A stretch of 64,000 bases of DNA from a virus (taxonomy: Duplodnaviria; Caudoviricetes), in IMG/VR virus record IMGVR_UViG_3300027884_000039, positions 1 through 64,000 of that record; one strand, given 5' to 3'. This document shows, piece by piece, positions 1 through 64,000 of the stretch. Positions within the stretch are counted from its first letter, which is position 1. The number at the start of each line of letters is the position of its first letter. Below the pieces are notes generated by a model that searched no databases, had not been told where the DNA came from, and was given only the letters and a program-made list of their open reading frames with translations. The translations under genes were made by a program, and so were the position numbers.

Positions 1-3000
1 TTCTGTATCAAAGTACTTGCTCATGACCTCCTTTTGTGATGCTTGCTTCTGCGCTTCATCGATTGGATGCGCTTTCGCTTCACCCAGGACAGCTAATGCC
101 TGGTCAGGATCAAGGCCCTTACGTTGCAAGTACAACATAACCTGATCATCTGTACGTCCGGCCATCATTAGCTGGCCCGCTTGCTTGGTTAGCCTAACTG
201 GGTCTGCGGGGCCTCCACTGGCGGATACGGGTTGACCGCTTTGATTTGGTCCTGTAGCTGCTGCCCCTTGCTGAAGTGTGCCAGGGTCTTCCTCAAAACT
301 CGGCCCCTTTGAGTACTGTCGAGGTGTTCCATCATCTTCAGGATCGCGGGCTGCTGCTGTATGTACTGACTGAACCGACTGACCGCGCTCGTTGTCTTCT
401 TCATCGACGAATAATTTTACGGTGTTATGTACTTCTTCGGGCGGAATCGTCCCCCCTTCGATCTTATCCACGGTGGTATTATCGGCCTGCTCCTGGTGCG
501 CAGAAGGAATCATCTGCGCATGCTCAGGTGGGTTGGAACTAGCGAACTCCTTAATAGCGTCTTCATTCCAGCCACCATGCTTCTGGGCGGCATTCCATAT
601 ACTCAAGTTGTTGGTATGATTGACGAGCGCGGTGCCGGATTGATTTTCCGCCATGAGCGCCTTGCGGTCATCAATCGTGCGATTAGCATAGGTTTTCAAT
701 GATTCACCCAACTCCTTGCCCTTGTATTTTTCGATATCACCCTGGTAGACTGTTTCATTTGGGTTTTCGGAGAACCATTTCTGAATCGGCTTGAACTCCT
801 GTTCGTCCATGCCGCTGAAGTCCTTCAAGTCCCAAGAGCGTTGTCCCGGCCTTGTCTCTACCGGCACCTTGCCATCAGCCACGATCTCCGCCGTTTCCTT
901 ACCACGAGGTGAATCTGAACTAACTACGCGGGAGATATCATGTTCACCGTGAACTTGGTCTTTTAACTCATGGGCATCTACGATTCCTTTGTCTGATAGC
1001 CCAACCTGGTTCTGACCCGATACTTTATTTTCCTCATCGTGGATCGTATCGGCATGCGTCAGGTCTATGATGTCGTTGGATTCTTTTTCCCCACCTGCCT
1101 TGGCGCCTTGTTGGGCAGCGTTTTGATCGACTGCCCCTTGGCTTTCATCTCGTCCGCCCATTGCTTGGCTATCGCCGGATGCTGGGCGAACATCATCCGC
1201 TGTTGGCTCTTGCTTTTGAATGGCATCTTGTTTTATTTTAATTTTGTTTTGTGTATCACTATCGCCAATGATCTTAATATTCACTCCCTCCTTGGTGAGC
1301 AGATCGGGATGCTGATCGATCGCTTCTAATAGCTCGTCTCGGTTCGTTTCATTGCCATTGATAAAATAGAGCGGTTCTTTGCCGGACATGATCCTCTGAA
1401 TGCGTTCATCGGATTCCTTCTTTAATTCATCGATATGACCAGTGGCATTGCCGGACTGCTCGATATATTTGTCCATCGTGCGCTGGTTCAATAGTTCATT
1501 CATTACCGCTATTCGCTGTTCCGGCTTGCCATATTTGGGTACTAGCGGTCTTACCGCTGCAACATCATCGATAACGCTATTCACATTATTTGCCTCCTTG
1601 TCATTGTATATTCCGCCCTCATGCATAGAGCTTACTAGCTGTTTTAATTCATCTGCTCGCCCTGGTGTATCTTTCATCTCCATCGCAGATAGTACATTGT
1701 TCGCGATGGTTTGATTGCTGGGTAGTAGCTTATTATCACCATTATCATACTGCCTGCCGAAACTGAACATGGTATTGGTTGCCCGATCCACTTGCCAGTT
1801 ATGCAGTTTATCGACAGCCGCTTTCTGCAAACCCCCTAAGACTGCGCCAGAAATGAAGGTCTTTGCGGCATCCGGGTCCCTGGTCACATAATCCAGGATA
1901 TGCATAGCGGGATTATCGGTAGACTTTTGATTGAAGTCCTGTAAGGCAAAGTGGGTACCGCTGACCAATCCTTCCGCCGCTCCAGCACCGAGCTTCTGCC
2001 AGACATTCCCCATCGGCATCTTGAGTAGCCCCATTTGCAAGGGCGTCATGAGCATATCAGTTGTAAAATTCTTGGCGAGCAATTGATCTGATTTCGACGC
2101 TGCCTGATCAGGATCGAGCCCCTGTTTGATCAAATCATTATAATAAGCGTGTGCCATGAGATAGCTATTGGCTGGACTAACGGCCACACCTCCCAGCATG
2201 CCTTCTGCAAACTTGCCAATAGTGCCCGCTGCGCGGGCACCTGCTAGAGCCTCGTATATCGGCCCACCTACAGCCCCTGAGAGTGCGCCGATCGCCGCCA
2301 TATCCAAGGCCATCGGTACAACCTGTCCCGCGATATAGTTAATTCCTTCGCCTGTCTGCGGGATTACATTGCTGGCCTTCAGGTTATCTGCCGCAGTTTT
2401 CAACTGATAGCCCAGGGCGCTATTCTGCGGCGAACCGCCCAACTCCAGTAATGAACTCACCTGACCGCCGAGATCACCCGCTGCATTGATGGCACCCATG
2501 AGCACCTTATTGGTACCTGTAATCTGATCATGGAATGGCGCATTTTGCGCGAGTGGCTGACGGCCGATGCCGACATTGTTTAATCGATTGGCAATCGCCT
2601 GCGTGCGCTGTGCATCGTATTGATGACCCGCCGCAGTGTACACCTGGTTTACATGGTTCATAACAGCCGGGTCTTTGGCGACTTCGCCCATCCAGGTTTT
2701 CTCATAGTCGTCCGATGTGATCTGTCCACTTTGCAATAGTTGTGTGGCGTGATCTTGTGCGGCCTTCACTTCGGGTATGCCTTGCAACACTGGCTCCGCC
2801 TTCTGATTCACATAGTATTGTCCCTGACGATCCTTGCTATAGTTGAGGATTTGATTGCGGAGCCAATATCGATCTTTCGGCCCCAGACCCTTTGTGTTCA
2901 GATAATCTTCCACCGCCTTGGGATCGGCTTCCTGGAAGGCCTCGGCAGGCATATTGGGGTCAGTCGTTAATGCAGGAACTTTTCCCGTAAAAATTTTGTT

Positions 3001-3450
3001 CTTCCAGCCTGGGCTCTCTACTTCCGAAATGGCCTGGTCTCGCAAGGTCTGGTAATGCTGTCGGCTCGCCACAGCCAGCGGGTCCTGACTCAGGTCAAGG
3101 CCTTCGCGGTGTTGAATCTGTTGAACCGGACTGGTTGGCTGATCCGTGACCGACTGCTGTGGCTGCTGCGCGGACAGAAATTCCTGCGGGGATTGTGCCT
3201 TGATGGGAGCGGTCTTTTGCGCCGGGAAATACGCATTATAAAACTCGTCCTTTGTCTTCGTGAACGATCCATCACTATGCAGACCATTGTATAATTTGTC
3301 GATGGCAGCAGGATTATTATAATCCTTCTTGAACTCATCAAAGGATTTCGTATACGATCCATCACTATGCAGACCGTTATATAGCTTCTGCAAGGGATCG
3401 CCTGGATCAACCTGCGGCGCCTGTTCCGGTATGTCTTGGTCGTCTGCCAT
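1..3450 (-). CDS. Giant virion cargo/ejection protein, 3'-partial (1150 codons visible), with an internal degenerate histidine-phosphatase domain
   Basis: Translated by hand: ATG at 3450 overlaps the upstream stop (TAATG) and the frame stays open to the window edge (MADDQDIPEQAPQVD...). It is missing from the ORF track because it is truncated. Lies downstream of the tail genes. Confidence 0.85.
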   Translation of the reverse strand, partial: MADDQDIPEQAPQVDPGDPLQKLYNGLHSDGSYTKSFDEFKKDYNNPAAIDKLYNGLHSDGSFTKTKDEFYNAYFPAQKTAPIKAQSPQEFLSAQQPQQSVTDQPTSPVQQIQHREGLDLSQDPLAVASRQHYQTLRDQAISEVESPGWKNKIFTGKVPALTTDPNMPAEAFQEADPKAVEDYLNTKGLGPKDRYWLRNQILNYSKDRQGQYYVNQKAEPVLQGIPEVKAAQDHATQLLQSGQITSDDYEKTWMGEVAKDPAVMNHVNQVYTAAGHQYDAQRTQAIANRLNNVGIGRQPLAQNAPFHDQITGTNKVLMGAINAAGDLGGQVSSLLELGGSPQNSALGYQLKTAADNLKASNVIPQTGEGINYIAGQVVPMALDMAAIGALSGAVGGPIYEALAGARAAGTIGKFAEGMLGGVAVSPANSYLMAHAYYNDLIKQGLDPDQAASKSDQLLAKNFTTDMLMTPLQMGLLKMPMGNVWQKLGAGAAEGLVSGTHFALQDFNQKSTDNPAMHILDYVTRDPDAAKTFISGAVLGGLQKAAVDKLHNWQVDRATNTMFSFGRQYDNGDNKLLPSNQTIANNVLSAMEMKDTPGRADELKQLVSSMHEGGIYNDKEANNVNSVIDDVAAVRPLVPKYGKPEQRIAVMNELLNQRTMDKYIEQSGNATGHIDELKKESDERIQRIMSGKEPLYFINGNETNRDELLEAIDQHPDLLTKEGVNIKIIGDSDTQNKIKIKQDAIQKQEPTADDVRPASGDSQAMGGRDESQGAVDQNAAQQGAKAGGEKESNDIIDLTHADTIHDEENKVSGQNQVGLSDKGIVDAHELKDQVHGEHDISRVVSSDSPRGKETAEIVADGKVPVETRPGQRSWDLKDFSGMDEQEFKPIQKWFSENPNETVYQGDIEKYKGKELGESLKTYANRTIDDRKALMAENQSGTALVNHTNNLSIWNAAQKHGGWNEDAIKEFASSNPPEHAQMIPSAHQEQADNTTVDKIEGGTIPPEEVHNTVKLFVDEEDNERGQSVQSVHTAAARDPEDDGTPRQYSKGPSFEEDPGTLQQGAAATGPNQSGQPVSASGGPADPVRLTKQAGQLMMAGRTDDQVMLYLQRKGLDPDQALAVLGEAKAHPIDEAQKQASQKEVMSKYFDTE
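1065..1226 (-). CDS. Putative overprinted 53-aa basic protein (MPFKSKSQQRMMFAQHPAIAKQWADEMK...)
   Basis: Alternative frame inside the giant gene; ATG preceded by A-rich caaaattaaaataaaacaag; resembles the recurrent small phage MPFKSxxQ...HPxIAKxW ORFs (recalled). Confidence 0.55.
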   Translation of the reverse strand: MPFKSKSQQRMMFAQHPAIAKQWADEMKAKGQSIKTLPNKAPRQVGKKNPTTS

Positions 3451-5327
3451 TATGGAGTATCATATTTGCCTTTGCCTGGCTGAGCGGCGGGGGCGGTTGG
3501 TTTAGCAGCTTGTGGATGCTGCACCAAGTAGGCCTGCATCTCAGCCTTTGTATTAAATTGTTGCTCGGTTTCTTTGCCGCTGGCGTCCTTCGACGTGATA
3601 GAATAATTCTTGCTAAATGGATTCCACTTACTGTTCTTCTGTACGGAAGTCACAATGCCGTCAGGCGTCTGCATACCCTTCAGTGTAGTGCTCTTGCCGC
3701 TGTTCATTAGCTCGTCTGTCCCTTTATTTACATCGGCATAATGTGCGCTGAAAGCCTTGGCATCGATGCCCTTCTGCAACTCATCGCCAGGAAGTGCATT
3801 TGTGAACGTGCCATTATTAAATCCGGCCTTTTTCAGGGCGTTCGGAACATAAGTAAGGGGCACACCATTAGCCTCTGCAATTGAACTGAGAAAGGACTGG
3901 GCCTGAGAAGCTGGCACCTCTACCTTCGGCGCAGCGGGGTCCTTCTTCTCTAGGATCAGGGAGTTGTTAGACACATCCCGATAGACATTCTTATACACGT
4001 CACCTGCACCCTTGCCGAACTTCAGTCCCGCCTTGGGCAGGTTCTGCGTAATGTTTACCACATTGCGACCATTGACAACAGCACCAGGTCCAGTATTGTA
4101 CAACGGATCGTTGTTAAACGTCCGCGTGAGGGCATCCACGGTATTGATTTTGTTCTTAGCTCCCGGCGCCAGGTACCCATCATCGGCGGCATCTGACTTA
4201 CCTGCTGCGGCTCCGTATGCCCGGTCGTAAGACTGCTGTTCTTTGCCACCGAAATAATGTACTTGCACTTCTGCCGCCGAAGGCTTGTTTTGTATTTCCG
4301 CATTCTCAATAGCAGTCGGCGTCTGCTTTTTAATCTCATCGTAGGCGAAAGCCCTAGCCAATCGCTTCGCGTCCGGGCTATTGGGGTCATAGGGTTGGTT
4401 GCCTTCGTACTCCGGCCAATGTTGTTTCACCTGTCCCATGAAGTAATTCGCAATGAGTGGCTTCTGGTGCAGCATCTCATCAAAGTCGCCCTCATCCATG
4501 AGTCGCACAGGCGCCTGCGTTTTGTTGCCTTGCGCATCGGTGAAGTTGTGCATGAGCGGCTGTCCTCCGCTGGTGGCGGTCTCATACCTCGGTACCATGC
4601 CGGTCGTTGCGCCTCTCGCGTCCGTTTCCGGCACGAAGGATTCAGGCGCGACCAGGTGAACGCGCTTAGCATTCTCATTGCCGCCCGCATCATAACCCTT
4701 AATATCTGCGAGAGTCTTCTTAGCAGGTAAAGCTTTTGCATACGCATCGACGTCCCCTCCGGTCATGACTTCATCCGGATGTTGGATAATCGCTTCGTGC
4801 AGCCAGTTAGCCCCTTCATCTACATCTGCCGGATGTTTGATGCCGATATCTTGGCCCGTACTAGCGTCTTGCGCGTGGAAGGCCATCGTCTGCGCCCGGT
4901 AGGCCGCTTTATCAAAGTCCACTCCCCTGACGCCACTTTCGCGCATCTGCTTGACACCATTATCAATACCCGCCTTCACGATCTTCGCCTTATTGGAATA
5001 ATCGCTCAGGTTTTGCACATCCGGTCCGAGGGATTGCAAGATCGTGGGGATATCAGCCCCTCCCGCAGCCAGTGCCGCGCCTTTTTGCATTGTCTGCTGT
5101 AACTGCCCATTGATCACAGGATCAAACTGCGTACCGGTCAGGTACTGCTTAGGGTCCAGGTATTCCCGGAGGAAATTACCGGCTTGCTCGCGCTTGCCTT
5201 CCTGGGCAAGTTGCAAGCGCTGCGTCTGTATATTACGCATCCAGAGTTTATTGGACAGGGCATTGAGTCCCTGTCCGGGGTCGCCCCCGAAGCCTGGTAT
5301 CGTAAGTTCTTGCGCGTTTAATGGCAT
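3450..5327 (-). CDS. Virion cargo/ejection protein (625 aa)
   Basis: Position after the pilot-like protein; A/G/Q-rich composition; translationally coupled. Confidence 0.6.
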   Translation of the reverse strand: MPLNAQELTIPGFGGDPGQGLNALSNKLWMRNIQTQRLQLAQEGKREQAGNFLREYLDPKQYLTGTQFDPVINGQLQQTMQKGAALAAGGADIPTILQSLGPDVQNLSDYSNKAKIVKAGIDNGVKQMRESGVRGVDFDKAAYRAQTMAFHAQDASTGQDIGIKHPADVDEGANWLHEAIIQHPDEVMTGGDVDAYAKALPAKKTLADIKGYDAGGNENAKRVHLVAPESFVPETDARGATTGMVPRYETATSGGQPLMHNFTDAQGNKTQAPVRLMDEGDFDEMLHQKPLIANYFMGQVKQHWPEYEGNQPYDPNSPDAKRLARAFAYDEIKKQTPTAIENAEIQNKPSAAEVQVHYFGGKEQQSYDRAYGAAAGKSDAADDGYLAPGAKNKINTVDALTRTFNNDPLYNTGPGAVVNGRNVVNITQNLPKAGLKFGKGAGDVYKNVYRDVSNNSLILEKKDPAAPKVEVPASQAQSFLSSIAEANGVPLTYVPNALKKAGFNNGTFTNALPGDELQKGIDAKAFSAHYADVNKGTDELMNSGKSTTLKGMQTPDGIVTSVQKNSKWNPFSKNYSITSKDASGKETEQQFNTKAEMQAYLVQHPQAAKPTAPAAQPGKGKYDTP

Positions 5328-5330
5328 AGG

Positions 5331-6053
5331 TTAGTATTGTCCTGGATACATGGCTCCTGCGGTACCGCTCATCGGCGGCATACCATACTGATAGGGATTC
5401 ATCCATCCTTGATTGGTTCCCTGTGGCATACCCTGCATCACAGGATTCATACCCATATAGCTACTGGCCGCTGCCGTTGGCTTAACGTTTCTTCCACCGC
5501 CCCCGAACATACCACCCATCTGCGAAGCCACACCTGCCGCCCCGATCCCCATATTGGCGAGGCTATTCCAGGCCGTTTGGGTGTTCTGTAGCTTCGCGCC
5601 TGTGATCGCAGCCAGGTCCTGATACTTTCGCACCTGGTCTTGGTAGACTTTATCACCTTCACTGATCATGCCCTGTTGCGCACCCGTCATGTTCTGCAAG
5701 CGGTTGTAATAGTCCTGTTGCTCCTGCGTAGCCAACCCCTGGAAAGCCTGGTTACTTTGGCCCTGTGCTGCCGATCCCATAGCGAGGGCTTGCGCACCAC
5801 TGGTTGCATTACGGTTGACATTAGCGACGTTGCTGGCCTGGTTGCCATAAATATTACGTTCCATGGACGCCGCTCCAGGCATTCGGGCATTGAGCAGGGT
5901 CTGCGCAAGACCTAAGCGCTGCGCGGCATAGGGTGAAGTGGCATAACTAGGCTCCTGGCCCTGAAGGGCGGATAGCTTGCTATTGCTCTTGAACATGTTG
6001 GCGATCCCGCCGATCATGCCCACGCCAGCCGATAAAAGTGCTAAGGGAAACAT
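5331..6053 (-). CDS. Small ejection/pilot-like protein
   Basis: Hydrophobic Gly-rich N-terminus and Q/A/G/N-rich helical body, as in podovirus ejection proteins; follows the nozzle gene. Confidence 0.6.
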   Translation of the reverse strand: MFPLALLSAGVGMIGGIANMFKSNSKLSALQGQEPSYATSPYAAQRLGLAQTLLNARMPGAASMERNIYGNQASNVANVNRNATSGAQALAMGSAAQGQSNQAFQGLATQEQQDYYNRLQNMTGAQQGMISEGDKVYQDQVRKYQDLAAITGAKLQNTQTAWNSLANMGIGAAGVASQMGGMFGGGGRNVKPTAAASSYMGMNPVMQGMPQGTNQGWMNPYQYGMPPMSGTAGAMYPGQY

Positions 6054-6128
6054 GTTGAATTATTTATTATATTTGATCGTTAATTTTCTCATAGCATAAG
6101 CTAATGCCTGGGGTTTCTACCCTGGGCA

Positions 6129-9100
6129 TCATACTTTCTGACCCAAGGCAACCGTATAGCCCACATTACAAAACTTGATCTGGACGATCCCTTGCGTTGC
6201 ATCCCACTGCGCCATGATATACAGTGCAGCCGTGCGCATCTTTTCCCCTCCTGTGAGTGCAAGCGGATAATTACCGCCGAAGGCAGGATCGAGCTTGTTG
6301 CGATAGATGGGTGCATACCAGACGCCCTCCAGGTCCTTGAAGTCGCTCGCCACCAGGTCACTGCTCTGTAGATACTGATACAGGCTCATGAAATAAGCTA
6401 GGCTTGGTGCCGCACTTCCCTCCACACTAAAGTTGTTATATACCTTCGGCTTGTTCAGGAGTTGATTAGACAAGAACATAATGGATGGGCTGTATTGCAC
6501 GCCATAATAATTGGTATAAGGCAGCGTCGATTGATTATGGACATATAGTTGACCGTTCTTAAATGCGAATACATTATTCTCCAGGTTAAACATATACTCT
6601 GGCGTGAACCTGTAAGACCCCTGCCATTTGTTGGGATCGGTATAGAGTTTATATACAATGGTCTTGGCCATGCCGTCCCAGATATCAAAGGGATAAACGG
6701 TCGAAGGATAATCCGGAAGATAACCATTGGGCGGCGTAGCGAGCACGGTTGGTACCGTCCACATGACTTCGCCGTGATGGGGATCGGCGCAACCGAAAAC
6801 ATAGGGCCTACTGCCCAGCGCTTCGATTTCGGTTGCCGTCAGACTCTTGTACGCATCACTGAACAACTTCCAATAACGGCTCAGCTTATAGTTACTGATC
6901 GGGAAAAGGCCATTATCCGCATACTGAATGATCTTGCCGTTCTGGGCGTCGAACCAATACACATTCCCCCGGAATTCAACCACGCTTTCCGGGTTCAGCG
7001 TGCCGAATTCCCCCTTCAATTCATGCACGCTTCCGATTACACTGTTGGCCTGGGCGACAACCGAGTCCCCTGTATTGCTGATCAAGGTATTCTCACTCAG
7101 GTATAACGACGCCGTTTCACTACCTCCACAGATAGCCAGCATAATCGTACCGATCTTGGAGACCTTGCTGGTGAGCTGGAGCTTCATGATCGGCCCCAGG
7201 TCAGGCGACAAGTCCGTTTCATCCAACGCATCAAAGGTGGATAGTCCGTTGTTCTCTGTTCCCGCAATGAAGGTATTGCTATAGCAGACCGAACTGAGTA
7301 GTTGCACCTGCCCAATATAGTCGATGAAGTTCGGGCGCCCAGCATCCGTAAACCAGGAGGTATAATAGAGGTTGTTGGGTGACATCGCTTCGGCCACGTA
7401 GGTGATCGAATTGTTTTCACGTTGGAATAGAAAAACATCGCCGGCAACGGTGCCCGCTATAAGGCTATACTGTGGATTGCCTGTCCCTGGGTTAACGATG
7501 GGGAATATTTCCCCCACTTCGAAGTATGGTTCAGTTGTGGACTGCTTGTATGGCGTATAGATTTCATAAAACGCTAACGCCCCGCTGCCCAATTCGCCTA
7601 TGTCAAACAGCGTGGCCACGATATATTGAGCGGACTGCCCAATAATATTCAGCGAGTAGTAAGAGCCGGACAAAAAGAAATTCACGACGTCCCCGGAAGA
7701 ATAGATGTACCCCATCCCATTGCTCTGCAAAAACGAGATATCGATAGCCACCCCGGCCCAATCGCTTGAATAAGATAATTGCGTAAATAAGTAGGTATTG
7801 GTGGCGCTCAGCGAAGCGTAAACTACAAAGCCGACAGCTTCGACGAAAAATCGCGTCCGCAAGCATTTTGTAATATTGATGGAATAATAGTAGGCCCAGG
7901 GCGGTATTTCTTCAAACCCATTTGCGTTGCTCAGAGTCCAATTAAGAGCCGTCGCATATTGGTTAGCACTGAAGCCGGTATTCGGTATTGTTACTAATAA
8001 ATTGGTGTTGGTTACAACGCCGCATTTACGCCCATAATTATCGTAAAAAGTGATGCCTAATTGATAGTTTGAATTGCTCTTGAAAGCTTTAGTGATGACG
8101 CCAAAATTAATGGTTTCGTTTTGTGACAGCAGCGCCGAGGAAACACCCATATCTGAATTCGATATCACCAATACATTGGGCGGATCACCAAATAGGCCCG
8201 TATAATAATTAAGCACGGCTGAAATGGTCGTGCCCAAGAAAATTATGCCGGTGGTTATCGAGACGGGGAAAGTTGGCGCTGCATTGGCTATTGTATAATA
8301 ATAGTATGGGCTCGGTGGCATTGTCACGATGGACCTTGTGCTGCGCATATAATACACATGGCGAGCGGGTGATCCAAATCGAACACTTTCATACACCAGT
8401 GCAAACCACTCGCCAGTGATATACGTTCCAACGCCAGCGCCCTGCACGGTTATATCGGGAGTAACCGCCAGTGAGGTGATTAAATTGGAGCTAGTGTATC
8501 CTGTAATATAATTACCCATAAAGCCCCTGTTCTTTGCCATCTCTATCGTCTGGCATGTCAGCGGTACACTGTCGAAAGGCTTCACTGCATAAGCAGCATC
8601 TATGGCGATGCCGGCCTGGTTATTATAGAACAGATATTCAAGGGGTTGGACATCGCTGTTATGAAGTGCTATCGCCGCCGCGTCTGCGGCAATAATCGTT
8701 TTCCACGACTTAATGATGAAATAAATGCCACTGACCAGGTAGTTGGCTATCAAATCTATTTCGATCACGTCCTGGTCAATCCTTTCGGCGAGCGGTATCT
8801 GAATATCTACATAGCTAAATTGTTTAGAGGCTACAGGAGCTGACGTAAAAAGTGTCAGCGTTGCTTGCGTCGTAGGCGGAAAAGCGCTGTCACCGAGACC
8901 CCAGTCCCAGGTTTCTTGAATAGCCAGCGCCGGATTTACGCCATCCCGACTAGATAAGAACCATTTGCCGCCTTGTGGAATAGACTCTGGCAAATTGCCG
9001 CCCGTAAGCGTCCCGGGACTGCCATTGCCTGGCAAATTCTTGAAATAATTATTCAATCCATTCACGATCACGCTTGTGTAAGATTGTGTGGCTGGATACT

Positions 9101-10415
9101 TTGACCAGTCTAGTGGAATGGGAATATCGGTAGCACCCGCGCTGGCGCCTCCAGTTCCTGCGCGGGTAATTTTAGCATAAACATTTGGTCCATATCCTGG
9201 AAGGGGAGCACGAGTCAAAACATAGGTCGTAGCTAGGTAGCCATTGGTGATCAGTTCTATATTTTGTATGTTCAGCGAAGTCTCAACCGGTGGCGGATCG
9301 GGTTCATTGAAGTCCGCTAAGGTAGAGAGCCCTGACAAAGTAGAGTACTCGTAGTTCCGGTACTGATACCGATAGCAAAACTGGAATGCTTCGTTCGCGA
9401 TGAAGTTCGCTCCGGGTAGCGGCGTTACCAGCACCTTCGTCTGCGTGGGCGGGAGTCCTGGTTGACGCCTTATCCAGGCGATCACGGATTCATCCATGGG
9501 GGACAAATATGGAGCGGTGTCCAGTGATATAATATCCATCTTTAACTCTGTCGTCGGCGCAAACAACGGATCACCCAATCCCCAGTCCCAGGTCTGGCTG
9601 ATATTGACGCGAAAGGAGGTCTGCCCGACTTCCGGGTTGGGCAGCGGCGCAACAGACCAAAACGTATGCGTAGGATCGATGCCTTCAAGATAATTAGCAA
9701 TCCCATCCATTAAAACAGTATAGTATGGCGTGGCCGGATACACTGACCAATCCAAAGGAATGCGCAGACTCGTAATTCCAGCGTTGGGTCCAGCCGTACC
9801 GCCGCGAATCAGGTTAAGCAATGTACTGGGTCCGTAGATGATGGGTGGGTCATAGTCGCTTAATATATAAGTCACATTTAGAAACCCGCCAACGACCGCA
9901 TACTGGCTCGTGATGTCTATGGGCGTCAGGGGCGCCTTGAACGGATCATTGAGGCCCAAAGCTGCATTGATATCAAAACGCCTTGGCTCATTAAGGTTGT
10001 CAGTCCAGTACACACAACCATTTTCTACTCGTGCTGAATGAATGAGGTGATTGACATCGAAGTTCAGGCCGGTCGTCACATCGCTATTGGAAAGCAATAA
10101 TGAAATTGTGTTGGACAGGTAGTCATACAGATGTATCGTATGCAGTCCATCGCTATTGTAGAGAAAGAAGACCGCTCTTCTATTAGGATAATCAATCGCG
10201 GTGCCGATGCAGGTATTGACGCCGAAGATCGGGAGGTTGCTATTGGCAATGAGCAGCGTTGAACCTACAGATTCTAGTTGCTCGGCGAAGCCTTTGTCAG
10301 AAGTCGTACCAATGCGAAAGTCCTGGCAGTTGATGTATTCGTCCGGACCGACTTTGAAGTCAGCCGCATCACCATTGAGCATGCCCGGCAACCAGTATTT
10401 TTTTTCTATCTGCAT
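6129..10415 (-). CDS. Tail muzzle/nozzle (stabilisation) protein, 1428 aa
   Basis: Size, beta-rich composition, C-terminal propeller-like segments (NPESVVEFRGNVYWFDAQNG) and position after the ring proteins. Confidence 0.75.
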   Translation of the reverse strand: MQIEKKYWLPGMLNGDAADFKVGPDEYINCQDFRIGTTSDKGFAEQLESVGSTLLIANSNLPIFGVNTCIGTAIDYPNRRAVFFLYNSDGLHTIHLYDYLSNTISLLLSNSDVTTGLNFDVNHLIHSARVENGCVYWTDNLNEPRRFDINAALGLNDPFKAPLTPIDITSQYAVVGGFLNVTYILSDYDPPIIYGPSTLLNLIRGGTAGPNAGITSLRIPLDWSVYPATPYYTVLMDGIANYLEGIDPTHTFWSVAPLPNPEVGQTSFRVNISQTWDWGLGDPLFAPTTELKMDIISLDTAPYLSPMDESVIAWIRRQPGLPPTQTKVLVTPLPGANFIANEAFQFCYRYQYRNYEYSTLSGLSTLADFNEPDPPPVETSLNIQNIELITNGYLATTYVLTRAPLPGYGPNVYAKITRAGTGGASAGATDIPIPLDWSKYPATQSYTSVIVNGLNNYFKNLPGNGSPGTLTGGNLPESIPQGGKWFLSSRDGVNPALAIQETWDWGLGDSAFPPTTQATLTLFTSAPVASKQFSYVDIQIPLAERIDQDVIEIDLIANYLVSGIYFIIKSWKTIIAADAAAIALHNSDVQPLEYLFYNNQAGIAIDAAYAVKPFDSVPLTCQTIEMAKNRGFMGNYITGYTSSNLITSLAVTPDITVQGAGVGTYITGEWFALVYESVRFGSPARHVYYMRSTRSIVTMPPSPYYYYTIANAAPTFPVSITTGIIFLGTTISAVLNYYTGLFGDPPNVLVISNSDMGVSSALLSQNETINFGVITKAFKSNSNYQLGITFYDNYGRKCGVVTNTNLLVTIPNTGFSANQYATALNWTLSNANGFEEIPPWAYYYSINITKCLRTRFFVEAVGFVVYASLSATNTYLFTQLSYSSDWAGVAIDISFLQSNGMGYIYSSGDVVNFFLSGSYYSLNIIGQSAQYIVATLFDIGELGSGALAFYEIYTPYKQSTTEPYFEVGEIFPIVNPGTGNPQYSLIAGTVAGDVFLFQRENNSITYVAEAMSPNNLYYTSWFTDAGRPNFIDYIGQVQLLSSVCYSNTFIAGTENNGLSTFDALDETDLSPDLGPIMKLQLTSKVSKIGTIMLAICGGSETASLYLSENTLISNTGDSVVAQANSVIGSVHELKGEFGTLNPESVVEFRGNVYWFDAQNGKIIQYADNGLFPISNYKLSRYWKLFSDAYKSLTATEIEALGSRPYVFGCADPHHGEVMWTVPTVLATPPNGYLPDYPSTVYPFDIWDGMAKTIVYKLYTDPNKWQGSYRFTPEYMFNLENNVFAFKNGQLYVHNQSTLPYTNYYGVQYSPSIMFLSNQLLNKPKVYNNFSVEGSAAPSLAYFMSLYQYLQSSDLVASDFKDLEGVWYAPIYRNKLDPAFGGNYPLALTGGEKMRTAALYIMAQWDATQGIVQIKFCNVGYTVALGQKV

Positions 10416-10493
10416 GAAAGAAGTATCTTTGCTCTTCTTTCATGGTCTTACAATTACATTTGCACCGGCCGCTTGTTTCTACAAGCGGCTAAT

Positions 10494-11255
10494 TTATGTC
10501 TTCGACGCTCCGATATAATTCTTGTAGATCGTCTGCCTGATATCCCAGGGCGTCATATTATCCTTCCTCGCCCTGAACCTGCGCAGTTCAATCTTGTACA
10601 TTTGCAGCGCCACATCCACTTCTCCTGGCGATGACTTTCGCCCATGCTGCTTCCATTTCCATTCTGCGTATGCTTCCACCGCTGCCTGACAGAGCGGATC
10701 GATCTTCGTAGCATTGCTCACGGTCTGCCCGCTTGAGATATATTCTAGCACGCAACAGGTCTGTTGCAGGGTTTCGGCGAATTGAATCTGCCCCCGCTCC
10801 GGGATCACCTTAAAATAGTTATTGCTGAAAGCGGTATTGTACCCGAACAGCCGTCCCACGTTCTCTCCTAGATCATCAATGTTCTGAAACATCCAGTACC
10901 CCGGCCAGAACGGGAAGTCCAGGTCCACGGTCTGCGCATTGCCATAGGTCGTGGGCACTCCTTGAGCCGTATAGTTCGTGAGCCGATTGATGCTCTCCCG
11001 TTGCACCAGGGGTTGAATGAACTGCCCTTGCGGCACCCCAACCTTGATCCATTCCACATAGTCGCAAGGCAGGTCAGCCGCAAAATCCTGTTGGCTGATC
11101 GGGAGAGTAGCTGTACTCACCGCTCGCATGGAGTCGTACGACAATTCCCGCACACAATCGGCACTGTACTTTAGGAACTGCACATAATAATGCAGCGGCA
11201 ATCCCTTTTGCAAGAGCATCGAGCGCGTGATCGTATCGAGACTAGTGAAGTACAT
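10494..11255 (-). CDS. Tail ring/adaptor protein
   Basis: LPCDYVEWIKV motif, helical ends, crAss-like ring-protein architecture. Confidence 0.65.
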   Translation of the reverse strand: MYFTSLDTITRSMLLQKGLPLHYYVQFLKYSADCVRELSYDSMRAVSTATLPISQQDFAADLPCDYVEWIKVGVPQGQFIQPLVQRESINRLTNYTAQGVPTTYGNAQTVDLDFPFWPGYWMFQNIDDLGENVGRLFGYNTAFSNNYFKVIPERGQIQFAETLQQTCCVLEYISSGQTVSNATKIDPLCQAAVEAYAEWKWKQHGRKSSPGEVDVALQMYKIELRRFRARKDNMTPWDIRQTIYKNYIGASKT

Positions 11256-11272
11256 TTTGTTGTTACAGTTTC

Positions 11273-11500
11273 TTACCTATCTTCGTAACTATTGGGATCG
11301 TCATCATCTGAATGATCTATAAATGCATAAGCGCTATTCTGTATTTCTTCTGTGACTGGATTCTTCCACTGAAAAATAGCTTTCCAATTTCTCAAGTCCT
11401 TTGGATCTAATTTGTCCAGCGGAATTTCAGTCAGCCAATATCGATAGTGTTGTTCACGTCCGTTCTGTCTGACGATTATATTAAGTCTCGGATAATTCAT
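11273..11500 (-). CDS. Hypothetical protein inserted in the tail operon
   Basis: 75-aa ORF coupled to the upstream stop; AT-rich. Confidence 0.55.
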   Translation of the reverse strand: MNYPRLNIIVRQNGREQHYRYWLTEIPLDKLDPKDLRNWKAIFQWKNPVTEEIQNSAYAFIDHSDDDDPNSYEDR

Positions 11501-12177
11501 GCTTGCGCTTGTTGTTTAATCGGTATCTTCCCTTCCTTCACACCGGGATCGACCAGCTTATCTGGAATCTGTTCTTGCATATACAGTTTGTATACCTCCT
11601 GCTTCACTTGCCATTCCATTTCTGGCGGCAACGGTAGCACATCATAGTCCGAATACTGGGTGAAGTCCAGCACGACGAGCCGAGCCGTGACATAGGTATT
11701 CACATTGGGGATCGTCAGGTCCTGGGTAAAGATCACCTGGAGCCCGCTGACCTCGTATCCCGTAAAACCAGACAGCGCCCCTACCAAACCCTGGCTAAGG
11801 ATCATGGAAGCTTCCCCTAGCTGGAGTGGAATGAATTCCGTGAAATAATCGGCGGCAGGGAAGATTTGATATACCCCCATATTACGCGGTAACTTGATCG
11901 GCATCACCGGCAGCGTCGTCATACAGGTATTACTCCAGGGTACCAGGAGGTTACCCGGATAGGTGCCAATCGCCGCTCCGTTCGGAATCGCTTCGCCGAA
12001 GGGAATATTCGTATTGAGGTATTCCATCTTCAGCAATTGATTGGCCACCTGGGCAATCGACAGCTTGATCTCACTGGGATGCCATTTCACGGCAGAGCCG
12101 ACTCTGCCTCCCGCCAGCAGCAGCATTATTTCATCGGCCAAACGTTGCTTGGTCGGTATTCCAGGCGTGTATGCCAT
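11497..12177 (-). CDS. Tail ring/adaptor protein
   Basis: 226 aa; N- and C-terminal helices around a beta core (LPLPPEMEWQVKQEV); synteny. Confidence 0.65.
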   Translation of the reverse strand: MAYTPGIPTKQRLADEIMLLLAGGRVGSAVKWHPSEIKLSIAQVANQLLKMEYLNTNIPFGEAIPNGAAIGTYPGNLLVPWSNTCMTTLPVMPIKLPRNMGVYQIFPAADYFTEFIPLQLGEASMILSQGLVGALSGFTGYEVSGLQVIFTQDLTIPNVNTYVTARLVVLDFTQYSDYDVLPLPPEMEWQVKQEVYKLYMQEQIPDKLVDPGVKEGKIPIKQQAQA

Positions 12178-12179
12178 TG

Positions 12180-12860
12180 TTATATTTTATCAGGACCTTC
12201 CAAGTTCTGGCTACTCTTACTCTCCGCGTAGCCAATCACGTCCTGTTCGCGGACATTGATACCGAGCGTGCTGAGGGCCTTAATTAATATGCTGTTCTGG
12301 TCCTTATCGGCCCAAGCGAGCTGTACACTGTTGATGGGGTCATACACAATGACCCTGCCGCTGACGACGCTATACACGTACTTGGGCGCAGGAGGCCGGT
12401 TCAGATAATATAGGACGCCAGCTTGTGGCACTGCGGGATACAATTGAACATTCCAGTTCTGCACAATGATCCCATACGGGTCAATCAGACTCGGCGGGTA
12501 GATTTGGTTATTGTCCCGCCATACCTTTTCATCCTCATTCAATATTGGCACAGGCCGGTTATAGGGAAGACCCGTGATGGCATTCTGCGTGATCGTGTAC
12601 AAGCTCAACAAGTGCTCGTAGTCGCTTGGCACCTGCACCAGGCCGGTAGGGCACTCACTTTCGGTAAAGACAATAGATCGCTTGAATGGCGCCATCGCAT
12701 CGTTTAACCGCTGGCTGGCGCCAAATTGCATGTAGTAATCATTATACAGAGACATCTGCGCGCGGTCTACAATTAAGTCGAAATCCCCTGGGGCATAATA
12801 AGTTCCAAAGACCTTATTTACCTCGAAGTTGAGATAATTGTAAGCCACGTCGAGCGTCAT
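12180..12860 (-). CDS. Head-tail adaptor/ring protein
   Basis: VPSDYEHLLSL and YYLNRPPAP motifs of gp4/ring-type adaptors. Confidence 0.7.
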   Translation of the reverse strand: MTLDVAYNYLNFEVNKVFGTYYAPGDFDLIVDRAQMSLYNDYYMQFGASQRLNDAMAPFKRSIVFTESECPTGLVQVPSDYEHLLSLYTITQNAITGLPYNRPVPILNEDEKVWRDNNQIYPPSLIDPYGIIVQNWNVQLYPAVPQAGVLYYLNRPPAPKYVYSVVSGRVIVYDPINSVQLAWADKDQNSILIKALSTLGINVREQDVIGYAESKSSQNLEGPDKI

Positions 12861-12897
12861 GGATAAAATTACTTATCCGTAATGGGCAGGGATTGAA

Positions 12898-13641
12898 CTA
12901 TTTCACTTTTCGTCTAGTTTGCCCCTCGATGGCTAGGATGTGGTACTGCTTAATGATGTAGAAGGTCTCCAGGTTAGGCGTGTACTCTTGTGCGACACCT
13001 GGCATGATGTATATGGTGTCTCCCGGCTGTGCAGAGAGCGATGGCGAGCCCACCAGCGGGAGGCCTATTGACTTGACGCGCATTTTTGTCGGCTTCTCCG
13101 CCTGAGGGACTTTGCGCCCCGCTTGGACCGCTTGGAGTGCGAGGGCGTCAATATTATAATTAGTCGAAACCGAACCGGTGATAATTTTTCCTTTCGGCGT
13201 TTTGTCCTCGATCGATGCGCATAAAACATATCCATTGATCATCTCGATGCCATCCGGTTTAATAATCCCAAATATCTTTTGGATATCCGCTTTCCAATAT
13301 TCCTGTCCCTCGAACAGTACAATGTTCTTGTAAATCGGCGTGTCGCCTTCAGGCTGGTCTACGTAGGCATACACCACATCATAGCGCATGAGCACTTTAT
13401 CGCCAACCGCCAGCGGGCACTGCATTCCAGCGTAATCAGCCCTTGCTATCAGTCCTCTTGGCAAGGACACGACGACGCCCTCCAACATGGCCGATTCTTC
13501 AGGGTGAAAATTAACATCTTTATAGAGTGTAATCCCACTTTCAAATGTGACGCTATCGTAGAACTTTTTATCGATGGTGACATAGACGGTATTGAGCGGA
13601 GAAATAAATGTACTCGTTCGTTGTATGGTTGGGGTTATCAT
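12898..13641 (-). CDS. GroES-like protein with two GroES-type domains
   Basis: GVVVSLP..GDKVLM and MINGYVL...VKSIG...PGDTIY...IIKQYHILAI repeats. Confidence 0.65.
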   Translation of the reverse strand: MITPTIQRTSTFISPLNTVYVTIDKKFYDSVTFESGITLYKDVNFHPEESAMLEGVVVSLPRGLIARADYAGMQCPLAVGDKVLMRYDVVYAYVDQPEGDTPIYKNIVLFEGQEYWKADIQKIFGIIKPDGIEMINGYVLCASIEDKTPKGKIITGSVSTNYNIDALALQAVQAGRKVPQAEKPTKMRVKSIGLPLVGSPSLSAQPGDTIYIMPGVAQEYTPNLETFYIIKQYHILAIEGQTRRKVK

Positions 13642-13678
13642 CAAACAAAAGTAATTAATTTTGAAAAACGACAATGCA

Positions 13679-14170
13679 ATGGTGAATTATAATGGTTCTC
13701 CGCCTGCGGCTCTTGCTGCTGCCGGGGGATCACCATATATTCCTGCCCTGGATAGTTTAAACACGCGAGATGTTTTATCGGGGATTGTGGCTAAGGGGTA
13801 CACTGATCTGAAGAGCGACGACGCGCGTAATGCGTTCGCTTATTTGAGCTCGTCTTTGGGGGCAGCCACAGCCAATAAGCTCATGCTGCATGCACTACTC
13901 TTTAATCAACGTCCGGAGATGCAACGCGCGAGTGCGCAACAGAAAGTGCAATCGTTCTACGATATGGGCAGCAATGATCCGGAAGTAAATAATATTATTG
14001 CGCGCGCGGGAAAAGTTGCTCAAGGTCCTCTGGCAGGATTACAATCAGCCCCCGATCTCGGCAGTGTGCAGGCCAGTGGTCGGCGCGCATTTATCAAGGA
14101 TCAGGTTCCCCCCGTTGACACCAGTCCCCTGGGCGCGGCGGCGAAGATAATGGGTGTAGCCAGCAGATGA
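13679..14170 (+). CDS. Hypothetical protein
   Basis: ORF with protein-like composition; first gene of the plus-strand operon. Confidence 0.65.
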   Translation: MVNYNGSPPAALAAAGGSPYIPALDSLNTRDVLSGIVAKGYTDLKSDDARNAFAYLSSSLGAATANKLMLHALLFNQRPEMQRASAQQKVQSFYDMGSNDPEVNNIIARAGKVAQGPLAGLQSAPDLGSVQASGRRAFIKDQVPPVDTSPLGAAAKIMGVASR

Positions 14171-14562
14171 GGATTAGTTTGAACGATATTGAAAAAGCGA
14201 TCCGGGCGAACTTCATTTTAAGTAAAGAAGGCAATCGATTGCTGGAGGCTGACTATTATTACGAATGGCACGCCCTGGGTGCGGCTCGCATTGTATTCGT
14301 CGGTGCAGCTATTGCGGCTGGCTATGGGCAGCAGGACATCTGTCTATATATCGATATGTCGCTTTCGGAGTACAATGGCAAGTTGAGGAAGTTTAGGGAA
14401 CATTATAAGCGCGGCTCTAGTAAGGCGGCGGAAATCAAAGCCGCTCGAAGGCAGATCGCGGAACTAGATGCTAAGGATATTGATCTACGTATCTACCGAA
14501 AATATGTGCTGGTTAACAACTACCTCCAGCACTTACAGCGCAAACGGTTGGAACTTTTCTAG
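14167..14562 (+). CDS. Hypothetical protein
   Basis: ATGA-coupled ORF, 131 aa. Confidence 0.65.
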   Translation: MRISLNDIEKAIRANFILSKEGNRLLEADYYYEWHALGAARIVFVGAAIAAGYGQQDICLYIDMSLSEYNGKLRKFREHYKRGSSKAAEIKAARRQIAELDAKDIDLRIYRKYVLVNNYLQHLQRKRLELF

Positions 14563-14862
14563 GTCTTTGCCGATGACTTCGACCAGGTACCAAGAAGCCA
14601 TGTTTTCCATTTCTATATTAAGAATTGCTCGCTTGGTATTATTGGTGACATGAATATACTGGTGGTTGCTTATAAAGGTTCCGACAAGATGGATTGCAAT
14701 TCGATAGCCTGCGATCATCACTCCGAGATTTGTCAATTGTGACCAGTCATGGAGTGGCGTTCCTTCGTATCTTATAATCTTTCCGTAGTAAAATGGGTAA
14801 ATCGTTTCCAATATGAATTCTTTTTCACCCGCCTGAAATATAACATATGGAGGTAGTTTCAT
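14533..14862 (-). CDS. Hypothetical protein (opposite orientation)
   Basis: 109-aa ORF filling the gap between plus-strand genes. Confidence 0.55.
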   Translation of the reverse strand: MKLPPYVIFQAGEKEFILETIYPFYYGKIIRYEGTPLHDWSQLTNLGVMIAGYRIAIHLVGTFISNHQYIHVTNNTKRAILNIEMENMASWYLVEVIGKDLEKFQPFAL

Positions 14863-15164
14863 TCAACAAACATACAACGAACAAGCCGAAAATCAAACCG
14901 GTTGGCAATAAAATGCTCGTGCTGCCTGATCCGGTGAAAGAAACTAGTATCCGGGGGATCATCATTCCGATGAGCGCCAATAGTCAACTAGAAGAGGCAA
15001 CGGTTATCCTGGTATCGGCAGACGTGGATATATTCATTAAGGAGGGAGAACGTATCCTGTATCCCAGGGCCTCTGGTGTGGAGCAGGAGTATGACGGAAT
15101 CAAGTATAAATTTCTTAACGGCCCTACCATCCGGGACGCGGGGGACATCTGGGCGATAATATGA
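14847..15164 (+). CDS. groES: Co-chaperonin GroES (Cpn10)
   Basis: IKPVGNKMLVLP...GIIIP...ATVILV...IKEGERILY...GVE...DGIKY signature. Confidence 0.9.
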   Translation: MEVVSFNKHTTNKPKIKPVGNKMLVLPDPVKETSIRGIIIPMSANSQLEEATVILVSADVDIFIKEGERILYPRASGVEQEYDGIKYKFLNGPTIRDAGDIWAII

Positions 15165-15439
15165 TGATCCATGAATTTATCAATCGAATCGATGTTGTTA
15201 CTCCTGAAGGGCCTGGCGCTATCTGGTTCGTTACTCAGTTTGGCCACGAAACCTCGCTGGTATTCTGCGTGATCCAGGACAATGGCACGCTTTGGGAATG
15301 GCAACCCCGAGACATTCGTATTAAGGACAATCGAACATTTAATAGACAAAAACAAGACAATGGCACGACCAGTAAAAAAAACACCCCGACCAAGAAAATT
15401 AAAAAACGACGCGCCCGTCAGCGACGCCCAGGACAATGA
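15161..15439 (+). CDS. Hypothetical protein
   Basis: Coupled ORF. Confidence 0.6.
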   Translation: MMIHEFINRIDVVTPEGPGAIWFVTQFGHETSLVFCVIQDNGTLWEWQPRDIRIKDNRTFNRQKQDNGTTSKKNTPTKKIKKRRARQRRPGQ

Positions 15440-15662
15440 ATTGCGTAGGTATTGCATTGACACCGTGATTAGACTCGGGCCGGATGCCGATATGGGGGTA
15501 ATACTTAGGAGCGTGGATACACTCCGTTGTTATTTAAAAGGGGAGCCATGGCCCAATCCTCCCGTGGTTACGTACACTTACAATCCGCCAATCAACGTTG
15601 TTACTGATCCGGTAGGTGAATCCAAGATGTACAGCAAATTCCCCGATGCGCACGTCCTGTAA
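15360..15662 (+). CDS. Hypothetical protein (basic N-terminus)
   Basis: ATG at 15360 after an A-rich leader. Confidence 0.55.
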   Translation: MARPVKKTPRPRKLKNDAPVSDAQDNELRRYCIDTVIRLGPDADMGVILRSVDTLRCYLKGEPWPNPPVVTYTYNPPINVVTDPVGESKMYSKFPDAHVL

Positions 15663-16398
15663 ACATATCCTGATTAAGTACGCCTCCAGGTCGAGGCCTC
15701 GTAAGTTTTTTGATGGTCTGCTCAACATTATTGATATGGCTGCCAATAAGGAGGATTACACGGTATTATGCTGCTTGGATACCGATGACCTTACTATGTT
15801 TTGGGAGGGCGCGCTGCTGCCGGCTTGGTTCGTAGAGATTCATAGCCATGACCATCTTTACCGGCACGTGAGGTTCGATTTCGGCCAATCCTCTTCTAAA
15901 ATTAATGCCATCAATCGGCCAATTCCTGCCGATCTCCAGTGGGACATCCTAATCAATTTCTCCGATGACATGCGTTTCACGGTCTTTGGCTACGATGACC
16001 TGATTCGAGATGGCTTTCGTTGCAATGGGGATGATCTGTTTTTGCACTATCCTGACAGCACGGCTAAGAACATGCTTTCTACCATGTCCATTATGGATCG
16101 CAAGTATTACGAGCGGGATGGATATATATACCATCCATCGTATCAATCATTGTGGTGTGATAACGAGGCGCAGGACGTTGCTAAAATACGGGGGCGCTAT
16201 CGCTACATGGGTATACAGATATTTGATCACTATCATCCCGCCTATGGCCAGGTCCCCTGGGACGCGCAGTACCAGCATCAGCAAAACTTTTGGAATGAAG
16301 ATGAGGCTAATTATAATTACCGTAAATCACATAACTTTTTCCTAGATGCAACTGAGCATACTGATCCCAACCGTTCTGGAACGCCGCAAGCAGTTTGA
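15646..16398 (+). CDS. GT-A fold glycosyltransferase (GT2-like)
   Basis: ILIKYASRSRP, CLDTDD, WDILINFSDD, WCDNE, DHYHP motifs. Confidence 0.85.
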   Translation: MRTSCKHILIKYASRSRPRKFFDGLLNIIDMAANKEDYTVLCCLDTDDLTMFWEGALLPAWFVEIHSHDHLYRHVRFDFGQSSSKINAINRPIPADLQWDILINFSDDMRFTVFGYDDLIRDGFRCNGDDLFLHYPDSTAKNMLSTMSIMDRKYYERDGYIYHPSYQSLWCDNEAQDVAKIRGRYRYMGIQIFDHYHPAYGQVPWDAQYQHQQNFWNEDEANYNYRKSHNFFLDATEHTDPNRSGTPQAV

Positions 16399-16933
16399 TG
16401 ACCTGGTGGCCTTCATCCGCAATATCATCGACCTGGAGGGGCTGCACGAAGAGGTGGAAATTCTATCGATCTGCGATGATAAAGAGATGACCATTGGCGA
16501 GAAACGTGAAGCGCTCTATCAGGGCGCTAAAGGGGAGTACGCCTGGCAAATTGATGATGATGATTGTATTAACGCACAAGCGCTGCGTCTGATCCTGGAA
16601 GCCATGGAACAGAAGCCGGATTGCATCACATTCTACGAAGCCTGTATCATTGACGGCAAGGAATTCCGTTCCAACTTCAGCCTCACTTATCCTGATTGGG
16701 GCGAGCATATTGACGGGTGGGATTTTGTGCGGACTCCCTTTTTTAAGACGCCGATCAAGACGGAAATTTGCCGCATGGTGCCCATCCCGCATGTTCGCTT
16801 TGGGGAAGATCATCTATTCGCTAGAGCGATTAAGCCCCTGCTGAAGACGCAGGTGCATATCCCCAAGGTGCTCTATTACTACATTCATAACTCTAGCCCA
16901 CATAACGAACGCTATGGAATTAAAACAGACTAA
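16346..16933 (+). CDS. Glycosyltransferase family 2
   Basis: LSILIPT, IGEKR..L...AKGEY...IDDDD, GED..F, LYYY motifs. Confidence 0.9.
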   Translation: MQLSILIPTVLERRKQFDDLVAFIRNIIDLEGLHEEVEILSICDDKEMTIGEKREALYQGAKGEYAWQIDDDDCINAQALRLILEAMEQKPDCITFYEACIIDGKEFRSNFSLTYPDWGEHIDGWDFVRTPFFKTPIKTEICRMVPIPHVRFGEDHLFARAIKPLLKTQVHIPKVLYYYIHNSSPHNERYGIKTD

Positions 16934-17594
16934 GGCGGCTATTATCAGCGCGGGCATCGGCGGATGGTATAGTGCTGGCATCGACCGCCTGGAACGATCA
17001 CTGTCCTATCATGGCTGGGCGGGCGATGTGCTCACCTGGAAAGACCGCTATCCCCCTGCTAGTCATAAACATGAGGAGATTCCTTACTACTTTAAAATCG
17101 CCGCTTTCGAATGGGCGCTATACCGGCAATACACCCATGTCTTATGGGTGGACGCGTCATTCTGGGCCATCCAAAATCCGATACCATTATTTGATTTGTT
17201 TAATTCGAAGGGATTTTATATGTTTAGGTCGGGATACAATTGCGCTCAAACGATTAGTGATGCCGCATTGAGCGCCCTGGACTGTAACCGGGACGATATG
17301 GAAGGACAGCCTGAGTACGCTTCGGGCGCGGTCGGCGTCAACTTCGAAAATCCAGATGGCAGGAGACTCTACGCATACTGGAAACACCTTATGGACATGG
17401 GACTATCGAAAGGTTCCCGTAATCACGACAATCAAAGTCAAGACAGCCGGTTCCTGTTTCATCGACAGGATCAAAGCTGTTTATCGCTAGCTATGTATAA
17501 ATTAGGCCTATCTATTGATGAGCCAGATTATGTAGCTTATTATGGTACCGGTTATAATCCGGGCAAATGCTTATTCTTTATCAATGGGATATAA
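16914..17594 (+). CDS. Nucleotide-diphospho-sugar transferase-like protein
   Basis: YYFKIAAF..A...YTHVLWVDAS and HRQDQSCLS motifs. Confidence 0.75.
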   Translation: MELKQTKAAIISAGIGGWYSAGIDRLERSLSYHGWAGDVLTWKDRYPPASHKHEEIPYYFKIAAFEWALYRQYTHVLWVDASFWAIQNPIPLFDLFNSKGFYMFRSGYNCAQTISDAALSALDCNRDDMEGQPEYASGAVGVNFENPDGRRLYAYWKHLMDMGLSKGSRNHDNQSQDSRFLFHRQDQSCLSLAMYKLGLSIDEPDYVAYYGTGYNPGKCLFFINGI

Positions 17595-17901
17595 GGATTC
17601 ATATCGCCTATTATCCCAGCGCATCCAAGGGATGGAGCAAGCCCGCAAGCTACAGGCTAAGGAATATAAGCGAAGGCTGAAGATACTTAATGGAGAGGCA
17701 GAGCGGTTAAGGGGTATCCAGGCCACGTACGTGCCGCGTGAGGTATACGGTAAGGATATGCAGGATTTGCTAGATAAGATACAGATTCTGACGGATTATA
17801 AGAATGGACAGCAAGGGAAGTCGCAATTGTTGCAGTATATACCCTGGCTACTTACTGGCGTATCGATCTTGTTTATGCTGCTCACGTACTATAAGAAGTA
17901 A
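17584..17901 (+). CDS. Coiled-coil protein with a C-terminal TM helix
   Basis: IPWLLTGVSILFMLL followed by YYKK. Confidence 0.65.
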   Translation: MGYKDSYRLLSQRIQGMEQARKLQAKEYKRRLKILNGEAERLRGIQATYVPREVYGKDMQDLLDKIQILTDYKNGQQGKSQLLQYIPWLLTGVSILFMLLTYYKK

Positions 17902-17911
17902 ACTATAACCA

Positions 17912-18118
17912 ATGAATCAAGCGATCCTGAAAGAGAATGAATTCATCATCGGGATGAAGAACGATGATGAGGTATGCGCATTTTATTTGCGCAACCCACA
18001 TATAGAGCCGGGAAATACTGGCGATGGGTATGATAAATTTGCTTTGGTGGCCGTTGAAAGTATGTTGCTAGCTGCGAAACAACACATTGAAGATAGCTAT
18101 AAAACAAACCAACAATGA
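17912..18118 (+). CDS. Hypothetical protein
   Basis: ORF with A-rich start context. Confidence 0.6.
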   Translation: MNQAILKENEFIIGMKNDDEVCAFYLRNPHIEPGNTGDGYDKFALVAVESMLLAAKQHIEDSYKTNQQ

Positions 18119-18918
18119 CCGCCATTCTTAGCTGCACCGGAGACGATTTGTATCTCTTCAACCTGCCGTTTGCTATTTACTCCTGGCACCAAATCGGGTG
18201 CGACTGTGCGGTATTCATTCCTAGAGCATTAGCCTTCGACAGAAGATTCAGTGAGGTGATGCGTACTACTAAAAATGCGCGCAGTTGCCATTGTTTTATC
18301 TTCAAAGCCAACCTGGATAAGCAAGCTACGTATGCCCAGTGCGCTAGGTTATACGCCGCCGCTACGGGACGGCAATTCTATGGCTCGGAAATGTTGATTA
18401 CTTCGGATGCAGACATGTGTGTATTCAATGAAGCGTGGTGGGAAGAACTTACCAGGGACACCCGGATAAAAGTTGTAGGCGCTGACCTGGTGCCGGCCGG
18501 ACAGTTTCCTATGTGCTATATCGCGATGCAATGCGCAAGATGGAAGACCGTGATGGGTATTGGCCCGAAGGATCGCTACCAGGATTGCCTGGACAGGCTA
18601 CTCAAGCACCTGGAGGCCGAACACTTCCGGGGTAACTACTGGAGCAAAGATCAGGAGACGATCTACAATGCCATTAGCACCACAGATTATAATATTGAGT
18701 TGATCAACCGTGCTAAGCCGGGTACGCAGTTCGCTACGCGCCGCGCTGATCGGGATGGCTGGGAGGTCACTGCGGATATTATTGATGCCCACTTGCCACG
18801 TCCAGGATGGACAGATGAGAACTTTAGCAAAATATATATGCTCTTTGCGCAGATGTATCCAGATGCTGACCTCGGATGGATGGATGATTACAGGGCGGAA
18901 TATCTAAAATTCATGTGA
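18115..18918 (+). CDS. Putative GT-A-like glycosyltransferase
   Basis: AQCARLYA, LITSDADM (DxD), WSKDQE, DAHLPRP; cluster context. Confidence 0.55.
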   Translation: MTAILSCTGDDLYLFNLPFAIYSWHQIGCDCAVFIPRALAFDRRFSEVMRTTKNARSCHCFIFKANLDKQATYAQCARLYAAATGRQFYGSEMLITSDADMCVFNEAWWEELTRDTRIKVVGADLVPAGQFPMCYIAMQCARWKTVMGIGPKDRYQDCLDRLLKHLEAEHFRGNYWSKDQETIYNAISTTDYNIELINRAKPGTQFATRRADRDGWEVTADIIDAHLPRPGWTDENFSKIYMLFAQMYPDADLGWMDDYRAEYLKFM

Positions 18919-19106
18919 TGTTTGAATTCGTGTTTGGGCCGAAGCTTCCCGGAGCGCATTGCATGGCCTATATTCAGTACAGGCGTACTGGAGAACGCTG
19001 GTATTTTGATCTGTGGTTCGATGAGTTAATGAGAATGACCATTCTATTCACGTATAAATGTAAGCGACCATGCCAGTATCCAAGGAAAAAGTCCGTCTCC
19101 AACTAA
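18915..19106 (+). CDS. Hypothetical protein
   Basis: Coupled ORF. Confidence 0.5.
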   Translation: MMFEFVFGPKLPGAHCMAYIQYRRTGERWYFDLWFDELMRMTILFTYKCKRPCQYPRKKSVSN

Positions 19107-19255
19107 TTCGAGCCCACGAGCAAGAGAATACACTTAATAAAGAGATGGGCAAGATCGACAAACAGTTAAGGGTTCTACAACTACGAAAAGATAAGTTGGC
19201 CCGTTTGGTGTCCAAGAACGTGCGCTATCGCAATAGGATGATTAAAATGCTTTAA
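19070..19255 (+). CDS. Small coiled-coil protein
   Basis: Heptad pattern; coupled ORF. Confidence 0.55.
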   Translation: MPVSKEKVRLQLIRAHEQENTLNKEMGKIDKQLRVLQLRKDKLARLVSKNVRYRNRMIKML

Positions 19256-19256
19256 T

Positions 19257-20387
19257 ATGCCACTACCTCCCATTAATGATACCCAATACATCGATGCGCG
19301 ATCAGGGCTGATCGCCCCCTGGTTTACCAAGCCATTCCTAGAGGAATTATACACCTGGGACTTGCGTACGAAGCGCGTCTTTGAATATGGGTGTGGGCAT
19401 AGCACCATTTGGTGGACTACCCAGGTAATGGAACTCATTGCCGTGGACTGCGACGAGCGATGGACGGAGGATATATACAGAGAACTAGCCTTCAACGTGA
19501 TTCAGGGTGCCAATGTGGTGACCTTAAAATGCAGACCAGTCATTGCTGGTGAAGTGGAGTTGAAGAGCCGGTACGTTAATGCAATCTATGAGGAGGAAGG
19601 CCAGTTCGATATCATTGTGATCGATGGCTCCTATCGCGACGAATGTATTGCGGCTGCGCTCACCAAGATCAAAGATGGGGGGATTATCATCTGTGATAAC
19701 TGGGACCAGGAAGGTGTATGGGATAGTATCATGGGGGGCAGGTTGCTTGATCCCTGGGAAGCTCATCTGTATATAGAGCCGAGTAGGACTAACGATGTGC
19801 GTCCGTGGAAAACGGGATACTGGATTATTCAAAAAATGCGGTGTTGGGGCATGGGAAATTATTTTCCGACAGACTATCTATTGAATGTCACTGATTCATT
19901 CAACTCCCACCGCCCGATGCTCTGGATGGCACTAGAGCATATCAAACCTGGACGCGTGGTTGAATTCGGCTGCGGCTGGGGCAGCACCCCGCTCCTCCAC
20001 CGGTATTGCATGCTCCAGGGCCGCGACTTCGCTAGCTGGGAGACGGATCGGGATTGGTCGGTGAAGATGGATAACCTTACCCGGCATGTCAGGTCCTACT
20101 TTGATTGGAATCCGGAGATGTCGATTTCCCTCCTGTTCATCGACTCGGCCCCAGGAGAAGAACGCGCCAAATTGGTCGAATACTACCGCAATAGAGCCGT
20201 CGTGCTTGTCATACATGACACCGAACCCGAGGCTGAGTACGTATATCACCTCCAGGAGACGCTGGCAAGCTTCCCCTACCGCTGCGATCTGGTGATCGAG
20301 GGCTATCCACAAACGACAGCGGTGAGCATGACCTATGACTTTGCACGCTGGAAGGGCGTGACATTGGGTAAATACAAGTTCGTATGA
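19257..20387 (+). CDS. Tandem class I SAM-dependent methyltransferase (two domains)
   Basis: RVFEYGCGHST..FDIIVIDG and RVVEFGCGWGST..LLFIDSAP. Confidence 0.85.
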   Translation: MPLPPINDTQYIDARSGLIAPWFTKPFLEELYTWDLRTKRVFEYGCGHSTIWWTTQVMELIAVDCDERWTEDIYRELAFNVIQGANVVTLKCRPVIAGEVELKSRYVNAIYEEEGQFDIIVIDGSYRDECIAAALTKIKDGGIIICDNWDQEGVWDSIMGGRLLDPWEAHLYIEPSRTNDVRPWKTGYWIIQKMRCWGMGNYFPTDYLLNVTDSFNSHRPMLWMALEHIKPGRVVEFGCGWGSTPLLHRYCMLQGRDFASWETDRDWSVKMDNLTRHVRSYFDWNPEMSISLLFIDSAPGEERAKLVEYYRNRAVVLVIHDTEPEAEYVYHLQETLASFPYRCDLVIEGYPQTTAVSMTYDFARWKGVTLGKYKFV

Positions 20388-20563
20388 GCGAGCAGCTATC
20401 CTTCATATGGCGTCACCTTGATCTGTTCACCTACGCCGCAGGATTCTGCTTCGGCGCATCGATAGGCTTCAACCTTGGTCGGACCCTTGAAGCACGCGAT
20501 CATAGGCGCCGAGAGCTAGACAATTTTTTGAAGAGCGATCGAAACAAACTAGACGAATTGTGA
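20384..20563 (+). CDS. Small membrane protein (59 aa)
   Basis: Hand-translated MSEQLSFIWRHLDLFTYAAGFCFGASIGFNLG...; ATGA-coupled. Confidence 0.6.
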   Translation: MSEQLSFIWRHLDLFTYAAGFCFGASIGFNLGRTLEARDHRRRELDNFLKSDRNKLDEL

Positions 20564-20772
20564 AATAACCCGCTGCGCGGTCAAGCGCATTCGCCATCTT
20601 GCAGCGCATGGACGGCATTACAGAATCATTGCTTTCAAAGGCCCTGCATATCATTGCAGAACTCACCTCGATGGTCAATCGATTACTGCCCCGTCAACAT
20701 ATTCCCACAGCAGCCGCCCTTCGGGCTTGCTATATAACCCAAGGAAATAGGGAAGCCCATAAAAACAAACTT

Positions 20773-21153
20773 ATGGCATCCCAGACAATTACCGTACTCA
20801 GTACGCAGAACACCGTACCCGGACAAATCGTTCCCGTAGCTATCGATGGGGTCACCGTCGAACCCATTACGACCATTAACGCCGGTAGTGAACTTTACAC
20901 CGTTGTCGATCAGTCCACCGGTACCACAAGCACCGTTGCTACCGTGGCACCCGTTTCTGGAGGCGCAGAAGGACAGTTCGCTGTTGTCCGGATCACTGGG
21001 CAGAGTGGTACGGTCATCGTCACCTATACCGCTGTCAATACAGCCGGTACGACCATTACCAACTTTGGTGGGGTCGGTGACACCATCATCTTCCAGGGAC
21101 AGCCCACCGGCGTCGCCTCGGCCCTCACGGCCACCTACGGGACGCCCGTATAG
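20773..21153 (+). CDS. Thr/Val-rich Ig-like protein (possible virion decoration)
   Basis: Beta-strand pattern (STVATVAP...AVVRITGQSGTVIVTYTA); ATG after aaaaacaaactt. Confidence 0.6.
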   Translation: MASQTITVLSTQNTVPGQIVPVAIDGVTVEPITTINAGSELYTVVDQSTGTTSTVATVAPVSGGAEGQFAVVRITGQSGTVIVTYTAVNTAGTTITNFGGVGDTIIFQGQPTGVASALTATYGTPV

Positions 21154-21492
21154 ATGATTCGGATCGTGAATAAACATATGCACGAAGCCACTCCTGATTG
21201 CATTGACGTGTATATCGGGCGTGGCTCTCCGTTGGGTAACCAGTGGACTCATTTACCTGGACGCATGCACCTGGCTAAATACCGGTCTGCGTCCAGACAG
21301 GAAGCTATTGAAAAATACGCTGAGTGGTTGCAGCAGGAACTGACAGATGAGACTAGCTACGCCTCCAAGGCGATTGCCCGGATCGCGGGACTAGCCCGCA
21401 AGTACGATGTGAACCTGGTTTGCTACTGTGCCCCCCAGGCTTGTCATGGGGAAGTGATTAAGCGGGTCATTGAGGATATGAATAAGATATAG
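21154..21492 (+). CDS. DUF4326 domain protein
   Basis: VYIGRGSPLGN...REAIEKY...LVCYCAPQACHGEVI. Confidence 0.85.
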   Translation: MIRIVNKHMHEATPDCIDVYIGRGSPLGNQWTHLPGRMHLAKYRSASRQEAIEKYAEWLQQELTDETSYASKAIARIAGLARKYDVNLVCYCAPQACHGEVIKRVIEDMNKI

Positions 21493-21515
21493 TATCTTAG
21501 GCGGAAACTATAACC

Positions 21516-22091
21516 ATGAAAGTATATGTCTTGTATGATCAACGCAGGCCGGAGCAAGAGATCGATGCGATGCACGCAGAATTAGCTAGACAGGGCATCG
21601 AATATGAAGCCATTTGGTCGCTCCATTTCTTTTCGTCCACAGCAATGAATATCAACCTCGCCCACAAGCTCTTTGTTCGCCTGGCTCAGGAGAAGGGCCT
21701 CCCAGAGGTCTGTATCCTGGAAGCAGATGCGATGTTCCCCTCCCTTGGTGGGTGGCGATTATTCCTAGAACACAAGCCTAAAGACTTTGACATCTATCTC
21801 GCAGGTACTTACGGGCTTCAGATGGATTATATGCGCCAGCATGAGCATGGGGTATACCCCATCACTTCCATCAATGGTCTGCATTGTTACATCATTCGAG
21901 CGCAATTCTATGATACCTTTCTCTCTCTGCCTGCCGATCAGCATATCGATGTAGCGCTTGATGGCCTGGGAAAGTACTTTGTATGCTATCCCTTCGCAGC
22001 TATCCAACGTCCAGGTTGGTCAGCGAATGCGAGGGGGAACGTCAACTACAATGCGAATCTGCTGCCCTGTGATGTATTGGGTTGGGAATAG
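21516..22091 (+). CDS. Glycosyltransferase family 25-like
   Basis: INLAH, CILEADA, GLHCYII, HIDVAL, AIQ motifs. Confidence 0.75.
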   Translation: MKVYVLYDQRRPEQEIDAMHAELARQGIEYEAIWSLHFFSSTAMNINLAHKLFVRLAQEKGLPEVCILEADAMFPSLGGWRLFLEHKPKDFDIYLAGTYGLQMDYMRQHEHGVYPITSINGLHCYIIRAQFYDTFLSLPADQHIDVALDGLGKYFVCYPFAAIQRPGWSANARGNVNYNANLLPCDVLGWE

Positions 22092-22108
22092 ACATTCCCA
22101 CTAACGAC

Positions 22109-22141
22109 GAAGGCCAGCCACCCACTGGATGACTGGCCTTC
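22109..22141. terminator. Hairpin between convergent genes
   Basis: gaaggccag / ctggccttc inverted repeat. Confidence 0.6.
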
Positions 22142-22143
22142 CT

Positions 22144-22467
22144 TCATACGACTATTGTTCCGGCTAACACCTGCACCCCTACTTGCAGTTCAATGAGCCG
22201 TTCATAATCTAACTTATAGAACATACTGCGGCCCTGCTTACGCTTTTGCACCAGCTTGGCATTTAACATGTCCTTTAGCCAGGCCTCTACCTCCCAATCT
22301 TGCTTACACATCCTGGTGGCTAAATCCAGTGGCCGCAGTTCGGTAATCTTATCGTCCCCCTCCTCCCCGTCTAACCACTTAATAATAATCAGTTGATTGG
22401 GGTTCTCAATAGCTCTCAACGCCGTCTGTGCGCTGGTGATCTGCGCCTCATCAAATCTCTTTTTCAT
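22144..22467 (-). CDS. ArsR-like winged-helix regulator
   Basis: ALRAIENPNQL.II..L...LKDMLNAKLVQKRKQGRSMFYKL. Confidence 0.8.
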   Translation of the reverse strand: MKKRFDEAQITSAQTALRAIENPNQLIIIKWLDGEEGDDKITELRPLDLATRMCKQDWEVEAWLKDMLNAKLVQKRKQGRSMFYKLDYERLIELQVGVQVLAGTIVV

Positions 22468-22502
22468 TATCGATTTTTTTTACGTGATTGTGAATGGTAC
22501 TT

Positions 22503-23447
22503 CTATATATGCCCCTCATCCCGCCACTCTTGAGCGCGATCTGATTGAAATTTATTACTGTATTCGCCTTTTACTCTGGTTTTCCGCTGTTTAAAGGTAA
22601 TCCCCCTTTCTTGCGCAAACTCAATAATCTTACCCCGCTTGATCCCGCTTAATACCCAATTGATCTGATCTATTGTTTTGATCGGCGCATATTTTATGAT
22701 GTAATATTGCCAATCCGGAATTGGCTGTGCCCCGCTGTCTCCACAATAACGATCTATGGTACCGATGCTGCAACTAAGCGCCTCTGCCATGGCCTTCCTA
22801 CTCATTGTATATTGATGGCGATGGATAAAATCAAGCTTACGCTGCTTGTCTGGCACCGGCTGTACTCCCAACGCGTTACACCATTCAATAATTTCGCCCT
22901 TGGTGACTTCCAGACTATTTGCAAGTTCTCCACAGGTCATTGAAGTATGCAAATGCAGTATAGCTTTTTTGGTGATCTCCTCCATACTCAATGGTTGGAT
23001 GCCTAATTTATTGCACCGTTTCGTTATTTGATAGGTCGTAACTTTTAATTTGTTAGCCAACGCTTGTTTACTCATCGACTTATGATATAGTAATAGCTCC
23101 TGATCTATCGCGTCTATCACCTCTTCAATAGGGACTATTACCGGCATCACTTTTACTTCAATAGGTTTATTAACCAGACCTAATTTATTGCACCGCTTGT
23201 TTATCGAATGTAAAGACATTTTTAACTCCTCGGCCATCTGTTCCCGGCTCATGCTTTCATAATGAGAAAGGAGGAACGCATTAGATCGTTCGTCCAGGGT
23301 TATCGGTTTTACGCCAAGCTCTTTACAGACCCGGATCACAATGTACTTGAACTGATTGCTTTGCTCAGATAGCTCTTGAGTAGTCTTGTCCCTGTAATTC
23401 TCTAATATAAACCGCTTTAGGTGCGCCTCGTCGGTAATTTTAAACAT
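22503..23447 (-). CDS. Multi-HTH repeat DNA-binding protein (about 6 repeats)
   Basis: Repeats such as SREQMAEELKMS..SINKRCNKLGL. Confidence 0.75.
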   Translation of the reverse strand: MFKITDEAHLKRFILENYRDKTTQELSEQSNQFKYIVIRVCKELGVKPITLDERSNAFLLSHYESMSREQMAEELKMSLHSINKRCNKLGLVNKPIEVKVMPVIVPIEEVIDAIDQELLLYHKSMSKQALANKLKVTTYQITKRCNKLGIQPLSMEEITKKAILHLHTSMTCGELANSLEVTKGEIIEWCNALGVQPVPDKQRKLDFIHRHQYTMSRKAMAEALSCSIGTIDRYCGDSGAQPIPDWQYYIIKYAPIKTIDQINWVLSGIKRGKIIEFAQERGITFKQRKTRVKGEYSNKFQSDRAQEWRDEGHI

Positions 23448-23451
23448 GACT

Positions 23452-23649
23452 TCACTTTTTAGGGTTATCTAATAATTGACTGACGATCTCTTCGGCCTTC
23501 GGGTCCTCGAATATCTTTCGCAGCAATGCATCTGCAAGGGTCTTGCGCTTTAATAGCCTGCTTAGCCCAATGCGATCCATCGCGCCCAATGCTTTAGGTG
23601 ATAACGATACATTAATCTTCTGTTTCTTTGTATTCATTGTGCATGTCAT
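23452..23649 (-). CDS. Small ribbon-helix-helix-like protein
   Basis: KINVSLS strand followed by two helices. Confidence 0.5.
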   Translation of the reverse strand: MTCTMNTKKQKINVSLSPKALGAMDRIGLSRLLKRKTLADALLRKIFEDPKAEEIVSQLLDNPKK

Positions 23650-23736
23650 TTAACTGGTTAAGAAATACATCGCTCGCAATAGCGATGAGGTGTGGAAAGC
23701 CATAGGCTAGGGTGATCATGAGGATGGTTATCATAG

Positions 23737-23955
23737 CTAATGTAATTTATTAGTTGCCATGAAATTAATGAGTGTCGCATGTTTAATTACTTGCTCCGCA
23801 TGGTATGCCTGCCCCTCACTCACATAGTTCCAAAATAAGGGTCGTTGCTCTTTGGATAGTAAACCTACCATTGTCTTGGCGATTTCCTTATTACCCGCTT
23901 TGTCAGACCCCCACAATTCAATAATTTTTTGGAAGTGATCATAGTTGTTATTCAT
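23737..23955 (-). CDS. Hypothetical protein
   Basis: ORF with A-rich leader. Confidence 0.65.
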   Translation of the reverse strand: MNNNYDHFQKIIELWGSDKAGNKEIAKTMVGLLSKEQRPLFWNYVSEGQAYHAEQVIKHATLINFMATNKLH

Positions 23956-23966
23956 ATACGTTTAGT

Positions 23967-24212
23967 TTATTTACTCTTTAATTCATAATTCCATTCGCCA
24001 TCGATGGTTCTGAACGGACGCACTATAGTTGGATGCCCCTGTCTATATAGATCGATTGAAACAATGGTGCGCACATCAACTCCTTGCTGCTCCAGGTGAT
24101 CAAAGATCAGCGATAACCAGGGCTTGCAATCGATCCCCTCTATTACTTTGCCGTTTTCATCAAAACAGCTATAGTGCCCATTATCAGCGATTAACATGGA
24201 ATGTACTTTCAT
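23967..24212 (-). CDS. Hypothetical protein
   Basis: ORF with A-rich leader. Confidence 0.65.
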   Translation of the reverse strand: MKVHSMLIADNGHYSCFDENGKVIEGIDCKPWLSLIFDHLEQQGVDVRTIVSIDLYRQGHPTIVRPFRTIDGEWNYELKSK

Positions 24213-24293
24213 ATACGTTTAGTTTATTTACAGCCCCGTTACGAAGACCTCCAAAGGGAAGAGGCGGGGGCTGCTATCATAATTTTCCCGACT

Positions 24294-24686
24294 TTAGACG
24301 GGTAAACGCCGAAGTTGAAAAGACATGTATAGGCATTCACATAATAGAAATACGGCCCAATACGGAGGGGATTCATGAAACACATATTTTCCTATCAGGA
24401 ATAGCGCTACCATAAATCCCAATATCTGTAGCCACATATAAAACTCTCTATATACGCGCTTTCTCTTGGTATCTGTAATCGGTACCTGCGGTTGTTCTTC
24501 CACTGGCTCCCATATAATGAACCGAAAGCCATTGAATGTTCTCTTGGCACCATTGATTAGCACCACTACACATGGATAACCTTCGATGTCCTCATAAATC
24601 TCCGTCACCCCCTCGTGCCCTACTTCAAAATAGTCAATATCGTCGGGGTTTTCATTACTGTTAAAGATTCTAACATTGGTATTCAT
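24294..24686 (-). CDS. Hypothetical membrane protein (2 C-terminal TMs)
   Basis: Hydrophobic C-terminus. Confidence 0.65.
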   Translation of the reverse strand: MNTNVRIFNSNENPDDIDYFEVGHEGVTEIYEDIEGYPCVVVLINGAKRTFNGFRFIIWEPVEEQPQVPITDTKRKRVYREFYMWLQILGFMVALFLIGKYVFHESPPYWAVFLLCECLYMSFQLRRLPV

Positions 24687-24713
24687 ATTGTTGTTTTGTG
24701 GCCGTGAAGCCGG

Positions 24714-24959
24714 TTAAAAATTCTTGTGGTAGAATTCGATGAACTTATTATTGATGGCAACGTACTCATTCGCCTGGGCAATTATCCCAATTTGCTTTGC
24801 CGTAAAAGAAGTGATCCATCGTAATAATTCCTTCCTTTGGGGCTGATCCATACCAGCTATTTTTTCTCTGACTCTTTTATAATCCCCAGTAATCCACCAC
24901 GATAGGAATGTCTTTAAATCTGAGTCTGATAATCCTATCGGTGTTTTCTTTTGTTTCAT
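24714..24959 (-). CDS. Hypothetical protein
   Basis: ORF. Confidence 0.6.
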   Translation of the reverse strand: MKQKKTPIGLSDSDLKTFLSWWITGDYKRVREKIAGMDQPQRKELLRWITSFTAKQIGIIAQANEYVAINNKFIEFYHKNF

Positions 24960-24979
24960 TGGTGAAATTGTTTAGTGAT

Positions 24980-25225
24980 TTAATCGGGGTTTTTATCGCG
25001 GCCAATGACGATGGCATTCACATAGCCCATAACTGGACCCCCTTCCTGCTTGAAGTTTTGAAACTGACCATCGTAATAGCGTTTCTTGCCTACCTCTATT
25101 ACCATTTCCATCGTGATCTCCGGATGGTCATAGCCATTCTCATAGCCATCGACCAGGACTAGCATGTCGCGAGGTAGCTTACTCAGGCGGTCCAATAGTT
25201 CGCCTACTGTTGTTTGTTCTGCCAT
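24980..25225 (-). CDS. Hypothetical phage protein (TVGELLDRLSKLP..VLVDGYE)
   Basis: Recurrent small phage-protein pattern. Confidence 0.7.
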   Translation of the reverse strand: MAEQTTVGELLDRLSKLPRDMLVLVDGYENGYDHPEITMEMVIEVGKKRYYDGQFQNFKQEGGPVMGYVNAIVIGRDKNPD

Positions 25226-25253
25226 TGTTATGCGGGATCGTTGCCCGCTACGT

Positions 25254-25466
25254 TTATTCAGTGATTCCAATCGGTGGACAACCACAGGTGATCGCGGCTA
25301 TCATTGCATGCAAAAGCTCTTCTGTATTACAAGAACCCATCGGTTCAGGATCAAAACCGAAGGATGGTCCAGGGTCATGCTCTTGCCATGGAATTTCATT
25401 GCCATCCTTATCTACTTCTACCCGCTCGGCTTCTAGCCAGAGCTTGTACTTGTACTTCTTTTCCAT
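25254..25466 (-). CDS. Hypothetical protein
   Basis: ORF with A-rich leader. Confidence 0.6.
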   Translation of the reverse strand: MEKKYKYKLWLEAERVEVDKDGNEIPWQEHDPGPSFGFDPEPMGSCNTEELLHAMIAAITCGCPPIGITE

Positions 25467-25486
25467 TGTTGTTGGTTTTATGGTGA

Positions 25487-25696
25487 TTAAATTAAAACTT
25501 TGGACTGAAACTCCTGCTGATTTATAAATGTCAAGGTGTCGCCAATATAGTAATGGTTGCTTACCAAATAGACCTCTTCCAATTTTCCATACTCACACAC
25601 TTCTAATATCTTGATGGCTTCGGGGATGTCATCGGCAACGAATATTGTTTTGAATTTACCATTCGTTGCCTTGTAATAAAGTACAAATAGCTTCAT
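25487..25696 (-). CDS. Hypothetical protein
   Basis: ORF from MKLFVLYYK. Confidence 0.6.
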   Translation of the reverse strand: MKLFVLYYKATNGKFKTIFVADDIPEAIKILEVCEYGKLEEVYLVSNHYYIGDTLTFINQQEFQSKVLI

Positions 25697-25743
25697 GTTG
25701 ATTGGTTTATAGGGGGCTCCTGTTACGGGAGCCCCCTGGTGAA

Positions 25744-25995
25744 TTAATGATTCCACGGATGATGGACGAGCGGCAGAGCCGCCTTCGCCATTTCTTCATC
25801 ATCTAAATAATTAGCCACATTGGCTAACGTAAGTGGCAGTTCGATGTCTACGGCCATAAATGGCTGACCGAATCCATAGGGTTGGTCATGCGGCATGTCA
25901 TACGCTATTACATCATATTCAGCGGGCTTGTCGCAAAATACTTCGGTTACCAAGCCATTGTGGATAAGAACAATAATGCGGGCTTTGTCGCTCAT
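25744..25995 (-). CDS. Hypothetical protein
   Basis: ORF with A-rich leader. Confidence 0.65.
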   Translation of the reverse strand: MSDKARIIVLIHNGLVTEVFCDKPAEYDVIAYDMPHDQPYGFGQPFMAVDIELPLTLANVANYLDDEEMAKAALPLVHHPWNH

Positions 25996-26043
25996 TTTAG
26001 TGTTTTATGGGATGTCGTGTTATACGACATCCCTGGTGAATGA

Positions 26044-26259
26044 TTAAGGATTGATAATGGTGCCATCCGGCAGCTTATTGGTATTGATTATGGATACCTG
26101 TTCATTGCGTGACAGCATATACGCTTCCGGCTTTGAGATACGCACGTAATAGTTTGCGTTGGTCGAAGCTACTTTCAATAGGACATAATACTCGCCGTTG
26201 CTATTGATAATAGCCATTGACGTGGTTATCACTCGTTGCCTTGTTGGTTTGTTTGACAT
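26044..26259 (-). CDS. Hypothetical protein
   Basis: ORF. Confidence 0.6.
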   Translation of the reverse strand: MSNKPTRQRVITTSMAIINSNGEYYVLLKVASTNANYYVRISKPEAYMLSRNEQVSIINTNKLPDGTIINP

Positions 26260-26270
26260 CGGATGGATTT

Positions 26271-26471
26271 TTAAAGTGCGTTAATACAAAGGATAGCACG
26301 GGTATAAGCATTATTGCTATCCTCTTGGAATGCTTGTTTAAGCATATGCCTTAATGCCGCCTTGCGCTTGTCTTTGTTCAGCGATAAAAATAACTCTACC
26401 GCCTTGTCTGGATCATCTATTGATGTGCGAATGATCGTGTCATAATAGACCGGGTTGAGGGTTTTACACAT
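26271..26471 (-). CDS. Hypothetical protein
   Basis: ORF from MCKTLNP. Confidence 0.55.
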   Translation of the reverse strand: MCKTLNPVYYDTIIRTSIDDPDKAVELFLSLNKDKRKAALRHMLKQAFQEDSNNAYTRAILCINAL

Positions 26472-26712
26472 GGCTGTACGGTTTAGTGTGACCAAAATAA
26501 TGCCCACTGCTTCGCTCCACCGCGCTTGTGTCCATCGCCTGTGGTCTGGTAATGCGCACCTTCCGGTTCACTACCTTACTCACGACCTCGCCTAACTCCG
26601 CGAGGTTGTCCATCGTAATGTAGGCATAGACCGGTTCTTCGAACGCTGTCCTTGGTCCCTCCGCTGCCACCTGGACAGCAATTAACTGGGGGATTGTTTT
26701 TTTCTTGTTCAT
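26464..26712 (-). CDS. Hypothetical protein
   Basis: ORF from MNKKKT with taaaacacaatcac leader. Confidence 0.6.
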   Translation of the reverse strand: MNKKKTIPQLIAVQVAAEGPRTAFEEPVYAYITMDNLAELGEVVSKVVNRKVRITRPQAMDTSAVERSSGHYFGHTKPYSHV

Positions 26713-26783
26713 GTGATTGTGTTTTAATGAGGTCACTACTCCGCCTTCCAGACGGTAGGGCACGATCCTGTAGTGACGGGTGA

Positions 26784-27035
26784 TTATTTAATCTCAACCG
26801 GCTTATCCACTTCGAAGGACTCGCTACATACAACGGTCGCGGTCTTTGTTACCTTCACCACTTCCGTTTTGATGCGCCGCCAATAGCCATCGTAGCCGTC
26901 CTTCTTGTTCCGCATGCGATACTCCTCGCTATTGATCATATCGATAGCCTCCTGCATCGTATCGAATGTCTTGCCGTGAAACATATAGCCGTCTGCTAAC
27001 TGGATTTCGTAATAGGTGATCGTTGTTGTCTTCAT
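26784..27035 (-). CDS. Hypothetical protein
   Basis: ORF with A-rich leader. Confidence 0.65.
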   Translation of the reverse strand: MKTTTITYYEIQLADGYMFHGKTFDTMQEAIDMINSEEYRMRNKKDGYDGYWRRIKTEVVKVTKTATVVCSESFEVDKPVEIK

Positions 27036-27122
27036 GATTGCTTGTTTTTAGTTATCGAAACTTTTGATGCGCCGCTATCCCCCGTTCGACGGTAGGATCG
27101 TGTTACACCAGGATAGCGGAGG

Positions 27123-27347
27123 TTAATAGATGGCACTAATACACACTTTCAATACCTGATAGTCATCAGAGTTAAAGGTAAAGTCTGCTAGTTCCGTGAG
27201 GTACTTCACTCGCTGTTCATTACTCATAGCGCGGAACTGATCCGAAGCTTGCTTCAATTGGCCGTTCACAACGCTTTCAAAGATCATATCCTGATACTCT
27301 TTAATGGTTGTGAAGCCGTGGTCCGCTAAATCTTTCTTGGTGATCAT
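27123..27347 (-). CDS. Hypothetical protein
   Basis: ORF with A-rich leader. Confidence 0.65.
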   Translation of the reverse strand: MITKKDLADHGFTTIKEYQDMIFESVVNGQLKQASDQFRAMSNEQRVKYLTELADFTFNSDDYQVLKVCISAIY

Positions 27348-27433
27348 GGTTGTGTGTTTATAATGATTGAATAATGTTCACATTAGGTCCCAGGGTAGAC
27401 ACCCCAGGACCAGGCCAGCTTTGGCCCTCTCAA

Positions 27434-27784
27434 TTAAACGAGGTCATTGAAGAATGTTATGAACTCCTGCGTGAACTTCCCCTGTTCATCGAATACCAAG
27501 TACTCGCAGTAGTCATGCTCGCAATACAATGGATAGTTCGCCTTGCTGTTGTATTGACTCTTGAATACCAACTGCGTTTCGCCAATGGCAAAATCAATAT
27601 TGCGGACGGCTAAATATCCATCGTCTAATAATGTTATGTCAAATGGATCGCCTTCATGATACATTGTCATGCCTTTTAAAGGAAATCCATCGTGTATGGA
27701 TAAGGCTAATTGGCCTATACACTTGAGCAGCTTCGCTTCATTGAATAGGTCACGCGGTAGTACGCGGAGATAGTATATATTCAT
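27434..27784 (-). CDS. Hypothetical protein
   Basis: ORF with A-rich leader. Confidence 0.7.
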   Translation of the reverse strand: MNIYYLRVLPRDLFNEAKLLKCIGQLALSIHDGFPLKGMTMYHEGDPFDITLLDDGYLAVRNIDFAIGETQLVFKSQYNSKANYPLYCEHDYCEYLVFDEQGKFTQEFITFFNDLV

Positions 27785-27803
27785 GCTTGTTGTTTTAGTG
27801 GTA

Positions 27804-28052
27804 TCAATAAATCAGGTTTTCTTTATCACAAATGGCTTTTACTTGATCTTTCAACGCCTGTGGGATGTATGTTTGGGCCATAAAGTAGCTAATGGCCATA
27901 TACCCCTGATAGCCGCCTCCTTTATCGATCCCTATCGCAATTTCATACTTGCGATTGGCGTGATTGGCTGGTTCACCAACACAACCCATTGTACCCGTAA
28001 TAAGGGTATACCGATTAGTATGTATCAGCGTTTTGTTTAATATCAATTTCAT
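27804..28052 (-). CDS. Hypothetical protein
   Basis: ORF with A-rich leader. Confidence 0.65.
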   Translation of the reverse strand: MKLILNKTLIHTNRYTLITGTMGCVGEPANHANRKYEIAIGIDKGGGYQGYMAISYFMAQTYIPQALKDQVKAICDKENLIY

Positions 28053-28114
28053 GATTTTGTATTTTAGTTCGAACCCCTCCCGGTATCGATCCGGGATGCT
28101 AGTTCCAAACGGGG

Positions 28115-28342
28115 TTAAGACATCTCTTGAATGATATAGAGGTAATCTACTGAGCCGCTATCTTGATATGCTTCCCATACAGAAAAGCTATCGTCTTCAA
28201 AAAGCTTATCCATATATACCACGTCCCTATTATTGCCCCGCTCCCAAAACCATTGATTAGCTTCAGCCTGAATATCCGCTTCCACAGGTAGATGTAGGCA
28301 ATTTGGTTGTAATTCTGCATCCGTTACATTCTTAATTCGCAT
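28115..28342 (-). CDS. Hypothetical protein
   Basis: ORF with A-rich leader. Confidence 0.65.
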   Translation of the reverse strand: MRIKNVTDAELQPNCLHLPVEADIQAEANQWFWERGNNRDVVYMDKLFEDDSFSVWEAYQDSGSVDYLYIIQEMS

Positions 28343-28374
28343 AGTTTATGTTTTAGTTATTGAAACAAACGGGG

Positions 28375-28971
28375 TTAATAACGTTTACCGTCACGGGTGA
28401 ATTCATCTTCCATATTGGCAAGTTCCTCGCTAATGCATTCGTCACTGTCCTGGTATTCATGGTCTGCTTCTACCGCCCGTTCCCATGCATGATAACATGC
28501 ATGCAGCAATTCTTCGAAGTCCTGATCGGTTGGCTTCTTTAGATAATCATATATGGGTCGCAAGATATCCTCATCCATACAATATCCGGTTAATGTACAG
28601 CAATATGGCGATAATACACACTTACTTTCCCATGTCTTAAAGGTATTTTCGCCGACCCTCTTGTGATACTGCTTGCCGCCGAATAGATGTGTACGGTAAT
28701 TATTCCATAGATACGCCATTAGGCGCGGGCCGGATAGCTCGGCTATATCTTCCGCTATCTGCCTGTTTTTTACAAAAGTGATTCCATCCCCTCGCCGATT
28801 CTGTTCGATAGGGAATAGGTCAATGAATGCCTTTAACGTGTGCAGGTTTTCGGCGTCCCACGCATAGCCATAGTCACTGCGCTTATTGCGATACGCTTCA
28901 ATAGCTTTCTCCTTGGCTGCTTCACTCAGTTCGTTGAACTTGTACAGCTTAATTCTTATGGTCCTACTCAT
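28375..28971 (-). CDS. Hypothetical protein (LYKFNELSEAAKEKAIE family; possibly antirestriction-associated)
   Basis: N-terminal xKFxELSExAKEKA and C-terminal EYxxSDE..E..F..DG motifs (recalled from mobile elements). Confidence 0.65.
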   Translation of the reverse strand: MSRTIRIKLYKFNELSEAAKEKAIEAYRNKRSDYGYAWDAENLHTLKAFIDLFPIEQNRRGDGITFVKNRQIAEDIAELSGPRLMAYLWNNYRTHLFGGKQYHKRVGENTFKTWESKCVLSPYCCTLTGYCMDEDILRPIYDYLKKPTDQDFEELLHACYHAWERAVEADHEYQDSDECISEELANMEDEFTRDGKRY

Positions 28972-29013
28972 AACATTAATGCGTCTTTTATACTCTGCGC
29001 CTGAGCGGTTTGG

Positions 29014-29292
29014 TTAATCTTCGAAATGCAAATACTTTTCTACCTTATCCATAACCGCTAAAAAATGAGTGTGGTGAAAAATAGGGTTGCTGAAGGATTC
29101 TGGATTCTTTGCAATGGCCTGCCTATTGAGTGCTACCATGTTCATCATGCGTTCACGCAATAGCGCTGCTTCCATTGGCCTCAAGTCCTTTAGGAGCTTA
29201 CGAAATAACTGTTCATTGGTTGGCGGTTTTGGTGTCCGCTTTTTGCGCGTTATGCGCCTCGCGGTCTTTTCGTCAACATTGAATAGCATCAT
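29014..29292 (-). CDS. Hypothetical protein
   Basis: ORF. Confidence 0.65.
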   Translation of the reverse strand: MMLFNVDEKTARRITRKKRTPKPPTNEQLFRKLLKDLRPMEAALLRERMMNMVALNRQAIAKNPESFSNPIFHHTHFLAVMDKVEKYLHFED

Positions 29293-29338
29293 GTCAGTAA
29301 AGTTTAAAGCATGAGGGCATAACCCTCATGCTTAGTGA

Positions 29339-29461
29339 TTAAAAATGATACATACCAAGAACGGAATGGGAATAGAGCAGGTAGGCTGATCCCAGTAGGA
29401 TCGCTACCGTGCCCAGGCTAATCGCTGTAGTAAGAGCGATCCGCTGTAGTTTGTGTTTCAT
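29339..29461 (-). CDS. 40-aa single-TM peptide
   Basis: Hand-translated MKHKLQRIALTTAISLGTVAILLGSAYLL...; taaaacaatacac leader. Confidence 0.5.
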   Translation of the reverse strand: MKHKLQRIALTTAISLGTVAILLGSAYLLYSHSVLGMYHF

Positions 29462-29529
29462 GTGTATTGTTTTAATGAGTAACGTAAGACGGTCACGAAC
29501 CGCCTTGTCAGGCTTTAACCTGGATACGT

Positions 29530-29925
29530 TTAGGCTGTACGCTCCTGTTCATGGAGGATAATGCCTTGACCATATATGCACTCTATTAATGGTAACAGCA
29601 CATCCCTATCGATTATATCTACCGGGATGGAACATTCACCACAATCATAGGTTATATACAGCCTATTGCTGTATATAGATATGGTTACCTGCTTGACTGA
29701 TTCCGTAATAACGATAATCCCATTCAGCAATGTGTGATAATCACGCGCCACATGCTCGCAATCTGTGACTTTCACAATGTGACTCCCAGGGTAGGGCTTA
29801 GTAGGCCGCGTAAAGACTTTTGCAAAACCTTTACTAAATCGGTGGTTGCTATCCTCATACTGATAGCTAATAGCTGGATGGCGCCATATGCTGGACGCCA
29901 TATCCTTAATAGATGGTAGTTTCAT
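29530..29925 (-). CDS. Hypothetical protein
   Basis: ORF with A-rich leader. Confidence 0.6.
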   Translation of the reverse strand: MKLPSIKDMASSIWRHPAISYQYEDSNHRFSKGFAKVFTRPTKPYPGSHIVKVTDCEHVARDYHTLLNGIIVITESVKQVTISIYSNRLYITYDCGECSIPVDIIDRDVLLPLIECIYGQGIILHEQERTA

Positions 29926-29985
29926 GATTGAGTGATTTAATGAGAACCACGCAAGGAGTCGAACCTTGCTTATGTTCCAATGTGG

Positions 29986-30216
29986 TTAAGATAGCGTCCG
30001 AAGCACTTTTGTTAGTTGGCTAATCGCATACTGAATGTCTGCTTTCATCCCTTCGGTATCATAGCCTGATTCATTCTTTGTAAAGGCGTTGATAATAATA
30101 GCAGAGATTGGATCGCTGTTAGCATCGAATGTATCTTCTAATACTTGGTCACATAGATTGGCAGCATGGGGAATACCCATATCCTGGCCGACGAATAATT
30201 CTTGTAATGTTGGCAT
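29986..30216 (-). CDS. Hypothetical protein
   Basis: Start reassigned to MPTLQEL after an A-rich leader. Confidence 0.55.
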   Translation of the reverse strand: MPTLQELFVGQDMGIPHAANLCDQVLEDTFDANSDPISAIIINAFTKNESGYDTEGMKADIQYAISQLTKVLRTLS

Positions 30217-30286
30217 TGTTGAATAATTTAGCACCACTATCCGGGATCGAACCGGTTGACATGCCATGATCATGTAGTGGTTGGTG

Positions 30287-30523
30287 TTATATGGGTACAG
30301 CCCACAGATCACCATCCTGTTCCAAGGTGTATTGGTGGCCGTCAATGGTTATCATTGCATGCTGTAGCACATCCTCCCATGCTTCCCAATAATCAACGTG
30401 GTCAATATCCAATTTCTGTAGGATGGAGAGATCAATACCCGTTACATCCTTGTAGTACATACGTGCAAACTGCTGCGGGATGTAGACCCCTTTGTTTTCG
30501 TCTAGCAATAAAATGCGGTCCAT
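30287..30523 (-). CDS. Hypothetical phage protein (LLLDENKGVYIPQQFA...WEAWEDVL...LEQDGDLWA)
   Basis: Recurrent phage-family pattern. Confidence 0.7.
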   Translation of the reverse strand: MDRILLLDENKGVYIPQQFARMYYKDVTGIDLSILQKLDIDHVDYWEAWEDVLQHAMITIDGHQYTLEQDGDLWAVPI

Positions 30524-30770
30524 AGTGTTATGATTTAGCGGATGAACAAATAATGAATCCTTGTGCATGTAACAGGTCAATGCGCTTTAATTCGATGGCA
30601 TCCATGTCAACGCCTTCACTAAGTAATAAACGGATAACAGCACTGGTGGCAAAACTATCATAAGTTGTCGGCCAAGGAAGAAAAAGACTACGGCGATTAG
30701 TGGATAGTGAGGTATAGGATAATTCGCGCTTACGCAAGGCTGTGAATACTTGTTTCATATCAGGGGTGTT

Positions 30771-30962
30771 TTAGAATGTGAAATCAATTTCTACCATCGT
30801 CCCTTTCTTGCGTTCTCCGAAGGCATTGACATCGTCGAATGCATAGTAGCTGTACTTGCGCGTAAAACGATTATAACCGTCATACACATATACTTTCTGT
30901 TTGCCTGGAAAGCGGAAGTATATGCCTTTCGGTAGTTTATTTATTTCTTGTGTCATGTGCAT
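30771..30962 (-). CDS. Hypothetical protein (LPKGIYFRFPGKQKVYVYDGYNR)
   Basis: Recurrent small phage-protein pattern. Confidence 0.65.
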   Translation of the reverse strand: MHMTQEINKLPKGIYFRFPGKQKVYVYDGYNRFTRKYSYYAFDDVNAFGERKKGTMVEIDFTF

Positions 30963-30967
30963 GTGAT

Positions 30968-31105
30968 TTATGATTTAAGAATATCCGCACATTGTAGTAA
31001 TAGAATGAGCTTGCGTGCCCAATCGTTTGCTTCATTGTGCTTGCCACACATTTTGTATGCGATTGCTTTAGCGAGTGCAGTTGCAATCTCTTTACGGTCT
31101 AGCAT
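30968..31105 (-). CDS. Hypothetical protein (MLDRKEIATALAKAIAYK)
   Basis: Start after a ctcattaaaacatacaatc leader. Confidence 0.6.
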   Translation of the reverse strand: MLDRKEIATALAKAIAYKMCGKHNEANDWARKLILLLQCADILKS

Positions 31106-31463
31106 GATTGTATGTTTTAATGAGTCACTACTTACAGTCACGAACTGATTGTCGGCCATACAGTTACGTTAGTATTGCCAATGTAGTGGTCCGCTTTATT
31201 TCACAATGAACTGCCTGCAATATACAACGATAGTTATATAAAGTATAACAAAGTATAACTTTTATTTTTGAAATTACATGGAAACACCTATTGTATGATG
31301 CTACAATGTGCTTGCAGAAGTGGGAAATATTGCGTAGTATTGTAATAGGATAAGAGGACGGCAATATGGCGCTGTCCTCGGTTTAATGGTCTATAGGCAA
31401 GCTGGTTGGTAGCATTTTAAAGCGAGGTCAATCCCCTGGACATTGCAAGGTTCGGGGGATTTT

Positions 31464-31814
31464 TTATTTAGCAGCGCAGATATCTGTCATGCATTGATTC
31501 AATTCATCCACAATTCTCCGCCCTTTCAGTGTGATTGAGTAATAGCCCCAACGCTTATAGTGAGTACATATAATGTATTCCAGGTCAAGCAATCGAGTAA
31601 TAGATGCTGAATACCTGGGCATCCAAATGCGATTGCGAATAGCGAGCATTATTTCTTTTGTTCGCAATCCTTTCTTAGCCTCTTTTAAGGCATTTAAGAC
31701 CATGACATCTAAATCGTTAAGAATTGTATGGTGAGTTGCGTTCGTCTTGTCTATTGCCATTGGAAGGCTGCAAGCGTACGTTATTGGTGTGATAATGGTA
31801 ATTACCGGGTGCAT
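31464..31814 (-). CDS. MarR-like winged-helix protein
   Basis: SITRLLDLEYII...YYSITLKGRRIV. Confidence 0.7.
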   Translation of the reverse strand: MHPVITIITPITYACSLPMAIDKTNATHHTILNDLDVMVLNALKEAKKGLRTKEIMLAIRNRIWMPRYSASITRLLDLEYIICTHYKRWGYYSITLKGRRIVDELNQCMTDICAAK

Positions 31815-32124
31815 GAACCGTACAACGAATTGTAATTATGAAATAATACCTCATTGTGTCATACTGACGCAATGAGCGTCCAGACATAAAAAAACCCTAC
31901 GATAGGGTAGGGGAGCGGGTTGTATCGCTTTGTGTCATGACATAATTGCTAGTTAACATAACAATAATTATCAGCCAACATATAAGCATACACGAAATTG
32001 CTTTTGCTCGCATGATAATCACCGTTATAAGCCAGGAATTCTTTTCAGGCTGAAATCCTTCGACCCCACCCGGTCGAAAGGAACGCGTTTTCCCCCTGGA
32101 CGCGGCCCCCGGCTTGCTGCCATA

Positions 32125-32469
32125 TTATCCCAACCCTTCATCCCGCCACAATTTATCAACTTCCCGTCTTTCTGTTTGTCCATACTCGATAATCAACCTA
32201 ATGAATTCCTTTAATAGTTCATGATGGCTACCAAAGCCTTTCCCGGCGCATTCGTCGATCATCTTAGCCACTCCTGAGGCGACGGCATTGAAAAATATTG
32301 TGAGCCCCTTTTCATTTACATTTCCTTTCTCGTCTCGGAATAGGGCAAGTAACCGTTTTGGCTCCATTGCAATATCGCCGATGTATGTAATATTTCCAAA
32401 GGCGCCACTCTCGTCGTTATACAACCCCTCCATTATACATGATACCGTGAATCTTGCTTTCACTTCCAT
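32125..32469 (-). CDS. Hypothetical protein
   Basis: ORF. Confidence 0.65.
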   Translation of the reverse strand: MEVKARFTVSCIMEGLYNDESGAFGNITYIGDIAMEPKRLLALFRDEKGNVNEKGLTIFFNAVASGVAKMIDECAGKGFGSHHELLKEFIRLIIEYGQTERREVDKLWRDEGLG

Positions 32470-32473
32470 GGTC

Positions 32474-32827
32474 TTAATTTTGCGATGGTTTATCCCCCTT
32501 GGTCCTCACTTCCCGATAAGTACACTTCTCGTCAAGCGCTTGGCGCACCTCAGTCATAAATCTTTCCATAATAGTCTCTCGATCATTCCAGCCCGCTAAT
32601 TCACTTTGTTGTATCGCTGCTGCGAGTCCATTAGCGATAACATGCAAGTAGGTGGCAACGGACCCCTGCGTTATGCGCGGATGAAGTGGATCACCTTGAA
32701 TTTCCTTCATGACGTCCGGATCATCTGCGACAACCGTAAATCCCTTGGTCAACACCATCTCTTCGTCAGTAGTCGGATCGAAATTGATGATCAGTACTGT
32801 TTTAGCAAGTAACTCTATTTTAATCAT
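32474..32827 (-). CDS. Hypothetical protein (similar architecture to the neighbouring 32125 gene)
   Basis: ORF from MIKIELL. Confidence 0.6.
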   Translation of the reverse strand: MIKIELLAKTVLIINFDPTTDEEMVLTKGFTVVADDPDVMKEIQGDPLHPRITQGSVATYLHVIANGLAAAIQQSELAGWNDRETIMERFMTEVRQALDEKCTYREVRTKGDKPSQN

Positions 32828-32861
32828 GGCTATTATAAAGGTAATAAAAAAATCAATACGA

Positions 32862-33308
32862 TCACTCCTCCGGATAAGTCGGCCCATCCGGCTTCGGGTC
32901 TTCCTCGTCGGACTCTTGGGGGCGCTTCTCCTCAAACAGTCGGTACCCCTCACTATGCAGATCACACACTGTGCGGAGCCTTTGTTCTCCCTTCACACGC
33001 CGTTTACCAGGTGCGCCGCATACTTCACAGGTTTGGAGCGAGCGGCGTTCGGCTCTACGCAAAGCTTCCCACATGGGTTCAGTCATACCATTGGTATAGA
33101 ACCGCAGCAACCCAAACTTCTCTTTGATCTGGCAAATTTCCTTATTCCAGCCCAGGGCGATCAACTCTTCGATGAGATCATGGATAAGCTGTAGCCAGCC
33201 GCCCCCACATTCACATATATTAGTAGTGATTGGAGGCCGATCGGCATAATGGCCATTGACCAGGCCGCCGATAGAGACCAGCCAGGCTTCGAACTGTTCA
33301 GTAGTCAT
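32862..33308 (-). CDS. Conserved phage protein (GW..LI..L...QIKEKFGLLRFY...CEVCG)
   Basis: Characteristic QxKEKFGxLRFY motif and C-terminal Zn-ribbon. Confidence 0.8.
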   Translation of the reverse strand: MTTEQFEAWLVSIGGLVNGHYADRPPITTNICECGGGWLQLIHDLIEELIALGWNKEICQIKEKFGLLRFYTNGMTEPMWEALRRAERRSLQTCEVCGAPGKRRVKGEQRLRTVCDLHSEGYRLFEEKRPQESDEEDPKPDGPTYPEE

Positions 33309-33651
33309 ATGTTGCAGGGTGTTGATTATCGTCTTCTGGATCGAGATATGGTGTCGGTTTTTCGCTCGCAAATTTAGCACGAATATGATTCCAAAATGCT
33401 ATGTCAATTTGGCTGGACATGGGGATCGGGGGGTCCGACCAGGTACCAGTAAGGATTTTTAGGCAGCGCTTGCAGCAAAAGAGATCGGCTGTTCGTGCTC
33501 CCTCTCGGGTATACTCTCGACATTGGGTTGTCTCCCGCAAAGGCCCCTTCCAGCCACATTCACAGGTCAGGTTGGTGCCCTCTGAGGGTGTTTTGTATTC
33601 CTTATAGGTGCTAGACTTTGTTAAGGGACTAGGGGTTTTCTGGAAAGGCAT
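33298..33651 (-). CDS. Zn-finger hypothetical protein
   Basis: CECG...CCKRC. Confidence 0.55.
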   Translation of the reverse strand: MPFQKTPSPLTKSSTYKEYKTPSEGTNLTCECGWKGPLRETTQCREYTREGARTADLFCCKRCLKILTGTWSDPPIPMSSQIDIAFWNHIRAKFASEKPTPYLDPEDDNQHPATYDY

Positions 33652-33699
33652 GCTGATTTGTTTTTGCGAAGATACGATTAAATTGCTTTTTTCATGTGT

Positions 33700-34205
33700 G
33701 TAACAAAAACTACACACATAATGTTACAAAATACGCAGTGTTTAATCTGAAACGCCCTATTCTTTGATTTAGAAGCTATTACTTTTTTTTTTCTAATATG
33801 CTATATGTTTAGTTTGTAACAGTTAAATAAGTAATAATTAATGAGTTATATTAATTGTTTCAAAGTATACAGATGAAATAGTGTATATATCGCAGGAGAG
33901 AAGAAAGAAGAAGAGAGGAAAAGAGTAAAAAATAGGTATAATTAAGTAGTATGTAATCTATAGTAGTATATATAAATAAATGTAATATAAAAGTAAAAAA
34001 AAATAAGTAGTAAATAAAAAAATAAGTAGGTTGCCGGCTTTTTTATCTGTGTAGTTTGTAACAGGGCCAAAAAAAACACGTAACTAATTGATTATCAACC
34101 ACTATAATGTTACAAACTACACGAAAATTCATGTGTATAGTTTGTAATTTCATGTGTGTAGTTGAGTGTGTAGTTTGTAACACCATGTGTGGAGTTTGTA
34201 ACACG
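33700..34205. repeat. AT-rich non-coding region with 14-bp iteron-like repeats (GTGTAGTTTGTAAC); candidate origin
   Basis: Copies at 34049, 34168 and 34189; variants at 33811 and 34134; inverted copies at 34109 and ~33723. Confidence 0.7.
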
Positions 34206-34364
34206 GGGTGTTTCAGGATCAATCGGTTACCTATGGCGGCTTTAGACCATACAATGAATTTTTTAAAAAACCTTGGTATAAATTGATTATCATTAAAATA
34301 TATCCTGTAAATTTATTGGGTAATTCGGGTCGTCCGATTTTCGCATAACCATCACCTTCATTCT

Positions 34365-34724
34365 ATGAATCATTGCAAACTCACGGCTGTCGTGCATCAC
34401 ATGGTCCCAATGGTCGAAGGCAAGCGGATTTCTATTCTAAAATTCACGGTCTGTAATACCGAAAAAGTACCCAATCCGATCACAGAAGACCTGGATGTTT
34501 TCGAAACCTGGGTATCTTGTACCTGGTATAATCCTCCAGAGGCCATTTTAAGCCAATTCAAGCCCCGATCGGTGGTTCACCTGGAGGGAAGGGTCTACGT
34601 GGACTTCTTTGGGCGTAGAAATGACTCTATAGGGCGAGGGTTGTGTATGGTGGTCGAACGGGGTCACTGGAGGAGTGATCGCCCCGTTAGATCAGACCCC
34701 TCGACCAATGAACAGACAGATTGA
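34365..34724 (+). CDS. ssb: Single-stranded DNA-binding protein (OB fold)
   Basis: LKFTVC..E...TWVSCTWY...FKP.SVVHLEGR. Confidence 0.7.
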   Translation: MNHCKLTAVVHHMVPMVEGKRISILKFTVCNTEKVPNPITEDLDVFETWVSCTWYNPPEAILSQFKPRSVVHLEGRVYVDFFGRRNDSIGRGLCMVVERGHWRSDRPVRSDPSTNEQTD

Positions 34725-34816
34725 CAGGTTTCCCTCGTTTGACAAGGCAAAACCATACAATGAAAACTACAACGAATAGCACAACAAACCATACAATATA
34801 ACCATACAATGAAAAA

Positions 34817-34848
34817 TTTGCTTGTTTTACCCATAATTTATATTATTG
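34817..34848 (+). promoter_or_regulatory. Probable Bacteroidota sigma-A promoter
   Basis: TTTG-N20-TATTATTG (one mismatch to TAnnTTTG). Confidence 0.45.
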
Positions 34849-34849
34849 T

Positions 34850-35071
34850 ATGATGACTGAAGAGCCTACCCACTACGACGACCTAGTGATTGATGAGGTG
34901 CATTTCTCCGAAGGGGGAATGAAGATTTTATGGCAGGGCAAGGTGGGGTTCGGCGAACTCTGCTTGATGGCCCAACCAGGAGGCCGGGTGTATATTGATC
35001 ATGAATTCATGGGGGAGGAGTTCTGTAAGGCGGTCCTAGCCAAGGTCATTGATAAATATTATACCATATGA
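34850..35071 (+). CDS. Hypothetical protein
   Basis: ORF. Confidence 0.65.
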   Translation: MMTEEPTHYDDLVIDEVHFSEGGMKILWQGKVGFGELCLMAQPGGRVYIDHEFMGEEFCKAVLAKVIDKYYTI

Positions 35072-35430
35072 TGGCTCCTGATCAACTCATCCGGTTTCGT
35101 GAATTGCTGACCAGCCTAGAGGCGGATTGTCCCTTGAATGACGACGAATTGGAGGCTGTCAGTAACCCGCTCTTTTGCGAGGAGTGGGTAGAAGCGATCG
35201 GCGGGGGTACGATGAAAAAGACCTGTACTGCGCTCAATTACTTGCGGGACATCATTGTCAGGTATCAATTCACTACGGTTGAGGAGTTGCTGGCTTATTT
35301 TAGGCTCAAGCGCGAAGAGATGATAGCCTTATTCCGGAAGTGGGAGATCATGACACCTAAGGAACTGGAAGCTGAGCGTAAAGCCCGTTGGGCTCGACTA
35401 GACAAGTTTAGGCAATCACTATTCAACTAA
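35068..35430 (+). CDS. Hypothetical protein
   Basis: Coupled ORF. Confidence 0.65.
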   Translation: MMAPDQLIRFRELLTSLEADCPLNDDELEAVSNPLFCEEWVEAIGGGTMKKTCTALNYLRDIIVRYQFTTVEELLAYFRLKREEMIALFRKWEIMTPKELEAERKARWARLDKFRQSLFN

Positions 35431-35434
35431 GGAT

Positions 35435-35911
35435 ATGACTGAAGAACTAATCACCTGGCCAACAGCGAAGCTGGCGAAGGAAAAGGGCTTTGACCTGGAA
35501 ACGAGGGATTGTTTTGAATGGTATATATATGAAGGAAAAGAATACGGACCCTACGTCGTCGATCCGATTACGCCTGAATGGTTGGCCCACCTGCCTAAGG
35601 AATCACGAGAAGCGATAGTCAATCGGCCCGGTTTATTTTTGAACTCACGAAAAGAGGGTTTTTTAGCACAGTGGCTCTGGCGCCGACCCACCCAGGACCT
35701 GCTCGCGCGATGGCTGCGGGAGGTGCATGGATTGAGTGTCGGTGTTTATGAATATGAGGACCAGACATGGCAGTGGATTATTCAGAAGATGCATACACAA
35801 ATAGAACATAGTGTATTACCAGAGGATATTACCGGAAAACCAGGTAGTAGTCCGACCCATGAACTCGCCCGCGAAGCCGCCCTTTATCACGCTTTAACAT
35901 TACTATCATGA
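35435..35911 (+). CDS. Conserved Bacteroidota phage protein (TAKLAKEKGF...RPTQ..LARWLRE)
   Basis: Recurrent motifs. Confidence 0.75.
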   Translation: MTEELITWPTAKLAKEKGFDLETRDCFEWYIYEGKEYGPYVVDPITPEWLAHLPKESREAIVNRPGLFLNSRKEGFLAQWLWRRPTQDLLARWLREVHGLSVGVYEYEDQTWQWIIQKMHTQIEHSVLPEDITGKPGSSPTHELAREAALYHALTLLS

Positions 35912-36297
35912 CATTCCTGTATTGGTTTATAGCTATCTATTTCATGTCCGTCATTACGGTACTCAGTATTATCGACGAATTGTTAAAAACGTCAAAACTT
36001 TCTGACGGGGAGAAAGAGGTAGGTAGATGGGCAGCGCCATGGGTCCCCGTCATCAATTTCATGATCACCGTAATCTGGGGCTTTCACAAATTGATGTGCA
36101 TCTATGAACGGTGGGAGGAAAGGAAACATCAACGAAAAGAAGCTAGGCGACTAAAAAAACATGAAGAGCGGTCACACCGATTCATGCTAATGTCAGATGA
36201 AGAAAGGGAAGCTGAAATAGTGAAAATCAATGCCAAAGAGCCCGGCACCATTATTAAAGAATTAGACTGGGATAAAGTCGATGAAACCGAAGAATAG
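35908..36297 (+). CDS. Membrane protein, paralogue 1
   Basis: Two TM segments; PVINF motif. Confidence 0.7.
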   Translation: MTFLYWFIAIYFMSVITVLSIIDELLKTSKLSDGEKEVGRWAAPWVPVINFMITVIWGFHKLMCIYERWEERKHQRKEARRLKKHEERSHRFMLMSDEEREAEIVKINAKEPGTIIKELDWDKVDETEE

Positions 36298-36311
36298 CAT
36301 CTGCCACATCT

Positions 36312-36395
36312 ATGTATCCGGGGCCGATGTTTTATAAATCTTATGACGTGGCAGCGGAAGCTGCCATCAATCACGCTTTAACAATATTACCATGA
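36312..36395 (+). pseudogene. Remnant copy of the 3' end of the 35435 gene
   Basis: SYDVAAEAAINHALTILP* matches THELAREAALYHALTLLS*. Confidence 0.6.
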
Positions 36396-36775
36396 CTATA
36401 TTCCTGTGGTGTACGGCGATCTACTTCATTAGTCTACTGGTCATGCGTAGCGTGATGGAAGAGGCCTTGGATATGCTCCAGTACGATGAGGAATGGAAAA
36501 GAAATATCCTGCGGTCCTTGGTTCCTTTGTTGCCCATCGTTAACACGATCTCTTGCCTTTTTTGGTGTGAGCAGCGTATCAGGCGCTGGTGGCGCAACCG
36601 CAAAGAGCGCAGACTCGTTAAGAAGATCAACAAGATCAATGCGAAAAATGGAGTATGCTCATTAGAAGAGTTCGCGGCGATGAGCGATGAAGAGCGCGAG
36701 CAGTATGCGGCATGGGTGAACGAGCATACGGACGGGCGAGTTAAGATATGGAAGGAGGGGACCAAGAAACCATGA
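36392..36775 (+). CDS. Membrane protein, paralogue 2
   Basis: MTIFLWCTAIYFISL vs MTFLYWFIAIYFMSV; PIVNT motif. Confidence 0.7.
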   Translation: MTIFLWCTAIYFISLLVMRSVMEEALDMLQYDEEWKRNILRSLVPLLPIVNTISCLFWCEQRIRRWWRNRKERRLVKKINKINAKNGVCSLEEFAAMSDEEREQYAAWVNEHTDGRVKIWKEGTKKP

Positions 36776-36799
36776 TGCTTATCTATCATTTAGATTGGA

Positions 36800-37177
36800 A
36801 TGCAAATTAATCGCCACATATATGTAGTAGGCACCAACACTGAAGGTCGTCATGGGATGGGAACCGCACGCGTTGCCCAACTCAAGCACGGCTTAATGTA
36901 TGGTTTTAGTCGGGGATTGTGCGGCGATACCTACGCGATCTGTACCAAGGATTTACGAATCGGGAAGCGGAGTATTCCATTAATTGATATCGAGGCGCAA
37001 TTAGCCCGAATGTTCAGCGGCTATGTCCTGGTATATCCTCGTTGGATATACCACGTGCCCGCGATCGGATGTGGGCTAGCGGGGTACAGGCCCGAAGAGA
37101 TCGCGCCGATGTTCAAGGAGGTATGGGACTTGCCGAACCTGGACTTATGTGCTGAATTTAAAGCCATCTTAATATGA
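36800..37177 (+). CDS. Macrodomain-like phage protein (A1S_2505-like)
   Basis: YVVGTNTEGRHGMGTA...GLCGDTYAICTK...IGCGLAGY...IAPMF. Confidence 0.75.
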   Translation: MQINRHIYVVGTNTEGRHGMGTARVAQLKHGLMYGFSRGLCGDTYAICTKDLRIGKRSIPLIDIEAQLARMFSGYVLVYPRWIYHVPAIGCGLAGYRPEEIAPMFKEVWDLPNLDLCAEFKAILI

Positions 37178-37461
37178 CCAAGTGGAAGATGATCACAATG
37201 GCTGACGTAGCGGAGCGAGCGCAATCCAGTGTCTCAGCGGTATCCTATGTGATCAATAAGAAAGCGGTGGGCCGCACCAGGGTAGCGACAGCGACACAGG
37301 AAAGAATCTATAAGGCGATCGCGGAGTTGGGGTATACCAAGGAGCATAAAGGCGACAATGACTTTATGGAGCGTGCGTTCCTGGATTTTGCGGAGTTTTT
37401 AGGGATTCCAGGGCGGGAGGAGAAAGTCAAGACGTATATACGGTACAAATATGATAAATAG
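37174..37461 (+). CDS. LacI-type HTH protein
   Basis: TMADVAERAQSSVSAVSYVIN...TQERIYKAIAELGY. Confidence 0.85.
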   Translation: MTKWKMITMADVAERAQSSVSAVSYVINKKAVGRTRVATATQERIYKAIAELGYTKEHKGDNDFMERAFLDFAEFLGIPGREEKVKTYIRYKYDK

Positions 37462-37693
37462 ACCAAGAAAGATCAACTACCCAGCGGCAGCTAAGCGGTC
37501 CATTCCGACGCTCCTGGAACATTACATGAACAAGGAAGGCGTTAGCCAGGTGATCATGGCTACCATGATTGAGATGACGCCAGCGCAACTCAACAACATA
37601 TTGCAGGGCCGGCAAAACCCGAGCCGTCGCCTGTTAAAGGTACTGCATAGTAAGTTCAAGATTGATGGTAATCTGTTAATATCATTACTATGA
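37451..37693 (+). CDS. XRE-family HTH regulator
   Basis: SQVIMATMIEMTPAQLNNILQGRQNPS. Confidence 0.85.
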   Translation: MINRPRKINYPAAAKRSIPTLLEHYMNKEGVSQVIMATMIEMTPAQLNNILQGRQNPSRRLLKVLHSKFKIDGNLLISLL

Positions 37694-38004
37694 ATCCCCT
37701 TGAATATACCATTGCCCCAGGTAAGTTCCTGGCCATCTGGATCACGGGTTCAGCCCAGGGCTATATTGCTGAAGTGATCCAGGTAGAGCCCACGATCCTA
37801 AAGGTGATGGAATCCGGGCCCCTCGCCAAGCTGAAGGAAGAGGATTATATCATCCAGCGTATTGAATCAGCTACCTTGCAGCGTAATGACAAGTACGCCG
37901 AGCGCATGCTACGTAACAGGAAGAAACAGGGATTGCCCTTTATGTCCGGGCTGAAGAGCCTCGGAGTGACAGATAATTGTTTACATGAAATCTATCCACA
38001 ATGA
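37690..38004 (+). CDS. Hypothetical protein
   Basis: Coupled ORF. Confidence 0.6.
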   Translation: MNPLEYTIAPGKFLAIWITGSAQGYIAEVIQVEPTILKVMESGPLAKLKEEDYIIQRIESATLQRNDKYAERMLRNRKKQGLPFMSGLKSLGVTDNCLHEIYPQ

Positions 38005-38333
38005 AGAATTCACCTACACTGTCCAATGAAACCGTTCAACGTCTCAAGCAGCTTGCCGCGCGGATACAGCAGGCGATGGAGGAGAGGGGGATGGTGCCAG
38101 CCGAACTAGCCCGAAGAATGGGTGTGACGGATGCTTATGTCCGTCGGATTTTAAAGCATGGATTAAATATAAGCTTGGATATTTTGTGGCGATTCGAACA
38201 AGTGCTGGAGACGCCCTTGTTGACGCAAGGAACCTTTATTAGCATGACGCCTGAGCAGAACCGCCAAGCGGCCATCGGCCGCGTAATCGAAGAGCTCGTT
38301 AAATATATTGTCGATGATTCGCAAGGAAATTAA
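38001..38333 (+). CDS. XRE-family HTH regulator
   Basis: GMVPAELARRMGVTDAYVRRIL..NISLD.L. Confidence 0.85.
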   Translation: MKNSPTLSNETVQRLKQLAARIQQAMEERGMVPAELARRMGVTDAYVRRILKHGLNISLDILWRFEQVLETPLLTQGTFISMTPEQNRQAAIGRVIEELVKYIVDDSQGN

Positions 38334-38865
38334 GCCGATTGATTTTCCACCACAGGTACTGGCAAGTTATAGCGAAATCTTAGATTATTATTGCTATATG
38401 AATAAATGTAAGGTGGTCCATCTCAGCAGTAGCGCTAAGATTGCCCCATCGTCCATATCGGCTATGCGCAACGGGCACCATCCGTCCCCGCGTCTTGCTG
38501 ATTTTATGGTAGAACAAATGGGCGTGCCCAGGGAAGCATTGGACAAATTGGCTAGTATTGAAAAGCTGGCGTTGAGTCACCGAGAAATTAAATTGCATCC
38601 TATTGAATGGCCAGCGGAAAAGCTCACAGATTTCACCACTATCATCAGGCATTATTGCCATGTGATGGAGATAACACAATGGGAATTAGCTTATATGCAT
38701 GATTTTTCAAAATCATATATTTCGCAGTTGAATTCAGGGGTCATCGAAATCCCGAACATGCGTTTTCTCAAGATCATGCGCGATGTGATGGGAGTAGATG
38801 CAAATGTAATATTTGATCTGATAGAGTTTACGCCAAGCGATCCAGACAATAAAGAGCCTACTTAA
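38308..38865 (+). CDS. Double XRE-HTH protein
   Basis: Two internal repeats (SSISAMRNG / SYISQLNSG). Confidence 0.75.
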   Translation: MSMIRKEIKPIDFPPQVLASYSEILDYYCYMNKCKVVHLSSSAKIAPSSISAMRNGHHPSPRLADFMVEQMGVPREALDKLASIEKLALSHREIKLHPIEWPAEKLTDFTTIIRHYCHVMEITQWELAYMHDFSKSYISQLNSGVIEIPNMRFLKIMRDVMGVDANVIFDLIEFTPSDPDNKEPT

Positions 38866-38876
38866 AACCTAACCAT

Positions 38877-39236
38877 ATGCGCGCTTTAACTCGTAGACAA
38901 ATCCTGCATAAATATGGCAGCTTCGATGAGAAGCAGACTGACGCGATCTTTCGAGCCATGGACGAGTGGCGTGATCAGTTCGCAGCCAGATATATCGGAG
39001 ATAGAACGCTGCCTACCTATAGCGACCCGATCGACCTGATTAAGAAAGTGATGCAAGAGGAAGGCATAAGAACATCGGAGCTTAGCCGCACGATAGAGAT
39101 CGATCAAGCGTACGTGTATAGAATAATCGAGTATAAGAAAATGATCTCACGCCCAATGATCCACAAGGTAGCGGCCTTATTTAGGATATCAGTAGACGTG
39201 CTCAGCGAACCATATGAACTAAAACCAAAGCCATGA
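38877..39236 (+). CDS. XRE/HigA-like HTH regulator
   Basis: IRTSELSRTIEIDQAYVYRII..KMISRPMIHKVAALF. Confidence 0.8.
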   Translation: MRALTRRQILHKYGSFDEKQTDAIFRAMDEWRDQFAARYIGDRTLPTYSDPIDLIKKVMQEEGIRTSELSRTIEIDQAYVYRIIEYKKMISRPMIHKVAALFRISVDVLSEPYELKPKP

Positions 39237-39430
39237 ATAATAAAAAACTGTACCTTGTACTCGCGGTGAGTATGGTTTTATTGGCGATCACCAATGCGAT
39301 CCTAGCCTACCAGGTCTCCAAAGATCGGCAGGAACGCCATGCAGGCGGATCGTTGAAGTCACTGCAAGAGTTGTTATCGCAGGACTCTTCCATACAGATG
39401 ACGCCCATCATGCCCATGATCACCATGTAG
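39233..39430 (+). CDS. Signal-anchor small protein
   Basis: N-terminal TM. Confidence 0.6.
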   Translation: MNNKKLYLVLAVSMVLLAITNAILAYQVSKDRQERHAGGSLKSLQELLSQDSSIQMTPIMPMITM

Positions 39431-39451
39431 ACAAAAACTAAACTATACAAG

Positions 39452-39658
39452 ATGAAGAAAGCACTTTTTATTTGGGGAGCACTATGGTTCTTAGCTGTAG
39501 TCATTGCGATTATGATATTAGCCGCTAAGATGGGTGATCTGGCTACGGTTATTGATCATCACGACAAGCAGCTTCACGATATGCTGTACTTCGATTCGCT
39601 CACCGCGATGAAGCCAGGTACCGGTGATACGACTACTTTCATCATAAAGAAACACTAA
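39452..39658 (+). CDS. Signal-anchor small protein
   Basis: N-terminal TM. Confidence 0.6.
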   Translation: MKKALFIWGALWFLAVVIAIMILAAKMGDLATVIDHHDKQLHDMLYFDSLTAMKPGTGDTTTFIIKKH

Positions 39659-39774
39659 AAAAAGGTGAATGAATTCTTTGCATCGTATTATTTTTATTGT
39701 ATCATTGTAGTCTCTCACTAGTGGTTTAGTGCGAGGTAAGCAACCAGTCAGCCCCGTATCGATCGGGGCTGTAT

Positions 39775-39845
39775 GCCAGGGTGGCCGAGCGGTTAGGTCC
39801 AGGTCTGCAAAACCTGGTACATCGGTTCGAATCCGATCCCTGGTT
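39775..39845 (+). tRNA. tRNA-Cys (GCA)
   Basis: Acceptor GCCAGGG/CCCTGGT, anticodon arm CAGGT-CTGCAAA-ACCTG, T arm ATCGG-TTCGAAT-CCGAT, U73. Confidence 0.95.
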
Positions 39846-39847
39846 CG

Positions 39848-40330
39848 ATGAGAATTATTAAGCCTGAACGTAAACTTCGCCTGTTGCGTGATTACATGAA
39901 TGAGTGGATAGATGCATGGCCAACGAAGTTTAGGCCATTTGATCGTTGGCTGGAATCAACATTTGACAAAGCGCTATACAAAGGCAAGATGAAGGCAGTT
40001 GCTATGTACAAAGCAAGGTGCCGTTATTGCCGTCGAGAGTTTGACGAGACCCTGGAGAAAACGAAGGATCACGTTGTCCCCCTCTCCAGGGGAGGATTGG
40101 ATCATAAGGAAAATAGAGTACCCTGTTGTTTTGAATGCAATCAATGGAAAGCAGACCGAACATTAATTGCATGGTTAAAGGAGATCAGACGAAGAATCAA
40201 AAAAGATCAGCCTTATAAATCGCATTATGGCGTATCACAGATGGGAAGAATAGCAGCCGCTATTGAAACAGTGCTGGCAGAAGTAAAGGCGAATGAAACG
40301 AAAGCATCTATCTATAAAGTTAAGAAGTAA
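39848..40330 (+). CDS. HNH endonuclease
   Basis: CRYC...DHVVPLSRGG.D..EN.VPCC..CNQWK. Confidence 0.92.
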   Translation: MRIIKPERKLRLLRDYMNEWIDAWPTKFRPFDRWLESTFDKALYKGKMKAVAMYKARCRYCRREFDETLEKTKDHVVPLSRGGLDHKENRVPCCFECNQWKADRTLIAWLKEIRRRIKKDQPYKSHYGVSQMGRIAAAIETVLAEVKANETKASIYKVKK

Positions 40331-40350
40331 TATGGAGCATCCAACTCCAA

Positions 40351-40556
40351 GCGCGAGAGTAACAGGGAAACCAGTGAGCGCAAACGATGGACTGATACAG
40401 TCACCGTTGGTTACAACGGCAGTCTAAGCTCAAAGACACTGTAGGCAGGCGAATGAGAGGACCTGTGTAGGTCGGACAGGCAACTGGATAGAACGACACT
40501 GTGCAATCGTTTAGCCCTTCCCGTGAGGTGCTGGCTGTAATCGGGGCCTCTCGCGT
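40351..40556 (+). ncRNA. Unidentified structured RNA (~205 nt)
   Basis: Closing stem gcgcgagag/ctctcgcgt; inner aaacgat/atcgttt; hairpins gactg/cagtc, ccgttg/caacgg, gacct/aggtc; no long ORF. Confidence 0.55.
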
Positions 40557-40626
40557 TTTTAAAAGTTTTGTTTTCTCATGTGAAGGTTAAGGCCTGGTAG
40601 TTTCGATGATTACGTTTTAATGAAAA

Positions 40627-40656
40627 AGGGCGGCCTGTAGTAGGCCGCTCTTTTGT
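40627..40656 (+). terminator. Intrinsic terminator
   Basis: gggcggcct-gtagt-aggccgctc followed by ttttg. Confidence 0.75.
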
Positions 40657-40688
40657 TTTGGCAATATTAAATTCCAATTGTATATTTG
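40657..40688 (+). promoter_or_regulatory. Bacteroidota sigma-A promoter
   Basis: Perfect TTTG-N20-TATATTTG. Confidence 0.75.
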
Positions 40689-40886
40689 TAGCCAATTAGT
40701 TATTGAAGATGAAAAAATTCGCCTCCTGTTTCTACAGGAGGCTTTTTAATGTACCAACTTTATTATATATTGCATCGTCGCACCGCCCGAAAGGGGGTTA
40801 AGCGACTTCTATTTTTTGGTTCTGAACGAGAACCTAATATGGATAGCAAAAGAAACGCGGCCTCCATTTCCATGGGGGCCTTTTAT

Positions 40887-43313
40887 TTAGAACGGCGCCA
40901 CTTCCTTGCTAAACACTCTGCCTCTAACGGTGTCATATAGTTCTCGACGTATCTGCTCTTGTAGCAGGACAATGCTATGTCGCTCCGCCCAGTCGTCAAG
41001 GGCTTCAGCCATCCGCGCGGGTGACAACCGGTAGCGGGAATCAAGGTCTTCTTTAATCAGATAGTGCTGGTAGTGTTGATTGAACTGGTCGTTGGTGACA
41101 AAGGACAAGCGCAGCCACGCTTCAATATGGGCTTCAATAAACTGTCGCGTATAGGGGTTATAATGCTGATCGAACTGTTTCTGCCATCCGGTGTCACTCA
41201 GACGCCCTGGTTGCAGTTTACCCCCTCCAGCAAGGTAATGCTGAATCGATCCGATGATAATATTATCATATTGTTGCCACTGGTGGGCGTCCCAATCGTA
41301 GGGGAATAGCTTACCGAAGTGCGTATCTACGCCTTTAGCTAAAGTAAAGAATGGCGTGAACTCCAGTGGAATGATACGACGTAGCAATCCTCCATCTGCT
41401 ATATCATAAGAGTAGTTCGTTGAGACGACGAACTTGCACATTTGATCGGAGGAAATGACAAGGTCATCCTTGTACAGTTTCTTTTGGATCGCCGCGCCAG
41501 AGGAGGGTTCTTTTAAGAATAAGAAGTTGAAGTTCTTCGGGACATCATTGAGGGCCAGCACCCGCTCAAAATTCCAGGCCTGGAGGAACTTTTCATTGAA
41601 CTGTGCCTGCACCCCGGCGATGTTCTTGAGCGTAGTAGAGTGGCCGAGCAAGTTCGTAAAGATATTCTTGCCCGTGCCGCCTCCATCCCTGGGATTGGCA
41701 GCCTGATCGACAAGCAGGATGATATAAGCCATGCTCTCGTCTTTATAATCGTGCGTGAGGTAGCCGATGATCCGCCAGAGATAGGTAGAGATGCCAATGG
41801 CCAGCGAGAGGAATTGATAATAGAGTCCCTGCTGATCTAGCTCAGCCGCCTGGTAATCGCGCGGGATAATATCGGTAGCCCATACCAGCCAGTGATTACT
41901 CAGCAGGGAATAGGGATAGAAATTGACACTATCGGCAGTAATGCCCAGGTAACCGTTGCGGAAGTATTTATAGGATAGTGTCTTGGTAGACTTCATTAGG
42001 CGATTTTCATCAAAGAGTTCAATCCGGGTGATGGAGAATTCACCAGCCGATTGGAAGAACGCTTCGGCGACGTTGATCACTTCTTCCACCTCGCCAATAT
42101 AGGTCTTCAGACTATCGTAGAAGGCGCGCGGACTGGTGCGCGTAACTGTATAACCTTCTATCAGGACAAGCTGTCCTTGATAATTGCGGTATCCCAGCGC
42201 GCTGGCTACCGAGTATAACTTCTCTCGGTTGATGATTGTCTTTCCGGCCTTACTCGTATTCCAGTAAATGCCATGTGGAAACTTCGTCTGCTGTTCCACG
42301 TGAAATGCCTTGGCGGCCGCTGAAGCATTGGCCGGAAGCGGTTCGCCGCGTTTGATTATTCCTTGTTCGATATGTGGTCGGAGTCTACCGTATCCTTGTT
42401 GAACCAGAAATGAATAGGTTGCTCTTTTGTCTCCGCCAAATCGTAGGATTGCCAGTAGGGTTGCAGGGTGGTATCCCCGCTCGGCATCGAGTCCAGTGGA
42501 TGTTGTAAATATATAGTATATTCTGGTTTGTCTATTGAAGCTGGCGCTGATACCAGCACTTTTACCGGGTCGCCAGTAATATTGATAAGCTTGATTGTGA
42601 TCTCCTGCGGTCCACCCGAAGTCAAGCAAAACTGTTTCAGCGCAATGTGAATGATTATACGCTTCGAACGGGTTTTCTTCATAATAATCCATTTCTGGTT
42701 TACTGATCGTGACCGGCGTCGCGATCTTGATCTTCTCGTTGAAACTTCTAGCCAGGTTGACCAGGCTCTCGCGTTGCTCGATAGTAATCACCGGTATCGG
42801 CTGATCCCGATACACCTGGTAACCCAAGGAGGGAGGAGCGACGATATAGCCGCCCTCCCCTCTTGTTTCGATTCCGGCAAGACTGCTACCCACAGCCGTT
42901 GCCAGTTTCAGGTTACCCACACCAGACGGCTGATCCGTCCGGTACAGTATATGAAAGCCACCGGAGGGCGTAGAATGAATGCGCAGCCTTGTCCAGAGCA
43001 AGGGATAAATCTCGCGGATCGCTTCGAACAGGCGTGCATCGATCCCCGGCCAGTTCTTCACATCAATATCGATCGCCTCCAGGTTGCCGCTCACCGCGCC
43101 GCAGATGATGGCTACAGCGCAGGTTCCATGTTCTTCCATCCCATGCCATAACTCTTCCTCGCTCACCCTTCGCTGCTGAAATTGCTTCCACTGCCCATAC
43201 GGCGTCTTCGCTGGTTTTCCATCTTGCTCCCGGTCGCGTACAGGGATCAGCGATACCCCTGCTGCGAGTAGGTCCGTCACCTGTTGCCATACGGCGCTGA
43301 GCGATTCGGGCAT
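40887..43313 (-). CDS. Bifunctional primase-polymerase fused to a helicase (NrS-1/SF3-like)
   Basis: N-terminal bifunctional Prim-Pol motifs (AIICG..SGNLEAIDID, TPSGGFHILY, ETRGEGGYIVAPPS); Walker A GGTGKNIF. Confidence 0.9.
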   Translation of the reverse strand: MPESLSAVWQQVTDLLAAGVSLIPVRDREQDGKPAKTPYGQWKQFQQRRVSEEELWHGMEEHGTCAVAIICGAVSGNLEAIDIDVKNWPGIDARLFEAIREIYPLLWTRLRIHSTPSGGFHILYRTDQPSGVGNLKLATAVGSSLAGIETRGEGGYIVAPPSLGYQVYRDQPIPVITIEQRESLVNLARSFNEKIKIATPVTISKPEMDYYEENPFEAYNHSHCAETVLLDFGWTAGDHNQAYQYYWRPGKSAGISASFNRQTRIYYIFTTSTGLDAERGYHPATLLAILRFGGDKRATYSFLVQQGYGRLRPHIEQGIIKRGEPLPANASAAAKAFHVEQQTKFPHGIYWNTSKAGKTIINREKLYSVASALGYRNYQGQLVLIEGYTVTRTSPRAFYDSLKTYIGEVEEVINVAEAFFQSAGEFSITRIELFDENRLMKSTKTLSYKYFRNGYLGITADSVNFYPYSLLSNHWLVWATDIIPRDYQAAELDQQGLYYQFLSLAIGISTYLWRIIGYLTHDYKDESMAYIILLVDQAANPRDGGGTGKNIFTNLLGHSTTLKNIAGVQAQFNEKFLQAWNFERVLALNDVPKNFNFLFLKEPSSGAAIQKKLYKDDLVISSDQMCKFVVSTNYSYDIADGGLLRRIIPLEFTPFFTLAKGVDTHFGKLFPYDWDAHQWQQYDNIIIGSIQHYLAGGGKLQPGRLSDTGWQKQFDQHYNPYTRQFIEAHIEAWLRLSFVTNDQFNQHYQHYLIKEDLDSRYRLSPARMAEALDDWAERHSIVLLQEQIRRELYDTVRGRVFSKEVAPF

Positions 43314-43335
43314 GGTTCATATATGGGTTGATTGG

Positions 43336-43827
43336 TTAGTCAAGCGTTGTATACAAGTCCGGATCATCCAATAATTTTTTGTCCGTCACAATAAACCAAT
43401 AGTACCACTGGTAAAACGATTGCATGTCCCGAGCCACATAATAAATCCCACCAGCCTCCTGAATATCGCTCTGCTGCTTTACCTGGGCATCACTCAGATG
43501 GTCCTTGCCTACCTTCACTTCTATCCATACTGAACGCCCGCTAATAATCGCTGTAATATCCGGGGTCCCTCGCTTGGTATGGCTGGTCGTCCATTTGATG
43601 CGGCCCCCATCTGCTCTCGCCTGCCCCTGCGTGCTGATCCGGTTCGCATAATGACCCTTCCACGCGAGGAATTTAATAATCAACTGCGTCAGCCCGTTAG
43701 CCGTTCGATCGGTAGGGATTTTGGGCTCGATTGGGGGGAAGCTGGGGTATTTCCGGGTGATATGCTCTTTGTACAATCGCTTGTATTCTTCTCTCCAGGT
43801 TGGTTTTGGGTTCATAATGGCTATCAT
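43336..43827 (-). CDS. VRR-NUC / PD-(D/E)xK nuclease
   Basis: GTPDI...IEVK...LSDAQ...GGIYYVAR. Confidence 0.85.
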   Translation of the reverse strand: MIAIMNPKPTWREEYKRLYKEHITRKYPSFPPIEPKIPTDRTANGLTQLIIKFLAWKGHYANRISTQGQARADGGRIKWTTSHTKRGTPDITAIISGRSVWIEVKVGKDHLSDAQVKQQSDIQEAGGIYYVARDMQSFYQWYYWFIVTDKKLLDDPDLYTTLD

Positions 43828-43975
43828 TGGTCACCCGAATGGGCGGCAGATTCATTTTACTTTGCTTGATCACATAGATGTCCGCTTTCGGTTCAAGGCT
43901 ATCGCGCACCCAAAGGATGTAGGCGAAGGAGCCCCGGAAGTGGATGCCCGCGATGTCCAATTCATATTCTTCCAT
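43697..43975 (-). CDS. Hypothetical protein (3' part overlaps VRR-NUC)
   Basis: ORF; long overlap lowers confidence. Confidence 0.35.
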   Translation of the reverse strand: MEEYELDIAGIHFRGSFAYILWVRDSLEPKADIYVIKQSKMNLPPIRVTNDSHYEPKTNLERRIQAIVQRAYHPEIPQLPPNRAQNPYRSNG

Positions 43976-44060
43976 TAGCAAAAGATTATGTAGAGTAAAA
44001 AAATAAGAATGACCAGGTAAAGGATCGGTACTAAGCAGCCAGGCGGTGGTGGTTTATCTT

Positions 44061-44723
44061 TCATACGGGTACCTGGTTAAGGTCTTCCAGTTGCAATAAT
44101 ACCTGGGCCTGTTCGTCGCTCAGGTGGAAGGATTCCCGGAGCTTACCGATCACGTCCTGTTCACCCGCCTTGATGCGCTCGATCGCCGCGCCGAATGCCT
44201 TTTCGCTAATCTTGCGCTTATCGGGCTCCAAGGGGACGGAGACAACCGTTGCGTGCGCGTCCACGGTTTCGATCTCCGATTCATCGAGCATCCCCAGGCC
44301 GCAGATCGATAGCGTAGCCCTGCGCTTCGCCTTGGTCTCCGCCTTCATCATCGCGTTAGCCAAGGCTTCGCCCTTGAGCCCTTCAATGGATACGACGCCC
44401 GTGGCCACATCGGTCTTCCCATCTTTATCCTTCACTTTACAGGTAACCATATAGGTCACCTGGGGCTGGAAGTCCGAACCTAGTTCGATCACGCTTACCC
44501 CATGGAGCTTGCGCAACTGTTCGGTGCAATCCTTGGTCGCATAGAGCACTTCCTTGCCCTGGAACTTGAGGATTTTGAAGGGCTGGGTTAGGGGATTGAG
44601 CCCCAAGCTATCGCAGAAGCGCCGGTAGTAGTCCACCTTCATCCCGTCATTCATCTTGGCCAGGTCCCCGCCGAGTACCAAGGAGGCGAGCATCCCATCA
44701 TTATGTACAGCTAGATTAGACAT
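44061..44723 (-). CDS. Single-strand annealing recombinase (RecT/Bet-like)
   Basis: GLNPLTQPF...LYAT...NAMMKAETKAKRRATLSICGLG.LDESE. Confidence 0.8.
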   Translation of the reverse strand: MSNLAVHNDGMLASLVLGGDLAKMNDGMKVDYYRRFCDSLGLNPLTQPFKILKFQGKEVLYATKDCTEQLRKLHGVSVIELGSDFQPQVTYMVTCKVKDKDGKTDVATGVVSIEGLKGEALANAMMKAETKAKRRATLSICGLGMLDESEIETVDAHATVVSVPLEPDKRKISEKAFGAAIERIKAGEQDVIGKLRESFHLSDEQAQVLLQLEDLNQVPV

Positions 44724-44729
44724 ATATAT

Positions 44730-45023
44730 TTAATTTAAGTGATCGTCCAGGTGAGTGACAGCGCATTGCTGAATGTCATGGATACGCTTCATCGCTTCCC
44801 GTTTGTAGCGCACGAGCATCATTTCTACGAGCGGCGCGATCAATTCACGAAGTTCGCTTTCATGATGGCTGAGCAGATGCTGGTAATCGGCGAGCATATC
44901 CTGGCCCATGAACCAGACGGCTTCGATATCGACGTTGCCAACGGTCCCGTCGTCATAAAGCTGCGCTACGGCGTTCACAGTACTGTTACCGGAGGGGAAG
45001 GAAAAATGTTTGGTCAGGATCAT
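44730..45023 (-). CDS. Hypothetical protein
   Basis: ORF in operon. Confidence 0.6.
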   Translation of the reverse strand: MILTKHFSFPSGNSTVNAVAQLYDDGTVGNVDIEAVWFMGQDMLADYQHLLSHHESELRELIAPLVEMMLVRYKREAMKRIHDIQQCAVTHLDDHLN

Positions 45024-45197
45024 ATAGTATTGTATTATTGCGTTCGGCTTTATGCGAAAGGCTATGATTTAGTACGCTGTCTCTCAAGCAGAGCAGCGTA
45101 CTTTTTTTGTGCCCTTCGCCTGATCCGGTCTTCCATTTTGGCGCGAAGCAAGTCGGCAAAGACTTTACGGTCATTATCACGCCTGATCACCTCGCGG

Positions 45198-45437
45198 TTA
45201 ATGTGGACTATCTTCATATACCAGGAGTTTTTTTCGTATCTTTTCTACGTTTTCTTTCGTACCATAACCCCGATCCAGTATATACCGGTAAGTATTGTGA
45301 TGCATCTTGAGTTGGCGGGCATTGCGCACGAAGCAACCATAGCCCAAATTCATACGCCGCAACACCTGGATTTCCTCTTCTGACAACTTTTCTTGTCTTT
45401 TTTTATTTTTTTTTCTCCGAAAATTTGTCTTTTTCAT
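45198..45437 (-). CDS. Cro-like small DNA-binding protein
   Basis: Basic; helix pattern ARQLKMHHNTYRYILDRG; divergent from the repressor-like gene. Confidence 0.55.
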   Translation of the reverse strand: MKKTNFRRKKNKKRQEKLSEEEIQVLRRMNLGYGCFVRNARQLKMHHNTYRYILDRGYGTKENVEKIRKKLLVYEDSPH

Positions 45438-45467
45438 TGTATCATTCTATATTGCGTATGCTTTAGA

Positions 45468-45475
45468 CAAATATA
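45468..45475 (-). promoter_or_regulatory. -7 promoter element for the leftward (replication) operon
   Basis: TATATTTG on the minus strand, 31 nt upstream of ATG 45437. Confidence 0.55.
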
Positions 45476-45573
45476 ATTGTAAAACGACAAAAAATACTGT
45501 CAAATGACAGATTTATTTTTCCACCCTGTATATTGTCCACCTTCATAATCACGTAAAAAAAATCGACACGAAC

Positions 45574-45987
45574 ATGGTAAAACAAAAAATCGGCCCGCTG
45601 GCAACGCTGGTGGCCGAAATTCGCGCCAAAGCGGCGGGAGGCAAGCGCCTTCAAGATATAGAAATGGAGACGGGTATCGGAGCCGGTAACCTAAGCAGAC
45701 GGTTGAAAGCAGAGGAGAATGGTAAGCCTCCGGCCCCGAAGTTTATTAAGCGACTGGAAATACATTACGAAGTTCTTTTACATGGCAGGAAGACCATTGA
45801 GCGGGAGGAAGCTGGTTTATGGGAAGATTTTTCGAACCAACTTATTCGGATGACGGCGCTTGGGAATGTTGTACTTCGGCGGTTGGCCGAGTTAGAGAGT
45901 CCATCAGACCCTCAGACAAGGTTGAGGGAAATAGTGAAAGATGTCTCGGCGGAAGAAGATAAGTTGAAAGGCGCAGTACAATCTTAA
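45574..45987 (+). CDS. CI-like HTH repressor
   Basis: LQDIEMETGIGAGNLSRRL HTH; divergent arrangement. Confidence 0.65.
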   Translation: MVKQKIGPLATLVAEIRAKAAGGKRLQDIEMETGIGAGNLSRRLKAEENGKPPAPKFIKRLEIHYEVLLHGRKTIEREEAGLWEDFSNQLIRMTALGNVVLRRLAELESPSDPQTRLREIVKDVSAEEDKLKGAVQS

Positions 45988-46083
45988 TTTTCTTCTTGGT
46001 CAGTTTCTTAGCCATGTAATAGGATTTAAGCACGAAGGGTATTAAAAATAATACTCTTCCATAAAAAATCCAAATTATATTTC

Positions 46084-46848
46084 ATGGCAAAGAAGATCAC
46101 CTACCAAAAACAAGTCCGCAGAAGTTTACCTACCATCGGGGATTTGGGGTTGCCTCCGAAAGGAGCCCCCGATCCCCTTCCCGCTCCCCCCTCCCTTCCT
46201 ACGGAGCGTTTTACCCGCATGGAATTCCTGCCACGTGAAGACAAGCCTGCTGCTGCCTCCCCCGCCCAAAAGCGGGAAGTTATATTCGATGATGAAGACG
46301 GAGACAAAGATGATTTGCCTGGCATGGCTGACTTTTTGAAAGCCTTTCCAGGTTGGGATTTTGGAAGTCGCGTCCTCAAGGGCCGGCAATTGGACATCGA
46401 TTACGATATTCGTATTACGGCTTACAATGCATCTGCCGATTCGCTCGATAAAAAAAGGAAGTATAAAATAAGTTTTGGTACTTATTTTATACAAAATAAT
46501 TTACTCTATCGCTCCGTTTTGGTTGGGCTGGGTCCGGAAATTCCTGGAAAAAACCAAAGGGTGCTCCTCGCTTTATTTGATAATATCCACATGCGTGATT
46601 ATCAAGACAACTATACCATCACCATCAATAAAGCGGGCCGAATGGCCGATTTTTCACAGGCCACCATTGGCATCAAAGTGGTAGAAGCGTTTAATCTTGA
46701 AAAAGAACTCGCCAAACAGCCGGGTGGAATAACGTATATAAAGTGCTGCGTAAAGCCATGGAAGGAACCTATCAAATACGACACCAAAAATAACTTTCAA
46801 ATCGAATTACTGGGTATCGAGAAGCCTGATTCTAAACCAAAACAATAA
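46084..46848 (+). CDS. Hypothetical protein (Pro-rich N-terminus)
   Basis: 254-aa ORF. Confidence 0.7.
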   Translation: MAKKITYQKQVRRSLPTIGDLGLPPKGAPDPLPAPPSLPTERFTRMEFLPREDKPAAASPAQKREVIFDDEDGDKDDLPGMADFLKAFPGWDFGSRVLKGRQLDIDYDIRITAYNASADSLDKKRKYKISFGTYFIQNNLLYRSVLVGLGPEIPGKNQRVLLALFDNIHMRDYQDNYTITINKAGRMADFSQATIGIKVVEAFNLEKELAKQPGGITYIKCCVKPWKEPIKYDTKNNFQIELLGIEKPDSKPKQ

Positions 46849-46850
46849 TA

Positions 46851-47801
46851 ATGAGTAGTCACCGCCACGTTGCCGATTTACGCCCCCATCCTGATTATGT
46901 CCTCCAAACAGACATAGTCGAACGGGTAAATAAAGCCAATAAGGCCGCGAAATTGGAAGATACACTGATCCCTTTCATACGCATCAATAGACTTATGGCC
47001 AGGGATTTATTGACGCTTAATGTAGGCAATAGGGACGTTGCTCGCTATGATCTGAAAAGATATGCCATGTTAATGCGCAGAGGCAAATGGTTCTGGATTG
47101 GCGCGGTTATTAAAATTGATTTGACAGGGCGCTTGATCGACGGTCAAAAGGAGCTTGCGGCGGTGGACATGAGCGACACGGAGCAGATATTCCATATACA
47201 ATGTGGTATAGACCCCGAAGCACATGCAGCTATTGATGTTGGTCGGTTAAAATCACTGAAGGACGCCCTAACGACAGCCGGCTTTGTTAACGTCAATCAA
47301 CTGGCTTCCACAGCTAAAACAATAATATACCTGACTACGCAGCGGAAAGTTTCGGTGAATGTTGAAGTCGGTCATACGATCGAGCACCAGACAGTAATAG
47401 ATTGGTGTAAGGTTAAAGCTAACAAGACGCTAGCCGATGACGCAATCAGTCATGCGATGGTTTATTATGGGCGCAAGGAATATGATGCCAAGTTCATCAA
47501 TCAGACTTTTTGGAGTGTGATTTATTTTTTATTTTACAAGATCGATCAGACAAAAGCCGTTTATTTTCTTGATAAACTTGCCTCTGGCGAAGACATGACT
47601 AGAGAGGGGAAGGACTGGCAAATTTTAAAGCTGTACAAAGTGCTCAATGATTTTGCGCGGAAGGGAATTGGCAATGGGGAGAGAGCGAGGGATATTCGTT
47701 GGCGGTGGATATTCAGGGCCTGGAATCACTGGCACAACAAAGAAAAAAATGACAAGTTAGAGCCTGAGCTTTTGAGTCCGCAAATCGAAATGCCTAGATG
47801 A
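46851..47801 (+). CDS. ParB/Srx-like N-terminal domain protein
   Basis: NRDV...RYA..M..GKW...IKID.TG.LIDGQKEL.A (DGQHR-type motif). Confidence 0.75.
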   Translation: MSSHRHVADLRPHPDYVLQTDIVERVNKANKAAKLEDTLIPFIRINRLMARDLLTLNVGNRDVARYDLKRYAMLMRRGKWFWIGAVIKIDLTGRLIDGQKELAAVDMSDTEQIFHIQCGIDPEAHAAIDVGRLKSLKDALTTAGFVNVNQLASTAKTIIYLTTQRKVSVNVEVGHTIEHQTVIDWCKVKANKTLADDAISHAMVYYGRKEYDAKFINQTFWSVIYFLFYKIDQTKAVYFLDKLASGEDMTREGKDWQILKLYKVLNDFARKGIGNGERARDIRWRWIFRAWNHWHNKEKNDKLEPELLSPQIEMPR

Positions 47802-47884
47802 GATGTATAAATAATTATAACATGATCCTTAATCCAGCCGCCCGATTTTATTAGGTGCAGCTATTGCACTAATAAACTCAGCGT

Positions 47885-48163
47885 ATGTCCAGAAGTAGAA
47901 AAAAGCATCCCTGGCTCAAAGATCATAGTCCAGGAATGAAGCAAGTTTGTAGTAGATCGTTCAGACACAGGTGTCGGCAGATAAGCGGACAGTATGCCAA
48001 AAAGTGGTATACATATATTTGGCTCCGCGACGAATTGCATGATTATCCGGGGCAAGAGCCGGTATATCCAGATCGACTACGATCGATCGTTAACCAATAT
48101 GATCTTTGTGACTGGAAGTACAGGGACTGGGAAGGTAACAATCCAAAATATTACAGGAAATGA
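47885..48163 (+). CDS. Hypothetical phage protein (MSRSRKK...YDLCDWK)
   Basis: Recurrent family pattern. Confidence 0.7.
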   Translation: MSRSRKKHPWLKDHSPGMKQVCSRSFRHRCRQISGQYAKKWYTYIWLRDELHDYPGQEPVYPDRLRSIVNQYDLCDWKYRDWEGNNPKYYRK

Positions 48164-48573
48164 ATACCGCGCAGTGGATTTCAACAACTATGGGTTTTAG
48201 TACGCTAGTCACCGCCATTTTAACGTATGTGCATTGGCGTCGGGCCATAGTCATAAAGGCCTTAACAGACGACCTGCAACGCTGGATGATGGAGCGCCAC
48301 CGGGAGACTTATAATAAGATGGAAGATCGGATCACTATGGACACGGAGAAAGTGTTGCGCCTGTATTATCCAATGGAGAGCAAGGATCGTGTGACGATAC
48401 CGCAGCTAAGAGAGCAACTGCCAAAGGCCAACAACATGGCGCATATTCTGTTTGCCATTCATAAGCATGCGGAGCGATGTGCCGAAGACAATCCTGATCA
48501 GGTTGTATACAAGAAAGATGACATTGTTTTACTGTTGGAAAGATTGGGTTACACCGTTCAATGGGGAGGTTAA
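48160..48573 (+). CDS. Hypothetical protein, N-terminal TM
   Basis: Coupled ORF. Confidence 0.65.
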   Translation: MNTAQWISTTMGFSTLVTAILTYVHWRRAIVIKALTDDLQRWMMERHRETYNKMEDRITMDTEKVLRLYYPMESKDRVTIPQLREQLPKANNMAHILFAIHKHAERCAEDNPDQVVYKKDDIVLLLERLGYTVQWGG

Positions 48574-48576
48574 TAT

Positions 48577-48823
48577 GGGATTAGTAATGACAAGTATAAC
48601 GGCTATTGTAGGAATCGACCCAGTGACGGGAGATGAAGGCCTTTGGGCTTTTTTAGATGATTTGGGAAAGTGCACGCCGATGGTATGTGCGGATGAAGAG
48701 CGCGTACAAATGATGTTTCATGTGGCTGAACAAATGAGGAAGGCGAGCGGAATCGAATATAAGGTATTACAATTTTCCACGCGTGAGGATATCACAGCAG
48801 CAACTAAAAACAAGTACAGATGA
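48577..48823 (+). CDS. Hypothetical protein
   Basis: ORF from MGLVMTS (DEGL...PMVCAD..R). Confidence 0.65.
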
Positions 48824-49650
48824 GAACACTAGTCATGGGTGATATTCACGGAGCGGCCAAAGCGATTACACAATGCCTAGAAAGGAGTGGCTTCGACCGG
48901 GAGAATGATCGCCTCATCTTCATCGGGGATATGTGCGACGGCTGGCCCTACGTCTATGAAGCTGTGGAAGTGATTTTACAGGTAAAGAATCGGATCGATA
49001 TCCTGGGTAACCACGATGTATGGTTTCGGGATTGGCTCGTCAGCGGTTTCCATGGTGACCCGATTGGCCCCTGGATGCAAGGGGGAAGTGCCACGGCCAG
49101 GTCCTACCTGCGCCAGATCGGGAAGGAAGACATGATTGAAGAGGGATATCATGGCTATCGTACGTCACTTAATCCTGGCGATATACCGGTATCGCATAAG
49201 CAGTTTTTCAATGATATGGTATTATATTATGTAGATGAGCATCACCGGCTCTACGTGCATGGCGGATATACCCGGACTATGTTGATTGAAGATATGAAGC
49301 GGATCAATCCGGTTGAATTGTATTGGAACCGTGAACTATGGAATCAGGCGATGTGTTGTAAGGGAAATGTACGGTTGAAGACCAAGGATAAGTTCAACGA
49401 AATATTCATTGGCCATACGCAAACGACGATCTGGACAACGAAGGAAACCAAGACGCTTAATGGATTCATCTTGCCGGCCGGTGAACCCATCACGAACCCG
49501 ATGTATCATGGTGGCGTATACAACATCGATACTGGCGCTGGCGGCAGGGGTAAGCTCACGATCATGGACGTAGATACCAAGGAGTGTTGGCAGAGCGACC
49601 TGGTGATGGAGCTATATCCCAATGACAAAGGAAGACATGTAAATTATTAA
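48820..49650 (+). CDS. Calcineurin-like metallophosphoesterase (NinI/PPP-like)
   Basis: GDIHG, GDMCDG, GNHD, VHGG, IGHT, IDTG. Confidence 0.95.
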   Translation: MRTLVMGDIHGAAKAITQCLERSGFDRENDRLIFIGDMCDGWPYVYEAVEVILQVKNRIDILGNHDVWFRDWLVSGFHGDPIGPWMQGGSATARSYLRQIGKEDMIEEGYHGYRTSLNPGDIPVSHKQFFNDMVLYYVDEHHRLYVHGGYTRTMLIEDMKRINPVELYWNRELWNQAMCCKGNVRLKTKDKFNEIFIGHTQTTIWTTKETKTLNGFILPAGEPITNPMYHGGVYNIDTGAGGRGKLTIMDVDTKECWQSDLVMELYPNDKGRHVNY

Positions 49651-49660
49651 AAACAATCAT

Positions 49661-49996
49661 ATGGCATTCAAGATCGACAAACATCACCCGCTTCCAGAAG
49701 ATTTCCGCCCATCAAAACCAATGGCGAAATATCCGCTATATAAAATGGTAGATGGAGACTCGTTTTTTGCGCCGGACAAAACAGAACAAAAGTTAAAGTC
49801 ATCTGTTGCGGGAATAAAAAGGCAATGGATCGCTGACGAAATTAAGACCAGGGAGCAAATAGCAGAAGATCGATGGGTTTACCTGGAATGCGTAGAGGAA
49901 TATGAAGGTGAACTGGTTAAAGGTTGCCGCGTTTGGCTAAATCCGCCGACCACTAAAAAAAAAATAAACCAGACGGAAGCGGACCCCGAACCGTAG
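49661..49996 (+). CDS. Hypothetical DNA-binding-like protein (KYPLYKMVDGDSFF)
   Basis: Recurrent phage motif. Confidence 0.65.
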   Translation: MAFKIDKHHPLPEDFRPSKPMAKYPLYKMVDGDSFFAPDKTEQKLKSSVAGIKRQWIADEIKTREQIAEDRWVYLECVEEYEGELVKGCRVWLNPPTTKKKINQTEADPEP

Positions 49997-50045
49997 GCCA
50001 AATGCTAAGGGATCTAAAAGCGCCGCCAGAAAAAAAGGGGAAACA

Positions 50046-50578
50046 ATGAGCGCCGACTACATGAAATTCAAGCAATGGTTCGACCACAAGTTGGAGGTGG
50101 GCGCATATCCTAACCCTGAGATGGCTGAATGGCGAGCGGAGGATTACGCCTATGTAATCAATGTATCTGGCGCCTGGTACGCAGGTGAAGCGCCGATGTA
50201 TCACCAGACCCGCTATTTTTGGTTTCCGATGAGTGAAGGCAAGAAGGACATGGGTATGAATAGTATTTACGGCGCCCTGGTGATCTTATGGGAGGCCGAG
50301 CGTCGTAATGATCGAGTATACTTGCATTGCCATAGTGGGAGTAACCGCAGTTGGACAGTAGCCGCAGCGTATCATTACCTGCGTACCGGCACGCATTGGA
50401 CCGACCGGTTAAGAGCGGGCCACACTTGAATAAACTGCTGGCCAATTGTGATCGGCATTATTTGCCGCATCAATCCGAAATGGAAGCGTGGCTTGCTCAC
50501 TTGCGCAAGGAACTGGAAACTGGTATGACCCCGTCTTTGCTCACGATGAGTAAGATTGAATGCATAAATAATTTTTAA
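50046..50578 (+). pseudogene. Dual-specificity (CX5R) phosphatase split by an apparent 1-nt frameshift near 50395
   Basis: VYLHCHSGSNRS in ORF 50046-50429; a protein-like continuation LDRPVKSGPHLNKLLANC.. lies in the overlapping frame. Confidence 0.7.
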
Positions 50579-50791
50579 ATGAAATACCTGTCCGCCCCGC
50601 AGACGCATAAAGATTGGATTGTCTATTGTAGTTTAGGCATTTTAATTTGGATATCTTTTTATTTAAGTGAACGCTGGCGTAATGGTAGTAGCGGCTTTGC
50701 CATATTTTCGCTGGTCATGATATGCTTTAACATTGTGGCATTGGTGGCACATTTAATTAGATATTACCGCGAGAAAAAACACCCAAAATAA
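50579..50791 (+). CDS. Two-TM membrane protein
   Basis: Hydropathy. Confidence 0.65.
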   Translation: MKYLSAPQTHKDWIVYCSLGILIWISFYLSERWRNGSSGFAIFSLVMICFNIVALVAHLIRYYREKKHPK

Positions 50792-50794
50792 TTT

Positions 50795-51010
50795 TTGATG
50801 GAAAAAGAGTTCGAGCCAGACTCAATAGTTCTGGCTATTATTGGACGCTTCGTAGTACGAGCCAAGGATGGCGAGCAAAAGTACGGTACAAATTTGGATC
50901 GCGAAGACCTAGCTATGCAGGATTGGATTCAGCATGCACAAGATGAGTTAATGGACGGTATTTTATATTTGGAAAAATTGAAGCGAACACTTAAAAAACA
51001 CCCAGAATAA
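50795..51010 (+). CDS. Conserved phage protein (KYGTNLDREDL...WIQHAQDELMDGILYLEK)
   Basis: Recurrent motif; helical, possibly related to nucleotide pyrophosphatases. Confidence 0.75.
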   Translation: MMEKEFEPDSIVLAIIGRFVVRAKDGEQKYGTNLDREDLAMQDWIQHAQDELMDGILYLEKLKRTLKKHPE

Positions 51011-51362
51011 TTTGCGTATTTCCAAAAACCTTATTATCTTGAACCCACGTTCCAACTCCCCAGGAGTATGTAGTTGGGGGGACTTTTTTTAATTAATGAA
51101 ATCCATTTCGAACAGAAAGCAAGAGTACAGTTACAATCAGCAACCAACAGTTCTTTTTAAGTTTTAGCAAGGACATTTTTTGATTGAGGATGAAGATTGA
51201 CTTTTGGCAGCAGTTTTGAATGAAGAGTAAACTATTAAAAGAGGGGCATTAAGTTCCTACTTGGCAGTAGCCAGGTATAGAAGGTTAGACTTGGTATTTA
51301 ACAGACATTATCGTCCCCTGTTTCTACAGGGGACTCTTTTAACCAAAAAAACTACCCGCTAT

Positions 51363-51878
51363 ATGACCAAAATTAATGGGCATCTTATTCGCGAAGTGCT
51401 CAAAGAAAAAATGTTGGAGTTGACGACCATCAATTCTACTTTTGAAGAAAGCTTATACAAATTTGAAAGTGAAGAAAAGCCATCCCCTGCCGCGTTGATG
51501 GCACGCATCATGGAACTGGAAACTGCGGTTGCCAAATTGCAAACTCTGCAATCGCAATATAACTTAACCGTAATGGTGCAGATTAATGAAGTAGCGATGC
51601 CCCTGGAAGAGGCGATCAAGCTGGTGGGGGGTGCTGGCCGCTCTTCGAAAAGATGGCGCGAAGCCGCCAAAGGAGAAAAGGTTGACCGGTATGAACGTCG
51701 TGCAAATAGGCAGCGAGAGAAAGACAAGGAATATACCGTCCCCACGATCTCAAAAGAAAAGGCGTTGGAATATGCCAAGAAGGCTGAACAATACGCAGGT
51801 AGTCTTCGCAAGGCCATCGCCTTAGGAATTTTAACAGATATTGAATTTGATGATAGTGTGGCGGCGCTCCTGGAGTAA
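51363..51878 (+). CDS. Coiled-coil protein, DIP1984/DUF6847-like
   Basis: ELE..VAKLQ..QSQYN..V....MPLEEAI pattern; start reassigned to ATG 51363 after an A-rich leader. Confidence 0.65.
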   Translation: MTKINGHLIREVLKEKMLELTTINSTFEESLYKFESEEKPSPAALMARIMELETAVAKLQTLQSQYNLTVMVQINEVAMPLEEAIKLVGGAGRSSKRWREAAKGEKVDRYERRANRQREKDKEYTVPTISKEKALEYAKKAEQYAGSLRKAIALGILTDIEFDDSVAALLE

Positions 51879-51895
51879 TCCCGGACACCAGTCAC

Positions 51896-52077
51896 TTGGT
51901 TGGTATGCGAACTCTACAAGCTACTACTTAACAGTAGTGACTTGCCCATCACTGGGATTATGCGCCTTCTTATCTAAATAGCCGTTATGTGTGTCTTGCT
52001 AAAGAACGGTTGATAACAAGCAGTAGTAACCACAAATGGGAGTTGGACGGTACTCGTTGCTATCAAATACCAACCAA
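51896..52077 (+). ncRNA. Structured RNA 1 (~180 nt), abutting tRNA-Met
   Basis: Perfect 11-bp closing stem ttggttggtat/ataccaaccaa plus nested gcga/tcgt, aactc/gagtt, actact/agtagt, ttatc/gataa and gccgtt/aacggt. Confidence 0.75.
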
Positions 52078-52080
52078 CAT

Positions 52081-52151
52081 CGCGAGGTCATCTAACGGTA
52101 GGATACCGGGCTCATAACCCGAGAATTCGGGTTCGATTCCCGACTTCGCAA
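52081..52151 (+). tRNA. tRNA-Met (CAT), initiator type
   Basis: C1:A72 mismatch; GGG/CCC in the anticodon stem; CTCATAA loop; TTCGATT T-loop. Confidence 0.9.
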
Positions 52152-52165
52152 CAAAACTATAACCA

Positions 52166-52954
52166 ATGAAATTAAATGTACTCCTTGCGCGAGCCGAACA
52201 TACTGGTGCGCAGTTCAAAATGATGATTCAAACATATGCACATACTTTCACGCATAAACAGGAGATATTCAGGGGCACTAAGAAGACTTATACGAAGGCA
52301 CCGGGTTCGGATGATTTCCCCAACATGAGCGGCAACGAAAAAGTGCAATCGTCGGTCGATGAATATTTGCAATGGTTTGAAGACACAGCCGACGAGTTTA
52401 TTACTCACCGTTTTAACATTGAGGCTACGAATGCCTCCGGGCCAAAAGCTGAGCTTATCGTCGGTGGGCAGAAATTTGGCAGTTATAGCACCTGCGAGCT
52501 AATGCGGCTCAATGATTTTTTAAATAGTCCTGAATTACTGAAGATGTATTCTATCCTGCCTGTGCGTAGTGATACAGAGAACTGGAAGGAGACTACCGAT
52601 CCGGAAGGCATAAAAAAGAAGTTGTGGGAAACCGACATCAAGAAACTACCCCATAACACGACGATTAAAGGTTGGATTATCCTCCCCGATCCGAATGTGG
52701 AGAAACTGAAGGCCGGTAGTCCGTATACACCTATTAAGGAGTCCAGTGATACGAAAGTGTATTTAGGGGAACAGACCATGCAGAAGTTTAGCGGGGAATG
52801 GAGTCATGCTGATCGGGCCAGTCTGCTGCGCAGGCTCACGATGCTAAAAGCGTCCGTGAAGGAAGCGCTAGTCACAGCCAATGAAACGCCAATGGTGGAA
52901 TCGGAATTAACGGCGAAAAAAATATTCGGGTATTTGCATCGTGGAACAATTTGA
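52166..52954 (+). CDS. DUF7873-like coiled-coil protein
   Basis: MKLNVLLA, FRG..KTY, ATNA...AELIVGG, ELMRL, LPVRS..E.W, KFSGEW...R..LL.RL..LK.SVKEAL..AN, IFGYL. Confidence 0.75.
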   Translation: MKLNVLLARAEHTGAQFKMMIQTYAHTFTHKQEIFRGTKKTYTKAPGSDDFPNMSGNEKVQSSVDEYLQWFEDTADEFITHRFNIEATNASGPKAELIVGGQKFGSYSTCELMRLNDFLNSPELLKMYSILPVRSDTENWKETTDPEGIKKKLWETDIKKLPHNTTIKGWIILPDPNVEKLKAGSPYTPIKESSDTKVYLGEQTMQKFSGEWSHADRASLLRRLTMLKASVKEALVTANETPMVESELTAKKIFGYLHRGTI

Positions 52955-53159
52955 CAAAGCCTTAGCTTTAGCCTTAGCTTAACACGATTCTAGTTAAATC
53001 AACTTTAGCTTCGCGTCAAAAGCCTCAGCTTTGTATGTTAGATCGTGGTGTCAAGCTGACCAGAGCGGAAGGGCACAGGTTCGAATCCTGTCTCGGCCTC
53101 CAGATCATTCGATCCGGAGGCCGAGTAGATACAGCGGCTAGATCATTCTGCATTTTAGC
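52951..53159 (+). ncRNA. Structured RNA 2: (C/T)TTAGC-repeat domain plus a YrlA-like circularly permuted tRNA mimic
   Basis: ttgaca/tgtcaa and cacgat/atcgtg stems; T arm ACAGG-TTCGAAT-CCTGT; acceptor CTCGGCCTCC/GGAGGCCGAG closed by a loop; D-like loop AGCGG; GCGGAA/TTCTGC anticodon-stem equivalent. Confidence 0.8.
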
Positions 53160-53161
53160 CT

Positions 53162-53246
53162 CAGTAAGCTTGAAAACATTGCGAACGTCACGCTGACTTG
53201 AAAATCAGCAGCAGACTGAAAATCTGCCCGTGATTTGGGATCACGT
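53162..53246 (+). repeat. Tandem anticodon-stem-loop-like hairpins
   Basis: GCTGA-CTTGAAAA-TCAGC, GCAGA-CTGAAAA-TCTGC, a weaker CTTGAAAA loop at 53169, and CGTGAT-TTGGG-ATCACG. Confidence 0.65.
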
Positions 53247-53250
53247 TTGG

Positions 53251-53281
53251 GGCCAGGCAGGATACGACCTGGCCCTTTTTT
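53251..53281 (+). terminator. Intrinsic terminator
   Basis: ggccagg/cctggcc stem plus T6. Confidence 0.75.
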
Positions 53282-53300
53282 ACGGTTGAAATGCACAATC

Positions 53301-53711
53301 ATGAAAGATAAAATCGACTCACTTAGCAAAATCCAACTGGATATGAAAATTGAAGTAGAACATGAAGAAGGAATTCCAATGGCGCGGCGAAAGGCGCCGA
53401 GTCTCTATGACCAATTATTTCCGGACCTCATTATGTTGACAGACAAGAAGAGTTTATTTTTCAAGACGGAAAAGGCAAAAGAAACCCTTACTCAATTTCG
53501 CTATTGGCTTAAAGCATATGAGCAAACACAAAAGGCATTTAATTATTTCGCACAGGTAGGATTTAGTACCCATGATAGGAAGATCGGTATCCGGATTTGG
53601 TGTTATGCAAAAACGGTGGAACAAAAGAAGCCCCTTAGTACGGCGCAGCAAACGCTTAAAAAACGAGTGAAGAAAAATGCTGCTAAGAAAAAAGCCATAA
53701 AACATGAATGA
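53301..53711 (+). CDS. Hypothetical basic protein
   Basis: Start reassigned to MKDKID. Confidence 0.65.
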   Translation: MKDKIDSLSKIQLDMKIEVEHEEGIPMARRKAPSLYDQLFPDLIMLTDKKSLFFKTEKAKETLTQFRYWLKAYEQTQKAFNYFAQVGFSTHDRKIGIRIWCYAKTVEQKKPLSTAQQTLKKRVKKNAAKKKAIKHE

Positions 53712-53877
53712 TCAAGATATTAAAATATTACGAACAGCAGGTGATGGGCAACTCAAATCCGTAACTATTAAATTGGATAATGGGGATGTGTTGCACTTTA
53801 ACGATCCTTTAACATTAATCATATGGAAGGATATATTAAAGCTTGCTGCGGAAAAGGCAGAGAATATGCTGCGGTAG
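53704..53877 (+). CDS. Hypothetical 57-aa protein whose stop lies inside tRNA-Ile
   Basis: Hand-translated MNDQDIKILRTAGDGQ... Confidence 0.5.
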   Translation: MNDQDIKILRTAGDGQLKSVTIKLDNGDVLHFNDPLTLIIWKDILKLAAEKAENMLR

Positions 53878-53940
53878 CTCATCGGTTAGAGTAACAGACT
53901 GATAGCCTGTTGGGGGGTGGTTCGATTCCACCTCGCAGCA
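53868..53940 (+). tRNA. tRNA-Ile (GAT)
   Basis: GCTGCGG/TCGCAGC acceptor; GCTC/GAGT D stem; CTGATAG loop; GGTGG-TTCGATT-CCACC. Confidence 0.85.
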
Positions 53941-54030
53941 CGATGGTGAGGGAATAAGCGTGGGGGCTGCGATTGCCCGGTCTAACGTCCGAAAGCAGGA
54001 CGATGCGAATAGCTCCTCATTAATACTTAA

Positions 54031-54249
54031 ATGATGAAAGAAAAGCAACTCGAATACTTGAACTTCAAAGGGTCTGTTCGGTACCAGTTGGAAGATCAAA
54101 AATGGTTTGGGGAAATCCTGAATATTACAGACTTGGTGTACTACGAAGCCGAATCGATTAAAGGACTGGAAGATGTGTTCAAGGAGGCGGTGGATGATTA
54201 TCTGGATACCTGCAAAGAACTTAATAGGGAAATACCCTGGAAAAAATAA
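54031..54249 (+). CDS. hicB: Solo HicB-family antitoxin domain
   Basis: Y.NFKGSV.Y..ED..WFGEILNITDLVYYEAESI..LE..FKEAVDDYL..C. Confidence 0.85.
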   Translation: MMKEKQLEYLNFKGSVRYQLEDQKWFGEILNITDLVYYEAESIKGLEDVFKEAVDDYLDTCKELNREIPWKK

Positions 54250-54252
54250 TAA

Positions 54253-54343
54253 GCCGAAGTGCCGGAATTGGTAGACGGCATCGATGATATCGATGGAGCT
54301 TATACTAGATTAGCTCGTGGGGGCTCGTATCCTCCCTTCGGCT
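54253..54343 (+). pseudogene. tRNA-Leu-like (class II) element with a collapsed anticodon loop
   Basis: GCCGAAG/CTTCGGC acceptor; GGAATTGGTAGAC D arm; long variable arm; ATCGA-TGATA-TCGAT (5-nt loop); T-loop CTCGTAT. Confidence 0.7.
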
Positions 54344-54347
54344 CAAT

Positions 54348-54689
54348 ATGGCCTACTCATTCTTAACCAATATTCCCGATGAGGTGGTACCCCTGCTGAT
54401 TCGGGCACAGACCAATGCAGGGTTTGAGGCATATAGTTTCAAGCGCTATATTGACGGAAGAGGTTTATGCGGATTGATGCCAATGACTTTTACAATAGGA
54501 CTGTTTTATGGTCTTGATGCGGATGGTAACTATACTGGTCGATATTGTTTTGCTGATTTGGCTCCCGCTAAGTTAGCAATAGAGACCTGGGACGGTATAG
54601 GTGATCCGCCAGGACCCTGGATTAAGCACAATGGCATACCCACATACTACAATCCCGAGTGGGTGAGGGAAAATAACTATATTCAATAA
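54348..54689 (+). CDS. Hypothetical protein
   Basis: ORF (GRYCF...A..WDG.GDPPGPWIK). Confidence 0.7.
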   Translation: MAYSFLTNIPDEVVPLLIRAQTNAGFEAYSFKRYIDGRGLCGLMPMTFTIGLFYGLDADGNYTGRYCFADLAPAKLAIETWDGIGDPPGPWIKHNGIPTYYNPEWVRENNYIQ

Positions 54690-54693
54690 TAAT

Positions 54694-55110
54694 ATGTCCA
54701 ATCAATTCTTCCGTAAACGCCCATTAACCAAGGATTGCCGCCCCTTCCGGGCTGGGCATTACTTTGTCTACTATCATGATCCACGGCCCCCCTTCCTGGA
54801 AGCCAGGGGATGTATAGAATATGATGGAGAGCGGTTCGAAGACCCGATTTTTAGCGATCCAAAGGAGCGCGCCAAATGGAAAGGGATTCAGCCGACCCAT
54901 TGGCTGGACAATTATGAGCCTCCAAGGCCACCAAAAGAATTACCCACGGCGATCAGAAATATGGTTACCGACAGCATTAAGAAGCTGCCGGTAGAGGAAT
55001 TATTAGACTTGATTCCCGATGCGGAGGAAACGACCGAATTGCCAGCAGCGGAGGAAGAGATCGACACCTTGTTCGAATTTCCCGCCAGCTATGAAAAAAG
55101 AAAGCGGTAA
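54694..55110 (+). CDS. Hypothetical protein
   Basis: ORF. Confidence 0.6.
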   Translation: MSNQFFRKRPLTKDCRPFRAGHYFVYYHDPRPPFLEARGCIEYDGERFEDPIFSDPKERAKWKGIQPTHWLDNYEPPRPPKELPTAIRNMVTDSIKKLPVEELLDLIPDAEETTELPAAEEEIDTLFEFPASYEKRKR

Positions 55111-55389
55111 ATGAAACAGTGCACCTTAAAAGCGTTTTTTGAGGAAAGCGGATTGTCGCAGCGAGCTGTGGCGCAGGAGGCCCAAATAGATTATGCACTT
55201 ATGCGACAATACGTATCTGGTGTTAAAGAGCCTTCAGCACAGCGGTTGGAGTCCATTGAGTCAGCAATACATCGAATTGCACAGAAGCTGTCGCAGATCG
55301 AATTGGTAACGATCTATTACGATATTGGTTTTGAGAAGGCTATGATGATACTAGCCAGGAGTAAGCCGATTAAAAAGAAGAAACGATGA
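55111..55389 (+). CDS. XRE HTH protein
   Basis: LSQRAVAQEAQIDYALMRQYVSGVKEPS..RL. Confidence 0.85.
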   Translation: MKQCTLKAFFEESGLSQRAVAQEAQIDYALMRQYVSGVKEPSAQRLESIESAIHRIAQKLSQIELVTIYYDIGFEKAMMILARSKPIKKKKR

Positions 55390-56681
55390 AATACATAGCC
55401 TCCCTCATCTGTTGTCTTGCTGCACTGAACCTGCATGCCCAAATCCCTCCGGGGCCAACGGTCTATGCACGCCTGGATAAATACACCTGCCTTCCGCTAG
55501 ATACCGTTCACTTCGAAGTGCATCCTATTCGCGACAAAGAGACTAATTTGTACGTCGAAGTTTATACCGATACCTTTCTATTGTCGCGCAAGACTTTTCC
55601 GATGCCACAGACCGCTATTAAAGGTTACTTGGTGGCACCAGCCATACCTGGCGAATACTGGGTGCGGATATATACCTATACCTCTAATTTCTATGTCACG
55701 CTCCTGTCTGTGGGCGCTCCAGGCAGTAGGCCAAAATTACGCCACTTGCAGGGGCCACTTATTATCGATGATAGCCTGAAAAAGCTACTTGCCCAATTCC
55801 CGGATACCTGCGCCATCAATTCCGGCTATTTATTCCTGCCTAACAACGATCCTAGTAACCATCATGAAACCGACTGGCTAGAATTTAACGGAGTGATCCG
55901 TTACAATAACCGAAAACACCAGCTTGCCAAAGGAGAAGAGTTGGTCATCTTGGTTGACAAGGATAGTACCTACAGACGGTTGCTAGTCCCTATTGACAGC
56001 AATGGAGAGTTTCATCTGACAGGTTTCTACTTTTATGATACGGCGTTCTTCAACTTTGAGATCAATACGCTCTCGGACGACAAGCCGGATATCACGGTAA
56101 CTCCCATAGAAAAACAATACCCCTCATTTATTCCACCAGATATGTATGTCGTGGATACGACGACCTATGTGGCGAATAGCAGGATGCCAATCGATACCGT
56201 GTTCGCCGATTCGCTGCATTATATGGCACCGGCTTATGTAACGCCCAGATGGACAATGCGCAATGCGGTTTTAGATCATAGGTATGCCACCGGCTATTTC
56301 GCCGGGTTCTCCAGGTATAACTATGATCTTAGGGATACCAGTGCTACGAAATATTCGTCCAGTTTAGCCGACTTTCTTCGGCAACAGTTGGGGGGTAGTC
56401 CTCGGGGCGGAGTTCCGGTCGGCCCTCGCCAGTTCCCATTTGGGGAATATAGGGTCTACATTGATCAGCAGGAACTGCGAGACGTGAAACTATTGGATGA
56501 CTTAGACATCCATGAAGACTTGGCATACGTGAAGATCATCGAAGATATGAACCCTGGCATCATGGGTCGGATGATGGACGAGCGGCCTATAATGGCTATC
56601 TACAAACGCAAGGATAAAGACTGCTGGTCGATCCCTGGGAAGCTCAAGCGGATTGGGGTAGTCGGGTATGCGAAAATATAA
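55386..56681 (+). CDS. Secreted host-like protein (MG2-like N-terminus, TonB-plug-like C-terminus)
   Basis: Signal peptide; VYARLDK..C...DTVHF, DHRYATGYF, VYIDQQE...LAYVKII...IMAIYKRK. Confidence 0.65.
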   Translation: MKYIASLICCLAALNLHAQIPPGPTVYARLDKYTCLPLDTVHFEVHPIRDKETNLYVEVYTDTFLLSRKTFPMPQTAIKGYLVAPAIPGEYWVRIYTYTSNFYVTLLSVGAPGSRPKLRHLQGPLIIDDSLKKLLAQFPDTCAINSGYLFLPNNDPSNHHETDWLEFNGVIRYNNRKHQLAKGEELVILVDKDSTYRRLLVPIDSNGEFHLTGFYFYDTAFFNFEINTLSDDKPDITVTPIEKQYPSFIPPDMYVVDTTTYVANSRMPIDTVFADSLHYMAPAYVTPRWTMRNAVLDHRYATGYFAGFSRYNYDLRDTSATKYSSSLADFLRQQLGGSPRGGVPVGPRQFPFGEYRVYIDQQELRDVKLLDDLDIHEDLAYVKIIEDMNPGIMGRMMDERPIMAIYKRKDKDCWSIPGKLKRIGVVGYAKI

Positions 56682-56970
56682 TCAATTCGATATGACAGCA
56701 GACGAACTATACGACCATATCACTAAACAAATAACGCCTGAACGCGCGCTAAGGATGTTGCTGCGTTCGACTGTAGATAAGACTTATGCGCTGGAAAAGC
56801 AGTACAAGGAGATTGTCTTGGAACAAGGCGATTGCCCATTGTTAATCATGGTCGCCTGCGGACTGCTTATGGACTGGCATTTGGCTGTTGAGAAAGGAAA
56901 AGACGATGACCCCGTTCGTGGGATTACAATGGGGACGGAAGAATATTTGAAAAGCATTTTCGGACATTAA
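56668..56970 (+). CDS. Hypothetical protein
   Basis: ORF. Confidence 0.65.
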   Translation: MRKYNQFDMTADELYDHITKQITPERALRMLLRSTVDKTYALEKQYKEIVLEQGDCPLLIMVACGLLMDWHLAVEKGKDDDPVRGITMGTEEYLKSIFGH

Positions 56971-57066
56971 AAAAGGGTATGCCCTGAGGTGAGCAGGGTG
57001 GACTGGAAGGTCCCCCTTTTTTATTTCAAATTTTCGTTGTATCATTGTACAACGAAAATCATTACC

Positions 57067-57279
57067 ATGTTTTATTTAAATCACCGCATAGAGCAGTTCT
57101 TCCAATACTTACCCATCGCTTATTTTATCGCAGCGAGCCTTATTTATGCAGGTTATATCTTCCTGCTGCTATTTGTCAAAAAGAGCGAGGAAGCTAAGTG
57201 GATATATAGAAGTTCTCTTCGGGAAATCTTGCAGGCTACCCTTTATTTTCTCTCCATTTTTCTCACTTTCTTGCCCTAA
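57067..57279 (+). CDS. Small two-TM membrane protein
   Basis: Hydropathy; adjacent to the integrase. Confidence 0.55.
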   Translation: MFYLNHRIEQFFQYLPIAYFIAASLIYAGYIFLLLFVKKSEEAKWIYRSSLREILQATLYFLSIFLTFLP

Positions 57280-57293
57280 ACGGTGCCAAGGCA

Positions 57294-58727
57294 GTGCCAG
57301 CACAGTGCCAAAATCAGTCAAAAACTACCCACATGTATACAGCCAACACGTTGAAAATCAATGATGCCATATCGCCGGACCACCGTCCGTTGATACAGGC
57401 GATCAATCGTAGAAATTTTAAGCCGCTGAAAATCAGAAAGTTCGTATTTTTAGAGAACAAAAATGCCAACGCAGTGCCAAAACGAGAATTCGTTTATTTC
57501 CAGAAGGTTAGGCTCGTCCAGGGCAAACGGATGTACGTAGAATATTACTTCCGCATTCCCCGTGACCTCACCGAAAAGCTTCCCGCCTCCCTCATTAAAA
57601 AGGAGTGGGTAGACGCTACTGGTCGGCTCAATCAATGGGCTCGTTTTCGGGTTTTTGAGAACATCAATAAGATCAAGGACCCCGACTATCCCCAGGTGCT
57701 CCTCCAGGGAGTCAAGGATGCCCTGAGCAATCGTGAACAACCCTTGGACCCCTTCCAGGAATTAATCAGGGAATATAACCGTATCAAGGTAGAAGAACAA
57801 GCTGTCCAACAAGCCCAGGTCCAGATTGTCACGGTGGCGAGTGCCATGGAAAAATTCCTGAAGAATTATCCCAAGGGTACCGATACCTGGAAAAGTCATT
57901 GCGTAACCAAGAGTATTTTGATCGAAGGCTTGCAGGACCGGTTCGACGGCTCTATTGCCTCCCTGACAACTACAGACCTACGGGAGATGCTGAACCTCAT
58001 GTACGAAGCCAAGGAATGGACGAAAAGTACCTTTAATGATAAGGTTGGCAAACTCAAAACCTTCTTTGAATTTTGCAAAGAGACCGGCATCTTGCCGGTT
58101 AATACTGCCGAACTGCTGAAGAAAAAACCCAAGGTTGGCAAGAGTCGCCACATGTATTACGACAAGGAGATGGGGGAGAAAGTAGTAACCCTGCTGTTAA
58201 AACACCCGTCGGCCTTCGGCAAGCAAACTCACGAGTTCTGCCAGGTCATTTATTATACCTGTACGCGGCCTGACAAGGAAACCCGAGCGCTACGGTGTAA
58301 GGATATCCTATGGGATCGTCATCAGATATATATTCCGGCTGACCGGGCCAAGGGAGGCGCAGCCGGGTATATCGATATGGTGCCAGAACTGGAGACTATG
58401 CTACGTGCAATGAAGATCGACACGATGCCGGGGGAATGGTTTCTATTTGGCTCGGAAGGCAAGCCGGGTCCGGTCTGCCACCGGGAATCATATCTCAGCG
58501 AATTTTTCCGCAAAGAAATCCGGGAACCGAACGGCATTTCGGAGGAGTACACCCTTTATGGATGGAAACATACCCGGATCACCCACCTCTTCCAGGATGG
58601 GGCCAGCATCCAGGAAATTATGCACCAATGCAGGCATACCACCCCCAGCGAAACGGAGAAATATTTATATAAAGACTTGGGCCTCAAGCCGCGCGTGGAT
58701 ACCAATAAAAAAACTAGGGAATTTTAA
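57294..58727 (+). CDS. int: Tyrosine recombinase/integrase (start uncertain)
   Basis: Catalytic R (TCTRP..ET..L), K (AKG), HxR (WKHTR), H (CRHT), Y (TEKYL). Confidence 0.93.
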   Translation: MPAQCQNQSKTTHMYTANTLKINDAISPDHRPLIQAINRRNFKPLKIRKFVFLENKNANAVPKREFVYFQKVRLVQGKRMYVEYYFRIPRDLTEKLPASLIKKEWVDATGRLNQWARFRVFENINKIKDPDYPQVLLQGVKDALSNREQPLDPFQELIREYNRIKVEEQAVQQAQVQIVTVASAMEKFLKNYPKGTDTWKSHCVTKSILIEGLQDRFDGSIASLTTTDLREMLNLMYEAKEWTKSTFNDKVGKLKTFFEFCKETGILPVNTAELLKKKPKVGKSRHMYYDKEMGEKVVTLLLKHPSAFGKQTHEFCQVIYYTCTRPDKETRALRCKDILWDRHQIYIPADRAKGGAAGYIDMVPELETMLRAMKIDTMPGEWFLFGSEGKPGPVCHRESYLSEFFRKEIREPNGISEEYTLYGWKHTRITHLFQDGASIQEIMHQCRHTTPSETEKYLYKDLGLKPRVDTNKKTREF

Positions 58728-58791
58728 TTCGTTGTATTATCTTAGCTGCTCTTTTAGTAGCTGGTGACTCGGCTTCGTGTGATTTCCTCTC

Positions 58792-58826
58792 AAGAGCCCC
58801 CTTTATCCCAGGGGGCTTTTTTTATT
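58792..58826. terminator. Bidirectional terminator between int and the late operon
   Basis: aagagcccc-ctttatccca-gggggc followed by a T run. Confidence 0.75.
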
Positions 58827-58952
58827 CGGTGTATTATTGTATATTTATTTGTCGGGCCAGAAAAACCCGATGATAGTTTTGATCTGGCAGAGATGCCCTC
58901 GAAACATAGGATAAGTTTAATACCGGCCCCGGTTTCTACTGGGGCCTCACCA

Positions 58953-59201
58953 TTATAAAGACGTTGGTGTAATACTGCAAGCCGCATCCAGCGAAGTCAC
59001 GAGCGCCTGTAGCACCGTCGCCCAACTCGGCTTAAAGAATCCCAACAAACTCTCCAAAAAGACCATGGCCGGCCTTGCTACGCTATAAATGCCACATAGG
59101 TTAACGGTTTTATCCGCTCCGGGGACGGCAGCCAGCAGGTGCTGGTGATCGGCAATGTGACTATCGATCTGCTCCATCGTCATTCCTTTAATAGGTTGCA
59201 T
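58953..59201 (-). CDS. Small late protein, possibly a holin
   Basis: Last gene of the late operon; amphipathic/hydrophobic C-terminal half. Confidence 0.45.
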   Translation of the reverse strand: MQPIKGMTMEQIDSHIADHQHLLAAVPGADKTVNLCGIYSVARPAMVFLESLLGFFKPSWATVLQALVTSLDAACSITPTSL

Positions 59202-59218
59202 AACTATAATTTTAGTGG

Positions 59219-60907
59219 TTAAAATATAAGTGTCGATCCGTTGGAAAGGGTTACCGTTGTCCCTTGTCCGGCAGGAATCGTGAGTTTCGTTCCATAAAGC
59301 GTTATCTGTACACCGGTCACGGTAAGTGGAGGAGGTATAGGGATCGCGGGGCTACAAGTAACCTGCGTTGTCGTGGTGGCCGTATTCCAATTGTTATCGG
59401 TTACCGTCAGTTGAAAACTATAGGTTCCGGGAATCAGTCCAGTTACAGTTGGCGATACAAGAGAGGCCAGGTTAATCTGCACCGTGTTTGGTCCTGAGAC
59501 CTGGGTCCATAAGTAGGAAACGATCGTCCCTCCCTTGTCGGTACTTCCTGCACCGGATAGGATGACTGTCGAAATGGGGGCAACAATGGTTTGATTCGCT
59601 CCTGCACTGGCAACTGGCGTGGATTCGCTTCCCGTATATCCCACGCAGGGCGCCGTCCCAGCATTGGCTGGGAGCAAGCAATAGGGTGAGGGTGACAAAA
59701 TAATTGGCGCACTGAAAGGATTGATCATGGTCAGCAGCGGCAGGTCCCAGGAGTTGGGAAGCAGCGATCCCTGCGCGCCCAGGACATAGTCGGTTGCGAC
59801 CACTCCGTTACCAGCAACATTACCTTTATTCCGTCCCGCATAATACAAGTTATCTGTTGTGTCCAAGGCAAAGAAACCGAAGACATCCGCGCTTCCTGTA
59901 AAGACAGCGGTAAACTTAATCCCTGGCGCAATCTGCGAAGGGATCGCTTGCACCAGTTCGCCATTAGCACCCGGATTAGGCCATATGGCCCAGGCGACCG
60001 TGGACTGATCAGCTTGCTTGCCATTGCCGAGTTCCCCCACGCTATAGTCTCCCCAAGACCATAAGCTGCCATCCGTTAGGATGCAATAGCTGGCCACAGA
60101 GGAAGTATAGATGGACGCAATGGGCAGCGGGAAGCCCATATACTTATTGAGCGCCGCAGGCAGCAACGTACTCCCGGTATAGGTTCCAAAAAAAATCCCT
60201 CCATACCATCCCCAGCCATATAACTGACCGGATGCGCCGAGCGCATAGGACCAGTAGTTGCCGCCTGCAATATCGATAGCTGCTTCAGGCAGGACAACCT
60301 CCTGCGGATGGGTGAGGTCACTCGTATTTGTGCCCACGATCTGGTTACTGGTGCCTCCCCAGGTCCAAACTGTACCATCGGAACAAAGTAGTTCTACGCA
60401 GCCAGCGGCCTGCACTTTGACCGCCTTTCGATTACCAGGGATCACGATCTGCAATGGCTTCAAGGGCACGACGGTCGCTGTTCCATTTCCCGCAAAATTG
60501 GTCGGCAACGTTCCCCAGGTCCAAAGTGTCCCGTCTGCCTTCACGGCCATCACCCACCCGAATCCCACTTGCGCCTGGATGACGCCAGTGAAAGCGTTCC
60601 CATTGGAATCAGTTAGCAACTGCGCTGGAGCGGAAGTTCCAGAAAGGCTCCCATTTCCTGCTGCGCCACCTGAATTATCTCCAAAGGTCCAGACGTTACC
60701 CTTACTATCAACAGCTAGACCCATATGTCCGCCGCCGTTACAATAGGTAAACGTTAGTCCAGCCGGGACGTTAGCCGGTTGGACGGAGCCCGAGCCGCCG
60801 GGTGCAACCTGCGAAGTACCGATATAGCTGGAATAAAGCTTACCTGTATTATCAATATAGAGGGTCAAGTATTCGGCAGGGCCGACCTGCTTGGACAATG
60901 TTGACAT
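59219..60907 (-). CDS. RCC1-repeat beta-propeller + PKD-like domain protein (tail-associated)
   Basis: Repeats GxVWTFGDNSGG, DGTLWTWG, DGSLWSWGD..GELGNG; ASAGANQTI...SYLWTQVSGP...GTYSFQLTVTDN. Confidence 0.85.
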   Translation of the reverse strand: MSTLSKQVGPAEYLTLYIDNTGKLYSSYIGTSQVAPGGSGSVQPANVPAGLTFTYCNGGGHMGLAVDSKGNVWTFGDNSGGAAGNGSLSGTSAPAQLLTDSNGNAFTGVIQAQVGFGWVMAVKADGTLWTWGTLPTNFAGNGTATVVPLKPLQIVIPGNRKAVKVQAAGCVELLCSDGTVWTWGGTSNQIVGTNTSDLTHPQEVVLPEAAIDIAGGNYWSYALGASGQLYGWGWYGGIFFGTYTGSTLLPAALNKYMGFPLPIASIYTSSVASYCILTDGSLWSWGDYSVGELGNGKQADQSTVAWAIWPNPGANGELVQAIPSQIAPGIKFTAVFTGSADVFGFFALDTTDNLYYAGRNKGNVAGNGVVATDYVLGAQGSLLPNSWDLPLLTMINPFSAPIILSPSPYCLLPANAGTAPCVGYTGSESTPVASAGANQTIVAPISTVILSGAGSTDKGGTIVSYLWTQVSGPNTVQINLASLVSPTVTGLIPGTYSFQLTVTDNNWNTATTTTQVTCSPAIPIPPPLTVTGVQITLYGTKLTIPAGQGTTVTLSNGSTLIF

Positions 60908-60916
60908 AAATATATT

Positions 60917-63900
60917 TTAAAGTGTGTAGTCAAAACTGATATTTGAAACGCTGCTACCAACGGAAACCCCCGGTAAAAACGTCAAGGTTCCTGTCGTGGT
61001 GGAGTTAATAGACACAATCCCGCTTGAATATGAGGTACCGTTGACGTTGACTGCGCCTTGCCCCGCCCCCGTTTGGGTACCATTGGAAGACGTGATCGGC
61101 AACGTGAACGTTAGGACCGTAGACAAGCTTCCTGTCGTTGGCGTTAGCAAACAACCAATGGACACGTGAACTATATTGCCGTTTCTCGAATAATAAGCTT
61201 GGTAAAGAGAACTTGATGTTAAATTCGTGGTATTGGTGAGGGTCGGCGTATAGGTTCCTGAAGTGGTTGTCTGTGGCGTCGCCCATCCTCCTTGTCCACC
61301 TGTACCGCTAGCTGTCCAGACTTGACCGACCGTGGATGAAGTAGTCAGAACCGGGGCATTTGTCAATGTGATCGTTGCGCCTAAAGTTTGGGAGCCCGAT
61401 GCTTTTACCATACCCGGATTGGTGCCATCTGCTGGGCCGAACGTGATCGTATTGCCGGAAATAGAAGCGCCATTAGCGATTGAAGAGGAATTGAATGATC
61501 CTACAGTGGTGACTCCGCTAACAGCAGGAAAGTTTAATGGATAGAGCGTACCAGACATCCCTACCCACCATATCGTATCTCCACTAGGACCAGCCGCCCA
61601 ATGGTCAGCACTGTTGGGCTTTCCGGTAGGGATGATCGTGCCCGCCACCGTTTGCGCACCGGTTCCTGCACTTAAATAAGTCACAGAGGTCAGTGTACAA
61701 GCAGTGACGACGGCCGTACCGTTATACCCCGAAGGACTTACTCCCGCAACAACAATCGTTTGCCCAATAGCGAAGGGGATAAAGGTCTGTGCCGCAAAAG
61801 TAACGGTTGCCGTCGTACCAGTTCCCGAAGCGGCGGTCGTTGGGATGGAGGGAGCATAAAATTGGAAGCCAGCATGCCCAGCCGTTCCAAGGCCAGATGG
61901 GATAGTGACATAGGCTGTCGCAGTAGGCACATCGAACATTATTTTTTTCTGCGCAGTATACGAACCACCGAATACATAGCATCCAGCACACAGCACCTGT
62001 GCGCTATCTCCAAAAGCTGCTGAGTTACTTAATCCTGTACCGGTTGTTATTGTTCCATCAGTATAGCCAGCATTGAGTCCAACATAAATACTATTACTGC
62101 CGGTTGTGTTACTTCTGCCCGCCCCCTCGCCCACGCCGACATTGGCCGCGCCAGTAGTTCCATATAGGGCAGTCTGACCCAACGCCACGTTGAAGTTGCC
62201 AGTGACGTCGTTAGCTAACGCATTGCTGCCGATGGCTACATTATAGCTAACACCCGATCCAAGCAATCCACCGGCCGAGCCGCCCATAATAATATTGGCG
62301 GTAGATGCGCCAGTCAAAGATGTGTTGGACGCTCCAAGAAAAATATTGCTATTGCCCGTTAGCCCCGCTGCGAAGTTTTTTGAAGTCCAGATTGTTATAT
62401 TTCCATTAGGTATAGATGTTGAATTGCTTTGGTTGAATACCCAGGTATTTATTGTCCCCGTAGTCATATTTGCCATCTCAGCGGCATAGCCATTCATTTG
62501 CAAAGCATTGGCTGACCCGTCCGGGGTGCCGTTGAACACGAGCTGGCCAGGATGCGCGGTGCTGCCTAATTGTAAAATATTATAGGTGCCGTTATTGCTC
62601 ATCACCCCCATGGCTATCGGTTGAGCTATTAACCTAGCGCCAGACGGAGCATAATTGAAGGTTAGGCCGGAAGTATTGCCTGTTACTGTATATCCCACCT
62701 GGGTGGAATCGTACAATTGCCACCCTTCAGTGGTAGAATGGAAAAGATTGTTTCCAAAGTTTGCTTCAGAAACCAAGTTGTCAGCCCCCATGAAGTTTTC
62801 TGCTTCAATCACGGAGGACCCTTTGTGGCCGTTTATAAACAATCCTGGGTTTTCGCCCACTTGTAGGGGAAATTTTGAGGCGTATCTTCCTATCGATAGA
62901 TTGCCTTGATTATAAGTCATCGAGCCATCGCCGTTATTATTCCACACCCCTCTTAGCGGCGCATTTTGAAACGTGCTTACCAAGGTAGGCATAGTGCCGT
63001 TATAAACTGCCACCGCAGGAAGGGCACCTCCGCTTGAATTACCATTGGTCGTTTCGGTATAAAATAGATATACGTTGCTTAACCGAGGCACAAGACATAA
63101 ATCGCCTACCTGACCAACGGTCGTATTCACTCCCTCAGCCGTTGTTGTCCGTGGAAGGGCCGAGCCCAAAAAAGTCCAATTGGTTAGGTTGGATGAACTC
63201 CACCAATATCCATCGGTCGGTAATATTTCGGCTCCGTTCATCGTCGAATGTCCCCAACAATACCAGGTCGAACCGAGTTTGGTAAACCAAGGGCCCGAAC
63301 AGCGTGGCAATACCGGGTTAGTCGCGTTAGCTGTCCACACTGCTCCAGCGCCATCGGTCGAACTGAGCAAGTAATCGGCAAAGCCGTAGGTAGTTGAGCC
63401 TACATCCAGGAGCATATACCAGGTATTGCTGGCTGGATCAATGGCCACCCAACTATTATATACATTGGACGATCCTAAACTAGAAGCCGTGATGACGGCG
63501 GAGTGCAGCAACGACCAGGTACTCGGACCGCCAGTGGAGGAATAATATTCATCGACCTGCGTTTCAGCGACATTCACGCCCCAATAGTAGTATCCCAGGG
63601 TTCCAAAGGCACTATTCGTATTATGTAAAATAGACCCCCGGTAATGCCCGGAGATTACGCTGTCCAGGTTATATTTCACCCAGGTCCCCGGAAGACCAGT
63701 CAAGGATTCGGCGTATGCCACATGTGGATAGCCAGATGCATTCGTTTCGGTATACCAATCTTTGAAAACCGTATCGGATGAAGAAAGTCCAAGTAAAAAA
63801 TTATTCACGTCTGCGATGACGGATGGCTCTGCCGTTTGTGGCTTGGCAGTAGAATCGGGGAAAATCGCACCCTTTCTGTTCCAAACCGTATCGATAATCT

Positions 63901-64000
63901 CTACCGTATCCGTACCACCAATGCCAAGCTGACCAATCGCGTATATTGATCCCCCGCCGCCGCTTCCATTTGTGGCAGCAGTGATCTGCCCGGCGGCGTT
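60917..64000 (-). CDS. Tail fibre/spike, 5'-partial, with a glycoside-hydrolase-like 5-bladed propeller, YadA-like repeats and an FCCH-like domain
   Basis: Frame open to the window edge (NAAGQITAATNG...); EPSVI, NPVLP, GPW, DLCLV motifs; NVAIG..AL repeats. Confidence 0.85.
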   Translation of the reverse strand, partial: NAAGQITAATNGSGGGGSIYAIGQLGIGGTDTVEIIDTVWNRKGAIFPDSTAKPQTAEPSVIADVNNFLLGLSSSDTVFKDWYTETNASGYPHVAYAESLTGLPGTWVKYNLDSVISGHYRGSILHNTNSAFGTLGYYYWGVNVAETQVDEYYSSTGGPSTWSLLHSAVITASSLGSSNVYNSWVAIDPASNTWYMLLDVGSTTYGFADYLLSSTDGAGAVWTANATNPVLPRCSGPWFTKLGSTWYCWGHSTMNGAEILPTDGYWWSSSNLTNWTFLGSALPRTTTAEGVNTTVGQVGDLCLVPRLSNVYLFYTETTNGNSSGGALPAVAVYNGTMPTLVSTFQNAPLRGVWNNNGDGSMTYNQGNLSIGRYASKFPLQVGENPGLFINGHKGSSVIEAENFMGADNLVSEANFGNNLFHSTTEGWQLYDSTQVGYTVTGNTSGLTFNYAPSGARLIAQPIAMGVMSNNGTYNILQLGSTAHPGQLVFNGTPDGSANALQMNGYAAEMANMTTGTINTWVFNQSNSTSIPNGNITIWTSKNFAAGLTGNSNIFLGASNTSLTGASTANIIMGGSAGGLLGSGVSYNVAIGSNALANDVTGNFNVALGQTALYGTTGAANVGVGEGAGRSNTTGSNSIYVGLNAGYTDGTITTGTGLSNSAAFGDSAQVLCAGCYVFGGSYTAQKKIMFDVPTATAYVTIPSGLGTAGHAGFQFYAPSIPTTAASGTGTTATVTFAAQTFIPFAIGQTIVVAGVSPSGYNGTAVVTACTLTSVTYLSAGTGAQTVAGTIIPTGKPNSADHWAAGPSGDTIWWVGMSGTLYPLNFPAVSGVTTVGSFNSSSIANGASISGNTITFGPADGTNPGMVKASGSQTLGATITLTNAPVLTTSSTVGQVWTASGTGGQGGWATPQTTTSGTYTPTLTNTTNLTSSSLYQAYYSRNGNIVHVSIGCLLTPTTGSLSTVLTFTLPITSSNGTQTGAGQGAVNVNGTSYSSGIVSINSTTTGTLTFLPGVSVGSSVSNISFDYTL

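What the first reader, a model, noticed from the sequence alone, without database searches (positions are those of the whole stretch)
51363..53281. Candidate new ribonucleoprotein system: tandem [coiled-coil gene + structured ncRNA] cassettes with tRNA mimicry
Seen: two genes with a shared architecture (helix ending in YN/TN, then a beta-hairpin and L.EAI/ELMRL, and a final LRKAI/LKASVKEAL..AN helix). Each is followed within 20 nt of its stop by a long-stem ncRNA with its own short repeated motif (CAGTAGT in RNA 1, TTAGC in RNA 2). tRNA-fMet separates the cassettes; RNA 2 continues into a permuted tRNA mimic, anticodon-like hairpins and a terminator. Established: YrlA Y RNAs mimic tRNA and partner the Ro60/TROVE protein Rsr. 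No TROVE gene is in this window. Inference: DIP1984/DUF7873-like proteins are the RNA partners, oligomerising on the repeats and presenting tRNA-like decoys or adaptors, for example against anticodon nucleases or for RNA decay.
Basis: partly seen in the sequence, partly recalled or inferred. Interest (0 to 1): 0.92.

Follow-up and report, generated by a model that had tools for sequence, protein, structure and literature searches.

The report
Phage tRNA-mimic RNA beside DUF7873
One of the two proposed gene-plus-RNA cassettes is real: a soil phage encodes a 330-base folded RNA built around a back-to-front tRNA look-alike that travels with an unknown protein (DUF7873) in several unrelated phage groups without Ro60, the usual partner of such RNAs; the other cassette has no support.

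Summary
The window is a complete 79-kb soil phage.

Cassette 2 is confirmed. Gene 52166-52954 is DUF7873. It is followed at once by a ~330-nt RNA (52951-53281) with a UUAGC-repeat 5' domain, a long bulged stem, a YrlA-type permuted tRNA mimic, three small hairpins and a terminator.
- The RNA is conserved with heavy covariation: 47 of 70 pairs show compensatory changes.
- It follows DUF7873 in 28 of the 32 loci reached through the protein, across several divergent phage lineages including a cultured Rhizobium phage.
- A search with an RNA motif alone gave 31 loci; 25 have DUF7873 just upstream.
- In megaphages the two are unlinked but still share a genome.
- TROVE/Ro60 is absent from this and four other phage genomes, four of the five 98-100% complete.
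- Rfam has no family for the RNA (YrlA 19 bits against a threshold of 69). No held paper mentions DUF7873.

Cassette 1 is not supported. Gene 1 is unrelated to DUF7873, and RNA 1 is neither conserved nor better folded than shuffles.

New here: a hairpin loop of the RNA is complementary, with compensatory changes, to the variable-arm loop of a conserved non-decoding tRNA-like gene downstream.

Protein-RNA binding is not shown. This scan found the DUF7873-RNA pair before on other DNA (at least 90 genomes).

The parts
52166..52954 (+). DUF7873 protein gene (262 aa), the conserved genetic partner of the RNA
   Evidence: Pfam PF25283 at 101.5 bits, E 8e-29. There are 94 close homologues and 1808 clusters at E<=1e-3. 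AF2 model pLDDT 86.8; no convincing solved or viral fold match.
52951..53281 (+). Whole structured ncRNA ('RNA 2'), from helix P1 to the terminator
   Evidence: Covariance model R1 matches 52946-53286 at 301 bits. It matches the same position after DUF7873 in all fetched relatives. 90.3% of cells are paired and 47 of 70 pairs show compensatory change; 0 of 500 shuffles reach this.
52951..53019 (+). 5' domain: helix P1 (52951-52955 with 53015-53019) enclosing UUAGC repeats and a central hairpin loop (52989-52994)
   Evidence: P1 is paired in 16 of 16 sequences, with two compensatory pairs. TTAGC is enriched about 20-fold. 4-8 copies are kept in most lineages. The domain is also found in Lak-like megaphages.
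53044..53057 (+). 5' strand of the long bulged stem; pairs with 53167-53183 across a 3-nt A bulge
   Evidence: Helices 4 and 5: 12 of 13 pairs show compensatory change, 85-91% paired.
53065..53151 (+). Circularly permuted tRNA mimic. Closing stem 53065-53070 with 53146-53151; T arm 53075-53091; acceptor 3' strand 53092-53098 followed by UCC(A); loop 53102-53115; acceptor 5' strand 53119-53125; U8-A9; D arm 53128-53144
   Evidence: Rfam YrlA partial match at 19 bits, model positions 23-86. Module table across loci: at least 12 different perfectly paired 7-bp acceptor stems and a loop of 18-131 nt. 11 of 12 T and acceptor pairs are compensatory in 21 sequences.
53167..53183 (+). 3' strand of the long stem, with a conserved bulge
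   Evidence: read.
53192..53245 (+). Three small hairpins. The middle one (53211-53227) has a 5-bp stem and a 7-nt loop of anticodon-loop pattern
   Evidence: Helix 11: 5 of 5 pairs compensatory. Loop letters differ between relatives. Found only in the ~77-kb phage group.
53249..53281 (+). Intrinsic terminator ending the RNA
   Evidence: G+C-rich stem plus a T run. Helix 12 is conserved. In other lineages the RNA instead ends directly before a tRNA.
52081..52152 (+). tRNA-Met(CAU), initiator type, immediately upstream of DUF7873
   Evidence: ARAGORN and Rfam at 53.2 bits. Relatives carry other tRNAs at this place.
54253..54344 (+). Non-decoding class-II tRNA-like gene. Its variable-arm loop (54304-54309) is complementary to the RNA's 5'-domain loop (52989-52994)
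   Evidence: Conserved in relatives. 19 of 25 pairs are compensatory. Loop-loop complementarity holds in 21 of 22 distinct RNA/long-tRNA pairs, in four sequence states.
51363..51878 (+). Gene 1 (171 aa). Not part of the conserved system
   Evidence: No family match. Only 2 homologues. Unrelated to DUF7873. Absent from L001-L006.
51879..52080 (+). 'RNA 1': an unverified spacer with an 11-bp terminal stem (51896-51906 with 52067-52077)
   Evidence: Fold z -1.3. No Rfam match. No similar DNA in any fetched locus.

Best explanation
The stretch 52951-53281 is a trans-acting, phage-encoded structured RNA of a family that Rfam does not hold. Its core is a YrlA-type circularly permuted tRNA mimic. It works together with the DUF7873 protein encoded just upstream, independently of Ro60.

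Shown:
- The RNA exists as a conserved, covarying structure.
- It is genetically coupled to DUF7873 in several divergent phage lineages.
- The pair sits at the head of, or inside, phage tRNA arrays.
- Ro60/TROVE is usually absent.

Inferred:
1. The RNA is transcribed with or right after the DUF7873 message. It is bounded by the terminator here, and by RNase P cutting at the next tRNA in other lineages.
2. The 7-bp acceptor-like stem, followed by U-C-(C/U), carries a dispensable loop of 18-131 nt. RNase P probably cuts it at position +1 and the 3' end is trimmed and CCA-completed, as was shown for Mycobacterium smegmatis YrlA. That would give a two-piece tRNA-like particle.
3. DUF7873 binds the RNA. 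The repeated UUAGC elements of the 5' domain and internal loop are the best candidate sites.
4. A hairpin loop of the 5' domain docks by 6-7 base pairs onto the variable-arm loop of a conserved non-decoding tRNA-like RNA encoded downstream.
5. The particle presents tRNA-like surfaces during infection, as an adaptor or decoy in tRNA processing, repair or defence. The exact role is open.

The upstream gene 1 and 'RNA 1' are a lineage-specific insertion, not a second cassette.
For: Structure:
- RNAalifold on 6 sequences gives 70 pairs, 32 of them compensatory.
- On 16 sequences, 90.3% of cells are paired against 71% in shuffles and 32-43% when the partners are slid. 47 of 70 pairs are compensatory; 0 of 500 shuffles reach this.
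- At least 12 distinct perfectly paired acceptor stems are seen.

Coupling, starting from the protein:
- The tRNA module lies directly after DUF7873 in 28 of the 32 loci reached through the protein.
- These are the window and L001-L006, 17 of the 18 viral loci L021-L038 (R1 matches all 18, but L021 has lost part of the module), the three distant members L039-L041, and Rhizobium phage RHph_TM30, whose protein is 24% identical but scores 261 bits for DUF7873.

Coupling, starting from the RNA:
- A 5'-domain DNA pattern found 31 viral loci. 25 have DUF7873 ending about 50 nt upstream. The 6 without it are 313-553 kb megaphage contigs.
- Both searchable ones carry one DUF7873 gene elsewhere. So does Lak-B5. 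This argues for a trans-acting RNA.

No Ro60:
- TROVE is absent from G000, G001-G003 (98-100% complete) and Lak-B5.

Processing precedent:
- M. smegmatis YrlA with a 7-bp acceptor stem is cut by RNase P and receives CCA in vivo (PMC4201824).

Loop-loop pairing:
- 21 of 22 pairs are complementary, and 3 of 6 positions change on both sides.
Against: - No transcript, processing or binding data exist. No RNA run holds this DNA.
- DUF7873 proteins are near neutral (pI 5.7-7.8). They have no recognisable RNA-binding fold or solved relative.
- Many of the loci belong to a few related phage groups, so adjacency is partly inherited synteny. The independent lineages number roughly five to seven.
- In the Lak phages the gene and the RNA are far apart. 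L021 has a damaged RNA.
- The Rhizobium phage also encodes TROVE 5.7 kb away, so Ro60 use is not excluded there.
- The loop-loop covariation rests on two divergent lineages only, and its core is a palindrome.
- An earlier check within this scan priced the RNP reading at 22 in 100.
Confidence: 0.55

Rival explanations
1. It is an ordinary Y RNA (YrlA class) that serves the host's own Ro60/Rsr, possibly with PNPase. DUF7873 is merely a syntenic neighbour in phage tRNA islands.
For: - Same permuted tRNA topology as YrlA. There are partial Rfam YrlA matches: 19 bits here and 33-37 bits in L039 and the Rhizobium phage, where the RNA after DUF7873 scores like those beside TROVE.
- TROVE occurs in Bacteroides thetaiotaomicron (control), so a Bacteroidota-like host could supply it.
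- RHph_TM30 carries TROVE in the same tRNA island.
Against: - The GNCGAA-type Rsr-binding motif that defines YrlA (PMC4201824) is not conserved on the 5' strand of the stem in these RNAs.
- Scores are far below the Rfam threshold.
- No TROVE in five phage genomes, four of them 98-100% complete.
- Coupling to DUF7873 persists across distant lineages and when the two are unlinked.
Confidence: 0.15
2. It is a cis-acting 3' element of the DUF7873 message or of the tRNA array transcript. It would be a processing or stability module that recruits RNase P, with no function as a free RNA.
For: - It starts at or within about 140 nt of the DUF7873 stop codon in nearly all loci and is followed by tRNAs.
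- tRNA-like elements are known RNase P entry sites (general knowledge).
Against: - In Lak-like megaphages the RNA lies more than 100 kb from DUF7873 yet keeps the full structure.
- A simple cleavage signal would not need the elaborate 5' domain, the long stem or the loop-loop complementarity.
Confidence: 0.12
3. One reading: two tandem protein-plus-RNA cassettes (gene 1 with RNA 1, gene 2 with RNA 2) form one ribonucleoprotein system.
For: - Both genes are followed by non-coding stretches.
- RNA 1 has an 11-bp terminal stem and ends 3 nt before tRNA-fMet.
Against: - Gene 1 is unrelated to DUF7873 and absent from L001-L006.
- Its homologue in L019/L020 has a dissimilar downstream spacer, no tRNA and no R1 match.
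- The RNA 1 fold is at chance level, and it has no relatives.
Confidence: 0.04
4. It is a decayed tRNA gene remnant, that is, pseudogenes inside a phage tRNA array with no function.
For: - It lies in a tRNA island.
- There is a weak Rfam tRNA match at 19.8 bits.
Against: Helices are kept by compensatory changes across lineages that share only 24-58% protein identity.
Confidence: 0.02

Closest known systems
YrlA (Y RNA-like A, Rfam RF02553), partner of bacterial and phage Ro60/Rsr (Chen et al. 2014, PMC4201824; Wang et al. 2018, bioRxiv 10.1101/312249)
   Same: - A circularly permuted tRNA mimic with T arm, loop-closed acceptor stem, U8-A9 and a D arm with GG. The 'anticodon stem' opens into a long stem.
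- A 7-bp acceptor stem, like the M. smegmatis form that RNase P cuts.
- Also phage-encoded.
   Different: - About three times longer (about 330 nt against 80-130 nt).
- It has an extra UUAGC-repeat 5' domain and 3' hairpins.
- There is no conserved Rsr-binding motif.
- It scores 19 bits against a threshold of 69.
- There is no TROVE gene in the genome.
- It is linked to DUF7873 instead.
[quoted passage not shown]
   Same: A tRNA-like RNA predicted to work with a protein other than Ro60.
   Different: The partner here is DUF7873, with no Band-7 match in the flanking genes. No RtcB is present in this phage. The context is a phage tRNA array rather than an RNA-repair operon.
Two-piece (circularly permuted) tmRNA
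   Same: The gene order places the T arm and acceptor 3' strand before the acceptor 5' strand. The intervening segment is of variable length and is probably removed.
   Different: ARAGORN calls no tmRNA. There is no tag reading frame and no G3-U70 alanine identity pair, and pseudoknots were not looked for.
Stable RNAs of unknown function in the phage T4 tRNA cluster (species 1 and 2 RNAs; from my own knowledge)
   Same: Non-tRNA stable RNAs encoded in a phage tRNA cluster and released by tRNA-processing enzymes.
   Different: No sequence or structure comparison was made here, and no protein partner is known for them.

Membership tests
YrlA / bacterial Y RNA (RF02553) | tRNA-like module with T arm, D arm and loop-closed acceptor stem in permuted order | tested here: met
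   Partial cmscan alignment to model positions 23-86. Module table and covariation.
YrlA / bacterial Y RNA (RF02553) | Score at or above the Rfam gathering threshold (69 bits) | tested here: not met
   19 bits in the window. 33-37 bits in L039 and the Rhizobium phage.
YrlA / bacterial Y RNA (RF02553) | Conserved GNCGAA(N0-1)G Rsr-binding motif near the 5' end (PMC4201824) | tested here: not met
   Read. The 5' strand of the stem has no such conserved motif. A CGAA-like run sits on the 3' strand in the window only and is not kept in relatives.
YrlA / bacterial Y RNA (RF02553) | Encoded within about 4 kb of a Ro60/TROVE gene on the same strand | tested here: not met
   No PF05731 match in the complete 79-kb genome, nor in G001-G003 or Lak-B5. 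Met only in Rhizobium phage RHph_TM30, at about 5.7 kb.
YrlA / bacterial Y RNA (RF02553) | Bound by Ro60/Rsr in vivo | not testable with these tools
   Needs immunoprecipitation.
Canonical tRNA | Cloverleaf in normal order with a 7-nt anticodon loop; detected by ARAGORN or Rfam RF00005 at 29 bits or more | tested here: not met
   ARAGORN makes no call at 52955-53281. RF00005 gives 19.8 bits over part of it.
Two-piece tmRNA | tmRNA call with a tag peptide; G3-U70 in the acceptor stem | tested here: not met
   No tmRNA call from ARAGORN. Position 3-70 is C-G here and varies among relatives.
DUF7873 (Pfam PF25283) | Full-length match above 27 bits: gene 2 | tested here: met
   101.5 bits, covering residues 2-258.
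DUF7873 (Pfam PF25283) | Full-length match above 27 bits: gene 1 | tested here: not met
   No match at E<=1. hhalign against the DUF7873 profile gives 0.1%.
Band-7 / b7a-tRNA system | A Band-7 (SPFH) protein encoded beside the tRNA-like RNA | tested here: not met
   No Band-7 match among the five flanking proteins at E<=1. The rest of the genome was not searched for Band-7.

The most novel reading that the evidence does not exclude
This is a three-part, Ro60-independent particle made of three components:
- the DUF7873 protein;
- the ~330-nt tRNA-mimic RNA, cut by RNase P into two pieces with a CCA end;
- a non-decoding class-II tRNA-like RNA that docks on it through a 6-7 bp loop-loop contact.

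Diverse phages would use it, from their tRNA islands, to hijack or shield the host's tRNA machinery, for instance against tRNA-cleaving defences.
Probability: 0.18. Interest if true: 0.85.

Novelty: new variant of a known kind. Interest (0 to 1): 0.68.

Why it matters
Y RNAs and their tRNA-like YrlA cousins are known only as partners of Ro60, and what binds the tRNA-like end is still unknown.

Here the same RNA design appears in an enlarged form, tied to a different and uncharacterised protein family of about 1800 sequence clusters. It sits inside phage tRNA islands and mostly lacks Ro60.

If DUF7873 binds this RNA, three things follow:
- It would define a second kind of tRNA-mimic ribonucleoprotein.
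- It would give a function to a large DUF.
- It would offer a handle on why phages carry tRNA islands.

One carrier, Rhizobium phage RHph_TM30, is cultured, so the idea can be tested directly at the bench.

Tried and rejected
- No DNA match to the region in GenBank phages.
- Single-protein scans of viral contigs found nothing.
- The broad DUF7873 alignment A2 was too diverse for locus scans.
- A scan of bacterial genome contigs with A3 found no relative, so the host and any prophage copies remain unknown.
- Relatives cannot be drawn for a virus record.
- Fold searches gave nothing convincing: Foldseek against PDB and BFVD had no hit at E<=0.001. VIA-align gave a best Z of 6.7 to generic helical proteins. 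The PDB sequence profile search gave nothing meaningful. The atlas library was not installed.
- Sequencing runs: one DNA holder (a soil metagenome, probably the source) and no RNA holder listed.
- The sigma-70 promoter scan was at chance level.
- The Burroughs and Aravind 2016 paper is not held, so it is cited only through Wang et al. 2018.
- A global MAFFT alignment of all lineages aligned only the T and acceptor arms reliably. The outer stems were judged within groups.
- 6-nt complementarity between the 5' domain and ordinary tRNAs is common by chance. The loop-loop claim therefore rests on fixed position and covariation, not on length.
Full report
**Context**

The window is the first 64 kb of a 79,112-bp IMG/VR virus record rated 100% complete. 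The only run that holds this DNA is a soil metagenome. The flagged region reads, on the + strand:
- a 350-nt non-coding leader (51011-51362);
- gene 1 (51363-51878, 171 aa);
- a 202-nt spacer, 'RNA 1' (51879-52080);
- tRNA-Met(CAU) (52081-52152);
- gene 2 (52166-52954, 262 aa);
- a 346-nt non-coding stretch, 'RNA 2', ending at a terminator.

**The observation**

Gene 2 is a clear DUF7873 (PF25283, 101.5 bits). Gene 1 matches no Pfam, PHROG or NCBIfam family convincingly. It shows no similarity to gene 2 by BLASTP or profile-profile comparison (0.1%). The 'shared architecture' is therefore not supported.

The tRNA has initiator marks: a C1/A72 mismatch and three G-C pairs at the foot of the anticodon stem, read.

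RNA 2 folds much better than shuffles (z -3.9). RNA 1 does not (z -1.3). Rfam 15 gives nothing above threshold in either spacer. In RNA 2 it gives a partial YrlA match (19 bits against 69; model positions 23-86) and a partial tRNA match (19.8 bits).

Read directly, 53065-53151 is a circularly permuted tRNA. In order it has:
- a 6-bp closing stem in the place of the anticodon stem;
- a 4-nt variable loop;
- a canonical T arm;
- a 7-bp acceptor stem followed by U-C-C-A;
- a 14-nt closing loop;
- U8-A9;
- a D arm with GG.

TTAGC is about 20-fold enriched in the RNA (5 copies against 0.25 expected).

**RNA 2 is a conserved structured RNA**

DUF7873 has 94 close homologues, many on 75-80 kb contigs. 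Six syntenic loci (L001-L006, 44-58% protein identity) all carry the same RNA directly after the stop codon.
- An alignment of six sequences gives 70 consensus pairs, 32 with compensatory changes.
- A covariance model (R1) then matched every further locus.
- On 16 sequences, 90.3% of cells pair, against 71% in shuffles and 32-43% when partners are slid. 47 of 70 pairs show double-sided change, and 0 of 500 shuffles reach this. That alignment was fitted to the model, which favours it.
- Independently of the model, an anchored extraction shows at least 12 different, perfectly paired 7-bp acceptor stems. 11 of 12 T and acceptor pairs are compensatory in 21 sequences.

The loop that closes the acceptor stem varies from 18 to 131 nt. 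The stem, the following U-C-(C/U) and U8-(A/G)9 are kept.

**Coupling to DUF7873**

Starting from the protein, the tRNA module follows DUF7873 in 28 of 32 loci:
- The window and L001-L006 all have it.
- Of the 18 further viral loci, mostly ~180-kb phages at 39% identity, R1 matches all 18. One of them, L021, has lost part of the module.
- Three distant family members chosen blind from a profile search have it, 3 of 3.
- The cultured Rhizobium phage RHph_TM30 has it. Its protein is only 24% identical but scores 261 bits for DUF7873, and it sits in a tRNA array.

The exceptions are that damaged copy (L021) and the three closely related Prevotella Lak megaphage loci, where a terminator follows the gene.

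Starting from the RNA, a DNA pattern from the 5' domain alone found 31 viral loci:
- All 31 carry the permuted module.
- 25 have DUF7873 ending about 50 nt upstream.
- The 6 without it are 313-553 kb megaphage contigs.
- Both of these that could be searched hold exactly one DUF7873 gene elsewhere. Lak-B5 holds both parts about 160 kb apart.

Co-occurrence without adjacency argues for a trans-acting RNA functionally tied to the protein, rather than a 3' UTR element.

**Ro60**

TROVE is absent from this genome. It is also absent from three other phage genomes that are 98-100% complete and from Lak-B5.

It is present in RHph_TM30, with its own YrlA-like RNAs just upstream. That phage therefore holds both systems side by side. 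There the RNA after DUF7873 scores like the ones beside TROVE (36 against 36-37 bits).

The Rsr-binding motif that defines YrlA (PMC4201824) is not conserved in the DUF7873-linked RNAs.

**The protein**

The AF2 model is confident (pLDDT 86.8): long helices packed against beta-sheets. No solved or viral structure matches convincingly. The proteins are near neutral. Nothing in the protein itself therefore shows RNA binding.

**Cassette 1**

Gene 1 has only two homologues. The one with usable flanks (L019/L020) has a different neighbourhood, a dissimilar downstream spacer, no tRNA and no R1 match. RNA 1 and the leader have no similar DNA in any fetched locus.

In the related phages a tRNA sits directly before DUF7873, so gene 1 plus RNA 1 looks like a lineage-specific insertion.

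**A further component**

A 92-98-nt class-II tRNA-like gene (54253-54344 here) recurs 260-1230 nt downstream of the RNA in the 77-kb, 180-kb and Lak-like groups.
- Its acceptor, T and variable arms covary (19 of 25 pairs).
- Its anticodon arm is a closed hairpin, so it cannot decode.
- The apical loop of its variable arm is complementary over 6-7 nt to the central hairpin loop of the RNA's 5' domain, in 21 of 22 distinct pairs. The exception is an ordinary tRNA-Tyr.

Four sequence states occur:
- the majority, CCUAGA with UCUAGG;
- this window, UCUAGU with ACUAGA;
- L005, with a non-palindromic 7-mer pair;
- the Lak-like group, with 7 bp.

Three of the six positions change on both sides. This suggests a loop-loop contact between the two RNAs. 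The support comes from only two divergent lineages, and 6-nt complementarity as such is common by chance.

**Mechanism and comparison**

The closest known system is YrlA with Ro60. M. smegmatis YrlA, which also has a 7-bp acceptor stem, is cut by RNase P and receives CCA in vivo. The freely varying closing loop here fits the same fate.

Wang et al. note that the factor binding the tRNA-like end of YrlA is unknown. They also note that a tRNA-like RNA beside Band-7 proteins has been predicted. No held paper mentions DUF7873.

I therefore read this as a Ro60-independent variant of the Y-RNA design with DUF7873 as its likely partner. Binding, processing and biological role remain inferences.

**Earlier notes of this scan**

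The scan has reported the same DUF7873-RNA pair on other DNA, in at least 90 genomes. A later internal check kept the observation at 90/100 but priced the RNP reading at 22/100. I tested the pairing independently here. My odds for functional coupling are higher, at 0.55; the odds for direct binding are lower than that.

Noticed in passing
window 54253-54344 (+); also L001 5364-5456, L002 5181-5276, L003 5281-5375, L004 5200-5294, L005 5199-5293, L037 2628-2725: A conserved non-decoding class-II tRNA-like gene. Its acceptor, T and long variable arms covary, but its anticodon arm is a closed hairpin. Its variable-arm loop is complementary to the 5'-domain loop of the DUF7873 RNA.
   Followed up: partly
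window 24215-24309 (-): Type-P3 twister ribozyme match above threshold (RF03154, 53.2 bits against 39.9) with a 29-nt insertion.
   Followed up: no
Rhizobium phage RHph_TM30, MN988521.1 131-142 kb (L010, L013, L018): One tRNA island holds two things. The first is DUF7873 with its tRNA-mimic RNA. The second is a TROVE/Ro60 gene with two or three YrlA-like RNAs upstream, none of them annotated in the record.
   Followed up: partly
window 53192-53245; relatives: Small 3' hairpins with 7-nt loops of anticodon-loop pattern (pyrimidine-U-NNN-purine-A). The middle three letters differ between relatives; two relatives show CAU.
   Followed up: partly
window 51011-51362 (+): A 350-nt non-coding leader before gene 1 with two terminator-like hairpins (about 51051-51090 and 51313-51334). 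No relatives were found.
   Followed up: partly
window 48820-50429 (+); L001-L004: A conserved pair of phosphatase genes lies upstream of the island. Relatives have Metallophos; the window has a weak dual-specificity phosphatase match, 30 bits and below the cut-off.
   Followed up: no
L022-L036, L044-L074 (about 180-kb phages) and L005: The loop closing the acceptor-like stem carries insertions of 50-131 nt that differ between close relatives. This suggests a segment that is removed, or a hot spot for insertions.
   Followed up: partly
L003 5040-5056: An extra T-arm-like hairpin in the 3' tail of one relative's RNA.
   Followed up: no

Follow-up and report, generated by a model that had tools for sequence, protein, structure and literature searches.

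RNA C and RNA D of phage T4 are about 120–140 nt long, compared to about 175 nt for the element described here (they are set apart by description), and we know of no protein gene described as linked to them. These T4 RNAs (species 1 and 2) are small, stable transcripts that lie among tRNA genes and are co-transcribed, and their biological roles remain unknown (PMC3014915). GOLLD and ROOL are structured RNAs of phages and prophages without a known role that often occur near tRNA islands, including one GOLLD example downstream of a Met-tRNA (bioRxiv 10.1101/2024.12.08.627333). Both are much larger than the RNA studied here (GOLLD often exceeds 800 nt) and assemble into nanocages made of RNA alone, and no protein partner is known for either; their Rfam models matched neither this RNA nor the related loci. 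By analogy of context, T4 RNA C/D, GOLLD, and ROOL are the closest known counterparts of the element.

A different comparison was drawn in a preliminary description of this DNA, in which a long stem with internal loops was likened to the protein-binding module of Y-type RNAs. Y RNA and YrlA, which partner with Ro60 (Rsr), are likewise 100–200-nt noncoding RNAs in which the paired ends form the protein-binding stem, and bacterial YrlA carries a tRNA-like module. In contrast, the RNA considered here has a multi-branched fold, not a single long stem, and its linked protein has a fold different from that of Ro60. The Y_RNA and YrlA models (RF00019, RF02553) gave no match over the RNA even at E ≤ 10, and TROVE (PF05731) had no match in the 79-kb phage record (control genomes were matched; a host-encoded Ro lies outside this scope). 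Lacking both a model match and a TROVE gene, the Y-RNA comparison is unsupported.

The window, i.e., the whole stretch of DNA that was analyzed, comprises positions 1 to 64,000 of a 79-kb IMG/VR virus genome (IMGVR_UViG_3300027884_000039; Duplodnaviria, Caudoviricetes) that is 100% complete according to CheckV. Near-identical contigs were found in JGI metagenome 3300005602 and in one run labelled soil metagenome. Between 51 and 54.4 kb, the genes are on the + strand and separated by unusually long gaps, with several tRNAs among them. In this region, a gene encoding a helical protein of 171 aa (P0001; 51363–51878, +) is followed by the 182-nt structured RNA (51896–52077, +), a 3-nt CAT spacer (52078–52080, +), and a tRNA-Met(CAT) (52081–52152, +). 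A terminator-like hairpin with TCTTTT lies 5′ of the gene (51313–51334, +; a pattern match from a consensus scan) and is possibly the end of the preceding transcription unit. Upstream of these features, at 48820–50429 (+), are genes for a NinI-like metallophosphatase and a dual-specificity-phosphatase-like protein, a pair that is also present in L030, L074, and L075, which are syntenic relatives.

Comparative structure of the RNA

The perfect 11-bp terminal stem claimed in the preliminary description was borne out: TTGGTTGGTAT (51896–51906) and ATACCAACCAA (52067–52077) pair in 11/11 Watson-Crick positions. The MFE fold of 51896–52077 is multi-branched, and the helices within the closing stem, said to number at least five, are indeed nested. 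The fold z is −2.08 for the + strand (6/200 shuffles fold equally well) and −3.09 for the − strand, and uninterrupted closing stems of at least 11 bp and at least 10 bp occur in 15% and 40%, respectively, of control 300-nt windows (G·U allowed, 130–230 nt separation). Because the fold z is modest and closing stems are common in controls, the evidence from this single sequence is not beyond chance by itself.

Homologous sequences were decisive, since compensatory changes were found to keep the fold in divergent homologues. A covariance model made from the window sequence alone with a hand-set structure (R1) matched three loci, L008 (66 bits, E 1e-16), L029 (31 bits), and L030 (28 bits). The model rebuilt from the window and these three sequences (R2) scores the window at 190.6 bits and matched L040, which was left out of model building, at 23 bits (E about 1e-5), beginning 6 nt after the stop codon of the homologous gene; P1 in L040 is CGGGGAAGUAU/AUACUUCCCUU in place of UUGGUUGGUAU/AUACCAACCAA. 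These five sequences (hereafter, the close group) fit a P1-P2-P3-P4 model directly after a P0001-family gene, and the upstream proteins of the four homologues are 48–57% identical to P0001. Across the close group, 88.6% of the cells are paired and 31/51 pairs show compensatory changes (five sequences only, in an alignment fitted to the model), values that were reached by 0/500 shuffles, with 29–50% in slid controls. RNAalifold, run on a four-sequence alignment, independently gave the same helices. On these comparative grounds, 51896–52077 is confirmed as a real, conserved structured RNA.

The same data bear on the idea that the stretch has no dedicated function and serves as a spacer, or is left over from a terminator or from a mobile element that has decayed and whose inverted ends pair by chance. 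Such an origin would fit a single-sequence z of only −2.1, a − strand that folds equally well or better, and the frequency of long closing stems by chance. It is disfavored by the covariation, i.e., compensatory changes in 31/51 pairs despite a diverging primary sequence, and also by the G·U bias toward the + strand, the single copy in the genome, and the fixed position by one gene across phages whose proteins are only 33–57% identical. We regard this origin as highly improbable.

Six helices are backed by the comparison (P1, P2, P3a, P3c–e, the apical P3f, and P4), whereas helix 4 (P3b; 3 bp, UGG/CCA) is unsupported, with 55.6% of its cells paired in the five sequences. The 5′ strand of P1 (51896–51906, +) pairs with its 3′ strand (52067–52077, +), to which it is a perfect complement, with compensatory changes in 5/11 pairs. 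P2 (51917–51944, +) is a hairpin with compensatory change in 8/11 pairs and 75.5% of cells paired, with good support for its inner 7 bp and weak support for its outer 4 bp. The long irregular arm P3 (51945–52040, +) contains helices 3, 5, and 6, namely P3a, P3c–e, and the apical helix P3f (51980–51986/52005–52011, +), which are 92–97% paired. A CUAAAU motif (51974–51979, +) forms a 5′-side bulge that abuts this apical helix, and U.AAUA.C is among the unpaired letters that are invariant in the five sequences. P4 (52041–52054, +) is a hairpin of 3 bp whose loop contains ACGG (AGU/ACU versus AAU/AUU and others; 86.7% paired), and is connected to P1 by the joining strand J4/1, CGUUGCUAUCAA (52055–52066, +), which by eye resembles CGCUCCUYUCA and CUUGCUCCUGU of the relatives.

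The + strand is favored because the paired cells include 16 G·U versus 6 A·C, and the flanking genes and tRNAs are all on this strand. Small ORFs overlap the RNA, but we read the evidence as speaking against them, given the pattern of compensatory changes and the differing lengths of the gaps between homologues in the alignment. A search of the phage record returned a single match, showing that the RNA is single copy in its own genome.

The RNA could not be matched to a known family in the preliminary description, and the Rfam search bears this out, although a description outside Rfam is possible. None of the 4227 covariance models of Rfam 15, which include 6S RNA, T-box, and self-cleaving ribozymes, gave a gathering-score match to the RNA, either for the window or for 13 related loci, and a cmscan of 51700–54600 at E ≤ 10 returned no match over 51896–52077. 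ARAGORN and Rfam identified no cloverleaf, tmRNA, or tRNA-like match in the RNA, and found only the neighboring tRNA-Met. Exact-pattern scans with the P1 arms returned nothing from viral contigs and five matches from metagenome contigs, all of which were rejected as unrelated palindromes.

The linked gene family and elements at distant loci

A word-based search with P0001 identified two relatives. One of them (L008) is 57% identical, and past the gene its contig has 175 nt that share the closing stem and blocks of conserved sequence with the window, then a tRNA-Met that starts 3 nt past the RNA and is interrupted by the contig end. When 1.8 billion representative proteins were searched with a profile, the family grew to 595 clusters (at 50% identity) at E ≤ 1e-3, including 142 at E ≤ 1e-30. 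Further members were located on the contigs L029, L030, and L040 and at 16 distinct IMG/VR loci. No significant match to the family was found in Pfam, PHROG, NCBIfam, or PADLOC, and its profile matched no PDB sequence. Three family members compared by tblastn to 50,697 GenBank phage records (T4-like phages included) returned no hit, nor did a blastn search of GenBank phages with 51300–52800. Because no member was found in these GenBank records, the family appears to be confined to uncultivated phages.

The AF2 model of P0001 (54 sequences; pLDDT 94.8) consists of long helices and a small sheet, and the conserved basic residues of the family are K86, R93, R118, and R149. The only clear structural match to the predicted fold was 3KDQ (Foldseek TM 0.71–0.78, probability 1.00), a Corynebacterium diphtheriae protein without known function or RNA partner. 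In the VIA comparison, 3KDQ scored Z 13.0 over 150/152 residues (rmsd 3.8 Å), and the next rows were generic coiled coils. Based on this model, P0001 is predicted to share a 3KDQ/DIP1984-like fold over its whole chain, at the level of fold only: identity between the two proteins is 13–16%, and they have no sequence-level match. In the literature covered, nothing was found on the function of 3KDQ/DIP1984, septicolysin, DUF7873, or DUF6847. Structural matches to IS110-type and TIGR-Tas proteins (Z 7–8) were taken as generic helical matches. Neighbors in the ESM Atlas, which we treat only as leads, include clusters with DUF6847 in 15–16% of their members, and a cluster that bears the automatic name ‘Siphovirus Gp157 family protein’. 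The idea that P0001 and the downstream DUF7873 gene represent two paralogous cassettes of shared architecture was rejected at the level of sequence and profile (no BLASTP alignment, hhalign probability 0.9%).

Beyond the close group, elements of similar size follow the family gene in about 15 phages (L002, L016–L027, L032, L035, L039, and L042; hereafter, the distant group), whose proteins are 33–40% identical (50% for L002). In 18/18 tabulated family loci, an element begins 6–80 nt past the stop codon and has a closing stem of 10–15 bp; its length is 139–207 nt, and 167–182 nt in 16/18 loci. Similar elements were recognized by eye at four further loci (L024, L035, L039, and L042), and in L042 P1 is interrupted and a U9 run is present. 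A stem of at least 10 bp occurs within 300 nt past the stop codon in 19/20 loci, compared to 40% of control windows, and the fold z is negative in 13/13 RNAs that were folded (−1.5 to −4.0). The pattern [CU][UCA]NAAU directly before a perfect hairpin of at least 5 bp is present in 11/18 cassette RNAs, at positions 65–94, versus 12% of shuffles, 10% of other windows, and 4/18 reverse complements; this CUAAAU-type pattern and the other short motifs were picked after inspecting the data.

Sequence comparison was less informative for the distant elements. R2 with filters off detected none of them, although L027 (10 bits) and L025 (5.5 bits) scored at the expected coordinates, and blastn-short among the cassette RNAs found likeness only within the L018/L020/L022 trio, with no similarity among the other distant elements. 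MAFFT produced no usable alignment of the distant RNAs. The distant elements probably belong to the same RNA family as the close group, but homology is unproven because R2, blastn, and MAFFT all fail, and only position, size, stem, and short motifs are shared.

RNA ends and tRNA-island context

In the five close sequences, the RNA starts 6–17 nt after the stop codon, and neither a promoter nor a known 5′ processing site was found between the stop codon and P1. Because 6–17 nt leaves no room for a promoter, the RNA would be made together with the gene as its 3′ extension. On the 3′ side, three arrangements were found. In six loci, P1 is followed at a distance of 0–4 nt by a tRNA, which is tRNA-Met in the window and L008, tRNA-Ile in L030, tRNA-Leu in L025 and L027, and without assigned identity in L017; the 3-nt spacing of the window is also present in L008 and L030. 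A U-run directly follows P1 in four loci (L029, L040, L032, and L002), and a separate terminator hairpin follows the RNA in seven (L016, L018, L019, L020, L021, L022, and L023). Given that its 3′ side abuts a tRNA, a U-run, or a terminator hairpin, the element is always the last part of a unit of processing or transcription. Because the identity of the tRNA varies, or a terminator takes its place, the element does not require tRNA-fMet.

The preliminary description had placed the end of the RNA 3 nt before a tRNA-fMet, and the CAT spacer followed by an initiator-like tRNA-Met(CAT) agrees with this. The tRNA was identified by ARAGORN and by Rfam (53 bits) and has no encoded CCA. Read from the sequence, it has a C1×A72 mismatch, an anticodon stem closed by three G-C pairs, A73, and U11:A24. 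Bacterial initiator tRNAs have A11:U24, so the tRNA is initiator-like yet not canonical. It had also been proposed that the RNA is released by tRNA-fMet processing. The part of this proposal that concerns the 3′ end stands as plausible: RNase P cleavage of the abutting tRNA, which lies 0–4 nt after P1 in six loci, could set the 3′ end of the RNA and would leave the CAT spacer as a 3′ tail. The part that concerns the 5′ end does not stand in the same way, since no known processing site is present there.

The short distance to the stop codon, with neither promoter nor known 5′ processing site, and the constant location where a processing or transcription unit ends would also suit a 3′ UTR element that acts in cis on the upstream gene and is never released. 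Such an element would stabilize the mRNA against 3′ exonucleases once RNase P has cut or transcription has terminated, or would allow the protein to exert feedback on its own mRNA. Joint gain and loss of the gene and the element (see below) would be expected as well. However, a simple hairpin suffices for 3′ protection, and the conserved 175 nt or so, with covariation in six helices and an internal motif that does not vary, exceed what a stabilizer needs. The feedback version overlaps with a ribonucleoprotein, the reading we prefer, because it too means that the protein binds the RNA. We consider an unreleased 3′ UTR element possible, if rather unlikely.

Comparison of gene content among loci revealed that the only gene common to all of them is the 171-aa P0001-family gene. 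Among cassette loci, DUF7873 and the metallophosphatase recur in L030 only. Conversely, 30 DUF7873 loci from IMG/VR contain no family gene within 1.5 kb, and R2 gave no significant RNA match in the 21 of these 30 loci to which it was applied. A single-protein scan of viral contigs for close DUF7873 relatives returned none. L074 and L075, which have the same gene order as the window (DSPc phosphatase, small genes, DUF7873), contain neither the gene nor the RNA, and the corresponding slot holds just a tRNA-Arg or a tRNA-Phe. Because the gene and the RNA are jointly absent in these syntenic relatives, and the gene alone is constant, the two form one accessory cassette in a variable tRNA slot. The constant partner of the RNA is the upstream gene and not tRNA-fMet, a point that was missed in the preliminary description.

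The slot before DUF7873 (52081–52165; L074:1830–2000, L075:1904–2000, L070:1410–1500) contains a different tRNA in each phage and looks like a hot spot of tRNA exchange; the window has tRNA-Met there, and the relatives have tRNA-Arg, tRNA-Phe, and tRNA-Lys. The start region of DUF7873, AACTATAACCATGAAA, is conserved in L074 and L075 (the two relatives read). Downstream, at 54253–54344 (+), ARAGORN reported an over-long tRNA-like gene, Ile(GAT), that was not reported by Rfam at gathering score. Comparable genes are present in the relatives (L070:2628–2725, L074:3364–3456, L075:3200–3294), where ARAGORN gives no anticodon; those of the window and the relatives are 92–98 nt long, and those of the relatives precede a tRNA-Met by 0–8 nt (L070, L074) or ~0.7 kb (L075). 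These may be intron-containing or aberrant tRNAs. After the DUF7873 gene, a weak YrlA match at 53067–53149 (+; 19 bits versus a gathering score of 69, E 1.3) overlaps a weak tRNA match at 53006–53091. Elsewhere in the window, amid small early-type genes, a Type-P3 twister ribozyme was identified at 24215–24309 (−; RF03154, 53.2 bits versus a gathering score of 39.9).

Overall, tRNA or tmRNA genes are present in 15/22 loci (flanks of 0.25–5 kb per side were read). In three large uncultivated phages, a tmRNA lies 140–470 nt downstream of the cassette (L016:3355–3706, L025:3659–4018, L032:2319–2671), with Rfam scores of about 113 bits for two of the three.

The location within tRNA/tmRNA arrays raises the question of whether the RNA works without the protein, as a stable RNA that matures like a tRNA, with P1 as an acceptor/T-arm minihelix mimic for RNase P at the RNA's own 5′ end. 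It might act, for instance, as an RNA-only assembly, or as a decoy or sponge that captures a host nuclease, a tRNA-modifying enzyme, or a component of a defence system. P1 lengths that cluster at 10–12 bp are in line with this, and T4 RNA C/D (PMC3014915) and GOLLD/ROOL (bioRxiv 10.1101/2024.12.08.627333) are found in tRNA regions as well. However, a protein-independent RNA leaves unexplained why the RNA has a constant place after one gene and never occurs alone, and it has no tRNA-like features according to ARAGORN and Rfam, nor an encoded RCCA after P1. We judge this explanation improbable.

A probable ribonucleoprotein cassette

Taken together, the observations are best explained by a tRNA-island cassette in which a gene for a ~170-residue protein is the 5′ half and a ~175-nt conserved structured ncRNA is the 3′ half, and whose product is probably a ribonucleoprotein; we hold this reading to be likely, with some reserve. 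Because it always follows the gene and matches no described family, the RNA is probably the RNA half of a new phage RNA–protein pair. The RNA would be transcribed together with the upstream gene, as its 3′ extension. Where a tRNA follows, an RNase P cut at the tRNA 5′ end would set the 3′ end of the RNA, here leaving ...CCAACCAA-CAU, and where a U-run follows P1, intrinsic termination would do so. P1 would then protect the RNA end from 3′ exonucleases. The protein made from this transcript would finally have the RNA as its scaffold or bound partner, yielding a small phage ribonucleoprotein. Among the functions considered, this role as partner or scaffold seems the most likely one, and a ribonucleoprotein would be the most economical mechanism. 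Linkage is what suggests binding between the protein and the RNA; the 3KDQ fold has no recognized RNA-binding domain.

Based on the location of the cassette, its target is probably part of the biology of tRNAs or translation, or of a phage–host conflict over tRNAs. A more specific version, which we put forward tentatively and consider unlikely as a whole, is a new RNP cassette that moves among phage tRNA islands, for which the tRNA-maturation machinery makes both ends of the RNA, and which acts on tRNA metabolism or on tRNA-targeting defences; the 10–12-bp P1 would then mimic an acceptor/T-arm minihelix.

With 595 clusters, the protein family is a large one, but Pfam, PHROG, and NCBIfam contain no model of it. 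Because so large a family without a model gave no hit among the 50,697 GenBank phage records, the gene–RNA pair marks a common, unstudied function of uncultivated phages. The element also offers a clear natural case of a non-tRNA RNA for which RNase P and intrinsic termination appear to be interchangeable ways of setting the 3′ end. This compact ~175-nt RNA joins T4 RNA C/D, GOLLD, and ROOL among the enigmatic RNAs of tRNA islands and, unlike these, has an obligate conserved protein-coding neighbor that provides an experimental handle.

What the first reader, a model, noticed from the sequence alone, without database searches (positions are those of the whole stretch)
53055..53159. Circularly permuted tRNA mimic (T arm, closed acceptor stem, D arm) of YrlA type with an embedded CCA
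The order is GCGGAA (anticodon 3' strand), GGGC (variable), ACAGG-TTCGAAT-CCTGT, CTCGGCC-T-CCA, loop, GGA-GGCCGAG, TA, D arm with AGCGG, A, TTCTGC. tRNA geometry is kept but opened at the anticodon, as in YrlA. Cutting the loop would give a two-piece tRNA with G1-C72, G2-C71, C3-G70, U73 and CCA, which matches tRNA-Cys acceptor determinants but has no anticodon.
Basis: partly seen in the sequence, partly recalled or inferred. Interest (0 to 1): 0.85.

Follow-up and report, generated by a model that had tools for sequence, protein, structure and literature searches.

The report
Phage tRNA-mimic RNA beside DUF7873
The flagged stretch is a real, conserved RNA shaped like a transfer RNA turned inside out with no anticodon loop; it belongs to a widespread RNA family that I found neither in Rfam nor in the papers searched, and it travels with one protein gene of unknown function (DUF7873) rather than with Ro60, the partner of the only known RNAs of this shape.

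Summary
Window 53066-53150 (+) reads, in this order, anticodon-stem 3' strand, variable region, T arm, 7-bp acceptor 3' strand, UCCA, capping hairpin, acceptor 5' strand, U8-A9, D arm, anticodon-stem 5' strand.

It is the core of a roughly 330-nt non-coding RNA (about 52955-53281). This RNA starts right after a DUF7873 gene, inside the tRNA gene cluster of a 79-kb phage.

The same RNA follows DUF7873 in 40 of the 50 loci I examined: phages, Cytophagales and Aquimarina genomes, and two distant relatives. All four tRNA helices show compensatory changes. After computational un-permuting, ARAGORN of 24 distinct copies a tRNA.

It is not a YrlA family member:
- Rfam scores it 19 bits against a cut-off of 69.
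- The GNCGAA Ro-binding motif is absent.
- No TROVE/Ro60 gene is present in 6 phage records.

The "embedded CCA" is not conserved. Only G1, C72, U73 and C74 are invariant, and TCCA occurs in 4 of 25 copies. The genuine tRNA genes of these loci also carry C74 (105 of 108), and the acceptor-capping linker varies from 15 to 130 nt. RNase P and 3'-end processing into a two-piece RNA is therefore plausible but unproven.

Partner and function are inferred, not shown. This scan has reported the same DUF7873-RNA pairing before on other DNA, in at least 92 genomes.

The parts
52166..52954 (+). DUF7873 (PF25283) gene, 262 aa; the conserved upstream neighbour of the RNA
   Evidence: Pfam E 8e-29. 94 close homologues. 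1775 clusters at 50% identity in the large library. AF2 model pLDDT 87 with no clear known fold.
52955..53042 (+). Leader of the RNA. It holds period-6 AGC-N3 repeats (52958-52981 and again 53005-53035) and a small hairpin GATT-CTAGTTA-AATC (52986-53000). The true 5' end is not known.
   Evidence: Sequence. Lag-6 autocorrelation is 0.42, against 0.27 in a coding control, over 22 loci.
53043..53060 (+). 5' strand of the long closing stem P1
   Evidence: Pairs with 53164-53184. Helices 1-3 are 82-88% paired with changes on both sides.
53066..53070 (+). Anticodon-stem equivalent, 3'-side strand (tRNA positions 39-43), CGGAA
   Evidence: Pairs with 53146-53150. 99.2% paired, and 5 of 5 pairs have changes on both sides.
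53071..53074 (+). Variable region GGGC
   Evidence: Sequence.
53075..53091 (+). T arm ACAGG-TTCGAAT-CCTGT with a canonical T loop
   Evidence: 99.2% paired. G53-C61 and the TTCRA loop are invariant.
53092..53098 (+). Acceptor stem 3' strand CTCGGCC (positions 66-72)
   Evidence: 7 of 7 pairs with 53119-53125. All 7 pairs are kept in 24 of 25 distinct copies, with covariation.
53099..53102 (+). U73-C74-C75-A76 equivalent. U73 and C74 are invariant in the subfamily; C75 and A76 are not.
   Evidence: T 25/25 at position 73 and C 25/25 at position 74. Position 75 is T13/C8/A4. TCCA occurs in 4 of 25 copies.
53103..53118 (+). Linker that caps the acceptor stem. Here it is a hairpin GATC-ATTC-GATC plus C and GGA, with GGA pairing to UCC. 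In the family it is hypervariable, 15-130 nt.
   Evidence: In the GC-rich clade the extension helix is kept by compensatory changes.
53119..53125 (+). Acceptor stem 5' strand GGCCGAG. G53119 is G1, the site where RNase P would be predicted to cut on its 5' side.
   Evidence: G1 is invariant, 25/25. Cleavage itself was not tested.
53126..53144 (+). U8-A9 and D arm GATACAGCGGCTAGATC, with G18-G19 in the loop
   Evidence: The three outer D-stem pairs are always paired and two of them covary. The fourth pair (13:22) is usually unpaired (15 of 24).
53145..53150 (+). A26 and anticodon-stem equivalent, 5'-side strand TTCTG
   Evidence: helix 4.
53151..53163 (+). Internal loop carrying another copy of the TTAGCC repeat
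   Evidence: Alignments.
53164..53184 (+). 3' strand of P1, with a conserved 3-nt AAA bulge (53173-53175; motif TGAAAAC)
53192..53244 (+). Three small hairpins. The second has a 5-bp stem and a 7-nt C-U-NNN-A-A loop like an anticodon arm; the first has the same stem and an 8-nt C-U-...-A-A loop. They are found only in the GC-rich clade.
   Evidence: Sequence. Comparison with L001-L003 and L035.
53249..53281 (+). Terminal hairpin whose loop carries the family-wide AGGAU motif, followed by a T6 run. It is the probable intrinsic terminator and 3' end.
   Evidence: Sequence. An AGGAU(A/U) loop is seen in every homologue inspected.

Best explanation
SHOWN. The flagged stretch is the tRNA-shaped head of a roughly 330-nt structured non-coding RNA (about 52955-53281, + strand). 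It is encoded directly after a DUF7873 gene, inside the tRNA gene cluster of a 79-kb phage whose relatives point to Bacteroidota hosts. The head is a circularly permuted tRNA body. The anticodon stem opens into a long closing stem instead of an anticodon loop. The acceptor stem is capped by a linker. The D/T elbow is canonical. The RNA belongs to a large family linked to DUF7873. That family has the topology of the YrlA tRNA-like domain but none of the features that tie YrlA to Ro60.

INFERRED.
(a) The RNA most likely works together with the DUF7873 protein as a Ro60-independent RNA-protein unit. It uses the tRNA elbow and acceptor end to engage tRNA-recognising machinery. About 45%.
(b) In this subfamily the head is probably treated as a pre-tRNA. 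RNase P would cut 5' of G53119, and the tRNA 3'-end pathway would trim after U53099/C53100 and complete CCA. The result would be a two-piece RNA held together by the acceptor stem and by P1, as reported for M. smegmatis YrlA. About 45%.
(c) The biological role is most likely in tRNA/RNA damage or quality control during phage-host conflict. About 35%; this is the weakest step.
For: Structure and family:
- Covariation in all four tRNA helices.
- ARAGORN accepts 24 of 24 un-permuted copies.
- RNAalifold agrees on an unfitted alignment.

Linkage to DUF7873:
- The RNA lies 83-390 nt downstream of DUF7873, on the same strand, in 40 of the 50 loci examined. The breakdown is window + L001-L003 4/4, IMG/VR loci 28/35, Cytophagales/Aquimarina genomes 6/9, and distant 244-aa relatives 2/2.

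Not a Ro system:
- TROVE is absent from 6 phage records.
- TROVE is present in only 2 of 5 host-type MAGs, and there it was found on other contig numbers, not in the loci beside DUF7873.

Processing:
- The acceptor stem is strictly 7 bp. G1, C72, U73 and C74 are invariant while the linker is 15-130 nt and unalignable.
- 105 of 108 distinct genuine tRNA genes in the same loci carry C74, and only 7 carry C75. The mimic therefore has the same trailer signature as real pre-tRNAs here.
- Precedent: M. smegmatis YrlA, the YrlA with a 7-bp stem, is cut by RNase P and receives CCA in vivo (PMC4201824; bioRxiv 10.1101/312249).

Context:
- The cassette sits among tRNA genes: 200 ARAGORN calls in 39 loci.
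- End-healing-type enzymes lie nearby in some loci. These are Metallophos and DSPc in the window and in close relatives (Metallophos in L001-L003, DSPc in L001 and L003), Metallophos in one distant locus, and an AAA_33 kinase overlapping the DUF7873 start in another.
Against: - There is no transcript, end-mapping, binding or cleavage datum for any member.
- DUF7873 has a near-neutral pI (median 6.2) and no recognisable RNA-binding fold, so physical binding rests on gene-RNA adjacency alone.
- Six Lak-like megaphage loci have DUF7873 without the RNA next to it.
- In the window's GC-rich clade the linker is a helix maintained by compensatory changes. That argues the closed, uncut form is selected, at least transiently.
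- One distant relative (L052) has a 6-bp acceptor stem closed by a 7-nt loop, as in the uncut classical YrlA. Processing therefore cannot be a family-wide rule.
- The healing-enzyme neighbours are not found within 2.5 kb in most loci.
Confidence: 0.72

Rival explanations
1. It is a genuine, merely divergent Y RNA (YrlA). The phage RNA would dock the host's Ro60/Rsr through its closing stem and redirect or block the Rsr-PNPase RNA-decay machine. DUF7873 would be only a syntenic neighbour.
For: - The tRNA-like domain has the same topology, and YrlA is the only Rfam family that aligns over it.
- Some Bacteroidota do encode TROVE proteins: the B. thetaiotaomicron control and 2 of 5 Cytophagales MAGs.
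- In some members the terminal hairpin loop reads G(U/C)CGAAGG (L007, L039, L040). This loosely resembles the GNCGAA / GGUCCGAAGG Ro-binding motif (PMC4201824).
Against: - The score is 19 bits against a cut-off of 69, and only the tRNA-like part aligns.
- None of 20 homologous loci reaches the cut-off.
- The 5' GNCGAAN0-1G motif is missing in 21 of 22 copies.
- No rsr gene lies within 4 kb, nor anywhere in 6 phage records.
- 3 of 5 carrier MAGs show no TROVE gene, although the MAGs are incomplete.
- T and D stems covary freely here, whereas their sequences are conserved in YrlA (bioRxiv 10.1101/312249).
Confidence: 0.1
2. It is a working split tRNA-like adaptor. After the linker is removed, the CCA end would be charged (U73 suggests CysRS or GlyRS). 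The aminoacyl-RNA would then be used on the ribosome in a tmRNA-like way, or as an amino-acid donor in a non-ribosomal transfer reaction.
For: - U73, G1-C72 and a 7-bp acceptor stem are invariant.
- The trailer signature matches that of real tRNA genes.
- The window copy has the G1-C72, G2-C71, C3-G70, U73 set of E. coli tRNA-Cys, and other copies have the Gly-like GCGGGGG stem.
- From my own recollection, unchecked here, acceptor minihelices can be charged by CysRS in a U73-dependent way.
Against: - There is no anticodon loop, which is a major determinant for both CysRS and GlyRS.
- There is no G3-U70, no tag reading frame and no ARAGORN tmRNA call.
- Acceptor positions 2-7 are not conserved.
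- No aminoacyl-transferase-type gene was seen beside the cassette in the 10 neighbouring proteins scanned.
- The GC-rich clade keeps the linker as a helix.
Confidence: 0.07
3. It is a free-standing decoy or sponge. The tRNA-shaped head, and in this clade the anticodon-arm-like hairpins downstream, would soak up host tRNA-targeting nucleases or tRNA-binding defence proteins and so protect the phage's own tRNAs. No dedicated protein partner would be involved.
For: - The cassette is embedded in phage tRNA clusters.
- The elbow and acceptor end are canonical.
- Downstream hairpins have 5-bp stems and C-U-NNN-A-A loops with varying 'anticodons' in the window, L001-L003 and L035.
Against: - The same cassette occurs in cellular Cytophagales/Aquimarina genomes, and, according to earlier scan notes, in many bacterial phyla. 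A phage counter-defence decoy does not explain that.
- The anticodon-arm-like hairpins are confined to one clade.
- Tight linkage to DUF7873 would go unexplained.
Confidence: 0.1
4. It is not a functional RNA. It would be the tail of one decayed tRNA gene next to the head of another (the 'dimeric tRNA' false positive known for YrlA searches), an attP-type tRNA fragment for the integrase at 57294-58727, or a chance match.
For: - Adjacent tRNA pairs do give YrlA-like hits; one such false hit appears on the minus strand of L052.
- An integrase lies 4 kb downstream.
Against: - The acceptor 3' strand pairs with the downstream 5' strand, and the two covary over 25 distinct copies.
- No full tRNA is called on either side of the element.
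- The anticodon-stem halves pair across the whole element, and P1 closes it.
- The element keeps its position after DUF7873 in phages of 40-550 kb and in bacterial genomes.
Confidence: 0.01

Closest known systems
YrlA (Y RNA-like A; Rfam RF02553), the Ro60/Rsr-bound Y RNA of bacteria and mycobacteriophages (Chen et al. 2014, PMC4201824; Wang et al. 2018, bioRxiv 10.1101/312249)
   Same: - The element order is the same: closing stem, V region, T arm, loop-capped acceptor stem, D arm.
- The D/T elbow is canonical.
- It is sometimes encoded next to tRNA genes.
- The M. smegmatis member, with a 7-bp stem, is cut by RNase P and gets CCA. That is the processing proposed here.
   Different: - There is no Ro60/TROVE neighbour and no GNCGAAN0-1G motif, and the score is far below the Rfam cut-off.
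- The partner gene is DUF7873.
- The acceptor stem is strictly 7 bp with invariant G1, C72, U73 and C74. In YrlA the stem is of variable length and usually shorter.
- T and D stems covary rather than being conserved in sequence.
- The RNA is about 330 nt, with a period-6 repeat leader and a terminal AGGAU hairpin.
Two-piece (circularly permuted) tmRNA of alpha-proteobacteria, some cyanobacteria and others
   Same: The gene order is T arm, acceptor 3' strand, intervening segment, acceptor 5' strand. The intervening segment is excised to give a two-piece tRNA-like molecule, and there is no anticodon loop.
   Different: - Here there is a full D arm with G18-G19.
- There is no G3-U70 alanine identity, no tag reading frame and no pseudoknots.
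- ARAGORN and Rfam tmRNA models do not match it.
Permuted tRNA genes of the red alga Cyanidioschyzon merolae and other algae
   Same: The 3' half of the tRNA is encoded upstream of the 5' half, joined by a linker that RNase P and tRNase Z remove.
   Different: Those genes yield a complete tRNA with an anticodon loop, through a circular intermediate made by the splicing endonuclease and ligase. Here the anticodon stem opens into a conserved long stem, with no loop, no bulge-helix-bulge motif and no U33 context.

Membership tests
YrlA / bacterial Y RNA (RF02553) | Scores at or above the Rfam gathering threshold (69 bits) | tested here: not met
   The score is 19.0 bits, E 0.19, over model positions 23-86 only. 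There is no YrlA hit at gathering score in the window or in 20 homologous loci.
YrlA / bacterial Y RNA (RF02553) | Encoded within about 4 kb of, and on the same strand as, a Ro60/Rsr (TROVE) gene | tested here: not met
   PF05731 is absent from the whole 79-kb phage record (completeness 100%) and from 5 related phage records. It is present in 2 of 5 carrier MAGs, but there it was found on other contig numbers, not in the loci beside DUF7873.
YrlA / bacterial Y RNA (RF02553) | GNCGAAN0-1G motif near the 5' end (proposed Rsr contact) | tested here: not met
   A regex over the 5' region of 22 copies finds it in 1 of 22, and not in the window.
YrlA / bacterial Y RNA (RF02553) | tRNA-like domain with T arm, loop-capped acceptor stem, D arm and V region in permuted order | tested here: met
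YrlA / bacterial Y RNA (RF02553) | Bound by Rsr in vivo | not testable with these tools
   This needs immunoprecipitation.
DUF7873-linked tRNA-mimic RNA (unpublished; noted earlier by this scan) | Lies directly downstream of, and on the same strand as, a DUF7873 (PF25283) gene | tested here: met
   The gene ends at 52954 and the RNA model starts at 53039. The same arrangement holds in 40 of 50 loci.
DUF7873-linked tRNA-mimic RNA (unpublished; noted earlier by this scan) | At least one permuted, anticodon-less tRNA-like head closed by a long stem | tested here: met
   There is one head in this subfamily. Two heads are seen in the distant locus L053.
tmRNA (two-piece, permuted) | G3-U70 alanine identity, a tag reading frame and pseudoknots | tested here: not met
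   Position 3-70 is C-G in the window and a Watson-Crick pair elsewhere. ARAGORN finds no tmRNA and Rfam gives no tmRNA hit.
Canonical tRNA gene | Contiguous cloverleaf with an anticodon loop | tested here: not met
   ARAGORN and Rfam call no tRNA at 53055-53159. Only the computationally un-permuted form, with an added loop, is called.

The most novel reading that the evidence does not exclude
A Ro60-independent ribonucleoprotein built as follows. DUF7873 would load onto the period-6 AGC-repeat leader and closing stem. RNase P and the host CCA pathway would open the tRNA-shaped head into a two-piece, CCA-ended, U73-identity molecule. That molecule would be charged, or otherwise handled as a tRNA, and would act in phage-host conflict over tRNA integrity. 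This would be a new class of processed tRNA-like adaptor shared by phages and many bacteria.
Probability: 0.12. Interest if true: 0.9.

Novelty: new variant of a known kind. Interest (0 to 1): 0.66.

Why it matters
YrlA-type tRNA mimics are known only as partners of Ro60, and even for them the factor that reads the tRNA-like head is unknown. Here the same architecture recurs in a large family: DUF7873 alone has 1775 clusters at 50% identity. The family has no Ro60, sits inside phage tRNA clusters and in bacterial genomes, and its acceptor end is conserved like that of a real pre-tRNA.

If the RNA and DUF7873 work together, that would define a second, widespread class of tRNA-mimic ribonucleoprotein. 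It would also assign a first function to a Pfam domain of unknown function. The processing prediction (cuts at G53119 and after U53099/C53100, then CCA addition) can be tested directly with one Northern/RACE experiment and one RNase P assay.

Tried and rejected
- Close DNA relatives: blastn of 52900-53320 against GenBank phages found no match. An exact 25-mer of the T arm plus acceptor end had no match in IMG/VR. A single-protein locus search in IMG/VR found none. Relatives were reached only through a DUF7873 alignment.
- RNA expression: no RNA holder was listed for 52900-53300.
- DUF7873 fold:
  - Foldseek against PDB gave nothing at E <= 1e-3. The weak list was rich in Cas7-family chains, which prompted a Cas7-like, 6-nt-register idea.
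  - The exhaustive VIA-align search did not list Cas7 and gave only helical-bundle matches at Z <= 6.
  - The Atlas structure neighbours were only other DUF7873 clusters.
  - I therefore dropped the Cas7 idea as unsupported. The 'atlas' fold library was not available.
- A PDB sequence search with the DUF7873 profile gave only chance-level hits.
- The 205-aa protein at 51261-51878, which another first-reader note called a paralogue, shows no relation to DUF7873 (hhalign probability 0.3%).
- A kissing interaction between the terminal AGGAU loop and the upstream ATCCTAG hairpin was considered and rejected. The 5' motif is absent from several members that keep AGGAU.
- A sigma-70 promoter at the conserved TTGAC next to the DUF7873 stop codon was not supported by the consensus scan or by spacing in the relatives.
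- RtcB and the CCA-adding enzyme were not found in 5 phage records.
- Complex prediction (DUF7873 homodimer) could not be reached in four tries. There is no result.
- Burroughs and Aravind 2016 and the 2020 Ro60 review could not be read, as neither is held.

Full report
**1. What is in the sequence**

The elements, in order, are:
- GCGGAA (53065-70)
- GGGC
- ACAGG-TTCGAAT-CCTGT (53075-91)
- CTCGGCC (53092-98)
- T-CC-A (53099-102)
- GATC-ATTC-GATC-C-GGA (53103-18)
- GGCCGAG (53119-25)
- TA
- D arm GATACAGCGGCTAGATC (53128-44)
- A
- TTCTGC (53146-51)

This is a tRNA body read from position 39 round to position 31. The acceptor stem is closed by a hairpin, and there is no anticodon loop. UCC pairs with GGA, so the acceptor helix runs on for 10 bp plus 4 more. 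The 'CCA' is part of that helix. ARAGORN and Rfam call no tRNA or tmRNA here. The best Rfam alignments are a partial tRNA hit (19.8 bits) and YrlA positions 23-86 (19.0 bits against a gathering score of 69). The region folds 5.2 sd better than shuffles.

**2. The element is the core of a longer RNA next to DUF7873**

The gene ending at 52954 is a DUF7873 protein (PF25283, E 8e-29). Its homologues sit on many phage contigs of 75-80 kb.

In three syntenic contigs fetched through those homologues (L001-L003) the gap after the gene holds the same permuted tRNA-like element. All four stems are changed in a compensatory way.

The conserved unit runs from the stop codon to a hairpin plus T-run. In the window that is about 52955-53281. 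It comprises:
- a leader with AGC-N3 hexamer repeats;
- a long closing stem P1 (53043-60 with 53164-84, conserved AAA bulge);
- the tRNA-like head;
- small hairpins;
- a terminal hairpin whose loop carries AGGAU in every member I inspected.

**3. How far the family reaches**

I built a covariance model from 4 seeds and then from 11 sequences (R1 and R2).
- R2 finds the RNA on the + strand, 83-390 nt after DUF7873, in 32 of the 39 sources searched, which are the window, L001-L003 and the 35 IMG/VR loci.
- The exceptions are L005, which has an internal deletion between two AAGCAT repeats, and six Lak-like megaphage loci.
- DUF7873 is also found in the Prevotella Lak megaphages and in Cytophagales and Aquimarina genomes. 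There, 6 of 9 loci carry the RNA; in one of the three without a hit the contig ends about 100 nt after the gene, and in another about 440 nt after it.
- Two distant 244-aa relatives also have permuted tRNA-like modules after the gene. One (L053) has two heads. The other (L052) has a 6-bp acceptor stem closed by a 7-nt loop.
- The protein family is large: 1775 clusters at 50% identity with E <= 1e-3.

**4. Is the structure real?**

- On 24 distinct sequences, 89.3% of cells are paired, against 64.3% in shuffles (0 of 500 as high) and 35-40% when partners are slid.
- 39 of 46 pairs have changes on both sides.
- The anticodon-like stem and the T stem are each 99.2% paired, and the 7 acceptor pairs are kept throughout.
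- That alignment was fitted to the model, so I also ran MAFFT + RNAalifold on 13 sequences. This recovered the T and acceptor stems with covariation.
- Re-joining the halves in tRNA order with a filler loop makes ARAGORN call a tRNA in 24 of 24 cases. The 'Cys' label in that output comes from my filler.
- The 'dimeric tRNA' artefact known for YrlA searches is excluded. The two acceptor strands of the element pair with each other and covary, and no full tRNA flanks it. A true example of that artefact appeared on the minus strand of L052.

**5. Not a YrlA family member**

The defining features from Chen et al. 2014 (PMC4201824) are a neighbouring Ro60/Rsr gene, a GNCGAAN0-1G motif near the 5' end, and the tRNA-like domain. 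Only the third is met.
- TROVE is absent from this complete phage record and from five related ones.
- TROVE is present in 2 of 5 carrier MAGs, on other contig numbers rather than in the loci beside DUF7873.
- The motif is absent from the 5' region in 21 of 22 copies.
- No homologous locus reaches the Rfam cut-off.
- In YrlA the T and D stem sequences are conserved and the acceptor stem varies in length (bioRxiv 10.1101/312249). Here the stems covary and the acceptor stem is always 7 bp.

**6. The acceptor end**

Across 25 distinct copies:
- G1, C72, U73 and C74 are invariant.
- Position 75 is T (13), C (8) or A (4).
- TCCA occurs 4 times.
- The linker after U73 is 15-130 nt and cannot be aligned.

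In 108 distinct genuine tRNA genes from the same loci, position 74 is C in 105 and position 75 is C in only 7. The mimic therefore keeps the same trailer signature as real pre-tRNAs of these phages.

Three points count against it. In the window's GC-rich clade (window, L001-L003, L035) the linker is a helix kept by compensatory changes. L052 has a short closed stem. No RNA data could be obtained. I put processing at about 45%.

**7. The protein partner**

The AF2 model is confident (pLDDT 87) but has no clear structural relative. The PDB sequence search is empty. The pI is near neutral. Binding is inferred from adjacency only.

The leader has a strong period-6 signal: lag-6 autocorrelation is 0.42 against 0.27 in coding DNA. 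That would suit a protein binding in a 6-nt register. A weak Cas7-rich Foldseek list was not confirmed by the exhaustive search, so I do not claim it.

**8. Context**

The cassette sits in tRNA clusters. In the window, tRNA-Met lies at 52081 and tRNA-Ile at 53868. Across the 39 loci there are 200 ARAGORN calls, and in L038 a tmRNA lies just upstream of the gene.

Metallophos and DSPc phosphatases lie 1.7-3.3 kb upstream in the window and in close relatives (Metallophos in L001-L003, DSPc in L001 and L003). A Metallophos gene and an AAA_33 kinase lie beside two distant members. This is a weak hint of RNA end-healing, and it is not seen within 2.5 kb of most loci. RtcB and the CCA-adding enzyme are not phage-encoded.

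**9. Prior knowledge**

I found no paper naming DUF7873. I found none describing a Ro-independent permuted tRNA mimic in phages.

This scan has itself reported the same gene-RNA pair on other DNA: 143 notes in at least 92 genomes. Those notes are leads, not evidence. I reached the pairing independently before reading them.

**10. Verdict**

The element is a real tRNA mimic with YrlA topology. It belongs to a distinct family linked to DUF7873, whose function and partner are still inferred.

Noticed in passing
window 24215-24309 (-): A type-P3 twister ribozyme scores above the Rfam gathering threshold (53.2 bits against 39.9).
   Followed up: no
window 52958-53035 and 53155-53160; 22 homologous loci: The RNA leader, and the internal loop after the head, carry AGC-N3 hexamer repeats (TTAGCC/TTAGCT). 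Over 22 loci the lag-6 autocorrelation is 0.42 and lag-12 is 0.37, against about 0.27 in coding DNA.
   Followed up: partly
window 53249-53281; all homologues inspected: The terminator-like hairpin has a conserved loop motif AGGAU(A/U) (CAGGATACGA here, GAAGGATATTGAA in another clade). Terminator loops are not normally conserved, so this is probably a functional site.
   Followed up: partly
window 53192-53227; L001-L003, L035: Downstream hairpins have 5-bp stems and 7-nt loops of the pattern C-U-NNN-A-A, like anticodon arms. The 'anticodons' differ between phages (GAA, UAU, UGA, GUU, CAU, UGU). They occur only in the GC-rich clade.
   Followed up: partly
tRNA genes of window and L001-L038: Of 108 distinct tRNA genes, 105 encode C at position 74 but only 7 encode C at position 75. 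These phages therefore encode N73-C74 and then avoid CCA, which is an unusual and consistent trailer signature.
   Followed up: partly
window 54253-54344 (+): ARAGORN calls a 92-nt 'tRNA-Ile(GAT)' whose 5' half (GCCGAAGTGCCGGAATTGGTAGACGGC) looks like a long-arm, Leu-type tRNA. Rfam's tRNA model does not call it at gathering score. Similar genes follow the RNA directly in L003 and L035.
   Followed up: no
L038 2042-2442: A phage-encoded tmRNA (54.8 bits) lies immediately upstream of the DUF7873 gene (2501-3280).
   Followed up: no
L010 324-421, L015 368-472, L020 278-379: RAGATH-34 RNAs score above the Rfam threshold about 2 kb upstream of DUF7873 in one phage clade.
   Followed up: no
L005 3350-3480: A natural deletion between two AAGCAT repeats removes the T arm and the acceptor 3' strand of the mimic, leaving the 5' half. 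This is a decayed copy.
   Followed up: partly
L026-L030, L032; GenBank MK250015-MK250029: Lak megaphages of Prevotella, and Lak-like contigs, carry DUF7873 (about 37% identity) but have no tRNA-mimic RNA directly after it. A plain terminator and a reverse-strand gene follow instead.
   Followed up: partly
L053 105-602; ENA contig of P0181; window 48820-50429: End-healing-type enzymes lie beside DUF7873 in several unrelated loci: an AAA_33 kinase overlapping the DUF7873 start, Metallophos, and a DSPc-like phosphatase.
   Followed up: partly
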